Assembly (NCBI GenBank): GCA_965197905.1
Contig: CBDAOB010000004.1
Location: 1,760,001-1,824,000 of the forward strand
Reading direction: 5' to 3'
Source of the DNA: Candidatus Latescibacterota bacterium
GTDB taxonomy: Bacteria > Latescibacterota > UBA2968 > UBA8231
Length of the DNA stretch: 64,000 bases
Shown here piece after piece: positions 1-64,000 of this stretch. A model generated the notes under the pieces. The model was not told the origin of the DNA and searched no databases. It saw only the letters and a list, made by a program, of their open reading frames with translations. How positions within the stretch are numbered: the first letter of the stretch is position 1; each line of letters opens with the position of its first letter. Position numbers and translations under genes: made by a program.

Positions 1-531
1 GTGTTTGAGATAGAAGTACTCGTCGCACCACGCCTTGTACCGGGGATAGAGATCGGCCCCAAACGGTTCACAGGCGGTTTTGGCGATAGTGTGCCAGTGC
101 AGGGCGTCTTCTTCGAACCCATAAAAAGGGGTCAGGTCGAACCCGCCGCCAAACCACCAGACGGCTTCCCTGTCCCGAGGTTGGGCCATAAAACAGCGCA
201 GATTGGCGTGGGTCGTGGGCGCAAACGGATTGCGGGGATGAACGATCAGCGAGAGGCCAAGGGCTTCGAAACGGCAGTCCGCCAACTCCGGCCGCCGCGC
301 CGTGGCCGCTGCGGGCAGTCGCTCTCCCGTTATGTGCGAGAAGTTCACGCCGGCTTTTTCTAACACGTCACCTTCTTCCAAAACGCGGGAGCACCCACCC
401 CCACCGTCCTCCCGCGTCAATCGGTCGGCCCCGAACTTCGCGGAACTTTCTAGGGCTTCCAAGGCCTCACAGATCCGGCTCTGGAGTTCGGTTAGATAGC
501 GTTCTACGGCGTCGATGCGCGGGTCATGCAC
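1..531 (-). CDS. hemF: Oxygen-dependent coproporphyrinogen III oxidase (runs off the window start; absent from ORF track)
   Basis: Hand translation from GTG 531: [24 protein letters not shown]...EKAGVNFSH...[21 protein letters not shown]...[13 protein letters not shown]...[13 protein letters not shown], which are canonical HemF motifs. Confidence 0.95.
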
Positions 532-691
532 GGATGAGATCTCCGTCCTGTCGATCTAGGAGCATTACTTGACGCCCTTGAGGGGTGTGGGGATATTGAT
601 CCGCCGTTTGACGCATAATAAAAGGGGGCGGACCGCTTTCTTCGTCAAGCAGGCTGTTCGATGGCGGCACGCTTTTGATCAGGAGCTCCCA

Positions 692-1663
692 ATGTCGTTG
701 ACAATGCGCGTAGGTCTCGGTCAGTTCAAGGAACTCACCGACGAGAAGTTGCTGTTTATCAAACAGCTCGGTGCGGACGATTTTCTGATGAACACGCCCA
801 AGCTCCCCGGGGATCGACAATGGGAGTTCGAAGACCTAGCCGCTCTCAAACAGCGGGCCGACGAAGCGGACTTGCGTCTCATGGCCCTGGAGAACGTACC
901 TATTGGGTTCTACGACAAGGTGATGTTGGGAGCCCCGGGACGGGATGAGCAGATCGAACATATGTCTACGACGGTGCGGAATATGGGCCGCGCCGGCATT
1001 CCGATTCTTGGGTACCACTGGGTGCCGAATTTTGTTTGGCGCACGCCGAACATGGCGACCCTGCGCGGAGGAGCCCGATCGACCCGGTTCGACCGCTCCG
1101 AACACGACCCCAACGAGCTTACCCACGGACGCATCTACACGCCCGAAGAGATGTGGGAGAACTACGCCTATTACCTGGAGCGGATACTGCCGGTGGCGGA
1201 GGAATCGAAGGTTACGCTGGCGTTGCATCCCGACGACCCGCCCGTTACTGGACTGGGAGGCATTGCGCGCATCTTCTCCAGCTTCGAGGGGTTCAAGCGC
1301 GGCATGGACACCTTCGACAGCCCGCTGCACGGCCTCGATTTCTGCATGGGATGCTGGTCTGAGATGGGCGGGCAAGAAAATGTACTGAAGGGGATCCGCT
1401 ACTTTGGACCACAGGGCAAGATTATCTATATCCACTTCCGCGACGTCACGGGAACCTCCGAGTGCTTCCACGAAAATTTCATCGACGCGGGCCAGGTGGA
1501 CACCTTCGGAGTGGTGAAGGTCTTGAAGGAGGTAGGGTTCGACGGATTCATGATTCCCGACCACGTGCCCCACATTGTCGATGACACCGGATGGGCGCAC
1601 CGGGGTCGCGCCCACGCCGTCGGTTTCATGCAGGCGTTGATTCAAGCTGTAGACAGGAGTTAA
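692..1663 (+). CDS. uxuA: Mannonate dehydratase family protein
   Basis: LALHPDDPP, IHFRDV and IPDHVP motifs; AGGAG RBS at 681 supports ATG 692. Confidence 0.85.
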   Translation: MSLTMRVGLGQFKELTDEKLLFIKQLGADDFLMNTPKLPGDRQWEFEDLAALKQRADEADLRLMALENVPIGFYDKVMLGAPGRDEQIEHMSTTVRNMGRAGIPILGYHWVPNFVWRTPNMATLRGGARSTRFDRSEHDPNELTHGRIYTPEEMWENYAYYLERILPVAEESKVTLALHPDDPPVTGLGGIARIFSSFEGFKRGMDTFDSPLHGLDFCMGCWSEMGGQENVLKGIRYFGPQGKIIYIHFRDVTGTSECFHENFIDAGQVDTFGVVKVLKEVGFDGFMIPDHVPHIVDDTGWAHRGRAHAVGFMQALIQAVDRS

Positions 1664-2913
1664 CGAGCCCGCGTCATAGTCTCGTCCAACACCTTGCCAT
1701 CCTCATCCAGCGCCACGTACCTGACCTCACCGTCGGCGACGTCCACGCGCCAGAAGTGGGCTCCCGTGGCCGCTCTCTCCAGGTACCAGCGCCGGCTCCG
1801 ATCCACCTGACGGGGACCCTTTACGATGCGGGAGATCCGCCCGAAACAACCGTCGCCCAGATAGAGTGTGCCGTCTGTCGCCACCTCGCCAGCGCGAAGT
1901 AGCTTGCTCCGTTTGAGCATGTGATCGTGATTTTCGAACGCTGCTGTCAGGCCAAATTGGTCGAACAGCCACCCCCAGTGGCGGCGTCCAAGGCGCGACC
2001 TTGTCGCGTTGAACGGTCGGTAACCGGGATAGAGTGGAACGTGGTAGGCCGCAAAGCGAAACGGCACCCCACGGCTGGCTTCCAGCTGATCGGCAAGCCA
2101 GGTCGCTTGTGCTCCCCCGTGAGGCACTAGGTGGCCGCTGTCCAAGACGAACAAGGCGAGGTTCGCCCCCACCCTGCGTGAGAAGTAGCTTTCCCCTCCC
2201 TGAGGAAAGTAGCGAAAAAAGAAGGGGGCCGTCGGTGGATCCGAGCGGTTGTCCACATCGTGGTTGCCCACCGCCAGCACCATCGGCACCAATCGGTTGT
2301 CGGGTGTGACCATCTCTTCCTGCCAGTTCTTTAACCAGCGATCCCAAAGCTCGTAGTTTTCCGCAACCGCGTTGGCATAGGCCAGGTCGCCGCCCACCAG
2401 TCCGAACAGGGGAGATTGTTTAGCTGCCTGGGCCAACAGTTCCCTAGCTCCGCGGCCCACCCCCATATCTCCTCCGCTCACGAAGGTGAACGGTTGGTCG
2501 GCGCCGGGTGCCGTGCGAAAGGAGTACTCCGCACTCAGGCCACTGATCTCATCGCCGGCGACAAAGAAATAAACCGTATCGGGTAAGAGGTTGCGAAGAA
2601 CCACCCGGTGTACCCGGCGACGGTCTGCCAGTTCCGCCATCACGTAGGCGGTACCGGCGGCGGTCAAACGGTGTGGCTTCCCCGTGCGGGCCCGCGATCG
2701 TAGGTCGAAGGTGACGCGACTCACCGCGATAGGCGGAACATCCTGCTCGCCGCGTCCTTCAGTGTCTTGTCGGGAGGGTGCGAAGGTATGATAGCTCACC
2801 GTTACCGCCGTAGCTGGATCTTCCTGCCAGGTCAGGTAGACGAATCTCGGCGCCGCCATAGCTTCGGTCTGGAAGCCAACGAACGTTGCCAGAAGGGCCG
2901 CCCACCGGCTCAT
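1660..2913 (-). CDS. Purple acid phosphatase-like metallophosphoesterase, secreted
   Basis: GDMG, GGDLAY, GNHD and ENHDH metallophosphoesterase motifs; N-terminal signal-like segment; ATG 2913 overlaps the upstream stop. Confidence 0.85.
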   Translation of the reverse strand: MSRWAALLATFVGFQTEAMAAPRFVYLTWQEDPATAVTVSYHTFAPSRQDTEGRGEQDVPPIAVSRVTFDLRSRARTGKPHRLTAAGTAYVMAELADRRRVHRVVLRNLLPDTVYFFVAGDEISGLSAEYSFRTAPGADQPFTFVSGGDMGVGRGARELLAQAAKQSPLFGLVGGDLAYANAVAENYELWDRWLKNWQEEMVTPDNRLVPMVLAVGNHDVDNRSDPPTAPFFFRYFPQGGESYFSRRVGANLALFVLDSGHLVPHGGAQATWLADQLEASRGVPFRFAAYHVPLYPGYRPFNATRSRLGRRHWGWLFDQFGLTAAFENHDHMLKRSKLLRAGEVATDGTLYLGDGCFGRISRIVKGPRQVDRSRRWYLERAATGAHFWRVDVADGEVRYVALDEDGKVLDETMTRAR

Positions 2914-3686
2914 TTCGGGGGCGCCACGGACAACTCGTCCAACATCGCGGGAAACTCGAGACCAAGTTTTGACTCTTGTGCCTTGGCACGCTCGCGCCAC
3001 GTCGTTTCTCGTTGGTCACCGACGGGGGTGGTGAGGCCGAGCGCAACGAAATTGCGTTTGCCGGCCACCGGCAGATGAAGTACCTGTCCGTCAAAGGCGT
3101 CCATCAGCTGGGTCTCAACCCGGGCCACCATGTCGTTGTCGGCGCCACTCCAGAGGTTAATGGAGAGTACTCCGCCGGCACTGAGCAGGCGGCGGCACCC
3201 GGCGATAAAATCGGGCGCTCCATTGGCCGAAGCCATGCCTTCGGGCGTATGCAGATCCACGAGCACGAGGTCGTAGGATGGTTCGCGGTGGCGTGCCACA
3301 AATTGTTCCGCGTCCGTTTCCAGCACCCGGAGGTTGTTGTTTTCGGGGAGTGCGAAGAATCGTCGCGCCAGCTGGACGACGGTTGGGCGCCGCTCCACCG
3401 CATCGACGAGACAATCTGGGTAGCAGTGTAGAAGAAACCGTGCCAACGAACCTCCGCCCAACCCCAAAATCAAGACGGTCTTTGGCTTTCCGTCGAACAT
3501 GACCAGGCAGATCATCATACATCGCGTGTAGGTAAGCGCCAGCTCCCGGCGGTCGCGAAACAGCATCGTGCTTTGCCTGGCCCGGGTTCCAAAGTGCATG
3601 GTGCGAGCCGTGGCCTCGTCCACTACGTCGATCCCACCTTCGGTGTCGACACAGGAATAGATCAGATTGCCGTCGTAGTGTGGCAT
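2910..3686 (-). CDS. Spermidine synthase-like SAM-dependent methyltransferase
   Basis: LILGLGGGSL SAM motif, YTRCM, DLVLVD, GGVLSINLW. Confidence 0.85.
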   Translation of the reverse strand: MPHYDGNLIYSCVDTEGGIDVVDEATARTMHFGTRARQSTMLFRDRRELALTYTRCMMICLVMFDGKPKTVLILGLGGGSLARFLLHCYPDCLVDAVERRPTVVQLARRFFALPENNNLRVLETDAEQFVARHREPSYDLVLVDLHTPEGMASANGAPDFIAGCRRLLSAGGVLSINLWSGADNDMVARVETQLMDAFDGQVLHLPVAGKRNFVALGLTTPVGDQRETTWRERAKAQESKLGLEFPAMLDELSVAPPK

Positions 3687-3717
3687 CCGTTTCAGACCCC
3701 ATACCCCTGCACGATTG

Positions 3718-4740
3718 TCAGCTCTCCCGGTTCCCCCATCGCGTAGCAATCACCGCATCCAACGCATTCTGACCTAGGTGGAAGGTGATGCACGGAATGG
3801 CCAACAACCCCTTGGTTTGCGGTGACACCGCCAGGCCGGGAAGAAAGGCCAACACCGTCATCGCCACCGGCAGGGTCTTCTGGCTGGCCATCAACACCAC
3901 CGCTCTGCGGGCCGGCTCCGGGAGACGCAACAGCGAACAGGCGCCGGCGTTAATCAGCAGGTAGAGGATGTGTATCGCCAAGCCGGAAACGATCAACAAG
4001 AGAAGATGGCCGAGGGCGATCTGGGTCAACTCTTCGGAAGACTCGCTGAACTTCATCCAGGGAATAGTGATCAGAGCAAGATTGCTGGAGGTGGTGAGAT
4101 TCTTGCGATTGTCACCCGCCCAGGTGGCGACAAACCGACGCACGATCTTGCCGGCAGTCAGCGGTAGCAGGATCGACAGGCAGAGCTTGACCGAGAGATC
4201 GGTGGCAGAGAGTTCCACCTGTCCAAGCGCTCCCAAGAGAAGTGCCAGAACAAACGGTACGGTAAAGATGCCGGCTACATTCGTGACCAGCGTCAGCAGC
4301 AGGGCGAGGGCCGAGTTTCCGCGCGCCTGACTGGTCAATGCGATGCCCGAAGACAAGGTCGTAGGCATACAACAGAACAAAGCCAATCCCAGTTGGAAGG
4401 CGGGGTCGATCGGCACCTGAAAAGCGATGGCTGTCCCGATGGCTGGGGTAAGGAAGAGGATGGAGACCGTTCCCCAAAGACTTCCCCGCCAAGCCGAGAG
4501 TGCGGCGCACATCTCTTCGGTTCGCAGCATCAACCCCGACAGAAAGAAGATGGCGCTGACCGCGACGTACTGGGTGGGCAGCGTTGCCAGATACCGACCC
4601 GGCTGGGGGAACACCAAACCGACGATCACAACCGTCAACAGACCGATCGGCAGATTCTGTTTGCTGACAAACTCGGTTGCTCGTTGCATGGTATCGCCAA
4701 AAAATTCGGGCCGGACAGCGGTGCGTCCGGCCCTATTCAT
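3718..4740 (-). CDS. Bile acid:sodium symporter family transporter (start may be 4689)
   Basis: Multiple TM helices; CMPTTLSSG and SQKTLPVA SBF-like motifs. Confidence 0.85.
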   Translation of the reverse strand: MNRAGRTAVRPEFFGDTMQRATEFVSKQNLPIGLLTVVIVGLVFPQPGRYLATLPTQYVAVSAIFFLSGLMLRTEEMCAALSAWRGSLWGTVSILFLTPAIGTAIAFQVPIDPAFQLGLALFCCMPTTLSSGIALTSQARGNSALALLLTLVTNVAGIFTVPFVLALLLGALGQVELSATDLSVKLCLSILLPLTAGKIVRRFVATWAGDNRKNLTTSSNLALITIPWMKFSESSEELTQIALGHLLLLIVSGLAIHILYLLINAGACSLLRLPEPARRAVVLMASQKTLPVAMTVLAFLPGLAVSPQTKGLLAIPCITFHLGQNALDAVIATRWGNRES

Positions 4741-4761
4741 AGTAAGTCGTGACTTGGGGCT

Positions 4762-5226
4762 TCAGTTTTTTGTTATGGCTGACAACGAGGTTGACAGGAA
4801 CTTGCGGGCTAGGTCATCCTCAGAGAACAAGAAACCAAGAAACCGGACCAGCCGTTTGCGGGCATCCGAGCTTATCAGGTGTTCCACCTTGCACGCATCA
4901 ATCTCGGCGTCATCATCATCCATACCCAACGCGTCGCTGAGAAATTTCTTTACCGCCAAGCGCGTCGCCTCGATCTCCTGCACCACCAACAGTCCTCGAT
5001 CCGTAAGCTCCAGAAAGCGGTTGTGATCCTCCTGTACGTACCCCCGTTCCTTCAAGTGCTTCATGGCTGACGAGACGCTGCCTTTGGTGATCTGCAAAAG
5101 CTGCGCAATGTCGGAGACACGAGCGTATCCGTGCTCATCCCTCAGCGCGTGAACCGCCATCAAGTGGTGAGCGGCGCTGTGGCTGAGCTCGTTCTCCTCG
5201 TACGCCTTCCAGACCTCTTCGAACAC
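4762..5226 (-). CDS. DtxR/MntR family metal-dependent transcriptional regulator
   Basis: ARVSDIAQLLQITKGSVS HTH and DACKVEHLIS dimerisation motif; GTG 5226 preceded by AGGAG. Confidence 0.88.
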   Translation of the reverse strand: MFEEVWKAYEENELSHSAAHHLMAVHALRDEHGYARVSDIAQLLQITKGSVSSAMKHLKERGYVQEDHNRFLELTDRGLLVVQEIEATRLAVKKFLSDALGMDDDDAEIDACKVEHLISSDARKRLVRFLGFLFSEDDLARKFLSTSLSAITKN

Positions 5227-5430
5227 TCGTGAACTCCTGACTAGCGTGGGATAATCTTGTGTCGGGCACGCACGGTGGGAGATGAAGATGGACCGCATCG
5301 AACACCGATCTTGTTGCTTTACAGCAGTGGTTGGGCCGCTATATTGCAACCCTGATTCGATGCGAGACAGACAGTGGTAACTATATAAAGAAGTAGATAT
5401 GAATGAGCAAGAGCGGGGAGGCGGATCAGA

Positions 5431-6819
5431 GTGAGCTATAGCGCCGTAATGGATTACGTCGATGGACACGTATCCGAATATGTCGCTCAGCTCAAGCAGT
5501 TTGTTGCGTTGCCGAGCATCAGTGCGGGCGCCGATGAGGACAGCACTGCGGCCATCGACGCAGCGGCCACATTTCTGGTGGACAATCTGCGAAGATGCGG
5601 ATTAGTGGCGAACGCAGTTGAAGTCGCCGCCGGCTTGAATCCGCTCGTGTTGGCCCACCCTGCCGAGATTGTGGCCCAAAAACCCACCGTGTTGATCTAC
5701 GGTCACTACGACGTGCAAGGTGTCGACAACCCCAGATCCGCCTGGAAGCACGATCCGTTCGCCGCCATCGAGGAGGACGGTTGTCTAATTGGCAGGGGAA
5801 GCAGCGACAACAAAGGTCCATGTTTCGCACACGTCAAAGCGGTCGAGGCGATCTTGAAATCTGCCGGCGAGCTGCCGGTGAACCCGATCTTTCTGATCGA
5901 AGGAGAGGAGGAGTGCGGCAGCCGTGCCATTGGTCAGTTCGTTCGCTCCGGGGAGCTCGAACGCTTCGGTTCCATCCTCTGCACCGTCATTTCCGATACC
6001 AGCATGTATGGTCCCGAGCAACCGGCTTTGACGCTGGGTCTTCGCGGCATATTGATGCTCGAGCTGACCATCCGCGGCGCAGCTCGCGATTTGCACTCGG
6101 GTTTGTACGGCGGCATTGCGCCGAATCCTAACGTCGCTCTGGCCCGAGCCCTCGGGGCCCTGTACGACAACCAAGGAGGCATCGCCGTGCCCGGGTTTTA
6201 CGACGATGTCAAGGAGCTCACCGACCAGGAGAAGGAGCGTTACGAACGCCTACCTCAAGACGAAGAATCCTACTGCCGGGAGATCGGTGTTTCGGGCCTG
6301 TCGGGCGAAAGCGGCTACTCGGTCCTCGAACGCAGATGGACGCGACCGACCCTGGACATCAACCTACTGGAAGGGGGCAGTCCAAGAACGGTACTACCCG
6401 CGTTTGCCAGAGCTGCCGTCAGCGCCAGGCTGGTACCCGACCAGGCGCCCGAAAAAATCGGCGCCGCGCTGCGCCAGGTTTTCTCCGACAACGTCCCCAG
6501 TAACCTAACGTTGGAGTTCGGACCAGAGCACGCATCGCCGGCCTACGTGCTCCACTTCGATCACCCATTGGTGGAACCCGCAATGAACGCGCTACGCGCG
6601 GGATTCGATCGCGAGCCGGTGCTTGTTCGCGAAGGCGGGTCCATCCCGATCGTCACCGAGTTTGCGGTGCACACCAAAGCGCCTGTCTTGCTGCTGGGTC
6701 TAGGACAGATGACCGACAACTGGCACGGGCCCAACGAGCGTTTCTCCCTGCAGGACTTCCACCGCGGCATTCGGATGGGAGCGGCTTTGCTCCACGAACT
6801 GGCGGCTTTCACTCCGTAA
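5431..6819 (+). CDS. M20/M25/M40 family metallo-dipeptidase
   Basis: YGHYDVQ, GRGSSDNKG, EGEEE, DLHSG, GGSIP, HGPNE. Confidence 0.92.
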   Translation: MSYSAVMDYVDGHVSEYVAQLKQFVALPSISAGADEDSTAAIDAAATFLVDNLRRCGLVANAVEVAAGLNPLVLAHPAEIVAQKPTVLIYGHYDVQGVDNPRSAWKHDPFAAIEEDGCLIGRGSSDNKGPCFAHVKAVEAILKSAGELPVNPIFLIEGEEECGSRAIGQFVRSGELERFGSILCTVISDTSMYGPEQPALTLGLRGILMLELTIRGAARDLHSGLYGGIAPNPNVALARALGALYDNQGGIAVPGFYDDVKELTDQEKERYERLPQDEESYCREIGVSGLSGESGYSVLERRWTRPTLDINLLEGGSPRTVLPAFARAAVSARLVPDQAPEKIGAALRQVFSDNVPSNLTLEFGPEHASPAYVLHFDHPLVEPAMNALRAGFDREPVLVREGGSIPIVTEFAVHTKAPVLLLGLGQMTDNWHGPNERFSLQDFHRGIRMGAALLHELAAFTP

Positions 6820-6824
6820 CGAAA

Positions 6825-7346
6825 CGCATCGCCATAGATAAAGCCAAGGAAAACGGGGTGGCCACGGTGACCCTGCGATCATCGATCAAACGGGGGCTGT
6901 GACCACCGACCCCGATGCCTTTCTCGAAGAACCTCGAGGCGCCATGCTGCCGTTAGGGGGGCCGGCGGCGCACAAGGGGTACTTGCCTGGGGGTGATTGT
7001 CGAGTTGCTGGGAGGCGCGCTTGGGGGAGAAGGGTGTGCTGCTGGGTTGGTGCGGATGAAAAGCAACGGGGTGCTGCTGAACGTCTACGACATCGAACAC
7101 TTCACCTCTCTAGAGGTGTATTACGAGGAAGTCGAAACCCTCATTGCTCATATCCACACCAGTCGTGTAGACCCCGCCGTGGGGGAGATTCTCCTACCGG
7201 GAGAACCTGAGTTTCGCTCGGCGCGAGAGAAAGAGACCAACGGCATCCCCATCGACGACACCACCTGGTCGCGGATAGTCACAACCGCGAAACGGTTTGG
7301 CGTGGACGCCGGTCAAGTGCCACAAGTAAGGTCTTCGGGACCATAA
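6825..7346 (+). pseudogene. Ldh_2 (malate/lactate/ureidoglycolate dehydrogenase) family remnant
   Basis: Fragment IAIDKAKENGVATVTLR joined directly to IIDQTGAVTTDP...LPLGG..HKGY, then a frameshift into VIVELLGGAL...ILLPGEPE...GIPIDD. No N-terminus; large internal deletion. Confidence 0.75.
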
Positions 7347-7393
7347 GCGGCAATTGCCGGCGAAGAATCAGGTCGCCTCAACTTGTCTTGGGT

Positions 7394-7735
7394 TTATGGT
7401 TGCTCCTCCACGTTTTCTTCCGCGTCGGGAGCCGGCGTCGGCGCACCGGGCTCGTCGTCTCCCTCGATGAGCGCCTTCAAATCTTCCAGGATGACCCCCA
7501 GTCGCTCGCTTGCCTTTTCCAGACCCAGTTCGCGCCGATCGGCCCGCATGATCCCGTCGGCAATGCGCGAGATGAAGACCTCGATCTCGGTGAGCAGTTC
7601 GGCCGTCCGCTTCTCCTCGTTGCGTAGCGCCATGAACTCGGCGCGCAGCCGGCTCAGCCTGAACGCGGTACGGTCGCGCACCACCAAACAGGAGATGATG
7701 AGAACTATGCCGACGCCCAGATAGAGCTCGATCAT
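7394..7735 (-). CDS. Hypothetical single-pass membrane coiled-coil protein
   Basis: N-terminal hydrophobic helix, heptad-rich body, acidic tail; GGAGG-like RBS not evident. Confidence 0.65.
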   Translation of the reverse strand: MIELYLGVGIVLIISCLVVRDRTAFRLSRLRAEFMALRNEEKRTAELLTEIEVFISRIADGIMRADRRELGLEKASERLGVILEDLKALIEGDDEPGAPTPAPDAEENVEEQP

Positions 7736-7739
7736 CGCT

Positions 7740-8243
7740 TCAGCCCTTACCCCCGGGCATCCTCTTGAGTTTGGCTTCCATCTGTTCCAAGGTCCGCTTC
7801 ACCAGCCCGGTGTCGCGCTCGATCCCGGTCAGGTTGGTGTCCAATTCCAACCGACTGTTCTTTGCTTCGATCACCAGCTGTCGGATGTCCGCCACGTCGC
7901 CATCTTCCTCGGCTATCTCCTCCTCCTCGCCGATCGCCGGTTCGGCGGTAGGGTCGGGAGTAGACGGAACCGACTTTTGGACCTCCTCCATTTCCGCTTT
8001 CAGGGGTGCGACCTTTTCCGTCCAGATGCGGTGGGCGGCTTCCAGTTCGCCCACCCGGTCGCCGGCACTGCGGCGGATATTTCGGGTCGACTCCTGCAGA
8101 TTCTGAACGTGCTCCCTGATCTTCTTGCGGACCGGAGCTTGGCGCATGCGCAGGTCATACGCCTTCTTCTGATACACCAAAAGCATCTGAATCAGAATGG
8201 CGACCAAGCCGATGGCGACGATGCCAAATATCCAGATTATCAT
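7740..8243 (-). CDS. Hypothetical single-pass membrane coiled-coil protein
   Basis: N-terminal TM (IIWIFGIVAIGLVAILI) followed by a charged coiled-coil; 4 bp from the next gene. Confidence 0.7.
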   Translation of the reverse strand: MIIWIFGIVAIGLVAILIQMLLVYQKKAYDLRMRQAPVRKKIREHVQNLQESTRNIRRSAGDRVGELEAAHRIWTEKVAPLKAEMEEVQKSVPSTPDPTAEPAIGEEEEIAEEDGDVADIRQLVIEAKNSRLELDTNLTGIERDTGLVKRTLEQMEAKLKRMPGGKG

Positions 8244-8391
8244 CGGAAGTTGTTATTTGTACTACGGTTGCAGATGGTTAACGGCGTTCAAATAGAGTAT
8301 TCCCGGCGGCAAAGTCAAGATATTTCGATGATTCGCGGGCTGCAGGCGGGGGTCCGGCACGGAAAGACGAGGTGGGCGGCCCATGTGTAGA

Positions 8392-9969
8392 TTAACGTCC
8401 GGCGAAGTTGGTCGACGAAGGATAGAAGGGTAGGTATTCGGTGTTGGGGTTGATCCCTACAATCTCGTCCCCGCGCCATTGCAGCTGGTATTCCACCCCA
8501 TCCGTCGGTTCGATCACCGTGGCGCAAGGCAGGTTGTATTCGACGTGAATCTGGGCACCCGGACTTTGCTTCTCAACAAAGAGGAATCCACCGATCTGTG
8601 CTGTTGAAGCCGGTTTTTCGTTGACCGTCAGGCGTACCGCAGCAGGCGAAGCCCATCTGGGAATCCGCAGGAACATCGGCCGCGCGGTCTTCAGGGAGAT
8701 CTGCAGCCGCGCTTTTTCGCCCCGGGTGCTCGCCATACGCAGGAACGAGTCCTCGTAGTCAAAGTGAAAATTCACCCTCAGACCAGATTCCGTCGAGTCT
8801 ACGATGCCGTCGTAGATGTCACACAAGGTGTGCAGGTCCGCGGCGGTGATATCGGTGGTCGGCCACGCCTCGCCGTGGGGATGCCGATGCATGCCGCCGT
8901 AAGCGCCGACCGTCCTGGCGTCCAGATCGGCGTGTTCGTCCTTCCCGTCATCGTCCATGGGCGTCAAGCCCAGCGGCTCGGTAATTTGGGAGGGGAGAAT
9001 GCGGCACCGCACGATGCGCTCGGCATCGTCCAGATACTCCCCGTACCCGAGTCGCGCTAGCCACAAGGCCAGCTGCGCCGCGTCTCCCGGAGAGGATGTT
9101 TCGCCCTTGGAGTCGAGCTTCCAGTCGTGAGAAACGAATCCCGACAGTTTGACGGAACTGCGCACGGTGGCGGCGTAGGTGGTGGCGATGCGCTGGACGT
9201 ATTCGTGCTGGCACGTCATCTGGCCGAACCGTAAGAGGCCGCGATACGTGCCCAACAGCGAGTGGGTGTGGAGATAATCAGATTCGGGGACGGAGCCGTC
9301 CGGTCGAGTGGCCACCTCGAGATGAAACTGGGCTAACCTTGTTGCCAGTCGCAGGGCCTTTTCACTTCCGGTGGCGGCATAGAACTCCAAAACGCCTTCC
9401 AGAGCGCGGCCGAGACTCTCGGTGAGTCGTACCCCTTTTTTTTCGCGTTGACCGGGCGTATTTCGATCGACCTCGAGCCCCCCCCGTTGGGCGAGATCCA
9501 CCATCAAGTCGTAGTTCCAGTGCCCATCTTCGCCCACGTAGCGGTCGAGCGCTTCGATTAACGTAGAACCCTTGTCGACCGCCCATTGACTGTCGCGCCA
9601 GCGCGCCAGGCAGGCGAGGGCGAGCAGGATTTCCCGCTGGGAATGTTCGTCGACCCAGCCTGGCGGCCGGTGTTCGAGCGGAAGAAGCAGACCGCAGACC
9701 GACAGCGGATTGGACATGCAGCGCTCGAGGTTCTTCAACATGGCACGCTCGAGCTCAGCAGGAATGGTGAATCCGGTGGTTGCTTCCAGACGCAACATCG
9801 CATCCCACCAGCGACCGATATTGTGGGCAGGATAGTCCATTTTGCACCGCGCCTGCAGGGTCTGCCGGTCGATCTTGACATTCCAAAGCGGCATATGGGC
9901 ATACGCCGGGGAGAGCGTATGGAGCAGATTCCTACCTGCCAGCTCCATCGATTCCTTCAACCTCAGCAT
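8392..9969 (-). CDS. Hypothetical protein, GH127/beta-L-arabinofuranosidase-like (alpha/alpha barrel plus beta-sandwich)
   Basis: HTHS motif, 'ETSS' at the ETC position, YLDDAERIVR, C-terminal LRIPRWA...V.LTVN pattern typical of DUF1680 proteins. Confidence 0.55.
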   Translation of the reverse strand: MLRLKESMELAGRNLLHTLSPAYAHMPLWNVKIDRQTLQARCKMDYPAHNIGRWWDAMLRLEATTGFTIPAELERAMLKNLERCMSNPLSVCGLLLPLEHRPPGWVDEHSQREILLALACLARWRDSQWAVDKGSTLIEALDRYVGEDGHWNYDLMVDLAQRGGLEVDRNTPGQREKKGVRLTESLGRALEGVLEFYAATGSEKALRLATRLAQFHLEVATRPDGSVPESDYLHTHSLLGTYRGLLRFGQMTCQHEYVQRIATTYAATVRSSVKLSGFVSHDWKLDSKGETSSPGDAAQLALWLARLGYGEYLDDAERIVRCRILPSQITEPLGLTPMDDDGKDEHADLDARTVGAYGGMHRHPHGEAWPTTDITAADLHTLCDIYDGIVDSTESGLRVNFHFDYEDSFLRMASTRGEKARLQISLKTARPMFLRIPRWASPAAVRLTVNEKPASTAQIGGFLFVEKQSPGAQIHVEYNLPCATVIEPTDGVEYQLQWRGDEIVGINPNTEYLPFYPSSTNFAGR

Positions 9970-10151
9970 CTCACGTTTCGTCCTTGGATTTGAGTGGCTC
10001 GTGCTCTCAAACGTCCTCCTGGGGGTCTTTCTTTCGCGACCGTTCCCAGGCTTCCTACTTCCTCTTGGAGGTAATCAGGCTTCTTCCCCAATGCAGCAGA
10101 GCGCAGTGTAATTCAGCCAAATGCCGAATCATACTCATGTCCCCATCATAC

Positions 10152-11123
10152 TCATGTTCCCGCGACGCGCGCCCGCTGCTGGATCAACGGCAGTAGCACG
10201 TCGATGGTGGAGGTTTCGACCTCGACAAGACGTCCCATTTCCTGGACCACGGTCACCAGCGCGTCGACTTCCAGGGGTCGGCCTCTCTCCAGGTCCTGAA
10301 GCATGGAAGTTTTGTGTTGGCCCACTGCGGCAGCTCCCGCGATTCGCTTGTCCACATCGACGCCAAATCTGACACCCAGTCTTTCCCCGATGGCCTGCGC
10401 CTCCAACATCATGGCGCGGGCGACGTCCCGCGTTCCCGGGTCGGTCGCGATAACATCTAGCGTAGCGTGGGTGAGGGCACTGATCGGGTTGAAGCAAAGA
10501 TTTCCCCAGAGTTTGACCCAAATGTCGTTGCGAATCTCTGAGCGGATGGGTGCTCGAAGACCCGCCTTTCGGAGCGACTCGCTGAGTTTGACAACGCGCT
10601 CCGATTTTTCGCCGCTCGGTTCCCCCAGGCTGAGCCGATCGCCATCCTGGTGCAGGATGACACCGGGCTCGGACACCTCCGCAGCGGGGTAGACGACACA
10701 TCCGATGGCACGCTCCGGCCCGATTTTACCCCACAGCGTACCTCCCGGGTCCACACTCTCCAGGCGATGGTCGGCCCACGGACCCTTCAGGCGGTAGAAG
10801 TACCACCAGGGGATGCCGTTGGTGCCCGTCACGACGGCCGTCGTGGGACCGAGCAGGGGCTGCATCGCGTCCGCAACTCCGGGCAGCGAATGGGCTTTGA
10901 GGGTAACGATGACGATGTCCTGTGGCCCGATATCGGCAGGATCGTCCGTGCAACGCGGGTGGGCAACGCGCTCCTCATCGTCGATGATGAGTTTGACGCC
11001 GCTCTTCTGCATCGCCTCCAGATGCGGTCCCCTCGCAATGAACGAGACATCCTCGCCCGACAGGGCGAGCTGAACGCCGAGATACCCACCGATGGCGCCG
11101 GCGCCAAAGATACAGATGCGCAT
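10152..11123 (-). CDS. Ketopantoate reductase (ApbA/PanE) family protein, probable oxalyl-CoA reductase
   Basis: GAGAIGG, NGIPWWYF, WVKLWGN, KTSMLQD..GRPLE; stop/start overlap with an oxalate-CoA ligase-like gene. Confidence 0.85.
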   Translation of the reverse strand: MRICIFGAGAIGGYLGVQLALSGEDVSFIARGPHLEAMQKSGVKLIIDDEERVAHPRCTDDPADIGPQDIVIVTLKAHSLPGVADAMQPLLGPTTAVVTGTNGIPWWYFYRLKGPWADHRLESVDPGGTLWGKIGPERAIGCVVYPAAEVSEPGVILHQDGDRLSLGEPSGEKSERVVKLSESLRKAGLRAPIRSEIRNDIWVKLWGNLCFNPISALTHATLDVIATDPGTRDVARAMMLEAQAIGERLGVRFGVDVDKRIAGAAAVGQHKTSMLQDLERGRPLEVDALVTVVQEMGRLVEVETSTIDVLLPLIQQRARVAGT

Positions 11124-12655
11124 CACCCGATTCCGAGCTTCTCGGCGAGGCCGATCCGTTGGAGCTTTCCCGTTGCGCCTTTGGGGATCTCCTCGAGGAA
11201 AAGTATTTTGCGCGGGACCTTGAAGCCCGCCAGGCGCTCGGACGCGAATGACCGAATCTCACCTTCGGTGGCCTCGGAACTTTCGCGCAGGACAACGGCC
11301 GCGGCCACATCCTCGCCCAGGCTCTTGTGAGGCATGGCGAAGGTCACGACCTGCTGCACGGCGGGGTGATCCATCAAAATGTCGTCCACTTCACGCGGCG
11401 AGATCTTTTCGCCCCCGCGGTTAATGATTTCCTTGAGGCGACCGGTGATCGTCAAGTAACCGTCAACGTCCATCGTGCCTTGATCACCTGTTCGGAACCA
11501 TCCTTCGGTAAAGTTTTCGGCGTTGGCTATCGGGTTGTTCTCGTAGCCGGGAGTCACGTTCGGCCCCTTGATGACGACTTCGCCGACCTCCCCCTGTGGC
11601 AACAACGTGGGACCCGACTCGTCCATGATCGCTACCTCGGGACCGGCCGCCGGACCGACCGTACCGGGCTTGCGCTGCCCCGGTGGCAGGGCGTTACAGG
11701 TCATCTGATGTGCCGCCTCGGTCATTGCATAGGCCTCGACGACAGGGGCGCTGAACGTCTTTTCCAGCTCTTCCATCACCTGAGGTGGAAGGGAGGATGA
11801 AGAAGAGCGGATGAACCGGAGGTTCGCGGAGGAGACAATTTCGGAGTTCCGTTTGGCTCGGACGAGGATGGTCTGGTGCATCGTGGGAACGGCGGTATAC
11901 CACGAAGGTTTCGCCTGATCGAGCAAAGCGAAGAATCTGAGCGCATCGAAGCCCGGCGTGCAGAAGACGCTGGCACCCGCGCGCAGGGTCGACAAAATGG
12001 CGGCCATCAGTCCGTGGATGTGGAACAGGGGCATGACGTTCATACAGCGGTCGTCGGAGGTCAACTTCAGTGTCGTCCCGATATTGTGGGCAGAGGCGCA
12101 GACGTTTCGATGCGTAAGGGGAACGAGTTTCGGCCGTGAGGTGGTACCAGAGGTGTGCAGAACCAGCACCACATCATCTGGTTCGGCCGGGCCTCCTGAT
12201 TTGGGTTCGGTTGCGTCCATCTGTGCAGCCGGCGTGAGGTCGAAAACGCCGGCCGGTCGATCATCGCCGGTTGAGATTTCCAGCACGGGGATGTCGAGCT
12301 GAGTCGCGGATTCGATAGCGGGTGACGTGGTGCCGGTTTCGACGAGGAGTGCCTTTGCATCCAGGTCTGACAGGTAGAAGTCGTACTCTTCTCGCTTGTA
12401 TGCCGGGTTCAGAGGCGCTGTGGTGGCGCCGGCGGCGATCGAGACGAACGCCACGGCCATCTCCGGGCCGTTGGGCAACACGATGGCAACGCGGTCGTTG
12501 CGACCTATCCCGAGTCGGTTCAGGGCGGTAACCGTCCGATCGACGTGAGCCCGCAAATCCCCGTAGGTCAGTGAAGCGCGGTCGACGCCGTCTATGGCGA
12601 CGGCTTCGTCACTTCCTGAATTGATAATCTTTCTTAGCGTACTAATTTCTGCCAT
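11123..12655 (-). CDS. Acyl-CoA ligase, oxalate--CoA ligase (Oxs/AAE3/Pcs60)-like
   Basis: LHTSGTTSRPK, MPLFHIHGL, WYTAVPTMHQ, EAYAMTEAAHQM, INRGGEKISP. Confidence 0.85.
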   Translation of the reverse strand: MAEISTLRKIINSGSDEAVAIDGVDRASLTYGDLRAHVDRTVTALNRLGIGRNDRVAIVLPNGPEMAVAFVSIAAGATTAPLNPAYKREEYDFYLSDLDAKALLVETGTTSPAIESATQLDIPVLEISTGDDRPAGVFDLTPAAQMDATEPKSGGPAEPDDVVLVLHTSGTTSRPKLVPLTHRNVCASAHNIGTTLKLTSDDRCMNVMPLFHIHGLMAAILSTLRAGASVFCTPGFDALRFFALLDQAKPSWYTAVPTMHQTILVRAKRNSEIVSSANLRFIRSSSSSLPPQVMEELEKTFSAPVVEAYAMTEAAHQMTCNALPPGQRKPGTVGPAAGPEVAIMDESGPTLLPQGEVGEVVIKGPNVTPGYENNPIANAENFTEGWFRTGDQGTMDVDGYLTITGRLKEIINRGGEKISPREVDDILMDHPAVQQVVTFAMPHKSLGEDVAAAVVLRESSEATEGEIRSFASERLAGFKVPRKILFLEEIPKGATGKLQRIGLAEKLGIG

Positions 12656-13012
12656 CGATTGCTCCAAATTGGAATTTGTGCGATTGGTCGTTTTGCGATC
12701 TGGCTACCGGTTGATGAAAGGAACCAGGGATGCCCCGCGGACAGGAACTAAACTGATTCTGACACGCACGTTATGCAAGACGAAAACATCCACCGGAGCC
12801 TTGAAGCAAGACGGTCGATTCCGGTCGTATGAAAATCAGCCGTGGACGGCGCGGGAGGTCCAGCTCTTCGGGACCGTTTGCGGCTGTCGAGATTCGTGCA
12901 CAATAAGCTTTGTTAGCCAGCCAATGGCACAAACGCGGCCTGATGCCGTGTCAGTGTTGTTTCTCTAGCGGGCAAAAAGATAGGGTTGTGGCGGCAACAA
13001 GATGGCCTCAAT

Positions 13013-13108
13013 CCATTGTCTTGCAACATTTTATGTCAGTGGCGGGAACATGTGGGAATCGAACCCACCCAGCGACGCTCTCGCGCCACCGCAACGGATT
13101 TGAAGTCC
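13013..13108 (-). repeat. att direct repeat: 3' part of tRNA-Sec from the anticodon loop, plus 27 bp downstream
   Basis: 96 bp matching 26552-26647 with one mismatch (A13050 vs G26589). Confidence 0.95.
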
Positions 13109-13212
13109 AAATTGAGCAGCTATAGTGCCTTGTTACTACTGCACTTACAGAACCCCGATTTTTCTCTAAAAAACAGGTGTCCATTTGTGCCCAGCGGTCC
13201 TCTGAGCTTGTC

Positions 13213-13672
13213 TGACCTGCCCCCACCTATGTATCCACATCCAGAGTTAGGATGTGGCTGCGATGAGCGGTCCTAGCGCCGCTTCCGGCGCCGGTGATTT
13301 ATAGCCGAGTGAACTGTGTGGGCGGATCTGATTATATTCCCGACGCCAGATCCGCTCCACTCGCTTGTGGTTCACTTGCCAGCCGTCAGCCTTCAGCAGG
13401 GCCGTGATCCTACGGTAGCCAGCCCATATTCTCTGGCCAGAGAGACGATGTTGGCGGTCAGAACCGCCTCATCGTCTGCCATCCTGGACGTGTATGGCTG
13501 GGAGCGTCTCACCTGTCCCAGCACACGGCACGCCCGACGCTCGGAAACACTCAGCACCTGGCAGACGAGCCCGACCGCCTGACGTCGACGCGTCGGGCTC
13601 AGAAGTTTTCCCGGGAGGTTTCCTTCAGGATCGAGATGTCCAGAGCCTGGTCGGCGACCAACCTCTTCAACC
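13213..13672 (-). mobile_element. IS3-family (IS407-group) remnant with right terminal IR and deleted DDE core
   Basis: OrfA end RLKRLVADQALDISILKE; OrfB SPTRRRQAV..SERRACRVLGQ..VNHKRVERIWRRE fused to YNQIRPHSSLGY..PAPE; terminal TGACCTGCCCCC at 13213. Confidence 0.88.
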
Positions 13673-13849
13673 TTCAGGGCAAAAAAGCAGTTCAACAACG
13701 GCATTGTCGAGGGGCTAAACCTGAAATGGAATCTTACGGTGAGAAAAGCATTCGGATTCCGCACCTTCAACGCACTCCAAATCGCTTCATTCCATCAGCT
13801 TGGCGATCTACCCGAGCCACAGTTCACCCACGAATTCTACTGACGAGCC
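13673..13849 (+). mobile_element. ISL3-family transposase C-terminal remnant with right end (not in ORF track)
   Basis: Hand translation FRAKKQFNNGIVEGLNLKWNLTVRKAFGFRTFNALQIASFHQLGDLPEPQFTHEFY*, ending ...GACGAGCC (ISL3 ends read GGCTC). Confidence 0.8.
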
Positions 13850-14496
13850 TATTTTTTTAACGGCCGCGCCGGCACGCCTACGACCGTTACATGCTCTGCT
13901 ACGTCTTCCACGACCGACGCCCCGGCGCCGACAATGGCGCCGGGGCCGACGGTCACCCCTTGTTTCAAAACGGCGCCAATGCCGATGTGCGCGCCCGTCC
14001 CCACCCGGACATTCCCCGCCAGGCGGGCGCCCGTTGCCACATGGGCGTGATCTGCGATAATGCAATCGTGTTCGATCACGGCACCGCTGTTGACAATGAC
14101 GTTTTTCCCCAAGTTGGCATCGGGGTTGACGATACTTCCGGCCAACAACTGGGCCCCGGCACCGATCGCGGCCCAACCCGATACTATCGCGCTCGGATGG
14201 ATCACCGACATAGGCTCCAACCCATTGGCAACTGCCAACTCGAAAAGGTTGCGCCGCGGTCCGTTGTTGCCCACCCCCCCGACCCCGACGGCAAAATAAG
14301 GAAATCCTTTGTCGGGCCAAGACGCCAGATCCGCGTCTCCGCCGGCGACGGGCGCATCGAGCACCTTGCCACCCCACAGCGCAGGGTCCTCGTCCACTAC
14401 CACGCACTCCAACCCGGGCAAGTGCAATTTCAGGGTTTCCAGCACCACTTTGGCATGCCCGCCCCCGCCGAGTACGACACATCCTCCACCCAACAC
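13849..14496 (-). CDS. neuD: NeuD/PglD family sugar acetyltransferase
   Basis: GGGGHAKVV, IHPSA, IEHDC, hexapeptide repeats, GVPARP. Confidence 0.9.
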   Translation of the reverse strand: MLGGGCVVLGGGGHAKVVLETLKLHLPGLECVVVDEDPALWGGKVLDAPVAGGDADLASWPDKGFPYFAVGVGGVGNNGPRRNLFELAVANGLEPMSVIHPSAIVSGWAAIGAGAQLLAGSIVNPDANLGKNVIVNSGAVIEHDCIIADHAHVATGARLAGNVRVGTGAHIGIGAVLKQGVTVGPGAIVGAGASVVEDVAEHVTVVGVPARPLKK

Positions 14497-14497
14497 G

Positions 14498-15688
14498 TCA
14501 CCGCTCCTCGCTGCGGGCCCACTCGGACGCCGCTCCTGTTAGGTCCTTGAACTCCTTGCGCAACAACTGGTCACCCAGCGCGACTTGCCGCAAACGATCG
14601 ACGATCTTTTCCGCCGCCAGCCCGTCGCCATAGGGGTTTGTCAACCGCGCCAGACCCGCGCGGAAATCGGAACTGAGGGCTCGGGTGATTCCGCGCGCTA
14701 TCTCGGCTTTGGTGCAGCCGACGTCGATCACATTTTCAGCGCGCGTCCTGCCGTCCTGGCGCGTGCCGATATTGACCACGGGCAATTTGAACGAGGGGCT
14801 CTCTATAATACCGCTCGAGGAGTTGCCCACCATCGCGGCGGCGACCGTCATCACGCTGAAATAACCCTGCATACCCAGGTTGTCGACGATTTGGACGTTG
14901 ACGCGGTTCGCGGCGAATTCCGCAACTCTTGCCGCGATTACCCGCCCCCCGGTGTCGGCGTTGGGCTGGGTAAAGACCATCGGCATGTCCCAATCCGCCA
15001 AGGCGTCGAGCAGTTCGCCTATATGGCGTCTTGTCTGCTCAAATTCCAACGTCACCGGATGGAAGGTCACCAACAGCGGCGGCGCGTCCAGGTGCAGTCC
15101 GTAGCGTTGTTCGACCTGGCTGCGATCCAACAACTCGACCGTTCGCAAGTTGTCCAGGGCGGGCGCGCCAGAGACCACGACCTGCGCCGGATCCTCGCCC
15201 AGTTGGACCACGCGACGCCCGTATTCGTCCGTGGCGACGAAATGCAAGTGGCTGAGCTTGGTCAGCGAATGCCGCAACGCGTCGTCGATGGCCCCTTGCG
15301 TCACTTCGCCGCCGTGGATATGGGCGACGGGGATCTTGAACGGCAGCGCCGCCAGCGCGGCGGCATGCATCTCGAAACGGTCGCCCAGCGTCAGGAGGAT
15401 ATCCGGTCGCGTGCGGGCGTAGGCCTGCGCATAACCGATCAACCCCAAACCCATGGACTTTACGATGCCCTCAGGCGAATCCGACGAGAGCAGCATCTCC
15501 ACCCGCTCCCCGACTGCGAAACCGTCCGCTTCGATCGCCTCTACCGTCATCCCGAACTCGGGCGACAGGTGCATCCCCCCGGCGAGGAGATGCAGATCCA
15601 ATTCGGGATCGGCCTGTATCCCTTTCAAGACGGGCAGGTAGATGCCGTAGTCCGAACGGGCCACCGAGACCACGCCGATCGTCCTCAA
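14498..15688 (-). CDS. neuC: UDP/GDP-N-acetylglucosamine 2-epimerase, hydrolysing (NeuC/LegG)
   Basis: RSDYG, GMHLSPEFG, GDRFE, HIHGGE, TFHPVT, GNSSSG, NPYGDG. Confidence 0.93.
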   Translation of the reverse strand: MRTIGVVSVARSDYGIYLPVLKGIQADPELDLHLLAGGMHLSPEFGMTVEAIEADGFAVGERVEMLLSSDSPEGIVKSMGLGLIGYAQAYARTRPDILLTLGDRFEMHAAALAALPFKIPVAHIHGGEVTQGAIDDALRHSLTKLSHLHFVATDEYGRRVVQLGEDPAQVVVSGAPALDNLRTVELLDRSQVEQRYGLHLDAPPLLVTFHPVTLEFEQTRRHIGELLDALADWDMPMVFTQPNADTGGRVIAARVAEFAANRVNVQIVDNLGMQGYFSVMTVAAAMVGNSSSGIIESPSFKLPVVNIGTRQDGRTRAENVIDVGCTKAEIARGITRALSSDFRAGLARLTNPYGDGLAAEKIVDRLRQVALGDQLLRKEFKDLTGAASEWARSEER

Positions 15689-16746
15689 ACGAGCGCCTCC
15701 AGCGACAGCAACTCACCCCCGACCAGCGCCCTAGCCGTCGTCCGCCGGACCACGTGGGACAAAAGGTCCGGCGGCAACCCCGTTCCGGGCCGCTTGATCT
15801 CAATCATATCCTTCCTGAGCACGGTCCCAGCTGGCAGATCCCGCGCGACGACCAGGCTCTTGCGGGCGACAGCCGCGGTCTCGAGCTCGGCTGTGGTTGG
15901 CTCTTTGCGGCCGTGGCCAAGCGCCGATTCCACATCGCGCACACCCCTTACCAGACTTTCCAGCTCGGCGGGTTCCAGCGAGGCGGCGTGATCGGGCCCG
16001 AGTAGCGAGCGGTCCAGGGTGAAGTGCTTCTCCAACACACAGGCTCCCAAAGCGACCGCCGCCAGCGCGACCTCGGTCCCCGTCGTGTGGTCTGAATACC
16101 CCACTGGCACGGAGAAGGCCCCCGCCAACGTCGCCATCGCCCGCAAGTTGGCGTCGCCGGGGCGGGTGGGATAACAACTCACGCAATGCATTAGCGCCAG
16201 CCGCTCGTTACCGGCCGCCGCAATCGCCCGCACGGCCTTTTCAACCTCGCCGATATACGACATCCCCGTGGAGACGAGGAGTGGCTTGCCTTTGGCGGCG
16301 ATATGACTGAGCAGGGGAAGATTGGTGATTTCGCCTGAAGGCACCTTAAAAACGGCAACCCCCAAAGCATCCAGAAAATCGACGCTATCCCCGTCAAAGG
16401 GGCTCGATATGAAAATCATGCCGTGGGACTCGCTCCGCGCTTTCAACTCCCGGTAGCCCTCCAACTCCAACTCCAGTCGCCGCAGCATCTCATAGGACGA
16501 TTCCCCCGCATCGGTATTGTCCTTCTGATAACCCGCCTTGGGCGCTGCGCCCGTGACGAGCTGATCGGCCTTGAAGGTCTGGAACTTGATGGCGTCGGCA
16601 CCGGTCTGTGCGGCAATATCGACCATCTGCCGGGCGCGCTCGAGGTCGCCGTTGTGATTGACCCCCGCCTCGGCGATGATCAGGCAGGGATGCCCCGGAC
16701 CCAGCTTGCGGCCGGCGACGGCGAATTCAGTTACCACGCCGTCCAT
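15685..16746 (-). CDS. neuB: Nonulosonic acid synthase (NeuB/LegI) with C-terminal SAF domain
   Basis: IAEAGVNHNG, IKFQTF, SGEITNLP, STGMS, GYSDHT, EKHFTLD, KRPGTG. Confidence 0.95.
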   Translation of the reverse strand: MDGVVTEFAVAGRKLGPGHPCLIIAEAGVNHNGDLERARQMVDIAAQTGADAIKFQTFKADQLVTGAAPKAGYQKDNTDAGESSYEMLRRLELELEGYRELKARSESHGMIFISSPFDGDSVDFLDALGVAVFKVPSGEITNLPLLSHIAAKGKPLLVSTGMSYIGEVEKAVRAIAAAGNERLALMHCVSCYPTRPGDANLRAMATLAGAFSVPVGYSDHTTGTEVALAAVALGACVLEKHFTLDRSLLGPDHAASLEPAELESLVRGVRDVESALGHGRKEPTTAELETAAVARKSLVVARDLPAGTVLRKDMIEIKRPGTGLPPDLLSHVVRRTTARALVGGELLSLEALV

Positions 16747-17537
16747 CCTCCGTCGACCACCACGTTCTGCCCCGTCACGTATTGGGAAAGGTCGCTGGCC
16801 AGATAGGCCACCGCTCCTTTGACATCTTCCTCGGTAGCCATCCGCTGCAGCGGAGTCCGCTCTTTATAACGCTGGTGGAACTCCTCGTGTTGGCCGCGCC
16901 ACACGCCCCCCATGCTGATGGCGTTGACCCTGACCTGCGGCGCCAGGGCGGTGGCCAGCCAGCGGGTCCATTGCACCAACCCGCCCTTGCTGGCCGCATA
17001 GGCCCCGGGCACCCCACCCATCGGCGTGCCTTCGTATAGGCCGGGGTCGGTGCCGACGATGCCGTAAATCGAGCTGATATTGATCACGCTGCCGTGTCCC
17101 GACTCGGCGAGCGCCTCGGCGCAGGCCTGGGTCAGGACGAAGGGCGCCGTCATATTGACCTCCAGAGCCTTGCGCCAGGTATCGGCGCTCTGCGCAGCGA
17201 AGGGCACGCCCCAACCGCGCAATTCCGAAGTCCCCACCAGCGCTGCACAATGGACGAGAATATCCAGACGACCGAAACGGTCGAGAACCTTGTCGGCGAC
17301 GGAGCGCAATTCCTCCTCGTCCTCCATATCCACCACTAGCGGCAACGTCTTCACCTGGCATTGCTCGGCGATGCAACCGGTGACCAGCAGACATTTTTCG
17401 CGTTGGATATCTAACAACGCGATATTCGCCCCCAATTCGGCGAGCGCCTCCCCTATCGCGGAACCGAGATATCCGGCTCCGCCCGTAATCAGCCCAACCC
17501 GGTCCCGCAAGTCGATTAGTTCGCCGACCGAACGCAT
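16731..17537 (-). CDS. SDR oxidoreductase, PtmA-like
   Basis: TGGAGYLG, NISSIYG, YAASKGG, GQNVVVDGGWTAW; located in NulO cluster. Confidence 0.85.
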   Translation of the reverse strand: MRSVGELIDLRDRVGLITGGAGYLGSAIGEALAELGANIALLDIQREKCLLVTGCIAEQCQVKTLPLVVDMEDEEELRSVADKVLDRFGRLDILVHCAALVGTSELRGWGVPFAAQSADTWRKALEVNMTAPFVLTQACAEALAESGHGSVINISSIYGIVGTDPGLYEGTPMGGVPGAYAASKGGLVQWTRWLATALAPQVRVNAISMGGVWRGQHEEFHQRYKERTPLQRMATEEDVKGAVAYLASDLSQYVTGQNVVVDGGWTAW

Positions 17538-17541
17538 CGCG

Positions 17542-18279
17542 TTATCCTCGGACGTTCCGAGCCAGGAGGAATTCGGCAAAATCCCAGTCGAGTGGAGTAT
17601 CGATATCGAGACTGCGCTGCCTGGGCACTTCCACCGCCTTGACCCTACTATTATAGATATAGTCCTCCTCCAACACGTGTTTGGGCCGCGCCGCATAGGC
17701 GACCGTGGAAATGCCGTAGACCCCGGGCGTATTCTGGCGGGAATGGGGCTCGTCCCCCGGCCCCGGCGGAATGACCATCCGCGCGAAGTTCCGTTCGTCC
17801 AACTCGACCATATTGTAATAGGGGCTTCTCTCTGCTGGGCTGACTGTGATGACGATGTCTATTTCACCTTGCTCGTCTTGCAATAAGGCGTCGATGCACT
17901 TGTCCAGATCCCCGACGGTGCGCAGCGGGGACGTCGTGGGCACGCTGACGAAGATATCAATCGGTCGGTCTGCTTCGAGGTCCTGTATCGTCCGGAGCGC
18001 GTGTTGCCAGGCGGCCCGCTCCGGCGCATCGTCACTGGCCAACTCCGCTGGTCGGACAAAAGGCACTTCGGCGCCGTATTCGCGGGCGACAGCGGCGATT
18101 TTATCATCGTCGGTCGAGACGATAACACGGTTGATAAATTCGCTTTGCTGGGCTATTTCTATGGAATAGGCGATCAGCGGCTTGCCGTGTAACGGCCGGA
18201 TATTCTTGCCCTGGATTCCCTTAGATCCGCCCCTAGCGAAAATAAACGCGGGTATATTCGGCTTGGCGTCATTTTTCAT
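17542..18279 (-). CDS. neuA: CMP-nonulosonic acid synthetase (NeuA/PtmB/LegF)
   Basis: ARGGSKGI..KNI, VSTDD, RPAELASD, PTTSPLR, DIDTPLD. Confidence 0.92.
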   Translation of the reverse strand: MKNDAKPNIPAFIFARGGSKGIQGKNIRPLHGKPLIAYSIEIAQQSEFINRVIVSTDDDKIAAVAREYGAEVPFVRPAELASDDAPERAAWQHALRTIQDLEADRPIDIFVSVPTTSPLRTVGDLDKCIDALLQDEQGEIDIVITVSPAERSPYYNMVELDERNFARMVIPPGPGDEPHSRQNTPGVYGISTVAYAARPKHVLEEDYIYNSRVKAVEVPRQRSLDIDTPLDWDFAEFLLARNVRG

Positions 18280-18316
18280 ATTGTTTCACTGCTTCTACAA
18301 TTGCAACAAACGCCCC

Positions 18317-19315
18317 TCATACCCGCTCTTCCCGGCCTTTAGCCGCGGATCGTTTGACAGCCAAGGCAATCTCCAGCGCGCGTTGACCGTCCTCACCTGT
18401 GACCGTGGGAATCGCCCTGTTTTTCACGCAATCAATGAAATGGCGTAATTCTTCGACATACATCCTGCGGCTGCAATCCCCACCCGCATCGTGGTACAGG
18501 CCGGACCAGTCGCCCGTTGCGGCGGAGTAATGGTCGACCTGGTGTTGGATACCATCCCACAACAGCGTCCCTTCCGAGCCGATAACCCGGCATAGACGTA
18601 CCGGCGAGCGTTGCACCATGTCCAGATGCGCGCTGCCAATTGCGCCGCAACGGAATTTAAGCGCGACTTCCGCTATGTCCTCGACATCAATCTCCAGATC
18701 ACTCACCTTGTCGGTGATTGCGCTGACCGTTTCAATCTCGCCGATCAGCCAGCGCAAATAATCCAACTCGTGGCTCAATTCCATCACAACCCCGCCCCCC
18801 AAGCCCTTCCGGGCGCTGACCGTGCCCCGGTAATCGACGCCGAGCCGCCAGTCGGGCAGGAACTGCCCGACCTCGGCTCGCACCCCCAGTACGCGACCGA
18901 TCTTCCCGTCGGCCAACGCCTCACGCAGGCTCAGCATCGACGGGCAGAAACGAAAATTATAACCGACCATCAGTACCAGGGAACGCCTGCGGCACTCGGC
19001 GAGCAGTTCATCCACCCCGTCCAGGGAATCGGCCAGTGGTTTCTCGATAAAAAGATCGATCCCCTGCCGGGAGAGGGCCAAAGCGGTCTCGACATGCCGA
19101 GTCGCGGGCCCGGTGAGCAAGGCCACCTCCGGCTCCTCTGCCAACGCGCCGGCCAGGTCATAGACGACCTCGTCGGCAGCGGGAATCGCGTCACCCTGCT
19201 CGCGGCGGCCGGGCGATTGACGCCAGACTGTGATATGGGCATCCTCGGCGATGCACCGCAAATTATCCAGGTGGCGACGGCCGATACTGCCCAGACCGAC
19301 GATAAGTGCCTTCAT
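18317..19315 (-). CDS. Gfo/Idh/MocA oxidoreductase, PtmF-like
   Basis: GLGSIGRRH, FIEKPL, VGYNFRF, LPDWR, GGGVVMELSHELDY. Confidence 0.88.
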   Translation of the reverse strand: MKALIVGLGSIGRRHLDNLRCIAEDAHITVWRQSPGRREQGDAIPAADEVVYDLAGALAEEPEVALLTGPATRHVETALALSRQGIDLFIEKPLADSLDGVDELLAECRRRSLVLMVGYNFRFCPSMLSLREALADGKIGRVLGVRAEVGQFLPDWRLGVDYRGTVSARKGLGGGVVMELSHELDYLRWLIGEIETVSAITDKVSDLEIDVEDIAEVALKFRCGAIGSAHLDMVQRSPVRLCRVIGSEGTLLWDGIQHQVDHYSAATGDWSGLYHDAGGDCSRRMYVEELRHFIDCVKNRAIPTVTGEDGQRALEIALAVKRSAAKGREERV

Positions 19316-19360
19316 GGCGCTATGATCGGCCTTATAAAGATGACTTTTGCGAAGGGCAGC

Positions 19361-19427
19361 CTAACAAATCTCATGGAGTCCACCTTAACCCCGCTGCCCG
19401 ACTGTCCAAAGGATGGGGTCCACTTCT
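19361..19427 (+). mobile_element. Right end of an IS3-family element (short remnant)
   Basis: ...VHLNPAARLSKGWGPL-type transposase tail overlapping CTGTCCAAAGGATGGGGTCCACTTC, an IS3-type IR recognised from memory. Confidence 0.55.
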
Positions 19428-19547
19428 GAGTAAAACGGGAAATTTCTTAAATAGTTCATAAATAAACGAACGTATATTCATCGTTGGTCACATCTCAATC
19501 GATACTGTTCGGGACAAGTAAGGGTGGGCTGCGCCTTGAAGTTCCGC

Positions 19548-19983
19548 TTAGACGGCCCTTGACTCACTACTGTGTTGGAAAGTGTGGAGGGGAGAAATAC
19601 GTTCAAGACGATATACGGGACCCAGTATATAGTGCCATTGGAATGAATGCTCGGGATCGAGGACGGATGGCCCTTGGTCGCGGGTTCGCAAGCGAATAAT
19701 GGTCGCCTCCTGGGTGTAGTTCGGAAATATAGGCGTGACGGTCGCCGGGTCTATTGATTCCAACCGTTATTTCCGTCGACTCGTATCTGCATCGACTGAA
19801 GTAGTCACTGTATTCGCGATTGCCGGCCCCGGCATCGAGCACGCGATCAGACGGCTTGACGCCAACGGCCGACTCTTGCACGAATATTTCCACTCTCCAC
19901 CGCTCGGCGTTGAGCCGCTTGATGGTCTCCCGCCGCATGCTCTTCAGGAATTCCGGTACTAGCTTACTAATTATCCTCCTCAT
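19548..19983 (-). pseudogene. Class I SAM methyltransferase fragment
   Basis: VLDAGAG motif I and YES; later motifs are missing and the frame is lost. Confidence 0.6.
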
Positions 19984-21347
19984 CCCCAATCTCCGTGCGA
20001 AGCCCCACCCTCGTTGCAGTGCCGACGGTGCCGCAGCAAAATCGAGTCTCTTTCGGGCTATATCTGACAGCTCCGGCGCCCCAAGCTTCAGCGAAATTCT
20101 CGTTGGCGCTCTCAATAGCCTGCCTCCGCCCCGCGCCATCGCGTAGACTGCGTAGCAATGAGGTCATATACTCCCCCATCCTGACGCGGGCCTGGCCGTC
20201 CCGAAAGGGGTCCAGGTCGTCGGCGATAGGCCCCCAATCCCCGAAGCCGGGCACCGCATTGGGGTCTGCGCGATATTGTGCCACTGCTGCAAAGATCTCT
20301 GTCCAGTTTGCAAACACTACCGTATCCTTGCCCCAGGCGTAATAAGGGTGCGCGTCCATGTCCATAGCGTCGATGAGTAACGACGGCACCCCGGCCAGAT
20401 AGGCCTCTAGCCCCGCAGTAGTACCCACCAATTCGCCAATCGCGACATCCGCCATCAAACCGGCCACAGCGGGATAGGTCCCCAAATCGTCGCATATGAG
20501 CAAACGGCCCGTCGCCATAGCTTCTTCCAATAGGTCCTCGATATCGGCGAGCCGCTTGAAAAGGTCTCTCGCTTTGGGCTTGCACACCACACCGACCGTA
20601 TCATCGACAAGCAGCAGCTCTATAAGACCGACATACACGGCAGTGGTATCCGCGTTGGAGATAATGGCATCCCTGCCAGGCGTAGAATTTTCGTCGAAAT
20701 AGGCGATGATAAAACCGCGCCCCTTTCGCCCGCAGCCGTTCCCGCTCCGCTCTCGACTCGGCCTCGACCTCGACCTCGCGAAATATACCGTCGAAAATGT
20801 ACCCGGTGTATATCAGGGATTCCGTTGGCAACCTGTGTGGGGCCCACAAATCGGTGAAGAGGGGGGAGTAGGAAAACAGCACGTCCGACGTCGGCGTCAT
20901 ATCCAGCGAGGCGTCGTATAGATTCGAGCCCTGGTAGGAGACGCTGACCCCGCCCGAGCGGCGTAGCGCCATAGCGCCGCCAATGCCCTTGTAGCTGACG
21001 AAACCGCTGTAATCCACATTCGCCTTGATACCCTGGGTCTTGAAGAAATCATGCCAAAAGGCGATATCGAAAACCAGGGCGTTGACATATTGCGTATAAG
21101 CTGCCACCCGTCCCCCCTCTCGCGACAGGCTGCCCATAAAGGCCCAATAATCGACCTGTACGACCTGAATCTTACCATAGCCCAATACAGCGAGGACCTT
21201 TAAAGCCCATCGAGCCGACGACGATACCTCGTCAAAATACCAGATCTCCTGGGGGGCGTCGGCTTTAGGCCGCAACCGCAACAACCAGTATACGAGGGCT
21301 GCCAGGGTGATATTATCCATATACGTCCTGGCGTTATCCGCTTTCAT
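19967..21347 (-). CDS. Polysaccharide-biosynthesis-associated hypothetical protein, possibly GT-B fold; +1 frameshift in A4 run at 20711-20714
   Basis: ORFs 20601-21425 and 19967-20638 join as ...AKGARF|IIAYFDENS...; C-terminal KPK, TTAGLEA and DPFRDGQA resemble GT-B nucleotide-binding halves. Confidence 0.5.
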
Positions 21348-21366
21348 ATCCGGCACCGCCTCACCG

Positions 21367-22029
21367 CTACCCCGCGACAAAATACGTATCGCGCACTTTC
21401 CTGCGCGCCGGCTTGCAGCGCACATCGGGATATTGGCCGAAAATGACTTGGCCCTCGGGAAGTTCCGAATCTATGACGACCGCCCCCACCGCCAGCCAGC
21501 TATTGGCGCCGATATGGCACCGGCCCGCGATCACGCTGCCCGCGTGCATGGCGACTCCCTCGCCCAAAACGGGATATTCCCCGTCGTAGTTGGCCCCGAC
21601 GGTACAGTTGTGGTGGACCATGAGATAATTGGCATATTGAGCCCGCCCCAGCACTGTGCCCATACAGTGGTTGAAGAGAAATACGTCGGGCAACTCGACT
21701 TGATAAAAGACATCGATGGCGTGCAGGTGCTTGTTGAGGCCATATATTCGGGCTGCCAGTTCCTCGTTTTCTTCCACGCTCCATGCCGTATTCGACAATA
21801 AATACAAAAACATGGCGTACTGATCGGAGTGGAGGTGGTCGAATACTACATCTTCGCCGTCGGCAAAGTATTTATCGCGGATCCTGGAAAAGCAGTATTC
21901 GACGCGCTCCATGGTTTGGTTGAGCGCAGGCGCAACCCCCGCAGCACCCAGGGTATAATCAGGAAAAGACGCCGCCAACTGGTCCGCCACGTACGCCGAG
22001 AGCCGGCCTTGGGGCAGTGATAGCCTCAT
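21367..22029 (-). CDS. Serine O-acetyltransferase-like left-handed beta-helix acyltransferase
   Basis: FDHLHSDQYAMFLY, LNKHLHAID, HCMGTVLGRA, hexapeptide repeats. Confidence 0.8.
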   Translation of the reverse strand: MRLSLPQGRLSAYVADQLAASFPDYTLGAAGVAPALNQTMERVEYCFSRIRDKYFADGEDVVFDHLHSDQYAMFLYLLSNTAWSVEENEELAARIYGLNKHLHAIDVFYQVELPDVFLFNHCMGTVLGRAQYANYLMVHHNCTVGANYDGEYPVLGEGVAMHAGSVIAGRCHIGANSWLAVGAVVIDSELPEGQVIFGQYPDVRCKPARRKVRDTYFVAG

Positions 22030-22036
22030 GGCTGCC

Positions 22037-23377
22037 CTAATACAAACTTCGCGCCGTCTGCGTTCCCGCGTCGATATCATCGACGATGACGTAGACATTT
22101 CCGGCGCGGTCGCAGCTGGCTACTCCGACCGCTGCGAGCTCTTCGCGCGGCACGGTGTGTTGGTCAAAGGCGTAGGTCCACTCGTGGAACGGGACCTGGA
22201 AGTCGAAATTGTCGTGGAAGTAATGTCCGCTTTTGGTTTTCAGAGCCAGAAAGGGTTGCGGCCCGAAGGTCGGTGTCGCGGTCCGCACCCGCAATCCGCC
22301 GCCCTCGATCTGGACCTCCAACTCTAGCGCGGGTTCGGGGTCTATAGCCAATGCGTCGCGCACGGCGCTTCTCGCCTCAGAATATTTGACCTCGACCTCG
22401 GGAAACCTCGCCCTGGCTGAGGAAAGCATACCGCGGACGGTGTCGATATCCGGACGCATATCCCTGAAATCGTGGTGCGTAAAGCCCAACACCACGGGTT
22501 TTTCGGCCATCGCCTCGGCGAACGCCTGATCGACATCCGCCTGCTGCAGTAAGCGCAACCGCGTGCCGAAGTTGAGGCAGCGCATGGTCCACCGCCGGCA
22601 ATCGCCGGGCACCTGGTAGTCCTCGTGCGCCGGATGGTAGGGCTGCCAGTTGTGCGGCGCTCGGCGCCAATCGCCGAAGCGGCCGGCGTCGAGGTCCGGA
22701 TGCGGCTCCGCCACGGGCGCGCACGCCTGGTTGGAGAAGTCGAACGGGATATACTGCTCCAAAAACCAATGGCTGTCCGGCCGGATCACATTAAACCCCG
22801 GACGAAAAGTGCATGGGAACCAGGCTCGATCAATAATTCTCCGCGCCAGCGACTGATACAGGGTATCCGCGTAGCCGAAATAGCTAGTCGCGCAGTGATG
22901 GGCGCTGCGGCTGATTGGCATGGGATGGTAGTGGAAGTGTATCCCGTCGGGCTTGGTGCCGGTGGATTCGGCCAATGCGACATAGCGGTCGAAAATCTTG
23001 TGATAGCCTATATCGCGGCGACGCGGATTGGCGGCGTAACCGACGTGGTCGACGCAAAACCAGGAATAGATCCAGCCGTTGCCGAACGAATCCGGGACCT
23101 GGTTCCGGTACTCGGCGCTGGCGATCTCTGCCAGCATGCCGTTGAGTTTGTCCCAATCGTCATTGTAGTCCAGCAGGTTGGACGCCACCAACTCGGCGAC
23201 CGCGTTTTCGTGGCCGCCGAGATCGATCTCCTTATCGCGCAGCCGCTGCAGGTTTTCGCTACTCGGTTCGATGCTGATGCCCCAGATCGCCTCAATCCTC
23301 CCAAACGTGGCCTCGAGAGATTCGTAGAGCGGCCCTTCGGTATCAATGCAGTGGACGACGTGGACGACGGATGCCAT
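22037..23377 (-). CDS. Conserved hypothetical protein, polysaccharide deacetylase-like metal-binding motifs
   Basis: HCIDTEGP, HFHYH, FRPG, DWR and HHDFRD resemble WalW/CE4-like TIM barrels (inference). Confidence 0.55.
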   Translation of the reverse strand: MASVVHVVHCIDTEGPLYESLEATFGRIEAIWGISIEPSSENLQRLRDKEIDLGGHENAVAELVASNLLDYNDDWDKLNGMLAEIASAEYRNQVPDSFGNGWIYSWFCVDHVGYAANPRRRDIGYHKIFDRYVALAESTGTKPDGIHFHYHPMPISRSAHHCATSYFGYADTLYQSLARRIIDRAWFPCTFRPGFNVIRPDSHWFLEQYIPFDFSNQACAPVAEPHPDLDAGRFGDWRRAPHNWQPYHPAHEDYQVPGDCRRWTMRCLNFGTRLRLLQQADVDQAFAEAMAEKPVVLGFTHHDFRDMRPDIDTVRGMLSSARARFPEVEVKYSEARSAVRDALAIDPEPALELEVQIEGGGLRVRTATPTFGPQPFLALKTKSGHYFHDNFDFQVPFHEWTYAFDQHTVPREELAAVGVASCDRAGNVYVIVDDIDAGTQTARSLY

Positions 23378-24492
23378 CTAAAAATAGCTCTCGAGCGTAC
23401 CTTCCCGGACCGTATCGAGCGTGCAGCAGTGAAATGCACCCTTCATCAGGAACTGGTTGGGGTTTTTCAGCGGGATGACTGTGAACCCGTGCTGCTCAAG
23501 CTTCTTGATCAGCGGCGTCTGCCGCTCGTCGACGATAACCGTCTCCGCATCCAGCGACAAGCGGTTCATGCCGGTCCAGACGGTGGTCATATAGGTCAGG
23601 TCGCTTTCGACGCCGAGTTCTTCAAATTGCTTGTTGATCGGCGTCCACACTTTCTCGAAGAAGTCTTCGACCTCCTCGGGATAGGGCTGGATATCGTGGA
23701 AGTAGATCTTGTCCCAGCTGTCGAAGAGCGACGGGCAGTTGTCCTCGCTGACGCGTTCGCCATTGACCAATACTAAACCGGGTCGCAGCACGATCAGCGT
23801 CGAATCGATATGGGCCGAGCGGTAGATCCCCTCCGTGGTGTGGACCTTGTATTCGTCGCCGAGGATCGACTGCAGCCACTTGGCGCCGAGGTAGTTGCCC
23901 GAACCGGACACCAAGTAAATCAGATCGCGCCCCATGCGCAGCGTATTGGCAGCCTCGAACAGAATCTCGTCCTCGCTCAGTTTGTGGTATTTCTTACCGT
24001 CTTCGAAGAACGGAATCCGATAATTTCCCTTCAGCCTCGGTTTCGGCGCGGCGATCCAGCGAAAGCCCTCGTCCATATACTCTTCGAGAAAAACGTTGTG
24101 CATGCACTGGGCCTCGAAGTAGCGGTGCTTCATATGCGACGGCGATTCGATCACCGTGTTGCCGGCGATCAAGTGCAGGTCGCGGGCGTTATAGGCGTTG
24201 ATGCCGGTCGAACACCAGTACCCCGTAGAATGGAAATTGTTGATCCCGGTGCTGTCCGGTCGAAACACCTTGGCACCGTATTCCCTGCTGACGTCGCACA
24301 GTGCTTCGAGGTCGGCGTTGACATCGTCGATAAGCGATTGCGGGAACGCCTGGGCGGCGAGTTTCTCGATCTTTTCGCGCTTGTCGGCGGGGACCCACTC
24401 CTCGTCGGGAAATGTCAAGAACGCCTTGGTATCGGCAACCCCTACGATAACTTCCTTAAGGGGTCCCATTCGTTGTGACTACAGATCTTCAT
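23378..24492 (-). CDS. Amidinotransferase (glycine/inosamine-phosphate amidinotransferase family); -1 frameshift in G4 run at 24460-24463
   Basis: Repaired N-terminus MKICSHNEWDP|LKEVIVG after AAAGGAG RBS; ARD, AAPKPRL, FEAAN, SGSGN..G..WL, HIDST, FHCCTLD. Confidence 0.9.
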
Positions 24493-24555
24493 AGAGTGTT
24501 GCTCCTTTGTCGCTTTGCTATAGGTTGGTCCGGTGTCGTCGGTGTGCGCCCGACG

Positions 24556-25473
24556 TTATTTTTTGACGGCCAGGTACTGCACCATGCCCTGGCCATAGAG
24601 CGCCTTCGAGACCGGATGGTCTGAGTGGTAATGCAGCGGCGCGCTGAATTTACGCACATCCGTCCGCTTGACGTAAAAATGAAGGCGAGTTACGTCGGTG
24701 AAGCCGTTCTCCTCGTACAGCGACTCGACGAATTCCGGCGTGCACTGCGAAGACAGCTCGTTCGGGCGCTGGATATAGTTCTGCAGGAAGATACAGAATT
24801 CGATGCCGAACAGCGGCTTGACCGCCTCTGGGTCGACCGCCTCGCCCGTGCGCTCGTGGTGCTCGCCGAGGGCGAAGTCGATCGTGTCGTGGATCACCTC
24901 CGGCGTGATCGTGTCGATAAACTCCTTGAAATACGCGTTCTCTTGATAGTATTTCTGCAACGCCGGAAAGATGGCCGCCATAAAGGCGCCGCCGGCGATG
25001 CCGTAGGCCGTGTAGTAATACCCACCCGGCTTCAGCACCCGCACCCCTTCGCGAAAGGCTGCGCTGACTTCGTCGAGATTGTTCATCAGGGTCAGCACGC
25101 CATTGATCGTCACGAAGTCGAAGGTTGCGTCCAGGTGCGGGATCTCCAGGACATTGCCCGGCTTCAAGTGCAGCCGCGACCGATCCACGCCGCGGCGCTC
25201 GAGGTTAGCGTGCAGCTTGTCCATCCACGCATCGCCCAGATCAACCCCGTGCACCGTCTCGATGCCTTGGTGGAACAGCCATAAAATAAAAGGACCGGCG
25301 TTGCCGCAGCCGGCGTCGAGCGCGACCTTGCCCTTGAACCACTCCGGCGGAATCGGAATCGAAGCATTATCGTACATGTCGTAGAGTCGGCGGAAGGCGA
25401 CCTCGTCGGCGGCGACCATCTCGTGCTGGGCGTCGTAGACGGCTCGCGTCAGTTCCGAAATATCTTCTGCCAT
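24556..25473 (-). CDS. Class I SAM-dependent methyltransferase (copy A, 305 aa)
   Basis: ALDAGCGNAG, TFDFV, RVLKPGG. Confidence 0.9.
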   Translation of the reverse strand: MAEDISELTRAVYDAQHEMVAADEVAFRRLYDMYDNASIPIPPEWFKGKVALDAGCGNAGPFILWLFHQGIETVHGVDLGDAWMDKLHANLERRGVDRSRLHLKPGNVLEIPHLDATFDFVTINGVLTLMNNLDEVSAAFREGVRVLKPGGYYYTAYGIAGGAFMAAIFPALQKYYQENAYFKEFIDTITPEVIHDTIDFALGEHHERTGEAVDPEAVKPLFGIEFCIFLQNYIQRPNELSSQCTPEFVESLYEENGFTDVTRLHFYVKRTDVRKFSAPLHYHSDHPVSKALYGQGMVQYLAVKK

Positions 25474-25530
25474 GACTGGCGTACTCCTTTGCCACAGATA
25501 GATGTTGTGATTGAATTTTCGCGTTTGGGG

Positions 25531-26448
25531 CTACTTCTTCACGGCGAGGTATTGCACACCGCCCTGGCCGTAAAGCGCCTTAGCCACCGGGTGGTCCGAG
25601 TGATAATGCAGCGGCGCGCTAAACTTGCGCACATCCGTCCGCTTAACGAAATAATGCAGCCGGGTGATGTCGGTAAAGCCGTTCTCCTCGTACATCGATT
25701 CGACAAACTCCGGCGTGCACTGCGAGGAGAAGTCGGTCGGGCGCTGGATATAATTCTGCAGGAAGATACAGAACTCGACGCCGAACAGCGGCTTGATCGC
25801 CTCCGGGTCGACCGCCTCGCCCGTGCGCTCGCGGTGCTCGCCGAGGGCGAAGTCGATCGTGTCGTGAATCACCTCCGGCGTGATCGTGTCGATGAATTCC
25901 TTGAAATAGTCGTTCTCATTGTAGTATTGCCGCAACGCCGGAAAGATCGCGTCCATAAAGGCGCCGCCGGCGATGCCGTAGACCGTGTAGTAATAACCGC
26001 CCGGCTTCAACACCCGCGCCCCCTCGCGGAAGGCCTCACGGATCTCGTTCATATTGTTCAAATGAATCAACACGCCGTTGATCGTCACGAAGTCGAAGGT
26101 TTCGTCCGGGTGCGGAATATCTCGAACATTGCCCGGTTTCAGCAACAACTGCGAACGGTCGATGCCGCGGTGCTCGAGGTTGGCATGCAGCTTGTCCATC
26201 CACGCGTCACCCAAATCGACCCCGTGCACCGTCTCGACCCCCTGGTGGAACAGCCATAAAATAAAAGGGCCGGCGTTGCCGCAGCCGGCATCAAGCGCGA
26301 CTTTGCCCTTGAACCACTCCGGCGCGATCGGGATCGAGGCGTTGTCGTACATATCATAGAGTCGGCGGAAGGCGACCTCGTCGGCGGCGACCATCTCGTG
26401 CTGGGCGTCGTAGACGGATCGCGTCAGTTCCGATATATCTTCGGCCAT
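25531..26448 (-). CDS. Class I SAM-dependent methyltransferase (copy B, 305 aa)
   Basis: Same motifs; 38 substitutions versus copy A by manual count; shared RBS CAAAGGAGTACGCCAG. Confidence 0.9.
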   Translation of the reverse strand: MAEDISELTRSVYDAQHEMVAADEVAFRRLYDMYDNASIPIAPEWFKGKVALDAGCGNAGPFILWLFHQGVETVHGVDLGDAWMDKLHANLEHRGIDRSQLLLKPGNVRDIPHPDETFDFVTINGVLIHLNNMNEIREAFREGARVLKPGGYYYTVYGIAGGAFMDAIFPALRQYYNENDYFKEFIDTITPEVIHDTIDFALGEHRERTGEAVDPEAIKPLFGVEFCIFLQNYIQRPTDFSSQCTPEFVESMYEENGFTDITRLHYFVKRTDVRKFSAPLHYHSDHPVAKALYGQGGVQYLAVKK

Positions 26449-26519
26449 GGCTGGCGTACTCCTTTGACGCGGGCAGGCGTTGTGATTGGATTGGCGTTGA
26501 ATATAGAATTGAACCGCAG

Positions 26520-26548
26520 GACTGGGCACAATCCAGGGGGGCAGGTCA
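26520..26548 (-). mobile_element. Isolated IS3-type terminal inverted repeat (probable left end)
   Basis: Minus strand reads TGACCTGCCCCCCTGGATTGTGCCCAG; the first 12 nt are identical to the IS end at 13213. Confidence 0.65.
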
Positions 26549-26578
26549 AACCCATTGTCTTGCAACATTTTATGTCAG

Positions 26579-26677
26579 TGGCGGGAACGTGTGGGAATCG
26601 AACCCACCCAGCGACGCTCTCGCGCCACCGCAACGGATTTGAAGTCCGCGGAGGCCACCAGGCACCCTTCCGCTCCC
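26579..26677 (-). tRNA. selC: tRNA-Sec (UCA)
   Basis: 99 nt; GCGGA-CTTCAAA-TCCGT anticodon arm; long D-stem with TGGT loop; long variable arm; GTGGG-TTCGATT-CCCAC T arm; GCCA end. Confidence 0.95.
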
Positions 26678-26808
26678 ATCAACGATGTATAACCGAGCGC
26701 GTTAACCGACGCGCTGGCACCCGGTGCGTGTGCTGTTCTAGGCACCCCTGGAATAACCCCGCCATCTGGGATCAGAGGCGAGATTTGGCACAAAATCGAA
26801 GGCTGCTG

Positions 26809-27252
26809 CTATTCTTTGACCACCCAAAGCTTTACCGTAGCGGCGACTTCGGCGTGCAGACGAATCTCGATATTATACACCCCTAATGCTCGTATCGGTT
26901 CGTCGAGAACGATCTTGCGACGATCGACCTCGTACTCTTTTTCTCCCAGCAAATCCGAGATGTTCTGAGCCGTGACCGAACCGTACATCTTGTCCTCTTC
27001 GCCGACGCGGACTACGGCCGTCAGTGAATCCTTTTCCAAAGCCTTCGCCAGAGTGGTCGCCACCCGCTTTTCCCGCTCGGCGGTCGCCTCGTGTTGTTTG
27101 CGCTGGGATTCGAAGCGCGCCACGTTGGCATCGGTGGCCAACAGCGCTTGCCGCTGGGGAATTAGGAAGTTGCGCGCGAATCCGTCGGCGACCTGGACGA
27201 TCTGGCCGGCGCGACCCACCCGGTCGACATCCTTCAGTAGAACTATTCTCAA
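26809..27252 (-). CDS. rplI: 50S ribosomal protein L9
   Basis: VADGFARNFLIP, MYGSVT, PIRALG. Confidence 0.97.
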   Translation of the reverse strand: MRIVLLKDVDRVGRAGQIVQVADGFARNFLIPQRQALLATDANVARFESQRKQHEATAEREKRVATTLAKALEKDSLTAVVRVGEEDKMYGSVTAQNISDLLGEKEYEVDRRKIVLDEPIRALGVYNIEIRLHAEVAATVKLWVVKE

Positions 27253-27277
27253 GATTCCGCCTCCTTATTCACACTGC

Positions 27278-28111
27278 TCACAACGTTGATGTGCCGTCTG
27301 CGTCACTTTCGGGTTGCGGCTGTGGTGTACGCAGATGGCGCCAATCGAACCAGGTATCGAGGATCCCCACGGCGCCGAGGATGGGTATGGAAATTCCCAT
27401 CGTGAAGACCAATGACAGGTAGACAAACACTTCCACCAATGGCGGAACACCGAGCCGAGCCATGTAGAACCGCACGACGGCGGCGCCATGGGTGGCGTAG
27501 ATCGCGGCGACCACGACCAGCGCGTTCAGGCCTAGATCGAGTAGGATACCGCCACCGACCAGCACCAGCACGAGGCTGACTATCAACACCCAGATAAGTT
27601 CGTCCCAAGGTCGCCATAGCCGGAACGCGGTTGCGGTCGGCAAATCCAAACCGAAGCGCGGAGCCAAGGATTGACCGAAACGATAGGCGAGGACGAGCGA
27701 CAGAATCCCCATCACGCATTCCATGCCCGGTTGCAACCGAAGCGCCACGGTCGCGATCTCGTGTATCGAGTACCCTTGGTCTTCCATCTGCAGACCCATG
27801 CTCTCTAGCTGAGTCACGAGCTGCCCGAGCTCCTCTTCCGGTATCAGCTCCTGGGCAAAAAACACCATTGCCACACTCTGCAGAACGGCGGGAAGCGCAC
27901 CACCGAAGATCGCAACTCCGTATGCGAAGCCGCGTTCCAACAGCATCCCTGCCACCAAACCGATGACCACAGCCACACCCACGGTTGTGCCGGCTGTTAG
28001 CGAAACCCCAAGGGTGGTGAGCAGGGCGAACGGAAGTACCCGCTGGCTGCCGAAACGGCGGCAGGTCAGCAGTACGACGGTCGCCAGAAGGACACTACTT
28101 AGGAGCGGCAA
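27278..28111 (-). CDS. DUF2232/YybS family membrane protein
   Basis: Multi-TM protein, GILDTWFDWR C-terminal motif, usual position before rplI. Confidence 0.8.
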   Translation of the reverse strand: MPLLSSVLLATVVLLTCRRFGSQRVLPFALLTTLGVSLTAGTTVGVAVVIGLVAGMLLERGFAYGVAIFGGALPAVLQSVAMVFFAQELIPEEELGQLVTQLESMGLQMEDQGYSIHEIATVALRLQPGMECVMGILSLVLAYRFGQSLAPRFGLDLPTATAFRLWRPWDELIWVLIVSLVLVLVGGGILLDLGLNALVVVAAIYATHGAAVVRFYMARLGVPPLVEVFVYLSLVFTMGISIPILGAVGILDTWFDWRHLRTPQPQPESDADGTSTL

Positions 28112-28116
28112 GACAG

Positions 28117-28629
28117 TCAGCTGTCGCCTTCTTCAGACGCGGTGCTGGGCACCGCTTCGTCGGCGGCTGCGTCCTTGGTTTGGCTGTCTTCTTCTGCCGT
28201 CGGTTCTGCGGCGCGCCGAGGTCGTTCCTCTTGCCCCTCACGGCCGTCTCGATTGTCGCGCCGAAAGCTGTCCCGCGAAGGCCGTTCGGGGAACAGTGCG
28301 CTCTCCGGCAACAGCTGGGGCACCCGCAAAAACTCGCCTTGGATACCGACAACCAGGTGGCGAAGAACCTCTTCGTCCAAGGAAAGCTCGCGCTCCAAGG
28401 CCGAAATCGAAGTCGGATCCGCGGTAAACTGAAAAAGCACATAATACCCTTGTTGTCGCTTCTTCAAACTTGCCGAGGAGTAGGACAATTTGCGCAGCCC
28501 CCAATGGTCGGTGTGAGCAACCTCGGCAGAACCGGACTTCAAGTACTTCTCGTACTTCTCCGCCACCTCGCCGAATCTTCCGTCGCCAATCTGAGGATCT
28601 AGAATACAGACCAGTTCGTAATTCTTCAT
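28117..28629 (-). CDS. rpsF: 30S ribosomal protein S6 with long charged C-terminal extension
   Basis: KNYELVCILDP, HWGLRKLSY, GYYVL, EEVLRHL. Confidence 0.93.
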   Translation of the reverse strand: MKNYELVCILDPQIGDGRFGEVAEKYEKYLKSGSAEVAHTDHWGLRKLSYSSASLKKRQQGYYVLFQFTADPTSISALERELSLDEEVLRHLVVGIQGEFLRVPQLLPESALFPERPSRDSFRRDNRDGREGQEERPRRAAEPTAEEDSQTKDAAADEAVPSTASEEGDS

Positions 28630-28666
28630 ACGTTGTTCTCTTTAGGTTTGCGCCGACGTCGGTGCT

Positions 28667-30709
28667 TCATACCAGAATTGGCACGAGTACCAGGGATAAA
28701 ACGGACATGAGCTTGATCAAAATATTCATCGACGGTCCGGTGGTGTCTTTGAAGGGGTCACCGACGGTATCGCCAACGACGGCGGCTTTGTGTGAGTCAG
28801 ATCCCTTGCCTCCCAGGTTCCCCTCTTCGATCCATTTCTTGGCGTTGTCCCAAGCACCTCCGCTATTGGACATCAACAGGGCCAGTAGAACCCCACTTAC
28901 CGTGGCCCCAGCCAACATCCCGCCTAACGCGACAGGGCCTAGAAGGAATCCCACCACCAAAGGTGCGAGGACGGCAAGCAGACCAGGCAGGATCATCTCC
29001 TTGAGAGCAGCGGCGGTGCTGATATCGATGCAACGTTTGGTATCGGGTTTGCCGGTGCCCTCCATGATACCCGGAATCTCCCTGAACTGACGTCGCACCT
29101 CTTCGACCATCTTGAATGCGGCGCGACCAACGGCGGTCATGGTCATCGCGCCGGCGAGATACGGGATCGCCGCCCCGATGAATAGTCCTATTACGACGAT
29201 AGGCGAAGTGACATCGATTACGATAGGAGCACCTGTCTCTACCTCAACGGCGGCTGTAAAGGCTGAAAACAGGGCCAAGGCCGTGAGCGCGGCAGAACCG
29301 ATGGCGAACCCCTTGCCAATCGCTGCGGTGGTGTTTCCAAGTGAGTCGAGACTGTCGGTAATCTTGCGGACATCCTCGCCGAGGCCGGACATCTCGGCTA
29401 TGCCTCCGGCGTTGTCGGCGATCGGACCGTAAGCATCCACGGACATGGTGATGCCGACGGTCGACAGCATGCCCACCGCAGCTATGCCGATGCCATAGAG
29501 GCCGGCCGCATCGTGGGCCAGATAGATCGCCAGCACGATTCCAAGAACTGGAAGCGCCGTACTCTCCATGCCTACGGCAAGGCCGGTGATGATATTGGTG
29601 GCGGAACCGGTCTTGGACGCCTCGGCGATGTTGCGGATCGGTTTTCCGCCGGTGTAATATTCGGTGAGCAGTCCGATGATGATTCCCGCGAGCGCTCCAC
29701 ACAAAACAGCCCAGAAGGTTCCCAACTCAAGATTGAGATTGACCGTGATGTAATAAGCGCCGACAAGCATCAAACCCGCGGCGACGAAGGTGGCATATCG
29801 CAACGCCGCACCCGGGTCCCAGTTCTGGAGAATCCGAACGGCAAAGACACCAACGATCGAAGCGACCAACCCGACGATAATGACCATGAGCGGATAGGCC
29901 ATGAGTGCCAGCCGGGCATTCGCCTCGGTCAAGTTGGGTCCGAGGGTGGATAGCATCGCGGTAGAAGCCGTTGCGGCGATGGCGATACTGGCGATGACCG
30001 AACCGACATAGGACTCAAAGATGTCCGCGCCCATACCGGCCACGTCGCCGACGTTGTCGCCGACGTTATCAGCGATAGTCGCCGGATTCCGGGGATCGTC
30101 CTCTGGGATACCCGCTTCCACCTTGCCGACCAGGTCAGCCCCCACGTCGGCGGTCTTCGTGAAGATGCCACCGCCCACGCGGGCAAACAAAGCGATAGAA
30201 CTTGCCCCCATTGCGAACCCGCTGATCGCTGACGCGTTGGACGAATTTCCCCAGATGCCGAAGGCAAGTGCCAGGCTCGAGATGCCGAGCATGCCGAGAC
30301 TCGCAACCGCCAACCCCATCACCGCACCACCGCTAAAAGCCATGCTCAAGGCGGGTCCCTGGCCATGTTCGCTGGCGGCGTTTGCCGTGCGCACGTTGGC
30401 TCGGGTCGCCGCCTTCATGCCGGCGAACCCGGCCGCGATCGAACAGGCGGCACCGGTGAGAAACGCATACGCCGTGCGCTCGTTTACGCTGGTGTAGAGC
30501 AGTGCAAAGACGACGATGATGAAAATCAAGAGCATGGAATACTCACGGCGAAGAAACGCCATCGCGCCTTCGTGCACACTGGCGGATATTTCTGTCATTA
30601 AGGCGCTGCCTTCAGGCTTCCGCGTGATGGACCAGTAGAGCAACAGGGCAAGGATCAACCCGGCCGCTGCTACATACGGAGCCATCGAAACCCAAGAAGA
30701 AATACTCAA
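28667..30709 (-). CDS. hppA: Membrane pyrophosphatase, K+-dependent, probably Na+-translocating
   Basis: [42 protein letters not shown]. Confidence 0.95.
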
Positions 30710-30750
30710 CTGCGACCTCCCTTAGTCTGTGATATGTGTTTCACTCACGC

Positions 30751-31308
30751 TCAATTGTTAAACGAGTTCATCGCTGAATCGATGCCGTCGGCCACGAAAA
30801 ACTTGAGGGCATCGCAAGCGTGTTCAGTGGTCGCCTGCAGATCGTCCCCAGGGGCGAAATCCCCCAATACGTAGTCGGAGAGATCCGCTTCCTCCGGTGG
30901 CGGGCCGATGCCCAGCCGTACTCGTGGTATCTCCTGGCTGCCCACTTCTTTGATGATGGAGGCGAGACCGTTGTGGCCTCCGTCTCCGCCTCGTGGTCGA
31001 ATACGCAAACGGCCGAACGGTAACGCCGCGTCGTCGAGGACGACGATCATGTCCTGGGTTTCGAAACCCAGTCGATCGCGCAGACGGGCAAATGCGAGAC
31101 CGCTGCGATTCATATACGTCTGAGGTTTGACCAAAAGCGCGTTGAGCGTGCCCCGTTGCAAACGAGCGACAATGCTTTCGGCCGCGTCGTCGGTGTGCCA
31201 CGTTCCAGCGGCTTCCCGCGCCAGTCGGTCGAGGACCATAAAGCCGATGTTATGGCGGGTGGACACGTATTTCGGCCCGGGATTACCAAGACCGAAGATG
31301 ACCTTCAC
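30751..31308 (-). CDS. pth: Peptidyl-tRNA hydrolase
   Basis: GLGNPG, TRHNIGF, KPQTYMNRSG, GGHNGL. Confidence 0.95.
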   Translation of the reverse strand: MKVIFGLGNPGPKYVSTRHNIGFMVLDRLAREAAGTWHTDDAAESIVARLQRGTLNALLVKPQTYMNRSGLAFARLRDRLGFETQDMIVVLDDAALPFGRLRIRPRGGDGGHNGLASIIKEVGSQEIPRVRLGIGPPPEEADLSDYVLGDFAPGDDLQATTEHACDALKFFVADGIDSAMNSFNN

Positions 31309-31321
31309 CAGACTCGACCAA

Positions 31322-32017
31322 TCACGCCCCCTCTCCGGCTTCTTCGTCAGCGCCTTCGGGAGCGGCGTCCTCTGCAGCGGCTTCACCCTCCTCACCTTCG
31401 ATGGCCTCTTCTTCTTCAACAACGTCCTCTTCTATCACTCGCGGCGCCAGGACGGTGAGAATCGTCTGCTGTGGCTCGGAAGTGATGCGCTCTTCGTGCT
31501 CCAACAGGTCGCTGACGCGCACGCTGTCTCCGACCTCCAGCGGCGTGACGTCGACCTCGATGCGACTCGGCATCTCCCCTACGGGACATTCCATCTCCAC
31601 CGATTGCTGCGTTTGCTGCAAAGCGCCGCCCGAGCGCACACCGGCGGCAAGGCCAGTCATGGTTACTGGTACATTGACCCGCAGCACCTCCTCGGGATCG
31701 ATCCGCAGAAGGTCGAAATGAAGAATCTCACCCCTTACCTTATGGTACTGGATCTCGCGGACGATGGCCCGTTCGGACGCCCCGTTGTGGCGCACCAGGA
31801 AAATAGCGTTCGAACCGCCGGTACTCATGGCGCGTTCCAGGGTCAGGGCTTCCGTCTTCAGGTGATACGGATCCTGCGTGTGGCCATACAAGACCCCGGG
31901 AAGCATGCCCTGCTCGCGGCGCAATTTGCCCACGGCACCCTTGCCTTGCTCTTGGCGATCCTCTACCTCGAGGCCGATCTCCTCCCTTTGGTACACTTGC
32001 ATCGATATTGATACCAT
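31322..32017 (-). CDS. rplY: 50S ribosomal protein L25/Ctc
   Basis: LPGVLYG, REIQYH, LHFDL, acidic tail; AGGAG RBS. Confidence 0.93.
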   Translation of the reverse strand: MVSISMQVYQREEIGLEVEDRQEQGKGAVGKLRREQGMLPGVLYGHTQDPYHLKTEALTLERAMSTGGSNAIFLVRHNGASERAIVREIQYHKVRGEILHFDLLRIDPEEVLRVNVPVTMTGLAAGVRSGGALQQTQQSVEMECPVGEMPSRIEVDVTPLEVGDSVRVSDLLEHEERITSEPQQTILTVLAPRVIEEDVVEEEEAIEGEEGEAAAEDAAPEGADEEAGEGA

Positions 32018-32040
32018 CGATTGGTCTCCTGAATTACAAT

Positions 32041-32115
32041 TGGCTGCCCGGCGAGGATTTGAACCTCGATAGACGGAACCAAAATCCGTTGTCCTGCCAA
32101 TTGAACGACCGGGCA
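32041..32115 (-). tRNA. tRNA-Gln (UUG)
   Basis: 75-nt cloverleaf TGCCCGG...ACGGA-TTTTGGT-TCCGT...CCGGGCAGCCA. Confidence 0.95.
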
Positions 32116-32127
32116 ACCATATTTAGC

Positions 32128-32997
32128 TCAACGTGACAAACCCACCGGCTTGCACAAAAAAGACCGGAACCCCTGCGCTTGCAGCTTTGTTGCGGCTGAC
32201 GAAGCGGCGGTCCGGTCCTCGAAGACGCCGAACAAACAGGACCCGCTTCCCGACATACTCAGGAATCGGGCGCCTGTGGAACCGAGTGTATGGCTCAGCT
32301 CCGCGACGATGGGATAGGCGCGCTCGACCATCGGTTGGAAATCGTTTTCCAACGTGGAACAGAGCTCCACTAGATCAACGCACCCGCCGCTTAGCGAGTC
32401 GATGAAAGTAAGGTATGGTGTATTTTCTGTCAACGATCCCTGCAGCGCGGAATAGGCCCACGCCGAGCTGATCTCCACCCCCGGGTAGGCCAGAACGAAG
32501 GTGATGTTTCCCGTGGTCGAAATCGGTGAAATCCGTTCGCCACGACCGCGGACCACGGCGCAGCCGCCGTTGATCAGGAAAGGCACATCCGACCCCAGCT
32601 GCTGCCCCAGGGTCTGCAAGGCCGCATGACTCAAGCGATCCCCGCTGCAGCGGTTCATCGCTCTCAAGACAGCCGCCGCGTCGGCGCTGCCGCCCCCAAG
32701 ACCCGCGCCGACCGGAATCTTCTTTTCCAGGTGGATTTCGAAGGAATCCGTGTCCGAAACCTCCTCCTGGAACAGGTGCAACGCTTTCATGGCGAGATTG
32801 TTCTCGTTCGTTGGCAAGGAGGGGTCGGAGCACACGAGGCGATTCTCAGGACTCTGCCGAAAATGCAGGACATCGGCCAAATCGACAGTTTGGAAGATGC
32901 TGCAGATATTGTGATAGCCATCCGACCGAGGGCCGAGTATCTTCAGACCTAGGTTGATTTTGGCCCACGCTGGCTCGCTGAGATCTGCCTTGTTCAC
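32128..32997 (-). CDS. ispE: 4-(cytidine 5'-diphospho)-2-C-methyl-D-erythritol kinase
   Basis: AKINLGL, IPVGAGLGGGSADAA, GSDVPF, MSGSGS. Confidence 0.96.
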   Translation of the reverse strand: MNKADLSEPAWAKINLGLKILGPRSDGYHNICSIFQTVDLADVLHFRQSPENRLVCSDPSLPTNENNLAMKALHLFQEEVSDTDSFEIHLEKKIPVGAGLGGGSADAAAVLRAMNRCSGDRLSHAALQTLGQQLGSDVPFLINGGCAVVRGRGERISPISTTGNITFVLAYPGVEISSAWAYSALQGSLTENTPYLTFIDSLSGGCVDLVELCSTLENDFQPMVERAYPIVAELSHTLGSTGARFLSMSGSGSCLFGVFEDRTAASSAATKLQAQGFRSFLCKPVGLSR

Positions 32998-33003
32998 GCG
33001 ATC

Positions 33004-33032
33004 TTGACCTTGTTTTTCTGCGGTCGTATTAT
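33004..33032 (+). promoter_or_regulatory. Putative sigma70 promoter for the TPR gene
   Basis: TTGACC-17 bp-TATTAT. Confidence 0.5.
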
Positions 33033-33050
33033 CATGATAAATACCGACTT

Positions 33051-36000
33051 ATGACCATTCATCTCAAATTCACGAGGACCGTGCAACGGATCTTGATGCC
33101 GCTAACGGCGGTGATCCTCATGCACCAGATGGCAGCGTCGCAGGACGGCGCCGAAGACGCCTTCAAGTTCGCCCGCAATCTCTACAAGGATGCCGGTGAC
33201 TTCGCTACGTCGGCCGAGCTCTTTAGCGAGTTCATCCGCAATTTCCCCCGCAGCGAGCGTTTGGCCGAAGCGCGGCTCATGCGGGCGCGGTCGCTGAAAA
33301 ACAGCGGCCGCTGCGACCTCGCCATCAAGGCGTACGAGGATTTCTATCTGGGACACCCCGACCATCTGAGCACCGCGGCGGCACGCGCCGAACGCGCCGC
33401 TTGTCTTCACCAACGCGAGCGCTATGTAGAAGCAGCACAGGCATTTGAGGAAGTTCAGGCGCGCTTCAGTGAAAGCCAGTTTGCCGCCTCTGCGTTGCTC
33501 GACGCGGCCGCCAATTATAGCCAGGGGGGCCAGGTCGAACAAGCGGCTCGCGCCTATCGCAAACTGGCGGCTGAATACGGTGACGAGGAGGCAGCGCAGA
33601 CCGCGCGTTACCGCTTGGCTGAGCTCGCCATCGCTCGCGGGGAGGGGGAGCAGGCACAGCGCTCGCTGCAACAGATCGCCGATGCCGACCCGCCGTCCGC
33701 GCTGGCTCCCAGCGCCCTGCTTTTTGCGGGCCGCATCCATCTGTTTCTTGGCGGTTTCGAAGCCGCCGAAAAGGTTTTCGACACCCTGAACACACGATTC
33801 CCCGCCTCTGCCCAGAGGGACAGCGCCGCCTTGGGAAGAGCGCGCTACCTCCTCGAACGCCGACACTTTAGCGCCGCCGCCGACGCTTTTGCCACAGCGG
33901 AGAACCAAATAGCGGACGCCCGCTTGCAAAAGGAGGCCGCCTTGGGCCAGGCTGATTCCCGCCGGCTGGCGGGAAAGCCGGAGGTCGCCATCGGTCAGTA
34001 CCGCACCCTGCTCGGAGACGACACCGCGATGCCGGTTGAGGTGCTGCTGCCGGCCCAGCTAGGACTGGCCATCTCGCTGGGGGAGATCGGTGACGTAACG
34101 GCTGCCGTGGGGCTGTTCCACGCGCTCATGGAGTCGGCCACCGGTTCCAGTCCAGCGCTAGAGAGCATGCGCGAGCTCGGGGTACTCTACCGCAAGCAGG
34201 GGGACTTTCAGCGCTCGGTCGTCTGGTACCAACGCTACCTCGAGCAGGCGGAAAACGCACCCGATCGCCGGCGCGTGCGTCTCGATCTTGCCCGTGTCTT
34301 TATGCGCCTCCAACTCCACGACGACGCGATTTCGATCTTCTACGAGCTAATGGGTAACGGCACCACCGAAGCCCACATGGGACTGGCGGAAACCCTGGAG
34401 CGGAGCGGACAGAAAAGGCGGGCGTTGCGCGAGTATGCGGCGTTTGTGGATCGCCATCCCGATCATCCGCTGGTCGACCGCGCTCGCGACCGCGCCGAGT
34501 ACCTGCGCCGCTATGCAGTGATGGATGCCGAAAGACTCGAGCGCCTTCTCCAACAGGCCTGGATGGATGAGTTGAACGGCACGCCGCGGGAGATCGTGCA
34601 GCTGGATGTCGCCGCCGGACTCTTCGACCTCCACGATTTTCCCAATGCGGTGCGCACCTTCGAGACCTACGTCGCTGCCTATTCGGAGAGCCCCTACGCA
34701 CCCAAGGCGCAGTACTTTCTGGGAGAAAGCCTGATCCAGCTGGCGCGTCAACGGCGGTTGGAGGGCCTGCAAACCGCCGCAGATTCGCTGGAGGCCCTTG
34801 CGCTCCAAGAATTTCGCATTCTCGGGGGCGAGCCCAAGGGAGAATGGGGCCAGCGAGCGGTCATCAGGAGACTCGAGTTGGAGGCCGCCGCTCAACCCGA
34901 TTCAGCGCGGTACGCCATGCTCGAGGTTGGATTGACCGCGTTTCTGCAGACCCATCCCGAATCCGCCGAGTTAGGCCTGCTCGGGTTGGCCGATGCCCGA
35001 CGCAATCAACACCCGTGGGACCGCGGCAAGCTCGACCAGGCGATCGCGGATTATCGCCGCTTCATTGCCCGGTTCCCCGACTCCGCCAAGCGGTCAACCG
35101 CGCTGTACGGGCTGGGACGTTCCTTTGTGGAAAAGGGAAACTACAGCGCCGCCATCGACACTCTCGAGGAGTTGCTGGGTGCCGATTCCGGCTCCGAACT
35201 CAGCGCCGCCGCCCTTTACGAAATGGGCCAGCTCTTCAGACAACAACAAAAACTGGAAGAAGCTGCGGTCCGATACCGCGAGCTATTGTGGACCTTTCCA
35301 GCCTTCCCGCAACGCCGCCAGGTTCGGCTCAATCTGGCTGACATTCACTTCGATCTTGGCGAGTACGGGTTGGCCCTGAAGCTGTACCGGCAGTCGGCGC
35401 GCAACGCGTCAGAGGACGGCAGCGTCGGGCGCCGAATTGCCCGTTGCCATCAGCGCCAGGGTGAACAAGGCAAAGCCCTGACCCTTCTACAGGAGGTCAT
35501 AGCCAACGAACCGCAGGCCGCTGACCTCGACAGCCTCTCACTTACCATTGCGGATTTACTCGCCGCTGTGGGCCGACCCGTTGAGGCGGCGCGAAAGTAC
35601 CTTCAGTTGAGCCGCGAATTGCCGGAAAGCCCACTGGCGACCACCGCCGCTTTAAAAGCGGCAAACCTGCATTTCGAAATGGAGCACTATGCCGAGGCAC
35701 ACCAAATTTTCGACCCGGTGCTGCCTCGGGTGGAGGATGAGCAGACCCACGCCAGAGCGGTTCTCTCGCTCTTTCGAGCCGCCGAAACCGATAAGGCGCG
35801 AGTAGCGGCCAAACGGTTCAGAAAAGAATTCGGCAAGCAGTCCACCTGGCTGCAGCTTTTCCAGCTCGAAGAAGCTCAGTACCTTTTGGGAACGAAGGCG
35901 TACGACCCGGCGTTGAAGATCTTTCGCGAGGTCGCCGCAGGCAGCGGACCATGGGCGAGCGAGGGGGCCTATTTTGAGGCGACGACGCTGTGGGAGCAAC

Positions 36001-36701
36001 ACCATGCCGCGCCGACGGAAGAAAGCGGACCCAAGGCGTTGAGCGCTCAAGCCCGTTTTATCGAGACGTTCCCTGCGAGTGGGCGGATCTATGAGGTCCA
36101 CTGGCGACTGGGAAACTATCACTTCGGGCTGCGCGGCTATTTGCTGGCCGCTGCAGCGTACAAACGGATTCTTGACGGCGCGGCCGCCGCGGAACTCAAG
36201 GCGCAAGCCGTGTGGCAGCTGTTGGAATGTTACGCAAGAGTCTACGAATTTGACGAGGCCCATCGAGTGGCCCTGCGGCTTTTGCGGGAGTTTCCGGATC
36301 ATGTCAAGAGCCAACAGACGCACCTACGCATCGGCATTATCCTCATGGAGAAGGGTCAGTACGCCCAGGCCATCGCCCAGCTCCAAGGGGTTCTCGAGTG
36401 GGCTCGGGGCAACGATGCCTCCGAGGCCAGGTTCTATATCGGCGAGTCGTATCGCAATGTGGGAGAGTACCGGAAAGCGATCGAAGCGTACTATCGCGTC
36501 AGCTTTCACGGCGCAGAAGGGTTCAGTCAGTGGATCTCCTCCGCGGATTTCAAACGCGCCGAATGTCACGAGACCCTGAACGAACTGGCCACCGCAGAGA
36601 GTATTTATCTGCGCATCGTGCAGCGCGAGGGTACTGATAGTCCGCAGGGCGCGATTGCCGACAAAAGAATTGTGCAGCTGCGTCTGCGGGCTGAGAGATA
36701 G
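33051..36701 (+). CDS. Large secreted tetratricopeptide repeat protein (BamD/YbgF-like repeats)
   Basis: Signal-like N-terminus; many helical repeats with FP.S and A.Y.LG patterns across 1216 aa. Confidence 0.85.
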   Translation: MTIHLKFTRTVQRILMPLTAVILMHQMAASQDGAEDAFKFARNLYKDAGDFATSAELFSEFIRNFPRSERLAEARLMRARSLKNSGRCDLAIKAYEDFYLGHPDHLSTAAARAERAACLHQRERYVEAAQAFEEVQARFSESQFAASALLDAAANYSQGGQVEQAARAYRKLAAEYGDEEAAQTARYRLAELAIARGEGEQAQRSLQQIADADPPSALAPSALLFAGRIHLFLGGFEAAEKVFDTLNTRFPASAQRDSAALGRARYLLERRHFSAAADAFATAENQIADARLQKEAALGQADSRRLAGKPEVAIGQYRTLLGDDTAMPVEVLLPAQLGLAISLGEIGDVTAAVGLFHALMESATGSSPALESMRELGVLYRKQGDFQRSVVWYQRYLEQAENAPDRRRVRLDLARVFMRLQLHDDAISIFYELMGNGTTEAHMGLAETLERSGQKRRALREYAAFVDRHPDHPLVDRARDRAEYLRRYAVMDAERLERLLQQAWMDELNGTPREIVQLDVAAGLFDLHDFPNAVRTFETYVAAYSESPYAPKAQYFLGESLIQLARQRRLEGLQTAADSLEALALQEFRILGGEPKGEWGQRAVIRRLELEAAAQPDSARYAMLEVGLTAFLQTHPESAELGLLGLADARRNQHPWDRGKLDQAIADYRRFIARFPDSAKRSTALYGLGRSFVEKGNYSAAIDTLEELLGADSGSELSAAALYEMGQLFRQQQKLEEAAVRYRELLWTFPAFPQRRQVRLNLADIHFDLGEYGLALKLYRQSARNASEDGSVGRRIARCHQRQGEQGKALTLLQEVIANEPQAADLDSLSLTIADLLAAVGRPVEAARKYLQLSRELPESPLATTAALKAANLHFEMEHYAEAHQIFDPVLPRVEDEQTHARAVLSLFRAAETDKARVAAKRFRKEFGKQSTWLQLFQLEEAQYLLGTKAYDPALKIFREVAAGSGPWASEGAYFEATTLWEQHHAAPTEESGPKALSAQARFIETFPASGRIYEVHWRLGNYHFGLRGYLLAAAAYKRILDGAAAAELKAQAVWQLLECYARVYEFDEAHRVALRLLREFPDHVKSQQTHLRIGIILMEKGQYAQAIAQLQGVLEWARGNDASEARFYIGESYRNVGEYRKAIEAYYRVSFHGAEGFSQWISSADFKRAECHETLNELATAESIYLRIVQREGTDSPQGAIADKRIVQLRLRAER

Positions 36702-36746
36702 CAGGTAACGGGCAGTTCCGTCCGTTCCAAACAGGAGAGCTTGCAG

Positions 36747-37417
36747 ATGTCACATGTTTCCTTTTTGCGTCAGGTTCCTTTGTTCGAGAGCCTGGACGAC
36801 GCGGAGATCGATGCCCTCTCTGAGCTCACGTTCACGCGAACGTTTAATAAAGAGACCGTAATCATTCTGGCCGAGGAGGAGGGGGATACCTTGTTCATCA
36901 TCAAGGACGGCCAGGTCAAAGTCAGCATCGTCAGCGAAGAAGGCAGGGAAGTGATCCTGTCCCTCTTGAGGGGCGGAGCCGTCTTCGGCGAGCTTTCGCT
37001 GCTCGACGGCAAACCGCGTTCCGCCAACGTGGTGGCAACCGAAGACACCGAGCTGTTGATGCTGCGCCGCACCGACTTCATCCAGTTGATCTACAAGACC
37101 CCCAGATCGCTACCGCGCTTTTGGCCGAGCTGGCCTCCCGACTGCGCAAAACCGATCGCCAAATCGAGGGCCTGGCCCTGCTCGATGTGACCAGCCGCAT
37201 CTCGGAGACCCTGCTTCAGCTGGCCAGCGAACAAGGTAGCGAGTCGGAAGAAGGGGTCATCATCCGCAATCGGCCTACACACCAGGAACTGGCGAACATG
37301 TCCGGGACCACGCGGGAAACGGTTTCGCGCGTGCTCAAACGGCTGGAAAGTCAGGGGTATATCATCTCCAAGGGACGACAGCTGATCATCCTGCGGGAGG
37401 AGAGCTGGGCGAAATAG
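36747..37417 (+). CDS. Crp/Fnr family regulator; -1 frameshift in C5 run at 37099-37103
   Basis: FGELSLLDGKPRSA cNMP pocket; continues in the next frame as LASRLR...THQELANMSGTTRETVSR HTH. Confidence 0.9.
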
Positions 37418-37435
37418 GTTGCTCAAAGATCGGAC

Positions 37436-38971
37436 ATGGCTAAAGGACGCCGAATTCTAGTACTCACCCAGAACCCCGCGGTGGCAGAGCTGGGCTCAGA
37501 CGCGCTTGCAGCCAAAGGCCGTCAGGTGGTGCAGGTGCGCGATGTTCCCATGCTGCCGTCCTTGACTGATCGCGGGATCGACCTGGTTCTGGTGGATCTG
37601 AATCTGCCTGACACCTCCCTGCGCGACGCCGCCCGGCTGTTCGCTGCTCATCCCGAGATGCCCGTTCTCGTTTTGGGGACCCCGTCTTCGTCCATTTGGG
37701 AAAGCATTGCCCCGGGAAATCCGCTAGAGGTAGGCATAGCACCCCCGTACTCTGCTGACGACGTCAGGAAACGGGCGGAAAACCTGCTTGAGAGAGGACG
37801 ATTCCTGGCCGGCACGGAGCTCGTCGGCTCTTCCGCCGCCATGCGGGAGCTTCGCGAGCGCATTCTCCTGGTCGCACCTTCGATGGTGTCGACTATCCTC
37901 CTCACCGGCGAGAGTGGCTCGGGAAAGGACGAGGTAGCCCGCGCCATTCACGACCAGAGCCCGCGGCGGGATGCCCCGTTCAAACCGATAAACTGCGCCG
38001 CCATTCCAGACAACCTGCTGGAGAACGAGCTGTTCGGTCACGAGAAGGGGGCGTTTACCGACGCCAAGACCCAATACCGAGGGATCTTCGAGCAGGCCGA
38101 CGGCGGTACTGTTTTCCTCGACGAAATCGGCGAGATGTCCCTCGCCGCCCAGGTTCGTTTGTTGCGGGTTCTCGAACAGCGAGAGGTTACGCGCATCGGC
38201 GGCACCGCTGCTCTTGCCGTCGATATTCGGGTCATCGCCGCCACCAACAAGAATCTACAAGCGGCGGTGGGTGCACGTGAATTTCGTCGCGACCTTTACC
38301 ACCGCCTCAAAGTGGTAGAACTCGCCATTCCGCCTCTGCGGCGCCGAGCCCAGGACATCCCGGAACTGCTCGAGCACTTCCGCGAGCAGTTTGGGCGGCG
38401 GGAGGAGACCCGTTTCAATGGTTTTTCAGAAGCGGCGATACGCCTGCTGACGGAGTACGCGTGGCCGGGCAATGTGCGTGAGCTTCGCAACCTCGTAGAA
38501 CACATGGTGTTTCTCGGCCCCAAGGGCAAAGTAGAGCCGGACGACATCCTGCCCCAGCTTGAAGGGGACGCCGGTGCCGAGCGCAGCCTTCCCGTACCCA
38601 CCTCCAAAACCCCCGATCAGTCGGAGCGCGAACTCATTTATTTCGCCCTCTTGGACTTGAAGCGCGAGGTTTCCGCCTTGCGCGATGCCGTCGAAAAACG
38701 GGTCGTCGACCCGACACCCGGCCCGGTACAACCGGTCTACCAGTACGAAGACGCTCCCTTCGCGCCATCCGCTACTGATGCGGCCGCAGCCAGAGCGGTC
38801 GTTGCCGAACCCGACCCGGAGGAAGAAGGGGCTACTCTCAAGGCGCTGGAACGGGATGCCATCGAGCGTGCCCTGAATCAAGTCCGGGGCAACCGCCAGA
38901 AAGCGGCAGAAATGTTGGGAATTGGCGTGCGCACCCTCTACCGCAAGCTTCACGAATACAACCTCAAGTGA
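37436..38971 (+). CDS. Sigma-54 dependent Fis-family transcriptional activator with receiver-like N-terminus
   Basis: GESGSGKD, ELFGHEKGAFTDA, FLDEIG, WPGNVREL, C-terminal RTLYRKL HTH. Confidence 0.93.
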   Translation: MAKGRRILVLTQNPAVAELGSDALAAKGRQVVQVRDVPMLPSLTDRGIDLVLVDLNLPDTSLRDAARLFAAHPEMPVLVLGTPSSSIWESIAPGNPLEVGIAPPYSADDVRKRAENLLERGRFLAGTELVGSSAAMRELRERILLVAPSMVSTILLTGESGSGKDEVARAIHDQSPRRDAPFKPINCAAIPDNLLENELFGHEKGAFTDAKTQYRGIFEQADGGTVFLDEIGEMSLAAQVRLLRVLEQREVTRIGGTAALAVDIRVIAATNKNLQAAVGAREFRRDLYHRLKVVELAIPPLRRRAQDIPELLEHFREQFGRREETRFNGFSEAAIRLLTEYAWPGNVRELRNLVEHMVFLGPKGKVEPDDILPQLEGDAGAERSLPVPTSKTPDQSERELIYFALLDLKREVSALRDAVEKRVVDPTPGPVQPVYQYEDAPFAPSATDAAAARAVVAEPDPEEEGATLKALERDAIERALNQVRGNRQKAAEMLGIGVRTLYRKLHEYNLK

Positions 38972-40425
38972 GCCGGCCTGGCGCATTCAGGTACGCCGGG
39001 TCGATCCGGGTCATCGCGATCGGGCTTTGTGTAGGCGTCGGGCTGCTGCAATCGGCAGCGGCGGAAGCGCCGCCTGAGCTACAGTTGCTCAACACGCTAA
39101 GTCGGGCTTTCGGAGACGCCTACGAACGCGCGAAACCGGCGGTTGTGCTGATCAAAACGACGCCGGCAGGCGGCCATTGGCGCGAAGCCCTTCCTCCGTC
39201 TCACCCTCCCTTGCCCCCCGATTACGACGCTTCCGGTGTGGGCTCGGGGACCATCGTGCGCTCCGACGGCATTGTTCTCAGCAATTACCACGTGGTCCGG
39301 GACGCTGACTCGATCTCGGTCACTCTGGCCGATCGCCGGCAGGTGCCCGCCGAAGTGGTGGGATTCGACGCCTTGATCGACATCGCCGTACTGAAGGTGG
39401 ATCTTGCGGGTCTGCCCGTGGCCGTCATGGCGGATTCGGATCAGCTGGCCATTGGCGATTGGGTGCTGGCGATCGGGCATCCACTGGGAATGGGCACGAC
39501 GTTGACCCACGGCATCGTCAGCGCGTTGAACCGTCAGGTGGAGGTCATCGAAGGGGAGTACAGCATCGAGAGTTTTATTCAGACCAACGCCGTCATAAAC
39601 CCCGGCAATTCGGGAGGACCGCTGCTCGATCTGACCGGACGCGTGATCGGCATCAATACGGCGATCTCCACGCGCACGGGATACTTTATCGGTTACGGGT
39701 TGGCGGTCCCGGCCAATCTGGCGCGCGAAGCGATGGAGGATATCCTCACCCACGGACGGGTCGTCAGGGGATACCTCGGGGTGGAGATGACGGAGGTCTC
39801 ACAGGAGGTAATGCGAGAGAATCAGATGCAGCGGCCACGCGGCGTGCATTTACAATCGATACGCGGCGACACCCCTGCCGCGCGCGGGGGCCTTAGCGAA
39901 GGGGATATTCTGCTCAGCATAGACGGGTCTCCCGTCGATCGCCCCAATCAGGTGCAGACCTTGATCTACAGCCGGGATCCTGGAGAGTTGGTAACCCTCG
40001 AGATCATTCGTCAAGGAGAGTCGCGCCGGCTGTTGATCGAGCTCGGTGAGCGCGAAAGCGACCTCCAACGGGAGAGGGGCAAAGAGTACCTCTCGCTATT
40101 GGGAATGCAGGTCGAAAGCTTGAGTCCCCGGCGCGCCGCGGCACTGGGATTCAGCCAGGAGGTTGCCAGCCAGCTGCAGTACAACCACGGTGAAACAGCC
40201 GTCGTTGTGGCCGCTCTCGAGCCGAATGGCGAAGCCTCCTCCAAGGGTATTCGTCTGGGGGATGTAATCACCGACGTGGACCTGGAACGGGTCACCTCAT
40301 TGAGCCAGTTCCTGCGGTTGATTGCACAGCTGGAGCGGGAGCAAGCCGCCCTGTTCTGGTTGTGGCGCGCGGGAGAGGGAGTGAGCGTCAGGGCATTGCG
40401 CCCCGACCCGAGATCGCACCAATGA
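38968..40425 (+). CDS. HtrA/DegP-like serine protease with PDZ domains
   Basis: SNYHVV, DIAVLK, INPGNSGGPL, RGYLGV. Confidence 0.92.
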   Translation: MSRPGAFRYAGSIRVIAIGLCVGVGLLQSAAAEAPPELQLLNTLSRAFGDAYERAKPAVVLIKTTPAGGHWREALPPSHPPLPPDYDASGVGSGTIVRSDGIVLSNYHVVRDADSISVTLADRRQVPAEVVGFDALIDIAVLKVDLAGLPVAVMADSDQLAIGDWVLAIGHPLGMGTTLTHGIVSALNRQVEVIEGEYSIESFIQTNAVINPGNSGGPLLDLTGRVIGINTAISTRTGYFIGYGLAVPANLAREAMEDILTHGRVVRGYLGVEMTEVSQEVMRENQMQRPRGVHLQSIRGDTPAARGGLSEGDILLSIDGSPVDRPNQVQTLIYSRDPGELVTLEIIRQGESRRLLIELGERESDLQRERGKEYLSLLGMQVESLSPRRAAALGFSQEVASQLQYNHGETAVVVAALEPNGEASSKGIRLGDVITDVDLERVTSLSQFLRLIAQLEREQAALFWLWRAGEGVSVRALRPDPRSHQ

Positions 40426-41579
40426 GAAGAGAGACCGCCGCGCTAAGGGCGTTGGACGGTGCCGACGCCATCCTTCTCGTGGGCGCTTCCGAGTACCACG
40501 CCGACCTCTACTACGCGACGCGCTTCTTGGCACCGGACCCGTTCGCGTTCCTCGCCACCGCCGACCGGCGGGTAATGTTGGTCAACGACCTGGAGCTGGA
40601 CCGGGCTAAACTTCAAGCGACGGTCGACTCGGTCCACTCGCGAACGCGGTACGCCGCCATGGTGCGCCGCGAGAAGAATCGCGACCCGCAAGCGTTCGAG
40701 GTGCTGTTGCGGCTGCTGCAGGAAATGGAGCTGCAGCGGCTCTTGGTTCCGGAGGATTTTCCCATTGGCCTCGCCGATTCCCTACGCGCCCATGGGGTGG
40801 ACCTGGAGGTGGTTGAATCGCCCCTATTTCCGCAGCGCGCCGTCAAGTCAGCGACGGAGCTGGAGTACCTGCGACAAGCGATGGGCGCCGCGGAAAGGGC
40901 GATGCAAATGGCTATGGAGGTTCTAGCTGCGGCTGCGATACGCCACGGCCAGCTCTACCTGGACGATGAGGTGTTGACCTCCGAGCGCGTGCGCCACACG
41001 ATTCACCGCACCCTGTTGGAGGAAGAGTACGTAGCGGAGCGGACCATCGTGGCCTGTGGCGATGCGGCATGCGACCCGCACCAGGCGGGAAGCGGGCCGC
41101 TCTGGTCCGACCAACCGATCGTCATCGACATCTTCCCGCGGTCCGCGTCTCATGGCTATTTCGGCGATATCACCCGCACCGTCGTGAAGGGCCGCGCTAG
41201 CCTCGAGCTCAAGAAGGTTTACGATACCGTGGAAGCCGCGCAAAACCTGGTTTTCGACGCCGTCCGCGTCGGCGCCGACGGCGCTGCGATTCACCGGTCG
41301 GTTCTGGCATTTTTCACCGAAAGCGGCTATGAAACCGGCGTGCGCGATGGCCGCAACCAGGGTTTCTTCCACGGAACCGGCCACGGACTGGGTCTCGAGA
41401 TTCACGAAGCGCCGCGGATCAGCTCGGCTGGAGATCGGTTGGAGGCCTCGCATGTGGTCACGGTAGAGCCCGGATTGTACTACGCCGGGTTGGGCGGGGT
41501 CAGGCTCGAGGATGTAGTGGTCGTGGGTGACGACGGCTTCGAGAACCTCACCCATTTTCCCAAAGTGCTGGAACTCTAA
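40422..41579 (+). CDS. Xaa-Pro peptidase (M24)
   Basis: GDITRT, HGTGHGLGLEIHEAP, TVEPGLY, GVRLED. Confidence 0.93.
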   Translation: MRRETAALRALDGADAILLVGASEYHADLYYATRFLAPDPFAFLATADRRVMLVNDLELDRAKLQATVDSVHSRTRYAAMVRREKNRDPQAFEVLLRLLQEMELQRLLVPEDFPIGLADSLRAHGVDLEVVESPLFPQRAVKSATELEYLRQAMGAAERAMQMAMEVLAAAAIRHGQLYLDDEVLTSERVRHTIHRTLLEEEYVAERTIVACGDAACDPHQAGSGPLWSDQPIVIDIFPRSASHGYFGDITRTVVKGRASLELKKVYDTVEAAQNLVFDAVRVGADGAAIHRSVLAFFTESGYETGVRDGRNQGFFHGTGHGLGLEIHEAPRISSAGDRLEASHVVTVEPGLYYAGLGGVRLEDVVVVGDDGFENLTHFPKVLEL

Positions 41580-41614
41580 GAACCGCTCAGCTCTAACCAT
41601 CTCCTTCGCGTCAC

Positions 41615-42788
41615 GTGGAAACCATCAGCTCACAGGCCCTGGCGTACTTTCGCACCGACAGCGGCCAGCGGCTGCTGCGCCAAGCCGCTGACCAGACGAA
41701 GAGCTATTGGCACCTGCAGGAGAATCTGCGGCGGCATTTTCCTGCCGAGATGTGCCGTGCCGCTCTTTCACTGGTGGCTCTGCGAGAGAAGGCTGCGGCG
41801 AAGTTCTCACAGGCGGGACGCATGTTTTTTGACCGCGATGGCTTGGAGATGGCCTCGAGAAGAGCCCGCCGCCTACCGCGCCGCGCGCCTCGGCGCGGTC
41901 GGGGTCGTGATCGACCTCTGCTGCGGCATCGGCGGCGATCTGGTAGCGTTGGGAGAGCGCAATTGCGTCGTAGGCATCGATGTCAACCGAGCCCGTCTGC
42001 TGATGGGGCGCCTGAACGCCGAGGGGTTGGGTTTGGGCCAGGCCGCGTTCGCCGTGGCGGACGCAGATCGCCTCCGTCCCCGCGCAGACGCAGTGTTTCT
42101 AGATCCCGCCCGCCGCCACGAGCGGCGTCGTTCCAGGTTTGGATCCGACTACTCACCCAGTCTAGGTTTGGTGCACGAACTGCGTAGTCGCGTCGCCAAC
42201 CTGCTGGTAAAGGTGTCTCCGGCGGTTCCCGAATCCGACCTGGAAGGCGCCGACGAAGTTAATTTTATCTCGACCCGTGGACAGTGCCGGGAGGCGGTAC
42301 TCTACTTCGGCCCGCGGGCTCGCGGCGGACGCAGCGCCGTCATACTCCCGGGCCCCCATGTATTGGAGGCCACCGACTCGCAGCCAGAGGTCGAAGTGGC
42401 GCCGGCAGGAGCGTATCTCTACGATCCGGACCCTGCCGTGGTCAGGGCCCATGTGGTGCAGGAGCTGGCCCTCCAGCTGGATGCCTGGAAGCTGAGCTCG
42501 TTCAGCGCCTACCTCAGCGGCGAACGCGAGGTGCATTCGCCGTTCGCCCGGACCTACGCGGTGCTGGAGTGTCTCCCGTACAACCGCAAACGACTGCCGC
42601 AACACCTCGCCGCACAAGGCATGTACGCCCTCGAGATCAAGAAGCGGAACGTGGCTCTCGATGCGGCGGAAGAGCTGCGACAGCTCAAGGCAGCCAACGG
42701 AGAGGTTCCCGTCTCACTGGTGCTCGAACGCTCCAAACGCGGGATCGTTGTGCTCATTTGCCAAAGGATCCACAATTCAGCAGATTAA
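41615..42788 (+). CDS. THUMP-like class I SAM methyltransferase; frameshift near 41855
   Basis: LREKAAAKF..LEMAS joined to REEPAAYRA..DLCCGIGGD..FLDPARR..YLYDPDPAVVRA. Confidence 0.8.
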
Positions 42789-42830
42789 TTTCGGCACTGG
42801 CTAGTTAATGTCCCGCGTTACAGGAAACCT

Positions 42831-43265
42831 ATGGCACAATCGAAATTCGTTCTAGGAGGCGCCGTGATCGGCGCCGGATTGATCTACCTCATGGTGGCCG
42901 GATTCCAGCAATCATCCGCCTCGCACATGACGTTGGCCACCTTCGCCGAACGTGCTCACTCCCTCCAAGGCAAGCGCTTGCAGATAGGCGGGTGTTCGGT
43001 AGTGTCGGGATCCATCGAGTGGGACGAATATCGTCACCGTCCCCAGTTCAAGGTTGCCGACGATCAACACTCCTTGCAGGTACGCTACACCGGCAATGCG
43101 GTGCTACCCGACACCTTCAAGGACGAGGCTCTGGTGGTTATGGAGGGGTATTACGATCCGACCGCGCACCAGTTCGAAGCCAAGGTCGTGTTCGCCAAAT
43201 GCCCATCCAAGTACGAGGGCGAAGATTACGAAGACCACGTTGTCGCTCTGAACGCCGGAGGCTAA
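42831..43265 (+). CDS. ccmE: Cytochrome c maturation heme chaperone CcmE (CxxxY type)
   Basis: N-terminal TM, LPDTFKD, AKCPSKY. Confidence 0.92.
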   Translation: MAQSKFVLGGAVIGAGLIYLMVAGFQQSSASHMTLATFAERAHSLQGKRLQIGGCSVVSGSIEWDEYRHRPQFKVADDQHSLQVRYTGNAVLPDTFKDEALVVMEGYYDPTAHQFEAKVVFAKCPSKYEGEDYEDHVVALNAGG

Positions 43266-43271
43266 TCGGCG

Positions 43272-45263
43272 TTGGGCGCCGTTGACCTGGGGTACTTCGC
43301 TCTCTGCCTGGCGCTGGTGAGTGCCGGATATTCCGTCGCCGCCTGCGTCGTTGGTGCCCGGCGTCAGAACTACCCGCTGATCCTCAGCGGTGAGCACGCG
43401 GCCCTCGCCCACTGTGGGTTGCTTACTGTATCCGTGTTGGCATTGTGGGGAGCTTTGTTCGCCCACGACTTCCAAGTACAATACGTAGCCGAAACCAGCA
43501 ATCGCGCGATGCCGCCTTTCTACATCATGGCCGCGTTATGGGGTGGGCAAAACGGATCGCTGTTGTTCTGGGGGTGGCTGCTGTCGGTTTACACAGCTTT
43601 AGTGGTGTTGTTCCATCGCCGCAGACAGCGAGAGCTGATGCCCTACGTCGTTGCCACTTTGGTGGCAACCGGTTTCTTCTTCGTGCTGTTGAATCTCTTT
43701 GCCGCCGATCCGTTTAAACGACTGCCGTTTGCCCCCGAGGACGGCCGCGGTTTGAATCCTTTGTTGCAGCATCCGATGATGGCCATCCACCCTCCCATGC
43801 TCTACCTGGGCATGGTAGGTATGACTGTTCCGTATGCGTTCGGCATGGCAGCCCTGGCGACCCGGCGCTTGGACAACAGCTGGCTGCGGCCCGCTCGTCG
43901 CTGGATGCTTATTCCGTGGACCTTCTTGGGTGCCGGTCTGTTGCTGGGAGGAAATTGGGCTTACGTGGAGTTGGGATGGGGTGGTTACTGGGGTTGGGAT
44001 CCGGTGGAGAACTCCTCTCTCATGCCGTGGCTGGTCGGCACTGCGTTTCTGCACTCCATTATGGTTCAAGAGCGCAAGGGTATGTTGAAGATCTGGAACA
44101 TGGTGTTGGTCATTACGGCGTATTCCCTGTGCATATTCGGCACCTTCTTGACGCGCAGCGGCATGATTTCCTCGGTTCATGCGTTTGCCCGATCGAACAT
44201 CGGTCCGTTCTTCGCGACCTTTCTCGTGCTCATCCTGGTGTTTTCGCTGGCTCTGTTGTGGAGCCGTCGGAACGAGCTTCAGGCGACCAACCGGCTCGAG
44301 TCCTTCTCGTCCCGCGAAACGGCGTTCCTGCTCAACAACTGGGTGCTCCTGGGAATCTGCTTCGCCGTCTTCTGGGGCACCATGTTTCCGCTGATCTCCG
44401 AGGCGTTTTCGGGCCAGCAAGTTACCGTCGGCGCGGTCTTCTTCAATCAGGTGATCGTGCCCATTGGCCTGGTGTTGTTGTTACTTACCGGAATCGGACC
44501 GTTGTTTGCGTGGCGGCGCACCTCCAACACCAGTCTTCGCAAGAACTTTGCAACCCCGGTGGTCACCACCGCAGTGGTGGCGATGATTGCGTTTCTGGCG
44601 GGCGCCCGCGGGTTCTACGCCCTGACCTCCATCGCTCTTTGCGGTTTTGTGCTGGCGACGGTGGGGGTTGAATTCCACCGCGGCACCCTGGCTCGGCAAA
44701 GCGGCTCTGCAGAGCCTTACCTTCTTGCTCTCTTCCGGCTCGCCAGCAAGGGCAGGCGCCGCTACGGTGGCTATCTTGTTCACGTGTCGGTCGTCATGCT
44801 GTTTGTGGGGTTTACCGGAAGCGCGTTCACCACGGAGAGAGAGTTGGTGCTGGAGCCCGGTGAATCGGCCCAGATTCGGGGATATACCCTTACCTACGAT
44901 GCTCTTGCCCACAGCGAGGACGGCAACAAATCAGTTCACGCCGCCGCTTTGAGCCTCGAGAAGGGCGGCGCCTTTCTTACTACCTTGCTGCCGGCTCGGC
45001 ACTTCTACAAGAGCATGGAACAGTGGACCACCGAGGTCTCGGTGCACGGAAGTTTGAGGGAAGACTTCTACCTGATAATGGTTGGGTGGTCGGACGACAA
45101 CAGTGCCAAGTTTCAGGTCTATATCAACCCCCTCGTCAACTGGGTGTGGGCGGGGGGAATCGCCTTCGTGCTGGGTTCGCTGTGGAGCATGTGGCCCACC
45201 GGACGCGATCGGCGCATGGCTGCTTTCGATCGCGAGACCTCGGGCGTGGTCTCCGCCGCCTGA
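43272..45263 (+). CDS. ccmF: Heme lyase CcmF
   Basis: WGGQNGSLL, GLNPLL, IHPP, WGGYWGWDPVEN, LTRSG..SSVHAF. Confidence 0.95.
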   Translation: MGAVDLGYFALCLALVSAGYSVAACVVGARRQNYPLILSGEHAALAHCGLLTVSVLALWGALFAHDFQVQYVAETSNRAMPPFYIMAALWGGQNGSLLFWGWLLSVYTALVVLFHRRRQRELMPYVVATLVATGFFFVLLNLFAADPFKRLPFAPEDGRGLNPLLQHPMMAIHPPMLYLGMVGMTVPYAFGMAALATRRLDNSWLRPARRWMLIPWTFLGAGLLLGGNWAYVELGWGGYWGWDPVENSSLMPWLVGTAFLHSIMVQERKGMLKIWNMVLVITAYSLCIFGTFLTRSGMISSVHAFARSNIGPFFATFLVLILVFSLALLWSRRNELQATNRLESFSSRETAFLLNNWVLLGICFAVFWGTMFPLISEAFSGQQVTVGAVFFNQVIVPIGLVLLLLTGIGPLFAWRRTSNTSLRKNFATPVVTTAVVAMIAFLAGARGFYALTSIALCGFVLATVGVEFHRGTLARQSGSAEPYLLALFRLASKGRRRYGGYLVHVSVVMLFVGFTGSAFTTERELVLEPGESAQIRGYTLTYDALAHSEDGNKSVHAAALSLEKGGAFLTTLLPARHFYKSMEQWTTEVSVHGSLREDFYLIMVGWSDDNSAKFQVYINPLVNWVWAGGIAFVLGSLWSMWPTGRDRRMAAFDRETSGVVSAA

Positions 45264-45265
45264 TT

Positions 45266-45748
45266 GTGGGGGAGTTGTCACCTAGAATCGCGATTTCAAT
45301 GCTGTTGCTCGCGTTCGCCTGCCCGTGGGCGCAGGGGGCAACTTCCGAAGAAACCAAGAGTATCGCCCGCGACTTGGTTTGCCTGTGCGGAGATTGCAAT
45401 CGCGAATCACTCGCTACCTGCCAGTGTGGTTTCGCGGCCGACCGGCGAGCCGAGATCGGCGATGCGCTCGACCGCGGTCGCAGCGCCACGGATGTCGTGG
45501 CGCAGTTCGTCGAAACCCACGGCCAGATCGTCCTCGCCACCCCTCCACCAAAGGGGTACAACCTGCTCGCCTGGATCACCCCTTTTGCCATCATGGTGCT
45601 GGCGGCGGCACTGCTGCGTTCCGTTCTCGTCAATTGGAAGCGGGGCAAGCTGGCCCGTCCCGTTCCCCCACCGCCTGACCAATCGACCAGCGATCGCGAC
45701 GACACTATCCAGCAGCGTTTGCGAGAAGAGTTGCGGGATTTCGATTGA
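45266..45748 (+). CDS. ccmH: Cytochrome c biogenesis CcmH/CcmL-like protein
   Basis: LVCLCGDC...CQCG, G..VLATPP.KGYNLLAWI; follows ccmF. Confidence 0.8.
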   Translation: MGELSPRIAISMLLLAFACPWAQGATSEETKSIARDLVCLCGDCNRESLATCQCGFAADRRAEIGDALDRGRSATDVVAQFVETHGQIVLATPPPKGYNLLAWITPFAIMVLAAALLRSVLVNWKRGKLARPVPPPPDQSTSDRDDTIQQRLREELRDFD

Positions 45749-46200
45749 TGTCGACGATGGATCTCATCACTACCGCCGGCGCCACCGTTCTTCTGTTGGC
45801 GGTGGTGTTTTATATTGCACTGCCGCTGGTGGCTTCCCGGGGCCGTCTTCTTCGCCAAGCCAGTGGCGCTCGAGTGCGGCAACTGACGGAACAGAAGGAG
45901 CAACTCTACGCCACCATCAAGGAGCTCGAGTTCGACCGCCAGTTGGGCAAGCTGTTGGAAACAGATTACCTGCGACTGCGCGAAGACGTGGAGCAGCAAG
46001 CAATTGAGGTCCTGCACGTCCTGGATCAGCTCAACGGGGGGCCCTCCCACCTTGAGTTGCTGGAGAACCTTGAAAAGGAGATTCTCCAACGCCGCGTGGG
46101 GTCTGCACCGCCGGTCTGTCCGACTTGTGCGATCCCCGTGCATCCCAACGACCTTTTCTGTTCACGGTGTGGCGCCCGTTTGGTGGCTCAGCCGAAGTGA
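45748..46200 (+). CDS. CcmI-like membrane protein with C-terminal zinc ribbon
   Basis: TM, IKELEFD..LGKL..DY, CPTC...FCSRCG. Confidence 0.75.
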   Translation: MSTMDLITTAGATVLLLAVVFYIALPLVASRGRLLRQASGARVRQLTEQKEQLYATIKELEFDRQLGKLLETDYLRLREDVEQQAIEVLHVLDQLNGGPSHLELLENLEKEILQRRVGSAPPVCPTCAIPVHPNDLFCSRCGARLVAQPK

Positions 46201-47291
46201 CCCGCCTCCGACCTGCCGTGCTCGCAGCGTTTGCCCTGGCGATTGCTGCGCTCTCCACGGCGCGGGCAGACCGGGTCAACGGTTACGTGATCGACGGCAA
46301 CACCGGAACTCGTCTGCCGGGGGTAGAGGTGGCGTTTCTGGTTACCCAGGAAGGACAGACCAGCGAAATACTGCGCAAACCCAGCGATGGCGACGGTCGA
46401 TTCTCGTTTTCCGGACCGTTTATCACGCCCGGTCTTGAGTTCGCGCTCCTGGCCATCTACGGAGACGCCTCCTACCCGACGACCAAACTCTTTGCCGGCA
46501 ACCAAAAGCAGATCATCCTGGAGGTCTTCGATTCGACGGACAAGCCCGCCGAGATCCGCATAGCCAACTACCACCTTTTTCTGCATCTGCAAGAGTCGAA
46601 TCTGGAAGTCGGCAATCTCGTCGAAATGGAGAATCGCGGCGACAAGACCTTCAGTGGCTCCGGCCTGGGGATCGACCGGCGGGTGACGGAATTCGAGCTC
46701 CCGGCAGGGTTGTTCAACCTCACGGGCAACCTCCGCCAGGTTGGAAGCAACCTGTTCGTCGACCACCAGCCACTGCCTCCGGGACGAACCCAACTTTCGT
46801 TCACGTATCTGGTCAACACGCAGGAGCTAGTTGACGGCTTCCCGTTCGCGTCGCGTTACGTAACGGAAGCGCTAAACATATACCTCCAGCCCAGTTCCCT
46901 GTCTCTGGGAGAGCCGTTCCAGGACCTGGGCGAAGTCGAGTTTCACGACACCCGATACCGCCGGCTTCACCTGCACGGGGTACAACCCGGCCAGTCCGTC
47001 CTGATTCCACTGCCTTTGTCCAAACCGCTGCGTTGGTTGATCAAATGGGCGACGCTGGCGGTAGCGGTGCTGGGCGCGGCGTTGGCTGCAATCTTTGCCC
47101 GGTCACCCTCATCGGTGGAAGCCGAGCCGGCCGCACTAACCGCCCGGCTGGAGGGGTTGCTCGATCAGCTCGCCCGGCTGGACGACGAGAACGCGTCGGT
47201 ACCTGACGATCCGAAATACCGACAGGAAAGAGCGGCTCGCATGGGAGAAGCGGTGGATCTGCGCCGCCGGCTCGACCGACCGACGGGATGA
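46197..47291 (+). CDS. Hypothetical membrane-anchored protein with carboxypeptidase-regulatory-like domain (ccm-associated)
   Basis: Signal peptide, G.V.DG.TG..LPG and SDGDGRFSF, C-terminal TM plus LARLDD motif. Confidence 0.65.
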   Translation: MTRLRPAVLAAFALAIAALSTARADRVNGYVIDGNTGTRLPGVEVAFLVTQEGQTSEILRKPSDGDGRFSFSGPFITPGLEFALLAIYGDASYPTTKLFAGNQKQIILEVFDSTDKPAEIRIANYHLFLHLQESNLEVGNLVEMENRGDKTFSGSGLGIDRRVTEFELPAGLFNLTGNLRQVGSNLFVDHQPLPPGRTQLSFTYLVNTQELVDGFPFASRYVTEALNIYLQPSSLSLGEPFQDLGEVEFHDTRYRRLHLHGVQPGQSVLIPLPLSKPLRWLIKWATLAVAVLGAALAAIFARSPSSVEAEPAALTARLEGLLDQLARLDDENASVPDDPKYRQERAARMGEAVDLRRRLDRPTG

Positions 47292-48001
47292 GCGCGGCCG
47301 CGGTAGAGCTCGAGGGCGTCGAAAAACGGTTCGGCGCGTTTTGTTCCCTGCACGCGCTCGACCTGAGCCTGCAGCCGAGCAGCTTCCTGCTGGTGGCCGG
47401 TCCCAACGGCGCCGGAAAAACGACCCTCTTGCGCCTCATGGCCGGTCTCGCGCGGGCGACCGCCGGACGTGTCCTCGTTCACGGGGAGGATCCGACGCGA
47501 TCCGGGCTTGCCCGCGCCTCGGTGGGTTGGCTATCGCATCAGTCGCTGCTCTACGATCACCTGACGGCCGCGGAGAACCTCTCCTTTTTCGCGCGTTTGT
47601 ACCAGCTGGACGATCGCTCCGACCGGGTGCGGGATGCGCTGGCGGCATCTGGACTGGAATCCAGAGAGGACAGTCGGGTTAGGACCTTCTCCAGAGGCAT
47701 GAAACAGCGTCTGGCTTTGGCCCGGGCGACGCTCCACAATCCCTCCATCCTGCTGTTCGACGAACCATATACGGGGCTCGATCAGCACGCCGCCGCGGCG
47801 CTGACGGCAAACCTTCAAACACAGCGGCAGTTAGAGCGCACTTGCGTTCTGGTGACTCACAGACCGGAGGTGGCGGTGGACTTGGTGAACCAGATCCTCA
47901 TTCTGCGCGAGGGACGTGTCAGCCACCTGGGCACCTGGTCTGGCGGTACCCAGCGTGAGCTGGGTGAGCTGTACCGCCAACAAACGCGGCAAACAACGTG
48001 A
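47288..48001 (+). CDS. ccmA: Heme ABC exporter ATP-binding protein
   Basis: GPNGAGKTT, FSRGMKQR, LFDEP; ccm context. Confidence 0.9.
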   Translation: MSAAAVELEGVEKRFGAFCSLHALDLSLQPSSFLLVAGPNGAGKTTLLRLMAGLARATAGRVLVHGEDPTRSGLARASVGWLSHQSLLYDHLTAAENLSFFARLYQLDDRSDRVRDALAASGLESREDSRVRTFSRGMKQRLALARATLHNPSILLFDEPYTGLDQHAAAALTANLQTQRQLERTCVLVTHRPEVAVDLVNQILILREGRVSHLGTWSGGTQRELGELYRQQTRQTT

Positions 48002-48675
48002 ACTTCCACAATCAGGCGCTGGTGATCCTGCATAAGGATTTGCTCTCGGAGTGGCGAACCAAGGAACGTCTCAGCCCGATGGCGTTTTTTGTGTTGTTGG
48101 TTCTGCTGGTATTTAACTTTTCGTTCGAGCTGGGCGGTGCCGCCATGCACGAAATCGGCCCGGGAGTACTGTGGTCCTCTTTTGTTTTTGCCAGCCTCCT
48201 GGGCTTGCACCGAACCTTTGCCGAGGAATACGAGAGCGGATGTATCGATGGGTTGCTGGCGGCGCCAGGTGAACGTAGCGGCTTGTACCTGGGGAAAATG
48301 TTGGGCAATCTGGTCTTCCTGCTGGTGGTGGAACTCATGAGCCTGCCGTTCTTTGCTCTGTTCTTCAATCTCACTCCGGGGCTGTTTCTCATGCCCCTGC
48401 TGGTGGTGTTCGTCCTGGGGGCGGCGAGCTTGGCCGGCGTAGGCACCCTGTTCGCCGCCCTGTCGTGCAACATGCGCTTGCGCGAACTGCTGTTGCCACT
48501 GCTGTTGATACCCATGGTCCTCCCAGCCCTGATCGCTTGCATCGAAGCGACCCGACTGGTATTGCAGCAGCGTCCGTTTTTGGATCTTGTCCCGCACCTG
48601 CAGATCCTCGTTGTGTACGTGGTTGTTTTTGTTACACTGTCCCTGATTTTGTTCGAATTCATTATAGAGGAATAA
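47998..48675 (+). CDS. ccmB: Heme exporter permease
   Basis: KDLLSEWR, RELLLPLLLIP, six TM helices. Confidence 0.9.
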   Translation: MNFHNQALVILHKDLLSEWRTKERLSPMAFFVLLVLLVFNFSFELGGAAMHEIGPGVLWSSFVFASLLGLHRTFAEEYESGCIDGLLAAPGERSGLYLGKMLGNLVFLLVVELMSLPFFALFFNLTPGLFLMPLLVVFVLGAASLAGVGTLFAALSCNMRLRELLLPLLLIPMVLPALIACIEATRLVLQQRPFLDLVPHLQILVVYVVVFVTLSLILFEFIIEE

Positions 48676-49420
48676 TGGATCTGCGATTCACAGCGGTTAC
48701 CTACGCAATAGCCTTGGTTGCGCGACCGTTGGTGGGCTTGGTATTCGCTTGTCTCAAACCACGTCGCTTCGACGCGGCCCTGTTGTTGATCATGATGGTG
48801 GGCGCACTCTATGCCGTGTTTGTCTACGCCCCCACCGAACGCGAGATGGGCATCGTCCAACGCATCTACTACTTCCACGTTCCCTCTGCGATTTCGGCCG
48901 CCCTTGCCTTCTTCATCGTCTTCCTCAGCAGCATTCATTACTTGTGGAAGCGCGAAGAGCGGTTCGACGCCTTGGCCCACAGCGCGGCAGAGGTCGGGGT
49001 TCTGTTCTCCACTATCGTTCTGGTCACAGACCGATATGGGCCAAGCCGATTTGGGGCGTCTTCTGGCGTTGGGAGCCGCGCTTGACGACGATGTTGATTC
49101 TGTTCACCATGTATGTCGCCTATCTAATGGTAAGGGCCTACGGCGCGCAGACAGAGCAAACGCACCGTTTTGCAGCTGTGTTGGGCATTTTGAGTTTCGT
49201 AAACGTGCCACTGGTTCAGTACTCCGTTCGCCTCTGGTCCCCCGAACAGCAACTCCATCCGATCGAGGTGGTGTTGGACCCCCGCATGGCGCACGTCCGC
49301 ACGGTTAGTTACTTGGCCGTATTTCTGCTCCTGCGATTCTTGCTGCAGCGCAGGTTTGCATTGGAACAGATGCAACGGACCCTCTCCAGATTGCGCCAAC
49401 AACATGAACATTTAAGCTGA
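48675..49420 (+). CDS. ccmC: Heme exporter CcmC; -1 frameshift near 49029
   Basis: QRIYYFHVPSA ... LVT|(G)PIWAKPIWGVFWRWEPRLT ... LHP. Confidence 0.9.
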
Positions 49421-49437
49421 CTCAAGGAGTATCGGCG

Positions 49438-49587
49438 ATGGAAGCACTTCCGACCCATTTCCCCTACCTGTTCGCCGCGTATACGGCGATCTGGTTGGTG
49501 TTATTTGGCTACTTGCTTCGTCTTTTGCGCAAGGAGAAGGACCTTCGTGCTCAGCTTGACGCCTTAGTCGCGGAACTAGAAAAATAG
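49438..49587 (+). CDS. ccmD: CcmD family small protein (49 aa, not in ORF track)
   Basis: MEALPTHFPYLFAAYTAIWLVLFGYLLRLLRKEKDLRAQLDALVAELEK; AAGGAG RBS; follows ccmC. Confidence 0.85.
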   Translation: MEALPTHFPYLFAAYTAIWLVLFGYLLRLLRKEKDLRAQLDALVAELEK

Positions 49588-49623
49588 AACGCGCAAAGAC
49601 CGGGTGCGCTCGCCAATAGTTAG

Positions 49624-49653
49624 TTGACACCGGCTTCTGAGCTATGTTATATT
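49624..49653 (+). promoter_or_regulatory. Putative sigma70 promoter for the nuclease pair
   Basis: TTGACA-18 bp-TATATT with TGn extension in an AT-rich intergenic region. Confidence 0.5.
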
Positions 49654-49708
49654 TCCTTATTATTAACCACTTACGAAGTTTTAGCGGTATTGATTTTGAG
49701 GTGATTCC

Positions 49709-50320
49709 GTGGAAGTCATGGAAGAAATGGAAGTCAGCGGAGTCTATTCCAATACCCAGATACCCGCTCACCACCACGTCCTCCTCAAACAGAAAAAAGG
49801 CCCTTCCTTTCTGCGCATTGTGATCGGCGCTTTCGAGGCTGCCGCTATCTCGATGGCCCAGAATCGCAAGAACCCGAGCCGTCCGATCAGCTACGATTTG
49901 GCGCAGACCATTCTGAAAACCGTCGATGCCGAGATCGTCAAGGTGCAGATAACGACCTTGCACAAGCGCACCTACTTTGCCGAGGTGTATCTCCAGGACG
50001 AAGCGGGGGCTACCACCGTGCTCGATTCGCGACCTAGCGACGCCATCGCCCTGGCGTTGCGCCAGAGTGCACCCATCTTTGCCGAATCGGAGATCCTCGA
50101 GGAACCCGAGGAATTGGCCGCCAGGATCGGAGAGAACCCGGACGAAGAGACGACCGACTTGGAGGCGGAGGTGAGGATTGAGCCAATCTTGCCCCAACCC
50201 ACCAACGAGCTCGATCAGCTCAAGGAGCAGATGCGTCGGCTCATTGCTGAAGAGGCGTACGAGGAGGCGGCGCAGCTCCGAGATGAGATCAAGCGCATGG
50301 AAGAGGAATCCCCCAGTTGA
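49709..50320 (+). CDS. Bifunctional nuclease (DUF151) with UVR domain
   Basis: IGAFEAAAI, RPISYDL, DSRPSDAIALA, EEAYEEAAQLRD. Confidence 0.9.
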   Translation: MEVMEEMEVSGVYSNTQIPAHHHVLLKQKKGPSFLRIVIGAFEAAAISMAQNRKNPSRPISYDLAQTILKTVDAEIVKVQITTLHKRTYFAEVYLQDEAGATTVLDSRPSDAIALALRQSAPIFAESEILEEPEELAARIGENPDEETTDLEAEVRIEPILPQPTNELDQLKEQMRRLIAEEAYEEAAQLRDEIKRMEEESPS

Positions 50321-50354
50321 CCCCTTACCCGTCAACGGCAACGGACACTAGAGC

Positions 50355-51071
50355 ATGAGTGCTGCAGACCTGGTTGAGATGGAGGTAGTAAAGGTCAGTC
50401 CATATTTGCGCGAAGACCGACCGCTTTTGTGGCTCAGCGAACGCAAATCCGAGCATCCGCGCCTACTGCCGATCGCCATCGGCGAATTCGAAGCGGCCGC
50501 CATTCAAATGCAGCTGGATCAGGTGGAGCCAGAGCGACCTATCTCCTACGACCTTATCACGTCTATCGTTGACAACCTGGATGTAACCGTGCAACAGATC
50601 GTTATCCATTCGGTTCGCGATCAGATCTACTATGCGCAGGTAGCCATCGAGCGCGGTGAACTGCTGGAGAACATCGACTCGCGTCCCAGCGACGCGGTTG
50701 CGCTGGCGCTGCGCACGGGGAGCCCGATCTTCGTTTCGTTGGATTTACTCGAAACTGCGGGGTGGAAAGCCTCCGATGCGGATGTAGAGGTGGCGATCTC
50801 GCAGTTTGCCGCCCACGACGAGCAGCTTCTGGCGCCAACACAAGCGGTAGAAACCCAGGCTACCTACACCCTGGTCTCGCGAAAATCGGCCACTGAAGAT
50901 CAAAGCGCTGCAGTCAGGGAAGAAGCGACCGAGGCCGCTGGCAACGAGGAAGAGGACGCATTAGGTGAGCTCCACGCGCGTTTGGAGCAAGCCATCGTCC
51001 GGGAAGAGTACGAAGAGGCGGCGCGCATTCGAGACGAAATCGAAACTCTACAAAGCAACGCCAATAGCTAG
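50355..51071 (+). CDS. Bifunctional nuclease (DUF151) with UVR domain
   Basis: LPIAIGEFEAAAI, RPISYDL, DSRPSDAVALA, EEYEEAARIRDEI. Confidence 0.9.
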   Translation: MSAADLVEMEVVKVSPYLREDRPLLWLSERKSEHPRLLPIAIGEFEAAAIQMQLDQVEPERPISYDLITSIVDNLDVTVQQIVIHSVRDQIYYAQVAIERGELLENIDSRPSDAVALALRTGSPIFVSLDLLETAGWKASDADVEVAISQFAAHDEQLLAPTQAVETQATYTLVSRKSATEDQSAAVREEATEAAGNEEEDALGELHARLEQAIVREEYEEAARIRDEIETLQSNANS

Positions 51072-51104
51072 ATTATTAATAGCAATACAGCTTCATACGA
51101 GGAG

Positions 51105-51136
51105 TGGTGGTGGCCCGAGCCCCACCCTTTTTTTTG
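51105..51136 (+). terminator. Rho-independent terminator
   Basis: GGTGG(T)GGC-CCGA-GCCCCACC hairpin followed by T8. Confidence 0.65.
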
Positions 51137-51216
51137 TGTTGACAGCGTCGAACGTCGTTCCACGAGCCCGTTAAGGGCGAGCACGCCGGAACGGCGGTTA
51201 CAAAAGCGACTAGCGT

Positions 51217-51746
51217 CTAGTAGGAAACGGTTCGAATCTGTAGGTTCGAAGACCGGGCAAGATCGCGGAATCGGTCCGGATAACGGGGGCTTGGCGTGGG
51301 GTAGCTGTTGAGGGCCAGGTCGAAGTGCCGATCTCGAACAGCCTCCTTTTCGGCGATATCTGGTGGTTGATCGGGCCACAGCACAACCACGAGCGCCGTC
51401 GCGATGGCGAGACCTAGGGCTAGGGGACGAGCCCAGAACTGTGTTCGCTTCTGCGACGCAAACTGCAGGCAGTTGGCAAGCTGCAGCTTATAGGCGGCCC
51501 GCGGACTACACTCATTCAAGTCTCCAAGTGCGTTGCGAATCACTGTCAGTTCGGACAATACGCAGGCGCAGGACCGACACTCGTGGGTATGCCGGTCCAT
51601 GCGTTGCGAATCACTGTCAGTTCGGACAATACGCAGGCGCAGGACCGACACTCGTGGGTATGCCGGTCCATTTGCCGCGTCTGCAAATTGGTCAAACTGT
51701 GATCAACGTACTCAGAAACTGCTGCGCGAAACTCTTGACACCTCAA
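51217..51746 (-). pseudogene. zf-HC2 anti-sigma factor-like membrane protein disrupted by a 71-bp tandem duplication
   Basis: TTG start after AAGGAGGA; CQEF...SEYVD..L...HTHECRSC (HxxxCxxC), then a TM helix; removing one repeat unit restores one frame. Confidence 0.75.
51530..51671. repeat. Perfect 71-bp tandem duplication
   Basis: 51530-51600 is identical to 51601-51671. Confidence 0.95.
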
Positions 51747-52417
51747 TACGAAAAGCAGTCCTCCTTGCGGTTGGCGCACCTATGCAGGCGCCGGCCGTAA
51801 AACAGCACCGCGCCACTCTGCAGCAGAATTACCAGCAGCAGCAAGGCATGGGTGGTCAAGCAGAACAGTGCGGTGACGAGCCAAACAGCCAGCCAGCTGT
51901 TTCTGCTGGTCCTGGAAAATTCGAGAAAAGCGGCGACACAGGACATCGCGGCCGCCAACACCAGTGGGGCACTCGATACCGTAGTAGCCAGGCTGACAAA
52001 AAACGGCGATGTCGCAAGCAGGGTCATGGCGCCAGGGGCGGCGTGGGCGCCTCCCAGGCCGCGCATCACGGCGTGAATGATCGCCAGCGCCACCAATCCG
52101 GTAACCACCCCCAAGAGTCGCACCCATACCAGATCGTCATTGACAGAGGTCCACCCGTACAAGAGGACCACGAACAGCGGATCCACCGTAGCGGCGATGT
52201 CTACCCCAGGCTCCTGCGCCAATGCAATCCGTGCGGATTCGACCGTCGTTGGTGTGCCATGGTTTGCCGCGAAGGCGGCGGCCGCGGCGAATACGACCAG
52301 GAATGGGAGGAGAGGTTGAAATCTCGAGCGGACTGATTGCACGGCAGGCCCCAGGGGGTGGGCGGCAGAAAGGGGAACGTTGAGGAGAACATAATGGGGG
52401 TTCCTGTCTGCCGTCAA
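51743..52417 (-). CDS. Membrane protein resembling the N-terminal part of GT-C (PMT/ArnT-like) glycosyltransferases; start uncertain
   Basis: PLFVVLLYGW...WVRLLGV...LLATSPF pattern; multi-TM; short for the family. Confidence 0.5.
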   Translation of the reverse strand: MTADRNPHYVLLNVPLSAAHPLGPAVQSVRSRFQPLLPFLVVFAAAAAFAANHGTPTTVESARIALAQEPGVDIAATVDPLFVVLLYGWTSVNDDLVWVRLLGVVTGLVALAIIHAVMRGLGGAHAAPGAMTLLATSPFFVSLATTVSSAPLVLAAAMSCVAAFLEFSRTSRNSWLAVWLVTALFCLTTHALLLLVILLQSGAVLFYGRRLHRCANRKEDCFSY

Positions 52418-52504
52418 ACGACATTGACAACGCTCTTCGTTTTCGTGTATATACTAGTGATTGTTTGGGATAAGTGCCTTCGAAACAGCCATTTCCGAGT
52501 TTTC

Positions 52505-53860
52505 GTGCCGGTCTCACAAAAAACCTTCTGGACCTACGGTGTTCTGTCGCTTTCGCTGTTGTTGTCACCCGCGCCCGCCGTGGCCAAAGTCGTCTATCAC
52601 CTCAAGGTCCACACCGAAAGCGGCATGATCGATCCCGGGATCGCCGCGTTCGTCGAGCGCGTGGTGGGCGAGGTCGATTCCGCCGAATCTGCAGCGATCG
52701 TCTTCGACATCGACACCTTTGGCGGCCGCGTCGATGCCGCAACGGTCATCCGCGACGCCATTCTCGACACCGACCTGTTGACCATCGCGTTTGTCAACAA
52801 GCGAGCCATCTCCGCCGGCGCTCTCATATCATTGGCCTGCGACAAGATCGTCATGACCCAGGCCTCGACCATCGGTGCCACCACGCCGGTAGACATGGGT
52901 GGGGAAAAGGCCAGCGACAAGGTGACCTCCTACATGCGGGCGGAGATGCGCGCCACCGCCGAACGGACCGGTCGCGATCCGAAAATCGCCGAAGCGATGG
53001 TGGACGAACGGGTGGACATCCCCGGGTTGAGCGCCGAGGCCGGTCGCCCGGCCACCTTGACCACCGAACAGGCGCTGCATTACCAGATTGCCGACGAGAC
53101 GGCGGAAACCCTGTACGAGGTGTTGCAGATCTACGATCTGGCCGACGCCGAGATCGTCGAGGTCGAGCTAACCTGGGCCGAACATGTGGTCCGCTTGCTG
53201 ACCCACCCGATTGTTACATCGTTGTTGCTGGCCGTGGCCATGTTCGGCCTGATCGCCGAGGTGCGGACACCCGGTTGGGGCCTGGGAGGCAGCCTGGCCC
53301 TCATCGCGCTGACGCTTTTCTTCGGCAGCAATCTCCTGGTACGTCTGGCGGAGTGGTGGGAACTGTTGCTGTTTGGTGTAGGGTTCGGGTTGTTGCTGAT
53401 CGAGGTGGTAGCCGTACCCGGCTTTGGCGTCGTTGGGGTCTCCGGCATCGCGTTCATGGGTGCCAGCATCGTTTTGACCCAGCTGCCGGGCGTAGAGTTC
53501 GAGTGGTGGAGCGTGGAGGAGGTATCCGATGTCGTGGGCCGCATGGCGCTCTCGATGATCGCTGCCGTGGTTTTGTCGCTCGTATTTCTACGCGCGCTGC
53601 CGAAGTTTGCCGCCTTCAATCGCCTCATTCTCAAGAGTGAGACCCGCGCTTCGGAGGGTTACGTCTCGGCTTCCACCGAAGAGGACGAACAGCTCGTCGA
53701 CCAGGAGGGGATCACCCTGACGGATCTGCGTCCCGTCGGCATCGGCCTGTTCGGCGGCCGGCGGATCAACATTACCGCCGAAGGGGAGTTCATCGAACAG
53801 CAGCGCCCCGTAAGGATCGTCGAAGCGCACGGTAGCCGGATCGTGGTGAGGACTCTTTGA
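52505..53860 (+). CDS. NfeD (long form) ClpP-class membrane protease, YqeZ-like
   Basis: DIDTFGGRVD, AISAGALI, IAEAMVD, PGFGVVG, TDLRPVG, AEGEFI. Confidence 0.88.
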   Translation: MPVSQKTFWTYGVLSLSLLLSPAPAVAKVVYHLKVHTESGMIDPGIAAFVERVVGEVDSAESAAIVFDIDTFGGRVDAATVIRDAILDTDLLTIAFVNKRAISAGALISLACDKIVMTQASTIGATTPVDMGGEKASDKVTSYMRAEMRATAERTGRDPKIAEAMVDERVDIPGLSAEAGRPATLTTEQALHYQIADETAETLYEVLQIYDLADAEIVEVELTWAEHVVRLLTHPIVTSLLLAVAMFGLIAEVRTPGWGLGGSLALIALTLFFGSNLLVRLAEWWELLLFGVGFGLLLIEVVAVPGFGVVGVSGIAFMGASIVLTQLPGVEFEWWSVEEVSDVVGRMALSMIAAVVLSLVFLRALPKFAAFNRLILKSETRASEGYVSASTEEDEQLVDQEGITLTDLRPVGIGLFGGRRINITAEGEFIEQQRPVRIVEAHGSRIVVRTL

Positions 53861-54369
53861 CTCCCGACGCATGGGCGCCGCTGATCTATTCGCTGCTTTT
53901 GCTGATCCTCGGTTTTGGCTTGATCCTTCTTGAGATCTTCGTTATTCCCGGCATCAATATCTTTGGTATCGTCGGATTTCTCACCATGAGTGCCGGCGTG
54001 TGGTACGCCTACGCCAAGCTCGGGACCGGATCGGCCGCGGCGGTCGCCGTGCTCGGATTGGGAGGAACCTTCGTTCTCGTCCGTTTGCTCATACGGGTTC
54101 GGGCCTGGCACCGGATCGTGCTTGATACCGATACTGGAAAGAATCGGGGATACGATTCCTCTGCCCCGGGGCTGGAGGATCTCAACGGCCTGTCGGGAGA
54201 AGCGCTGACACCCCTGCGTCCGGCGGGTCGCGCCAAGATTGGGGAGCGTATCATTGACGTGGTAACCGAAGGTGATTTCGTTTCCACCGGAGAGCCGATC
54301 GAGGTGGTCGAGATCGGCGGCAACCGCGTGGTCGTGCAAAAAGCGGCCAACAAAGGAGAACTAGGGTGA
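53857..54369 (+). CDS. NfeD (short form) family protein
   Basis: [25 protein letters not shown]. Confidence 0.85.
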
Positions 54370-55355
54370 CGCAAATCCTTTTCCTGCTGTTGATACTGTT
54401 GGGCATCGTCGTTTTCCTGGCCCTGTTCACCTACTTCGTACCCATCGGGCTCTGGATTACCGCCTTTTTCGCCGGGGTGCGCGTGAGCATCTTCAAGGAT
54501 CTCGTCGGTATGCGCCTGCGGAAGGTCCCCCCGGCCGCCATCGTGCGACCCAAGATCAGCATCACCAAGGCGGGTCTCGACGTGGACCTGGACCGGATGG
54601 AGGCGCATTTTCTCGCCGGCGGCAACGTCGAAGCCGTCATTTTCGCCCTCATTTCTGCAGACAAAGCGAATATCCCGCTGACCTTTGAACGGGCGGCGAG
54701 CATTGATCTGGCCGGGCGCGACGTACTGGAGGCGGTGCGTGTCAGCGTCAATCCGAAAGTGATCAACACGCCGCTGATCGCCGCTGTGGCTAAAGACGGT
54801 ATCCAGCTCAAAGCCACCTCCCGGGTCACCGTGCGAGCCAACATCGACCGTCTGGTGGGTGGCGCCGGTGAGGAAACGATAATCGCCCGGGTTGGTGAAG
54901 GCATCGTAACCACCATCGGTTCGGCAGACACCCACAAGGCGGTGCTGGAGAATCCCGACAGCATCTCCCAGCGGGTGCTCGACAAGGGACTCGACTCAGG
55001 CACGGCTTTTGAGATCCTCTCCATCGACATTGCCGACGTCGACGTGGGCGAGAATATCGGCGCCAAGCTACAAACCGATCAGGCCGAAGCGGATCTCAAG
55101 ATCGCCCAGGCCAAGGCGGAAGAGCGACGCGCCATGGCCCAGGCACGGGAGCAGGAGATGCGCGCGCTAGTGGAGGAGATGAGCGCCCGCGTGAAAGAGG
55201 CGGAAGCCGAGGTCCCGCTCGCCATCGCCGAGTCATTTCGTACCGGCAGCCTGGGCATCATGGATTATTACCGCATGCGCAACATCCAAGCCGATACCGA
55301 CATGCGTACATCCATTTCCCAAACCGACCCCGAAGACCAGAACCCAAATCAGTGA
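54366..55355 (+). CDS. floA: Flotillin-like protein FloA (YqfA)
   Basis: [47 protein letters not shown]. Confidence 0.93.
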
Positions 55356-55375
55356 TTAAGTTGCAGACAAACTAG

Positions 55376-55852
55376 ATGGAACAGCTACTATTTCTGCTTT
55401 TTGTGTTATTCAGCGTCGGTTCGGCGCTGCTGGAACGGCGGAAGCGCAAGTTAGCCAGACAGCGCGAAGAGGAGGCCGCCCAAAGGGGTGAACAGGCCGT
55501 AGATTCGGAGGAAGAAGATCAGACTTGGTCCTTCCCGACTACGGATCCATTTGAATTGGAGCCGCCGCCGGGGCGCATCTCGACGGAAGAATTGGAGCGC
55601 CAGGCTTTGGAGGCCGCGCAGCACACGCAGGAGATGGAAGAGCGGGCGCGGCAATTGGAACGACAGGCTCTGGAGGTAGCGCCGCGCCGCCGGGTCGAGG
55701 AACTGGTCCGAGAGTCGCTGCAGCACAAACAAACACGGCGGGCTCCGGGTCGCTCGAAGGGTTGGACCATCTCGGCCGCAGAGGCGCGTCGTGGGATCAT
55801 CTACGCCGAGATTCTCGGCAAACCGAAAGCTATGCGCCGGGAGGGCGACTGA
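55376..55852 (+). CDS. Hypothetical protein (YqfB-like) downstream of floA
   Basis: N-terminal TM and C-terminal RRGIIYAEILGKPKA motif. Confidence 0.7.
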   Translation: MEQLLFLLFVLFSVGSALLERRKRKLARQREEEAAQRGEQAVDSEEEDQTWSFPTTDPFELEPPPGRISTEELERQALEAAQHTQEMEERARQLERQALEVAPRRRVEELVRESLQHKQTRRAPGRSKGWTISAAEARRGIIYAEILGKPKAMRREGD

Positions 55853-55953
55853 GTCGGAAGGGACCTGCCCGAGTTGGGGAAGGCGGTCTAACGAACCGCT
55901 GCTTTACAGTGCCGGAGGCCGCCTGTATTTTACCGCTGGTTTTTCGAACCATC

Positions 55954-56040
55954 GCCGAAGTGGCGGAACTGGTAGACGCGCTGGATTCAAAATCCAGTGG
56001 GGGCAACTCCGTGTGGGTTCGAGTCCCACCTTCGGCACCA
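55954..56040 (+). tRNA. tRNA-Leu (CAA)
   Basis: 87-nt class II cloverleaf; CTGGA-TTCAAAA-TCCAG anticodon arm; encoded CCA. Confidence 0.96.
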
Positions 56041-56053
56041 TTGGTAGAAACAG

Positions 56054-56090
56054 AGGACGTGCGCCGAGCAAACACGGCGTCGTCCTTTTG
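56054..56090 (+). terminator. Probable terminator after tRNA-Leu
   Basis: AGGACG..CGCCG-loop-CGGCG.CGTCCT followed by TTT. Confidence 0.5.
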
Positions 56091-56201
56091 TCATTTCAGG
56101 ATTGGTTGGCGTGGGCGTCGCGCCCCTGCATCCATTTGACGATGAAATCAATGGGATCGACGTGAGCCACCTGCAGGATCGGATCTGACAAGGTCAGCAC
56201 G

Positions 56202-58499
56202 GTGGCATCATGCCTACGACGGCGGGAGGGACCTCTAACGAGGCCAGCGAACTTCCGCGTGTGCGGTCACGAAGAGCGCTCAAACCGAATCGCCTTGCTC
56301 CTGGCGGTCGTCATCTTCTGCGGGACCCCGTGTTGGAGCCAGATGATGACCGGCATCGTAACCGACACGGCAGGCGCCCCGGTTCGCGGAGCCCGGGTGG
56401 TCTTTGAGGAAGTTCCAGGGGGCGATCGATTCCTTTCGATCACCGGAGAGCAGGGCGCCTTCGCGACGAATCTCGCCTTGTCACCCACCGTGATCGCCAC
56501 CAACGCGGAAGCCCGTCCATCGTCCGTCGCGCTTTACCAGAATCATCCAAATCCGTTCAATCCCGCCACCGTCATTGGTTTTTCACTCTCGCACGCGACT
56601 GCCACGCAGCTGGCCGTCTACAACATTCTCGGCCAACGGGTAAAAATTCTCGTCGACGACTGGCTGGCGCCGGGATTCTATGAGGCGACTTGGGACGGGA
56701 CGAACCAGATTGGCGCAGGAGTGGCGGCCGGTGTCTATCTTTATCGTCTGGCGACGCCAACCTACGAAACATCTCGAAAAATGCTACTGCTGGATGGCAC
56801 CGCCGCCGCCACCGGCGGCCGTGTGCAGGCGACAAAGCAGCTGCCGGCAGCGCGACGAGCACAGCAGCGGGTTTTCCAGGTCAGAGTGACCAGTGCTCGG
56901 ATCGAACCCCACACAGTGGACCCCTTCGTAGTGGAGGACGATACAGCTCTGGAGATTGAGGTGGAGCGTCGTGGAAGGCAGCTGGTGGTGGAAGATATGG
57001 ACGGCGACGGGCAATCAGACCTCCTCACCCTGCTGGATGGGGACGAAGCGCTGGAAACACACGTTCAGGATCTCGACCTGAACCATCAATTGGACAGTTT
57101 TGTGTTTGTTCGCGAGCAGGTCGCTGCCTCGGGGGCGCTCGTAACCAGCGAGACCCGGATTGCGGAAACAACCGACAGCGTATGGGTCAGGTCGAGTTTT
57201 ACGATCGAAGCCACCGGCATGGGACCCTCGGTGCTGAGCTTTCGCCTGCAGCCGAAAGAAAGTGTCCTCAGCAGTCTGGATCTTGAGGACCCGGAGCGAG
57301 TCATCCGAGAGGCGTCCAGTCTCGTACCTAGTATCGTGGCCGCCGACAACGGGTGGTTGCAGCTGCAAATTCCGAACGTCTTGGCGCCGGACGCGCACCA
57401 GATCGATTACTTCGGCGGGCCGCAGATCACCGTTCTCGAAGCGGATTCCGTGATCCAATGGTCTTTCCGCGACGAGGCTCGCCGCGATGTGGAGTATGCG
57501 GTGGCGGCGTTGGAAGGGACCGCATCAGGTCCAGAACCACCCATTACCTTCCAGATCGAGAGCAGCTTCCCCCTCAGCCGGGACCATCTCCAGGTGCATG
57601 CAGTGTCTCCCGAGGTGGGGGTGGTTGAACTGCAGCCGCTCCTGGAAGTCCAACGCCAACGACGTCTAAACGGAAGGGCGGTATGGGAGCACATGGTAGC
57701 GGTTAACTGGCAGCCCCCCAATAAGGGACTCTACCGTCTGATCCTGCGGATCGAGAAGGAGGGGGTGGTGGTGTCCGAAAGCCTGATATGGCATCTACAG
57801 ACCCGACGACCGCCGCTGGAACTGAACCTGATTGGTGGAGCGCGGCACCTGATGGTGCACGTGGCGAGTGGTCCGTTTACCATGGGCTCCGACCGAGGAT
57901 TCGCCAACGAGCGACCCCAGCACCGCGTGGAGCTAGAAGGGTTCTATCTCGACCGCACTGAAGTTACGAACAAGCAGTGGAACGCTTATGCTGCTTTTCT
58001 GGGCATTTCACTGAAGCAGGGGCTTGACGACCACCCTGTCGTAGACGTCAGCTGGTCTGAAGCCGCCGAGTACTGTCGCTGGGCGGGATTGCGATTGCCG
58101 ACGGAGGCGGAGTGGGAAAAAGGAGCCCGTGGGGTCGAAGCCCGGACCTACCCGTGGGGGGAGTCGATCAGCGGCAGGCAGGCCAATTATGTTGACAGCG
58201 GCGATCCCTTCGACAACAGTACCACGCCCGTGGGACTCTTCCCCGACGGGAGTTCCCCTTCTGGAGCCCTGGACATGGCAGGGAACGTGTGGGAGTGGGT
58301 GGCGGATTGGTTCGACGAAAGGTATTACGCCTCCAGTCCGGCACGCAATCCACCAGGCCCTTCCAGTGGGCCGGGAAGGGTGCTTCGGGGGGGATCGTGG
58401 ATAAACCTTCCGCTGAGTTTGCGGACCACCCATCGCGGCGGCCGGGAGCCGATGGATCGCACTGACTTCATCGGATTTCGCTGCGCCCGCGATGAATAG
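56202..58499 (+). CDS. Secreted SUMF1/FGE-sulfatase domain protein with internal FlgD-Ig-type domain (start uncertain)
   Basis: QNHPNPFNPAT..WDG..GVYLYRL near the N-terminus; C-terminal FTMGS, EVTN, RLPTEAEWEK, DMAGNVWEW, RGGSW, GFRCA. Confidence 0.85.
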   Translation: MASCLRRREGPLTRPANFRVCGHEERSNRIALLLAVVIFCGTPCWSQMMTGIVTDTAGAPVRGARVVFEEVPGGDRFLSITGEQGAFATNLALSPTVIATNAEARPSSVALYQNHPNPFNPATVIGFSLSHATATQLAVYNILGQRVKILVDDWLAPGFYEATWDGTNQIGAGVAAGVYLYRLATPTYETSRKMLLLDGTAAATGGRVQATKQLPAARRAQQRVFQVRVTSARIEPHTVDPFVVEDDTALEIEVERRGRQLVVEDMDGDGQSDLLTLLDGDEALETHVQDLDLNHQLDSFVFVREQVAASGALVTSETRIAETTDSVWVRSSFTIEATGMGPSVLSFRLQPKESVLSSLDLEDPERVIREASSLVPSIVAADNGWLQLQIPNVLAPDAHQIDYFGGPQITVLEADSVIQWSFRDEARRDVEYAVAALEGTASGPEPPITFQIESSFPLSRDHLQVHAVSPEVGVVELQPLLEVQRQRRLNGRAVWEHMVAVNWQPPNKGLYRLILRIEKEGVVVSESLIWHLQTRRPPLELNLIGGARHLMVHVASGPFTMGSDRGFANERPQHRVELEGFYLDRTEVTNKQWNAYAAFLGISLKQGLDDHPVVDVSWSEAAEYCRWAGLRLPTEAEWEKGARGVEARTYPWGESISGRQANYVDSGDPFDNSTTPVGLFPDGSSPSGALDMAGNVWEWVADWFDERYYASSPARNPPGPSSGPGRVLRGGSWINLPLSLRTTHRGGREPMDRTDFIGFRCARDE

Positions 58500-58729
58500 G
58501 CGCGGCCTTCAACCGCGAAAAATTCCGACCTAAAACTGGCAATCCCTTGAACCGGTTGTGGTTACCCGAATCCCTGACACCCACGCCCCATATATCACCA
58601 ACTTTTTGTTGCTATGGGCGTATCAGCGCCGTATCATAACATTGATCTATTCACACCGAGTCGCGACCCATTCCGACCGTCAGGGCCGCCGTTTCGGCAC
58701 GTTCCTCAAAACCAAAGAATAGGGGCTAT

Positions 58730-59581
58730 ATGCAAGATAGCTTGGGTGATAGGGAAAGCACGTTGCGGCTCTATTTCGACGACATTGCCGATTCCAGACC
58801 GCTCTCGCGCGAGCGCGAGGTGGAGTTGTCGGCCCGAATACAGGACGGCGACATGCAGGCTCGGGATGAATTGGTCCAGGCAAATCTTCGTTTCGTGATA
58901 GACGTTGCCAAGAACTACCAGAATCGAGGGTTGCCGCTGGCGGATCTGATCAGTGCTGGAAATGTCGGACTGCTGACCGCCGCCGACCGCTTTGACGGCA
59001 CCAAAGGGTACAAATTCATCTCCTACGCGGTCTGGTGGATCAAACAGTCCATTCTGCAAACGATCGCCGAACATGCGCGTACCGTGCGACTGCCGATGAA
59101 CAAGGTGAGCTTGCTCAAAGACATCTCCAAGACCTCTCGCCGCCTTGGTCAGGGCCGCGAAGCCGAACCCCGCATCGAAGAAATTGCCGCGGAGCTGGAG
59201 GTGCCCGCTGAGGAAGTGCTAGAAACCATGTTGAGCGCGCGCGCCGTGCGCTCGCTGGACGAATCCTTCGAAGAGGATGATGAGCGCAATCTGTTGAACA
59301 TCTTGGCCGATACTACCCAAGACAATCCTGACGCGGACGTGTTGTGTGAGTCCGCCAAAGATCAGTTGGAGAGCGTGCTCAACAGTCTGGATGAACGAGA
59401 GCTGCGCATTATCAGGCTCTATTTCGGGTTGGACGGTCACGAAGCTTTGACCCTGGAACAGATCGGCGATCTCATGGGTGTCACCCGTGAGCGCGTGCGT
59501 CAGATCAAGGAACGAGCGCTCAGTCGGCTCCGCCATCCTTCGCGGCATCAGTTCCTGCGCGCGCTTACAGAAGACGTATAA
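58730..59581 (+). CDS. RNA polymerase sigma70 factor, RpoD/SigA-like without region 1.1
   Basis: ANLRFVI, DLISAGNVGL, KFISYAVWWI, TRERVRQI. Confidence 0.93.
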   Translation: MQDSLGDRESTLRLYFDDIADSRPLSREREVELSARIQDGDMQARDELVQANLRFVIDVAKNYQNRGLPLADLISAGNVGLLTAADRFDGTKGYKFISYAVWWIKQSILQTIAEHARTVRLPMNKVSLLKDISKTSRRLGQGREAEPRIEEIAAELEVPAEEVLETMLSARAVRSLDESFEEDDERNLLNILADTTQDNPDADVLCESAKDQLESVLNSLDERELRIIRLYFGLDGHEALTLEQIGDLMGVTRERVRQIKERALSRLRHPSRHQFLRALTEDV

Positions 59582-59626
59582 TCGAGGACTCGGCTCCGCC
59601 ACGGACACTTCAATCTGTCTCTATCG

Positions 59627-59661
59627 AAACGGCACTGCGGTTGCGACCGCGGTGCCGTTTT
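59627..59661 (+). terminator. Strong hairpin, probable terminator
   Basis: AAACGGCACTGCGGT-TGCG-ACCGCGGTGCCGTTT followed by T. Confidence 0.7.
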
Positions 59662-59684
59662 CCTTCTAACCCGCTGACAATATC

Positions 59685-60581
59685 ATGGATCAGATTTCGA
59701 TTCTTCTTTTGCTGGGAATCGTACTATTCCTCGCCTTACTCGCCTATTTCGTGCCGCTGGGGTTGTGGATCAGCGCGTTCTTCGCCGGGGTGAAGGTGCA
59801 GATCTTCAAAGACCTGGTGGGCATGCGACTGCGAAAGGTACCCCCCGTGGCCATTGTGCGTCCGAAAATCAGCGCCACCAAAGCCGGGCTGCAGGTCGAT
59901 CTGGACCGTATGGAAGCCCACTATCTGGCAGGCGGAAATGTCGAAGCGGTAATCCTGGCGTTGATCTCCGCAGATAAGGCAAATATAGATCTTGCCTTCG
60001 AGCGGGCAGCCAGCATCGACCTGGCCGGACGCGATGTGCTGGAAGCGGTCAAGGTCAGCGTCAACCCAAAGGTCATCAATACCCCGCTCATCACTGCGGT
60101 AGCCAAGGACGGTATTCAGGTGAGAGCAACCTGTCGCGTCACCGTGCGTGCCAATATCGATCGCTTGGTGGGAGGCGCCGGGGAAGAGACGATTATCGCC
60201 CGTGTCGGCGAGGGCATCATCACCAGTATCGGATCTTGCAACAGCCACAAACAGGTGCTGGAAAGCCCAGACCTGATCTCGAAAACGGTGCTGGCCAAAG
60301 GACTGGATTCCGGTTCGGCCTTCGAGATTCTATCCATCGATATAGCGGATGTGGATGTGGGAGAGAATATCGGTGCCAGTCTGCAGACCGATCAGGCCGA
60401 GGCTGACTTAAAAATTGCTCGCGCCAAAGCGGAGGAGCGACGCGCGATGGCCGAGGCGCGTGAGCAGGAGATGACGGCGTTGGTGGAAGAGATGAGTGCG
60501 CGGGTCCGGGAAGCGGAAGCCGAGGTTCCCAAAGCCTTAGCCGAGGCGTTTCGTTCGGGCAACCTGGGCTCCTTGTCCTGA
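59685..60581 (+). CDS. floA: Second FloA paralogue lacking the C-terminal ~30 aa
   Basis: Collinear with 54366-55355 up to [10 protein letters not shown], then stop. Confidence 0.88.
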
Positions 60582-60611
60582 TCTCGTCGGTCAATCCAGG
60601 GTTTCGGGAGA

Positions 60612-62381
60612 TTATTCGCGTACTACAGCCAGGGTGCGCTGATAGGTGCGGCCATTGGCTTCTAGGACGTAATAATAGACACCGCTGGCGACGGCTTCTC
60701 CATCCTGATTGGTTCCGTCCCAGGTGGCCGCAAAAGAACGTGCCGAGCGCTGGCCCTGTTCCAGCACACGAACCAGTTCCCCCGTTGCTGAAAAGATCGA
60801 TATCCTGGCGTCGTCGCTGGCTTCGTCCAGTGCGTACGGGATTAAGGTTGTTTCGAGTCCGTGAATTCGGAACGGGTTTGGTCGATTTTGTTCCAAACGA
60901 AATACCTGCGAGTCGGTGCCACCCCCCAGAAGGTTGGGATCGTACTCGGCGGCCACATTGTATTCGAAACCGGCGCCGGACTGCTCAAGGCTGCTGAGAA
61001 CGACAACGATCTCGTCAAACTGGTCCCAATCCTGGATCTCGACTCTGTTCGCATCGGCGTCACGAATCTCGACGGCGTCCCGCGAAATCAACAGCAGTTG
61101 TCGTTTCCAGTTTCCCTCTTCCGTATTTAGTTCGAGAGCCACACCCCCGCTTTGCAGCTGCGGGTCCAGCTTCAAGTAAGCACTTCCCGTGTGATCCACC
61201 TGGCCACTGTCGGCCACGGCGACTTTGGACGCGGTTCGCAGGGTTTGCGTCCGCACTTCGCCATACTTTTCGCCTTCGGAGTAGAACATGCCGGAACGGT
61301 GGTTGACCCCGGTGAAGTAATTCCACACGGCGTATTCCCCTATGGCCGCCGCCAACCCGCCGGGAATCCACTGGCGAATGGCGCGCTCGAAATTTACCAG
61401 GCGAGCGTGATTGCTGACGGCCATCTCGTCCCACACCAACCGAATCAAATCGCGACCAAAACGCTGATCGAGAAAATGTGCGAAAAGGGCGCTTCCGTAG
61501 ATGCGCGTTTCCACGGTGAAGTTTCCACTTCCCAACGCGCGCTCGGGCCGGCGGAGCACACTGGGCACGTACTGCAAGTAGTCGTCCACTTCGGGGTAGG
61601 CCACCTCCTCCATCCAGGTTGCCGACGCCTCCTGCCACCACACTCCGTTTCTCCCGGCGTAGTAGGAGAACTGTACCCCGTGAAAGAATTCATGTGCCAG
61701 GGTGACGTGCAGGGCATCCAATCCGCGGGTCTGAACATATACGGGATCGGTAAAATTGTTGTCGATCTCGAAATAGACCGGCGTCGTATTCCCAGAGAGC
61801 TCGGGGAAGGCATAGCCGTACACTCCGGAGCCGCTCAAGTCAGTCAGATACACATCGTATTCGTTTCCGCCGCCGACGCTGCCGTCTACTAATGGAGCCC
61901 GATACCCAAGGTCCACCACCTCAAGTTGCCAGGAGCGTTCCAATGTGGCTGCCGTCTCATCTATATAGTCCGGTATCGCGTTGTCATCCTCGTCACTGGG
62001 ATCTACGCCGTGGCGACCCTCCACGTCGTAGTGCAGGCGAAAACGACCGGAGGCGGTCACCAGACTGTTCGCTCTCGACGGGCGCTGCAAAGTGCGGGCG
62101 AGTTTCGCCCGAAACGAGACACTCAGCTCCGGCGCCGCCTGTTGAGCAGCGACGAGGGCAGGGGTGCCACAACGCGGGTGCAGGTTCGTCGGGGACGGAC
62201 GAAACGCCTGCGGCAGGGAATCCGGGTCACGGACAGCGTAGACTTCGTACAGAAGGGCGGTCTCGTAATCCAAAACTCCGGATTCGAAGGCTTCGCTTAC
62301 CAGTGTGCCCGCATGGGCGGGGGCACCCAAACTTCCCAGGCAAAAGCTGCAAACAACAAGGGGTCGAAACACGTGCACCAA
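60612..62381 (-). CDS. Secreted zinc metalloprotease (MXAN_6640-like) with C-terminal FlgD-Ig domain
   Basis: Propeptide CGT, AHEFFHGVQ, WWQEASATWME, C-terminal QNRPNPF..WDG..ASGVYYY. Confidence 0.8.
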   Translation of the reverse strand: MVHVFRPLVVCSFCLGSLGAPAHAGTLVSEAFESGVLDYETALLYEVYAVRDPDSLPQAFRPSPTNLHPRCGTPALVAAQQAAPELSVSFRAKLARTLQRPSRANSLVTASGRFRLHYDVEGRHGVDPSDEDDNAIPDYIDETAATLERSWQLEVVDLGYRAPLVDGSVGGGNEYDVYLTDLSGSGVYGYAFPELSGNTTPVYFEIDNNFTDPVYVQTRGLDALHVTLAHEFFHGVQFSYYAGRNGVWWQEASATWMEEVAYPEVDDYLQYVPSVLRRPERALGSGNFTVETRIYGSALFAHFLDQRFGRDLIRLVWDEMAVSNHARLVNFERAIRQWIPGGLAAAIGEYAVWNYFTGVNHRSGMFYSEGEKYGEVRTQTLRTASKVAVADSGQVDHTGSAYLKLDPQLQSGGVALELNTEEGNWKRQLLLISRDAVEIRDADANRVEIQDWDQFDEIVVVLSSLEQSGAGFEYNVAAEYDPNLLGGGTDSQVFRLEQNRPNPFRIHGLETTLIPYALDEASDDARISIFSATGELVRVLEQGQRSARSFAATWDGTNQDGEAVASGVYYYVLEANGRTYQRTLAVVRE

Positions 62382-62501
62382 TCTACTCCGATCGATAACC
62401 AGCCGAAAGATATCCGCTGCGAGCCCGGCGCCGTTGATGTATGTTAAAGGCTACACCGAGCGGCCACAGCGCCGCCTCGCGGACAAATGCACAAACAGAC
62501 G

Positions 62502-63314
62502 ATGACCAAAGCGCGATCGGTGTTTCTGATCGCCGCCTTCTGCAGCATAGGGTGGTTTTGTTCAAACTCTCCCAAAGCGGACGAACCTGAGAAGAGTCCG
62601 GTTCCCCCGCCTATGGAGAATCTGACGCCGGTGTACTCCTACCGCGTGGTGGATTCCTACACCCACGACCTGCGGGCGTTCACCCAGGGGCTGGCGATCG
62701 CAAACGGAGCACTCTACGAAAGTACAGGGCTGTATGGCGAGTCCACATTGCGCCGGGTCGATCTGGCAACGGGCGAGGTCCTGCAAATCCGTTCCCTTCC
62801 CGATTCCCTATTCGGGGAAGGGATCGCCGTTTGGGAAGAGCGGATTATTCAGGTTACCTGGCGCTCGCGCATGGGGTTGGTGTACGATCGTGACTCCTTC
62901 GAGTTGTTGCAGCAGTTCCGTTACGACACCGAGGGGTGGGGATTAACCCATGACGGCGACCGCCTGATACTCAGCGACGGTAGCTCCACACTCTATTTCT
63001 TGGACCCGAATTCGTTCGCCGAACTCGGGCGCTTGGCGGTACACGACAGCGACGGCCCCGTGACCCTACTGAACGAATTGGAGTATGTCGGCGGCGAGGT
63101 GTTCGCAAACATCCTGCAATCAGACCGCATCGCTCGCATCGACCCAAAAAGCGGCAAGGTGACCGGGTGGATCGACCTGGAGGGCCTCCTTGCCGAGGTT
63201 CGAGGGTCCAACGCCGTGGGGGTTTTGAATGGGATCGCCTATGACGAAGCCCGTAACAGACTCTATGTAACGGGGAAGAACTGGCCGCAGCTTTTCGAGA
63301 TCGAGCTGCGGTGA
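62502..63314 (+). CDS. Glutaminyl-peptide cyclotransferase (type I, beta-propeller)
   Basis: FTQGL, YESTGLYG, FGEG, EGWGL, LNELE, LNGIAY, TGKNWP. Confidence 0.93.
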   Translation: MTKARSVFLIAAFCSIGWFCSNSPKADEPEKSPVPPPMENLTPVYSYRVVDSYTHDLRAFTQGLAIANGALYESTGLYGESTLRRVDLATGEVLQIRSLPDSLFGEGIAVWEERIIQVTWRSRMGLVYDRDSFELLQQFRYDTEGWGLTHDGDRLILSDGSSTLYFLDPNSFAELGRLAVHDSDGPVTLLNELEYVGGEVFANILQSDRIARIDPKSGKVTGWIDLEGLLAEVRGSNAVGVLNGIAYDEARNRLYVTGKNWPQLFEIELR

Positions 63315-63318
63315 TCGG

Positions 63319-64000
63319 TTAGAGCAAAGCCTCGGCGTCTTCCGCTTCCCTGAGGTTCAACAAGGGTCCGCGCACGCCACGCTCGATTTTCGCAAACGCG
63401 TCGTGATTGTGGATGCTTTCGTAGTTGTTGCTTGAGACGTAGAACCAGCGGATGCGGTCTGTTTCCAGCAAAGCGATGGTTTCAGCCGACACGTCGCGCA
63501 CGATATCCTCGACAAATTTCGGATTGTCGAAGGCTTTCTCGGTCACGTGTTTTTCGTCGGGACGCTTCAGGATCGGATAGAGCTGGCACGAAGCACTGCG
63601 CTCGGCGATATCGATTAGGTCTTCGAACCAGATGAACGCCTCATCGTTGGGGCGCACGTCCACCTTGATTTCCGAGCGCTGATTGTGGGCGCCGTAGTCG
63701 CTGATCTCCTTGCTGCACGGACAGCAACTGGCGGCGTTTACGCGGACGCCGACCATCTTGTCGTACAAACCGTCTTTCGACATCATCGCGCGGAATATGC
63801 AGTCGTAGTCCAAAAGTCCACTTTCGCCGCTCACCGGAGCCGGTCGGCAGAGAAAGATCGGAAACTCCATGTCCAAATAGGCCTCTTCCGCGCCCAACAG
63901 TCGCAGCATCTCTTCCAGCACAATATGCACGTTGTCGGGCCGGAAGTGATGGTTCTGTTCATTGAGGGCTATCATGAACCGCGACATGTGCGTCCCCTTC
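63319..64000 (-). CDS. folE2: GTP cyclohydrolase IB (5' part outside the window)
   Basis: KGTHMSRF, CPCSKEIS, AHNQRS, LKRPDEK, NPKFVED, ESIHNHDA. Confidence 0.93.
   Translation of the reverse strand, partial: KGTHMSRFMIALNEQNHHFRPDNVHIVLEEMLRLLGAEEAYLDMEFPIFLCRPAPVSGESGLLDYDCIFRAMMSKDGLYDKMVGVRVNAASCCPCSKEISDYGAHNQRSEIKVDVRPNDEAFIWFEDLIDIAERSASCQLYPILKRPDEKHVTEKAFDNPKFVEDIVRDVSAETIALLETDRIRWFYVSSNNYESIHNHDAFAKIERGVRGPLLNLREAEDAEALL

What the first reader, a model, noticed from the sequence alone, without database searches (positions are those of the whole stretch)
13849..26448. Candidate pathway for guanidinylated/methylated nonulosonic acid: amidinotransferase, deacetylase-like protein and twin methyltransferases beside a legionaminic-acid-type module
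Seen: one co-oriented island block, MTase-MTase-amidinotransferase-DTEGP protein-LbH acyltransferase-putative GT-B-(MTase remnant), then PtmF-like, NeuA, PtmA-like, NeuB, NeuC and NeuD. The amidinotransferase stop (23378) directly abuts the start of the DTEGP gene (23377). Established: known amidino groups on nonulosonic acids are acetamidino groups installed by PseA/PtmG/WbuX-type amidotransferases and sometimes N-methylated. Pentein amidinotransferases (AGAT, StrB1) instead move an amidino group from arginine onto a free amine, giving a guanidine. No PseA/PtmG-like gene is present here. Inference: the deacetylase-like protein could unmask a sugar amine, the amidinotransferase guanidinylate it, and the methyltransferases methylate it. 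I know of no described natural surface sugar of this kind. Alternative: AGAT plus a methyltransferase makes guanidinoacetate/creatine-like acyl units that the LbH enzyme attaches.
Basis: partly seen in the sequence, partly recalled or inferred. Interest (0 to 1): 0.78.

Follow-up and report, generated by a model that had tools for sequence, protein, structure and literature searches.

The report
Predicted guanidino sialic-acid-like sugar pathway
This genomic island carries a damaged copy of a gene set, found beside sialic-acid-like sugar genes in many uncultured microbes, that is predicted to swap an acetyl group on the sugar for a positively charged (methyl)guanidino group, a decoration I did not find described; here an uncharacterised protein family likely takes over the acetyl-removing step.

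Summary
The gene order is confirmed, on a 13.5-kb island at tRNA-Sec. The amidinotransferase (AT) is closest to StrB1 and keeps its catalytic Cys/His/acid. Its clade has a NodB/CE4 deacetylase within 2.5 kb in 43 of 46 genomes, a methyltransferase in 31 of 46 and neuA/B/C within 10 kb in 35 of 46; 0 of 80 distant viral ATs have neu or these deacetylase genes. The scan found this AT + CE4 + methyltransferase cassette four times before on other DNA. New here: one AT subclade (window and 3 contigs) has the DTEGP protein in the deacetylase slot. A pLDDT-96 model places DTEGP in the HP0310/PuuE/ArnD deacylase fold. DTEGP is a large unnamed family tied to nonulosonic-acid (NulO) loci, mostly without AT. 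Best reading (about 0.55): de-N-acetylation, Arg-dependent amidino transfer and methylation give a (methyl)guanidino NulO. No activity or product is shown. This strain probably does not make the sugar.

The parts
13010..13108 (.). 99-bp direct repeat of the tRNA-Sec 3' part; far end of the island
   Evidence: 98% identical to 26549-26647
13393..13770 (-). IS3-family transposase remnant (weak)
   Evidence: NF033516 E 0.065; high depth and loose ends in metagenome contigs
13849..14496 (-). NeuD/PglB/VioB-family sugar acetyltransferase
   Evidence: TIGR03570 201.5 bits, cut-off 160.8
14498..15688 (-). NeuC/LegG hydrolysing NDP-sugar 2-epimerase
   Evidence: TIGR03568 443.6 bits, cut-off 235.9
15685..16746 (-). 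NeuB/LegI nonulosonate synthase, the only one found in the genome
   Evidence: TIGR03569 441.3 bits, cut-off 399.65; single copy
16731..17534 (-). PtmA-like short-chain dehydrogenase (likely start 17534; the ORF finder extends it to 17696)
   Evidence: adh_short_C2 E 7e-50; best NCBIfam NF006619, below cut-off; the name PtmA is recalled
17542..18279 (-). NeuA/LegF-type CMP-nonulosonate synthetase
   Evidence: CTP_transf_3 E 5e-21; TIGR03584 146 bits, below cut-off
18317..19315 (-). PtmF-like Gfo/Idh/MocA oxidoreductase
   Evidence: Pfam E 3e-21; the name PtmF is recalled
19603..19983 (-). truncated methyltransferase-like remnant
   Evidence: SAM motif I visible in the translation; no Pfam or NCBIfam hit
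19967..21347 (-). pseudogene of a ~680-aa PFTS/LIC12162-like putative GT-B transferase (internal deletion and frameshift)
   Evidence: weak TIGR04417/NF046086 hits and Atlas neighbours for full-length relatives
21367..22029 (-). left-handed beta-helix acyltransferase (CysE/EpsC-like)
   Evidence: NF041874 E 1e-13, below cut-off
22037..23377 (-). DTEGP protein: predicted HP0310/PuuE/ArnD-type deacylase barrel (residues 1-347) plus an Ig-like C-terminal domain; intact
23378..24492 (-). StrB1-like L-arginine amidinotransferase, frameshifted near its 5' end in this genome
24556..25473 (-). class I SAM methyltransferase, copy 2
   Evidence: Methyltransf_11 E 1.5e-15
25531..26448 (-). class I SAM methyltransferase, copy 1 (tandem duplicate, 87.5% identical to copy 2)
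26579..26677 (-). tRNA-Sec, the integration site (repeat copy 26549-26647)

Best explanation
This is a decayed island copy of a tailoring cassette that, in intact relatives, likely converts an N-acetyl group of a legionaminic-acid-type sugar into a (methyl)guanidino group. Predicted steps: (1) the neu/leg genes make the di-N-acetylated sugar or its CMP form (family assignment shown, product inferred); (2) the DTEGP protein, a predicted metal-dependent deacylase, removes one N-acetyl group, the job held by a CE4 deacetylase in most other genomes (fold and gene position shown, activity inferred); (3) the StrB1-like enzyme would move the amidino group of L-arginine through its catalytic Cys onto the freed sugar amine (family and catalytic residues shown, acceptor inferred); (4) the methyltransferases would add one or two methyl groups, to the guanidine or to a hydroxyl (least certain step); (5) a GT-B-like transferase would place the sugar on a surface glycan. 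Expected masses if Leg-based: 334.149 (guanidino/acetyl, against 334.138 for Leg5,7Ac2), 348.165 and 362.180. In this genome the amidinotransferase and transferase genes are broken, so the strain itself probably no longer makes the product.
For: AT's best solved relative is StrB1, an aminocyclitol-phosphate amidinotransferase (E 1e-66 against 1e-41 for AGAT; profile 1e-96 against 1e-65). Cys348 and His220 are in 48 of 48 clade sequences, an acid at 172 in 48 of 48 (Glu 47), Asp97 in 48 of 48. The loop before the catalytic His is StrB1-like and lacks AGAT's Asn300/Met302 (role of those residues from passages of PMC4887976). The clade is monophyletic against five outgroups (SH-aLRT 99, quick tree). 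CE4 deacetylase within 2.5 kb in 43 of 46 loci (37 within 200 bp), methyltransferase in 31 of 46; the CE4 partner keeps its TFDD and HxxxH motifs. neuA/B/C in 35 of 46 loci, 26 of 33 with full flanks; 0 of 80 viral and 0 of 5 plasmid/phage outgroup loci. Of 11 loci without local neu genes I tested 5 genomes; 4 have a strong NeuB elsewhere, against 14 of 60 relatives of this genome. The window, L047, L048 and L086 ATs form one subclade (support 99), show no CE4 gene in the DNA held and have DTEGP within one gene, in three gene orders. DTEGP model pLDDT 96.5; top Foldseek hits HP0310 (E 3e-5), two polysaccharide deacetylases, then PuuE and ArnD; D12/E14, H149/H151, R192, D213, W237, H302/D303 are kept in 120-129 of 130 rows. 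Of 6 long DTEGP homologues tested, 4 are methyltransferase fusions (one weak) and 1 a formyltransferase fusion. Precedent: Ca. Kuenenia has a deacetylase and a formyltransferase in its leg cluster and makes CMP-NulO with a free and a formylated amine (10.64898/2026.04.20.719630, section 12 read).
Against: No activity, product or expression data. AT and DTEGP co-occur in only 3 of 80 DTEGP loci; the partnered cases are one subclade, so perhaps one event, and those three contigs are short (4.8-11.7 kb) and show no neuA/B/C. 11 of 46 AT loci have no neu gene nearby and 3 have no deacetylase. 7 of 46 also carry a WbuX-type amidotransferase. DTEGP fold scores are modest (TM 0.39-0.44), GH57/GH38 glycosidases follow closely, and there is no profile similarity to the CE4 partner (probability 0.8%). 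The island lacks legB, legC and ptmE, and the best matches elsewhere in the genome are about 35% identical or less, so the backbone could be Neu-type. The acid of the triad is Glu, not the Asp of characterised amidinotransferases, which leaves a hydrolase (deiminase-like) activity open.
Confidence: 0.55

Rival explanations
1. The same deacetylate-amidinate-methylate chemistry acts on another amino sugar of the same glycan (a HexNAc, QuiNAc or FucNAc type residue), or on an NDP-hexose precursor that never becomes a nonulosonic acid.
For: 11 of 46 AT loci lack neu genes within the DNA held; many loci also hold PseB-like dehydratases, extra DegT enzymes and UDP-glucose dehydrogenases; CE4 enzymes classically act on GlcNAc (established knowledge).
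Against: AT often sits between core leg genes, for example between NeuC and PtmE or PtmF (L016, L034, L045); 26 of 33 full-flank loci have neu genes.
Confidence: 0.18
2. In this subclade AT needs no deacetylase (it would amidinate the 4-amino sugar made by LegC, or use another enzyme); DTEGP is an independent NulO tailoring enzyme that works with the LbH acyltransferase, and the adjacency is inherited from one rearrangement.
For: 77 of 80 DTEGP loci lack AT. L020 has AT with its own CE4, and separately DTEGP next to the same LbH family as in the window.
Against: AT and DTEGP stay within one gene in three different orders; every other major AT branch keeps a deacetylase.
Confidence: 0.1
3. AT plus methyltransferase make a small guanidino acid (guanidinoacetate or creatine-like) that an acyltransferase attaches to the amine freed by the deacetylase.
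For: AGAT + methyltransferase is the established creatine route; CyrA uses glycine although it lacks Asn300/Met302 (passages of PMC3684758 and PMC4887976); an LbH gene is in the window.
Against: AT is closer to StrB1 than to AGAT. No acyl-activating enzyme or carrier family is conserved beside AT, and the window's LbH family is in 3 of 49 AT loci.
Confidence: 0.09
4. DTEGP is a glycosidase-like NDP-sugar hydrolase that replaces NeuC/PseG, or another amidohydrolase (ureido or guanidino hydrolase), not a deacetylase.
For: NeuC is near NeuB in 3 of 21 long DTEGP loci against 22 of 25 long AT loci; GH57/GH38 and PuuE allantoinase share the fold.
Against: Among 51 DTEGP loci with NeuB, NeuC (7) and a GT2-like family (36) never co-occur, so that family is the better NeuC substitute (17 DTEGP loci form one cluster at 75% identity, so counts are not independent). 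DTEGP lies in the same cluster as NeuC in the window and directly beside it in L220.
Confidence: 0.08

Closest known systems
StrB1, L-arginine:inosamine-phosphate amidinotransferase of streptomycin biosynthesis (PDB 1bwd)
   Same: Pentein amidinotransferase; best solved match (E 1e-66); shared LLYLVS..SGN and short pre-His loop; an amine on a six-membered ring as likely acceptor.
   Different: Separate clade on a long branch; Glu for Asp in the triad; an insert of about 20 residues; lies in surface-glycan loci beside a deacetylase, not in aminoglycoside clusters.
PseA/PtmG/WbuX amidotransferases with PtmH-type methyltransferase (acetamidino and N-methyl-acetamidino NulOs)
   Same: Tailoring genes inside leg/pse clusters that replace N-acetyl by a basic, optionally methylated group (PtmG/PtmH as described in 10.64898/2026.04.20.719630, section 12).
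   Different: Unrelated fold and chemistry: those convert acetamido to acetimidoyl in place; here acetyl would be removed and an amidino group added, giving guanidine. Both systems co-occur in 7 of 46 loci.
Ca. Kuenenia stuttgartiensis leg cluster with deacetylase and formyltransferase
   Same: Remove-then-replace logic on a Leg-type CMP-sugar; one DTEGP homologue is fused to a formyltransferase.
   Different: Formyl or free amine, not guanidine; I did not test whether its deacetylase is DTEGP-like.
HP0310/PuuE/ArnD branch of the NodB (CE4) deacylase fold
   Same: Predicted barrel and matching order of conserved acid, His, Arg and His-Asp motifs.
   Different: No sequence-level or Pfam match; 10-13% identity; large inserts and an Ig-like C-terminal domain; DxE and HxH spacings instead of DD and HxxxH.

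Membership tests
L-arginine amidinotransferases (AGAT/StrB1) | Full-length sequence homology to solved members | tested here: met
L-arginine amidinotransferases (AGAT/StrB1) | Catalytic Cys-His-Asp triad (AGAT Cys407/His303/Asp254, PMC3684758 passage) | tested here: inconclusive
   Cys and His invariant; acid is Glu in 47 of 48, Asp in 1
L-arginine amidinotransferases (AGAT/StrB1) | Guanidinium-binding Asp pair (roles recalled) | tested here: met
   Asp97 48 of 48, Asp222 47 of 48 with one X
L-arginine amidinotransferases (AGAT/StrB1) | Intact gene with the conserved N-terminal motif, in this genome | tested here: not met
   frameshift near 24460; intact in L047 and P0121
L-arginine amidinotransferases (AGAT/StrB1) | Arg-dependent amidino transfer with ornithine release | not testable with these tools
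   needs an assay
NodB/CE4-fold deacylases (for DTEGP) | Pfam PF01522 or other sequence-profile match | tested here: not met
   no Pfam, NCBIfam or PDB sequence hit; hhalign to the CE4 partner 0.8%
NodB/CE4-fold deacylases (for DTEGP) | Distorted (beta/alpha) barrel of the glycoside hydrolase/deacetylase superfamily | tested here: met
   Foldseek 3qbu E 3e-5, probability 1.00, TM 0.44; VIA Z 6.9, rmsd 4.6, 196 aligned on the weaker first model
NodB/CE4-fold deacylases (for DTEGP) | Five active-site motifs (acid pair, His pair, Arg, Asp/Trp, His-Asp; motif scheme recalled) | tested here: inconclusive
   matching conserved residues in the expected order; no residue-level superposition was available
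NodB/CE4-fold deacylases (for DTEGP) | Metal-dependent N-deacylase activity | not testable with these tools
   needs an assay
Legionaminic acid pathway (GDP-linked) | LegG/NeuC, LegI/NeuB, LegF/NeuA, acetyltransferase, PtmA/PtmF-like genes | tested here: met
Legionaminic acid pathway (GDP-linked) | LegB dehydratase, LegC aminotransferase and PtmE in the cluster | tested here: not met
   absent from the island; only distant matches elsewhere in a 91% complete genome; present in many related loci
PseA/PtmG/WbuX acetamidino pathway | WbuX-family amidotransferase | tested here: not met
   no hit in the island or genome with one representative

The most novel reading that the evidence does not exclude
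Many uncultured bacteria and some archaea (CPR, SAR11, Prochlorococcus, Planctomycetota, Acidobacteriota and others) coat themselves with a natural guanidino or methylguanidino nonulosonic acid, made by a remove-and-replace cassette whose deacetylase slot has been filled by unrelated proteins; and DTEGP is a new general family of NulO N-deacylases that opens the sugar amine to interchangeable partners (amidino, formyl, methyl, acyl).
Probability: 0.45. Interest if true: 0.82.

Novelty: new variant of a known kind. Interest (0 to 1): 0.62.

Why it matters
A guanidino group stays protonated and would cancel the acid charge of the sugar, changing surface charge and probably phage and grazer recognition (inference). 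It differs from an acetyl group by only 0.011 Da, so low-resolution surveys would read it as ordinary Leg5,7Ac2. It would extend arginine amidinotransferases from small-molecule natural products and creatine to cell-surface glycans. The swap of an unrelated deacylase-fold protein into the same slot is extra comparative support for the need of a free amine. It also gives a testable function to a family of more than 2,300 unnamed proteins, one of them in cultured Geobacter sulfurreducens.

Tried and rejected
Assembly error as the cause of the AT frameshift: not supported, X1 and X3 contigs span it without gaps (X1 may be the source data, X3 is a second study). First DTEGP model (30 sequences, pLDDT 72) gave no useful Foldseek hit; replaced by a domain model from 130 sequences. 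A VIA-align search of the better model could not be run, so no Z-score exists for it. Sequence searches of DTEGP against PDB, Pfam, NCBIfam and plasmids gave nothing; ESM Atlas gave unnamed clusters and one low-score DUF3863 lead. Genome samples for DTEGP: 1 of 251 in the phylum of G061, 0 of 301 in the class of G062, 3 of 167 others in the own phylum, none of the three with AT; AT was not found in 60 relatives. No RNA holder was listed for the island. Equal longest-contig lengths (P0123/P0009; P0128/P0072) hint at two more AT + DTEGP contigs but were not verified and are not counted. Literature (listings and abstract starts only, unless stated): amidinotransferase + legionaminic 0 papers; amidinotransferase + O-antigen 5, none on this; guanidino + nonulosonic 4, none evidently on a natural bacterial sugar; amidinotransferase + polysaccharide deacetylase 2, other topics; searches showed nothing relevant among the rows listed. 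PMC8157484 main text and 2 supplements have no 'guanid' or 'amidin'. The SugarBase supplements (bioRxiv) could not be seen and may hold unassigned masses. Subscription journals and carbohydrate databases were not searched. No complex prediction was sent, as no binding is claimed.


Full report
Observation. NeuD, NeuC and NeuB pass their NCBIfam cut-offs; the NeuA-like, SDR, Gfo/Idh/MocA, LbH and two methyltransferase genes have clear family hits; AT and DTEGP have no significant Pfam or NCBIfam match apart from weak pentein hits for AT. The block lies between two 99-bp direct repeats, one overlapping tRNA-Sec, so it is an island of about 13.5 kb; I saw no integrase in it. AT was not found in 60 related genomes.

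State of this copy. Homologues of AT are about 371 aa and begin with a conserved motif. In the window that start is at 24492, behind a Shine-Dalgarno site, but one base is missing in a C-run near 24460 and the frame stops after 16 codons; the 363-aa ORF from 24469 has no such site. Contigs from X1 (19371-24887) and X3 (24221-24664) cross the site with no gap. The GT-like gene lacks about residues 72-321 of a 681-aa relative and is frameshifted near 20712-20725; an X6 contig has one base fewer at 20711. legB, legC and ptmE are not in the island and have only distant matches in the genome. An X3 contig joins 16303 to 25899, deleting most of the island. L047, a metagenome contig 81% identical in DNA, has the same MT-MT-AT-DTEGP-LbH order with an intact AT. 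The island is therefore a decaying copy; the biology must be read from relatives.

The amidinotransferase. Its closest solved structure is StrB1. Across 48 clade sequences Cys348, His220 and Asp97 are invariant, and the triad acid is Glu in 47. The loop before His220 resembles StrB1 and lacks AGAT's Asn300/Met302, which matter for substrate binding (passages of PMC4887976); CyrA shows that this does not exclude glycine (passages of PMC3684758). In a quick IQ-TREE run of 68 rows (fragment L046 left out; the careful search did not finish) the clade is separate from five outgroups with support 99.

Neighbourhoods of AT. The genome scan gave 46 loci from CPR bacteria, SAR11, Prochlorococcus, Acidobacteriota, Planctomycetota, Chloroflexota, an archaeon and others. 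I called ORFs, clustered them and annotated 53 cluster representatives. A PF01522 deacetylase lies within 2.5 kb in 43 of 46 (37 within 200 bp) and one of two methyltransferase families in 31 of 46. neuA, neuB or neuC are present in 35 of 46 and in 26 of 33 loci with full 10-kb flanks; 7 of 46 also have WbuX. Controls: the best 80 of 263 viral ATs (29-42% identity) have none of the neu, CE4 or DTEGP genes, nor do five annotated plasmid or phage ATs. These controls are not glycan loci of cells, so they test clade specificity, not enrichment among glycan genes. Four of five tested genomes without local neu genes have NeuB elsewhere; 14 of 60 relatives of this genome have a strong NeuB.

The DTEGP protein. 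It has 2,317 homologues among 7,995 scored candidates, none with a function, and 1,044 representatives at 50% identity. In the best 80 of 472 metagenome loci, neu genes are in 54 (46 of 52 loci of 8 kb or more), AT in 3, the usual CE4 partner in 0. A model of residues 1-347 from 130 sequences has pLDDT 96.5. Foldseek ranks HP0310, two polysaccharide deacetylases, PuuE and ArnD highest, with GH57 and GH38 close behind, at TM-scores of about 0.4. Conserved residues fall in the order expected for this fold's active site (the motif scheme is recalled). Five of six long homologues are fusions to methyltransferases or a formyltransferase. The scarcity of NeuC in DTEGP loci first suggested a hydrolase role, but a GT2-like family is mutually exclusive with NeuC there (36 against 7, none with both, 8 with neither), and DTEGP sits directly beside NeuC in L220.

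The swap. The ATs of the window, L047, L048 and L086 form one subclade (support 99) and have DTEGP within one gene, in the orders MT-MT-AT-DTEGP, AT-MT-DTEGP and DTEGP-AT, with no CE4 gene in the DNA held. L048 is flanked by LegB-like and PtmE-like fragments. DTEGP and the CE4 partner show no profile similarity. This looks like replacement by an unrelated protein of the same predicted chemistry, but it may be a single event and the three contigs are short.

Mechanism and rivals. The simplest joint reading is de-N-acetylation of a Leg-type sugar, amidino transfer from arginine and optional methylation (confidence 0.55). Gene families, catalytic residues, fold and linkage are shown; substrate, position (C5 or C7), order and methyl site are inferred. 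A precedent for remove-and-replace on CMP-Leg exists in Ca. Kuenenia (10.64898/2026.04.20.719630, section 12 read in full). Rivals: another amino sugar as acceptor (0.18); AT independent of DTEGP (0.10); guanidino-acid acyl unit (0.09); DTEGP as hydrolase (0.08).

Novelty. I found no paper on a natural guanidino NulO or on an amidinotransferase in leg clusters in the open-access library (listings and abstract starts; PMC8157484 passages, one section and supplements; PMC6137143 passages). The scan itself noted the AT + CE4 + methyltransferase cassette four times on other genomes; these notes are not independent evidence, and my reading was formed before I saw them. It had no note on DTEGP by sequence or by word. 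Verdict: new variant of a known kind, interest 0.62.

Noticed in passing
L054, L056, L070-L073, L113-L121 and others (e.g. L070:1325-2332): A ~310-aa GT2-like family is present in 36 of 51 DTEGP loci with NeuB and never together with NeuC (7 loci): a candidate new NDP-sugar hydrolase replacing NeuC/PseG.
   Followed up: partly
P0083 / P0391 (Geobacter sulfurreducens, AAR35345.1): A cultured, tractable organism carries a DTEGP homologue (56% identity); its gene context was not fetched.
   Followed up: partly
window 23562: All four runs read A for C here, which gives Leu as in homologues instead of Arg303 of AT; probably an assembly error in the window.
   Followed up: yes
window 16303-25899: One contig of run X3 joins these positions, deleting 9.6 kb from mid-neuB to the first methyltransferase: a further decay variant.
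   Followed up: no
L069 and L081: Two to three DTEGP paralogues in tandem with methyltransferases, an AMP-binding enzyme and a CE4 gene in one leg cluster.
   Followed up: no
L051, L052, L108, L112: DTEGP beside AMP-binding, LuxE-like and LuxC-like genes, suggesting acyl activation for re-acylating the sugar amine (the LuxE label is from my reading of the sequence, not from a scan).
   Followed up: no
L133 (Synechococcus phage S-SCSM2R) and L136-L215: Distant amidinotransferases are common in phage contigs; in L133 among glycosyltransferase, aminotransferase and radical SAM genes, and 24 of 80 have an NDP-sugar dehydratase nearby.
   Followed up: no
L021, L028: Two Acidobacteriota loci hold the clade AT as an orphan, with no deacetylase, methyltransferase or neu gene nearby.
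   Followed up: no
L216: A DTEGP gene with a methyltransferase, WbuX-like and PseB-like genes on an IMG/VR contig.
   Followed up: no
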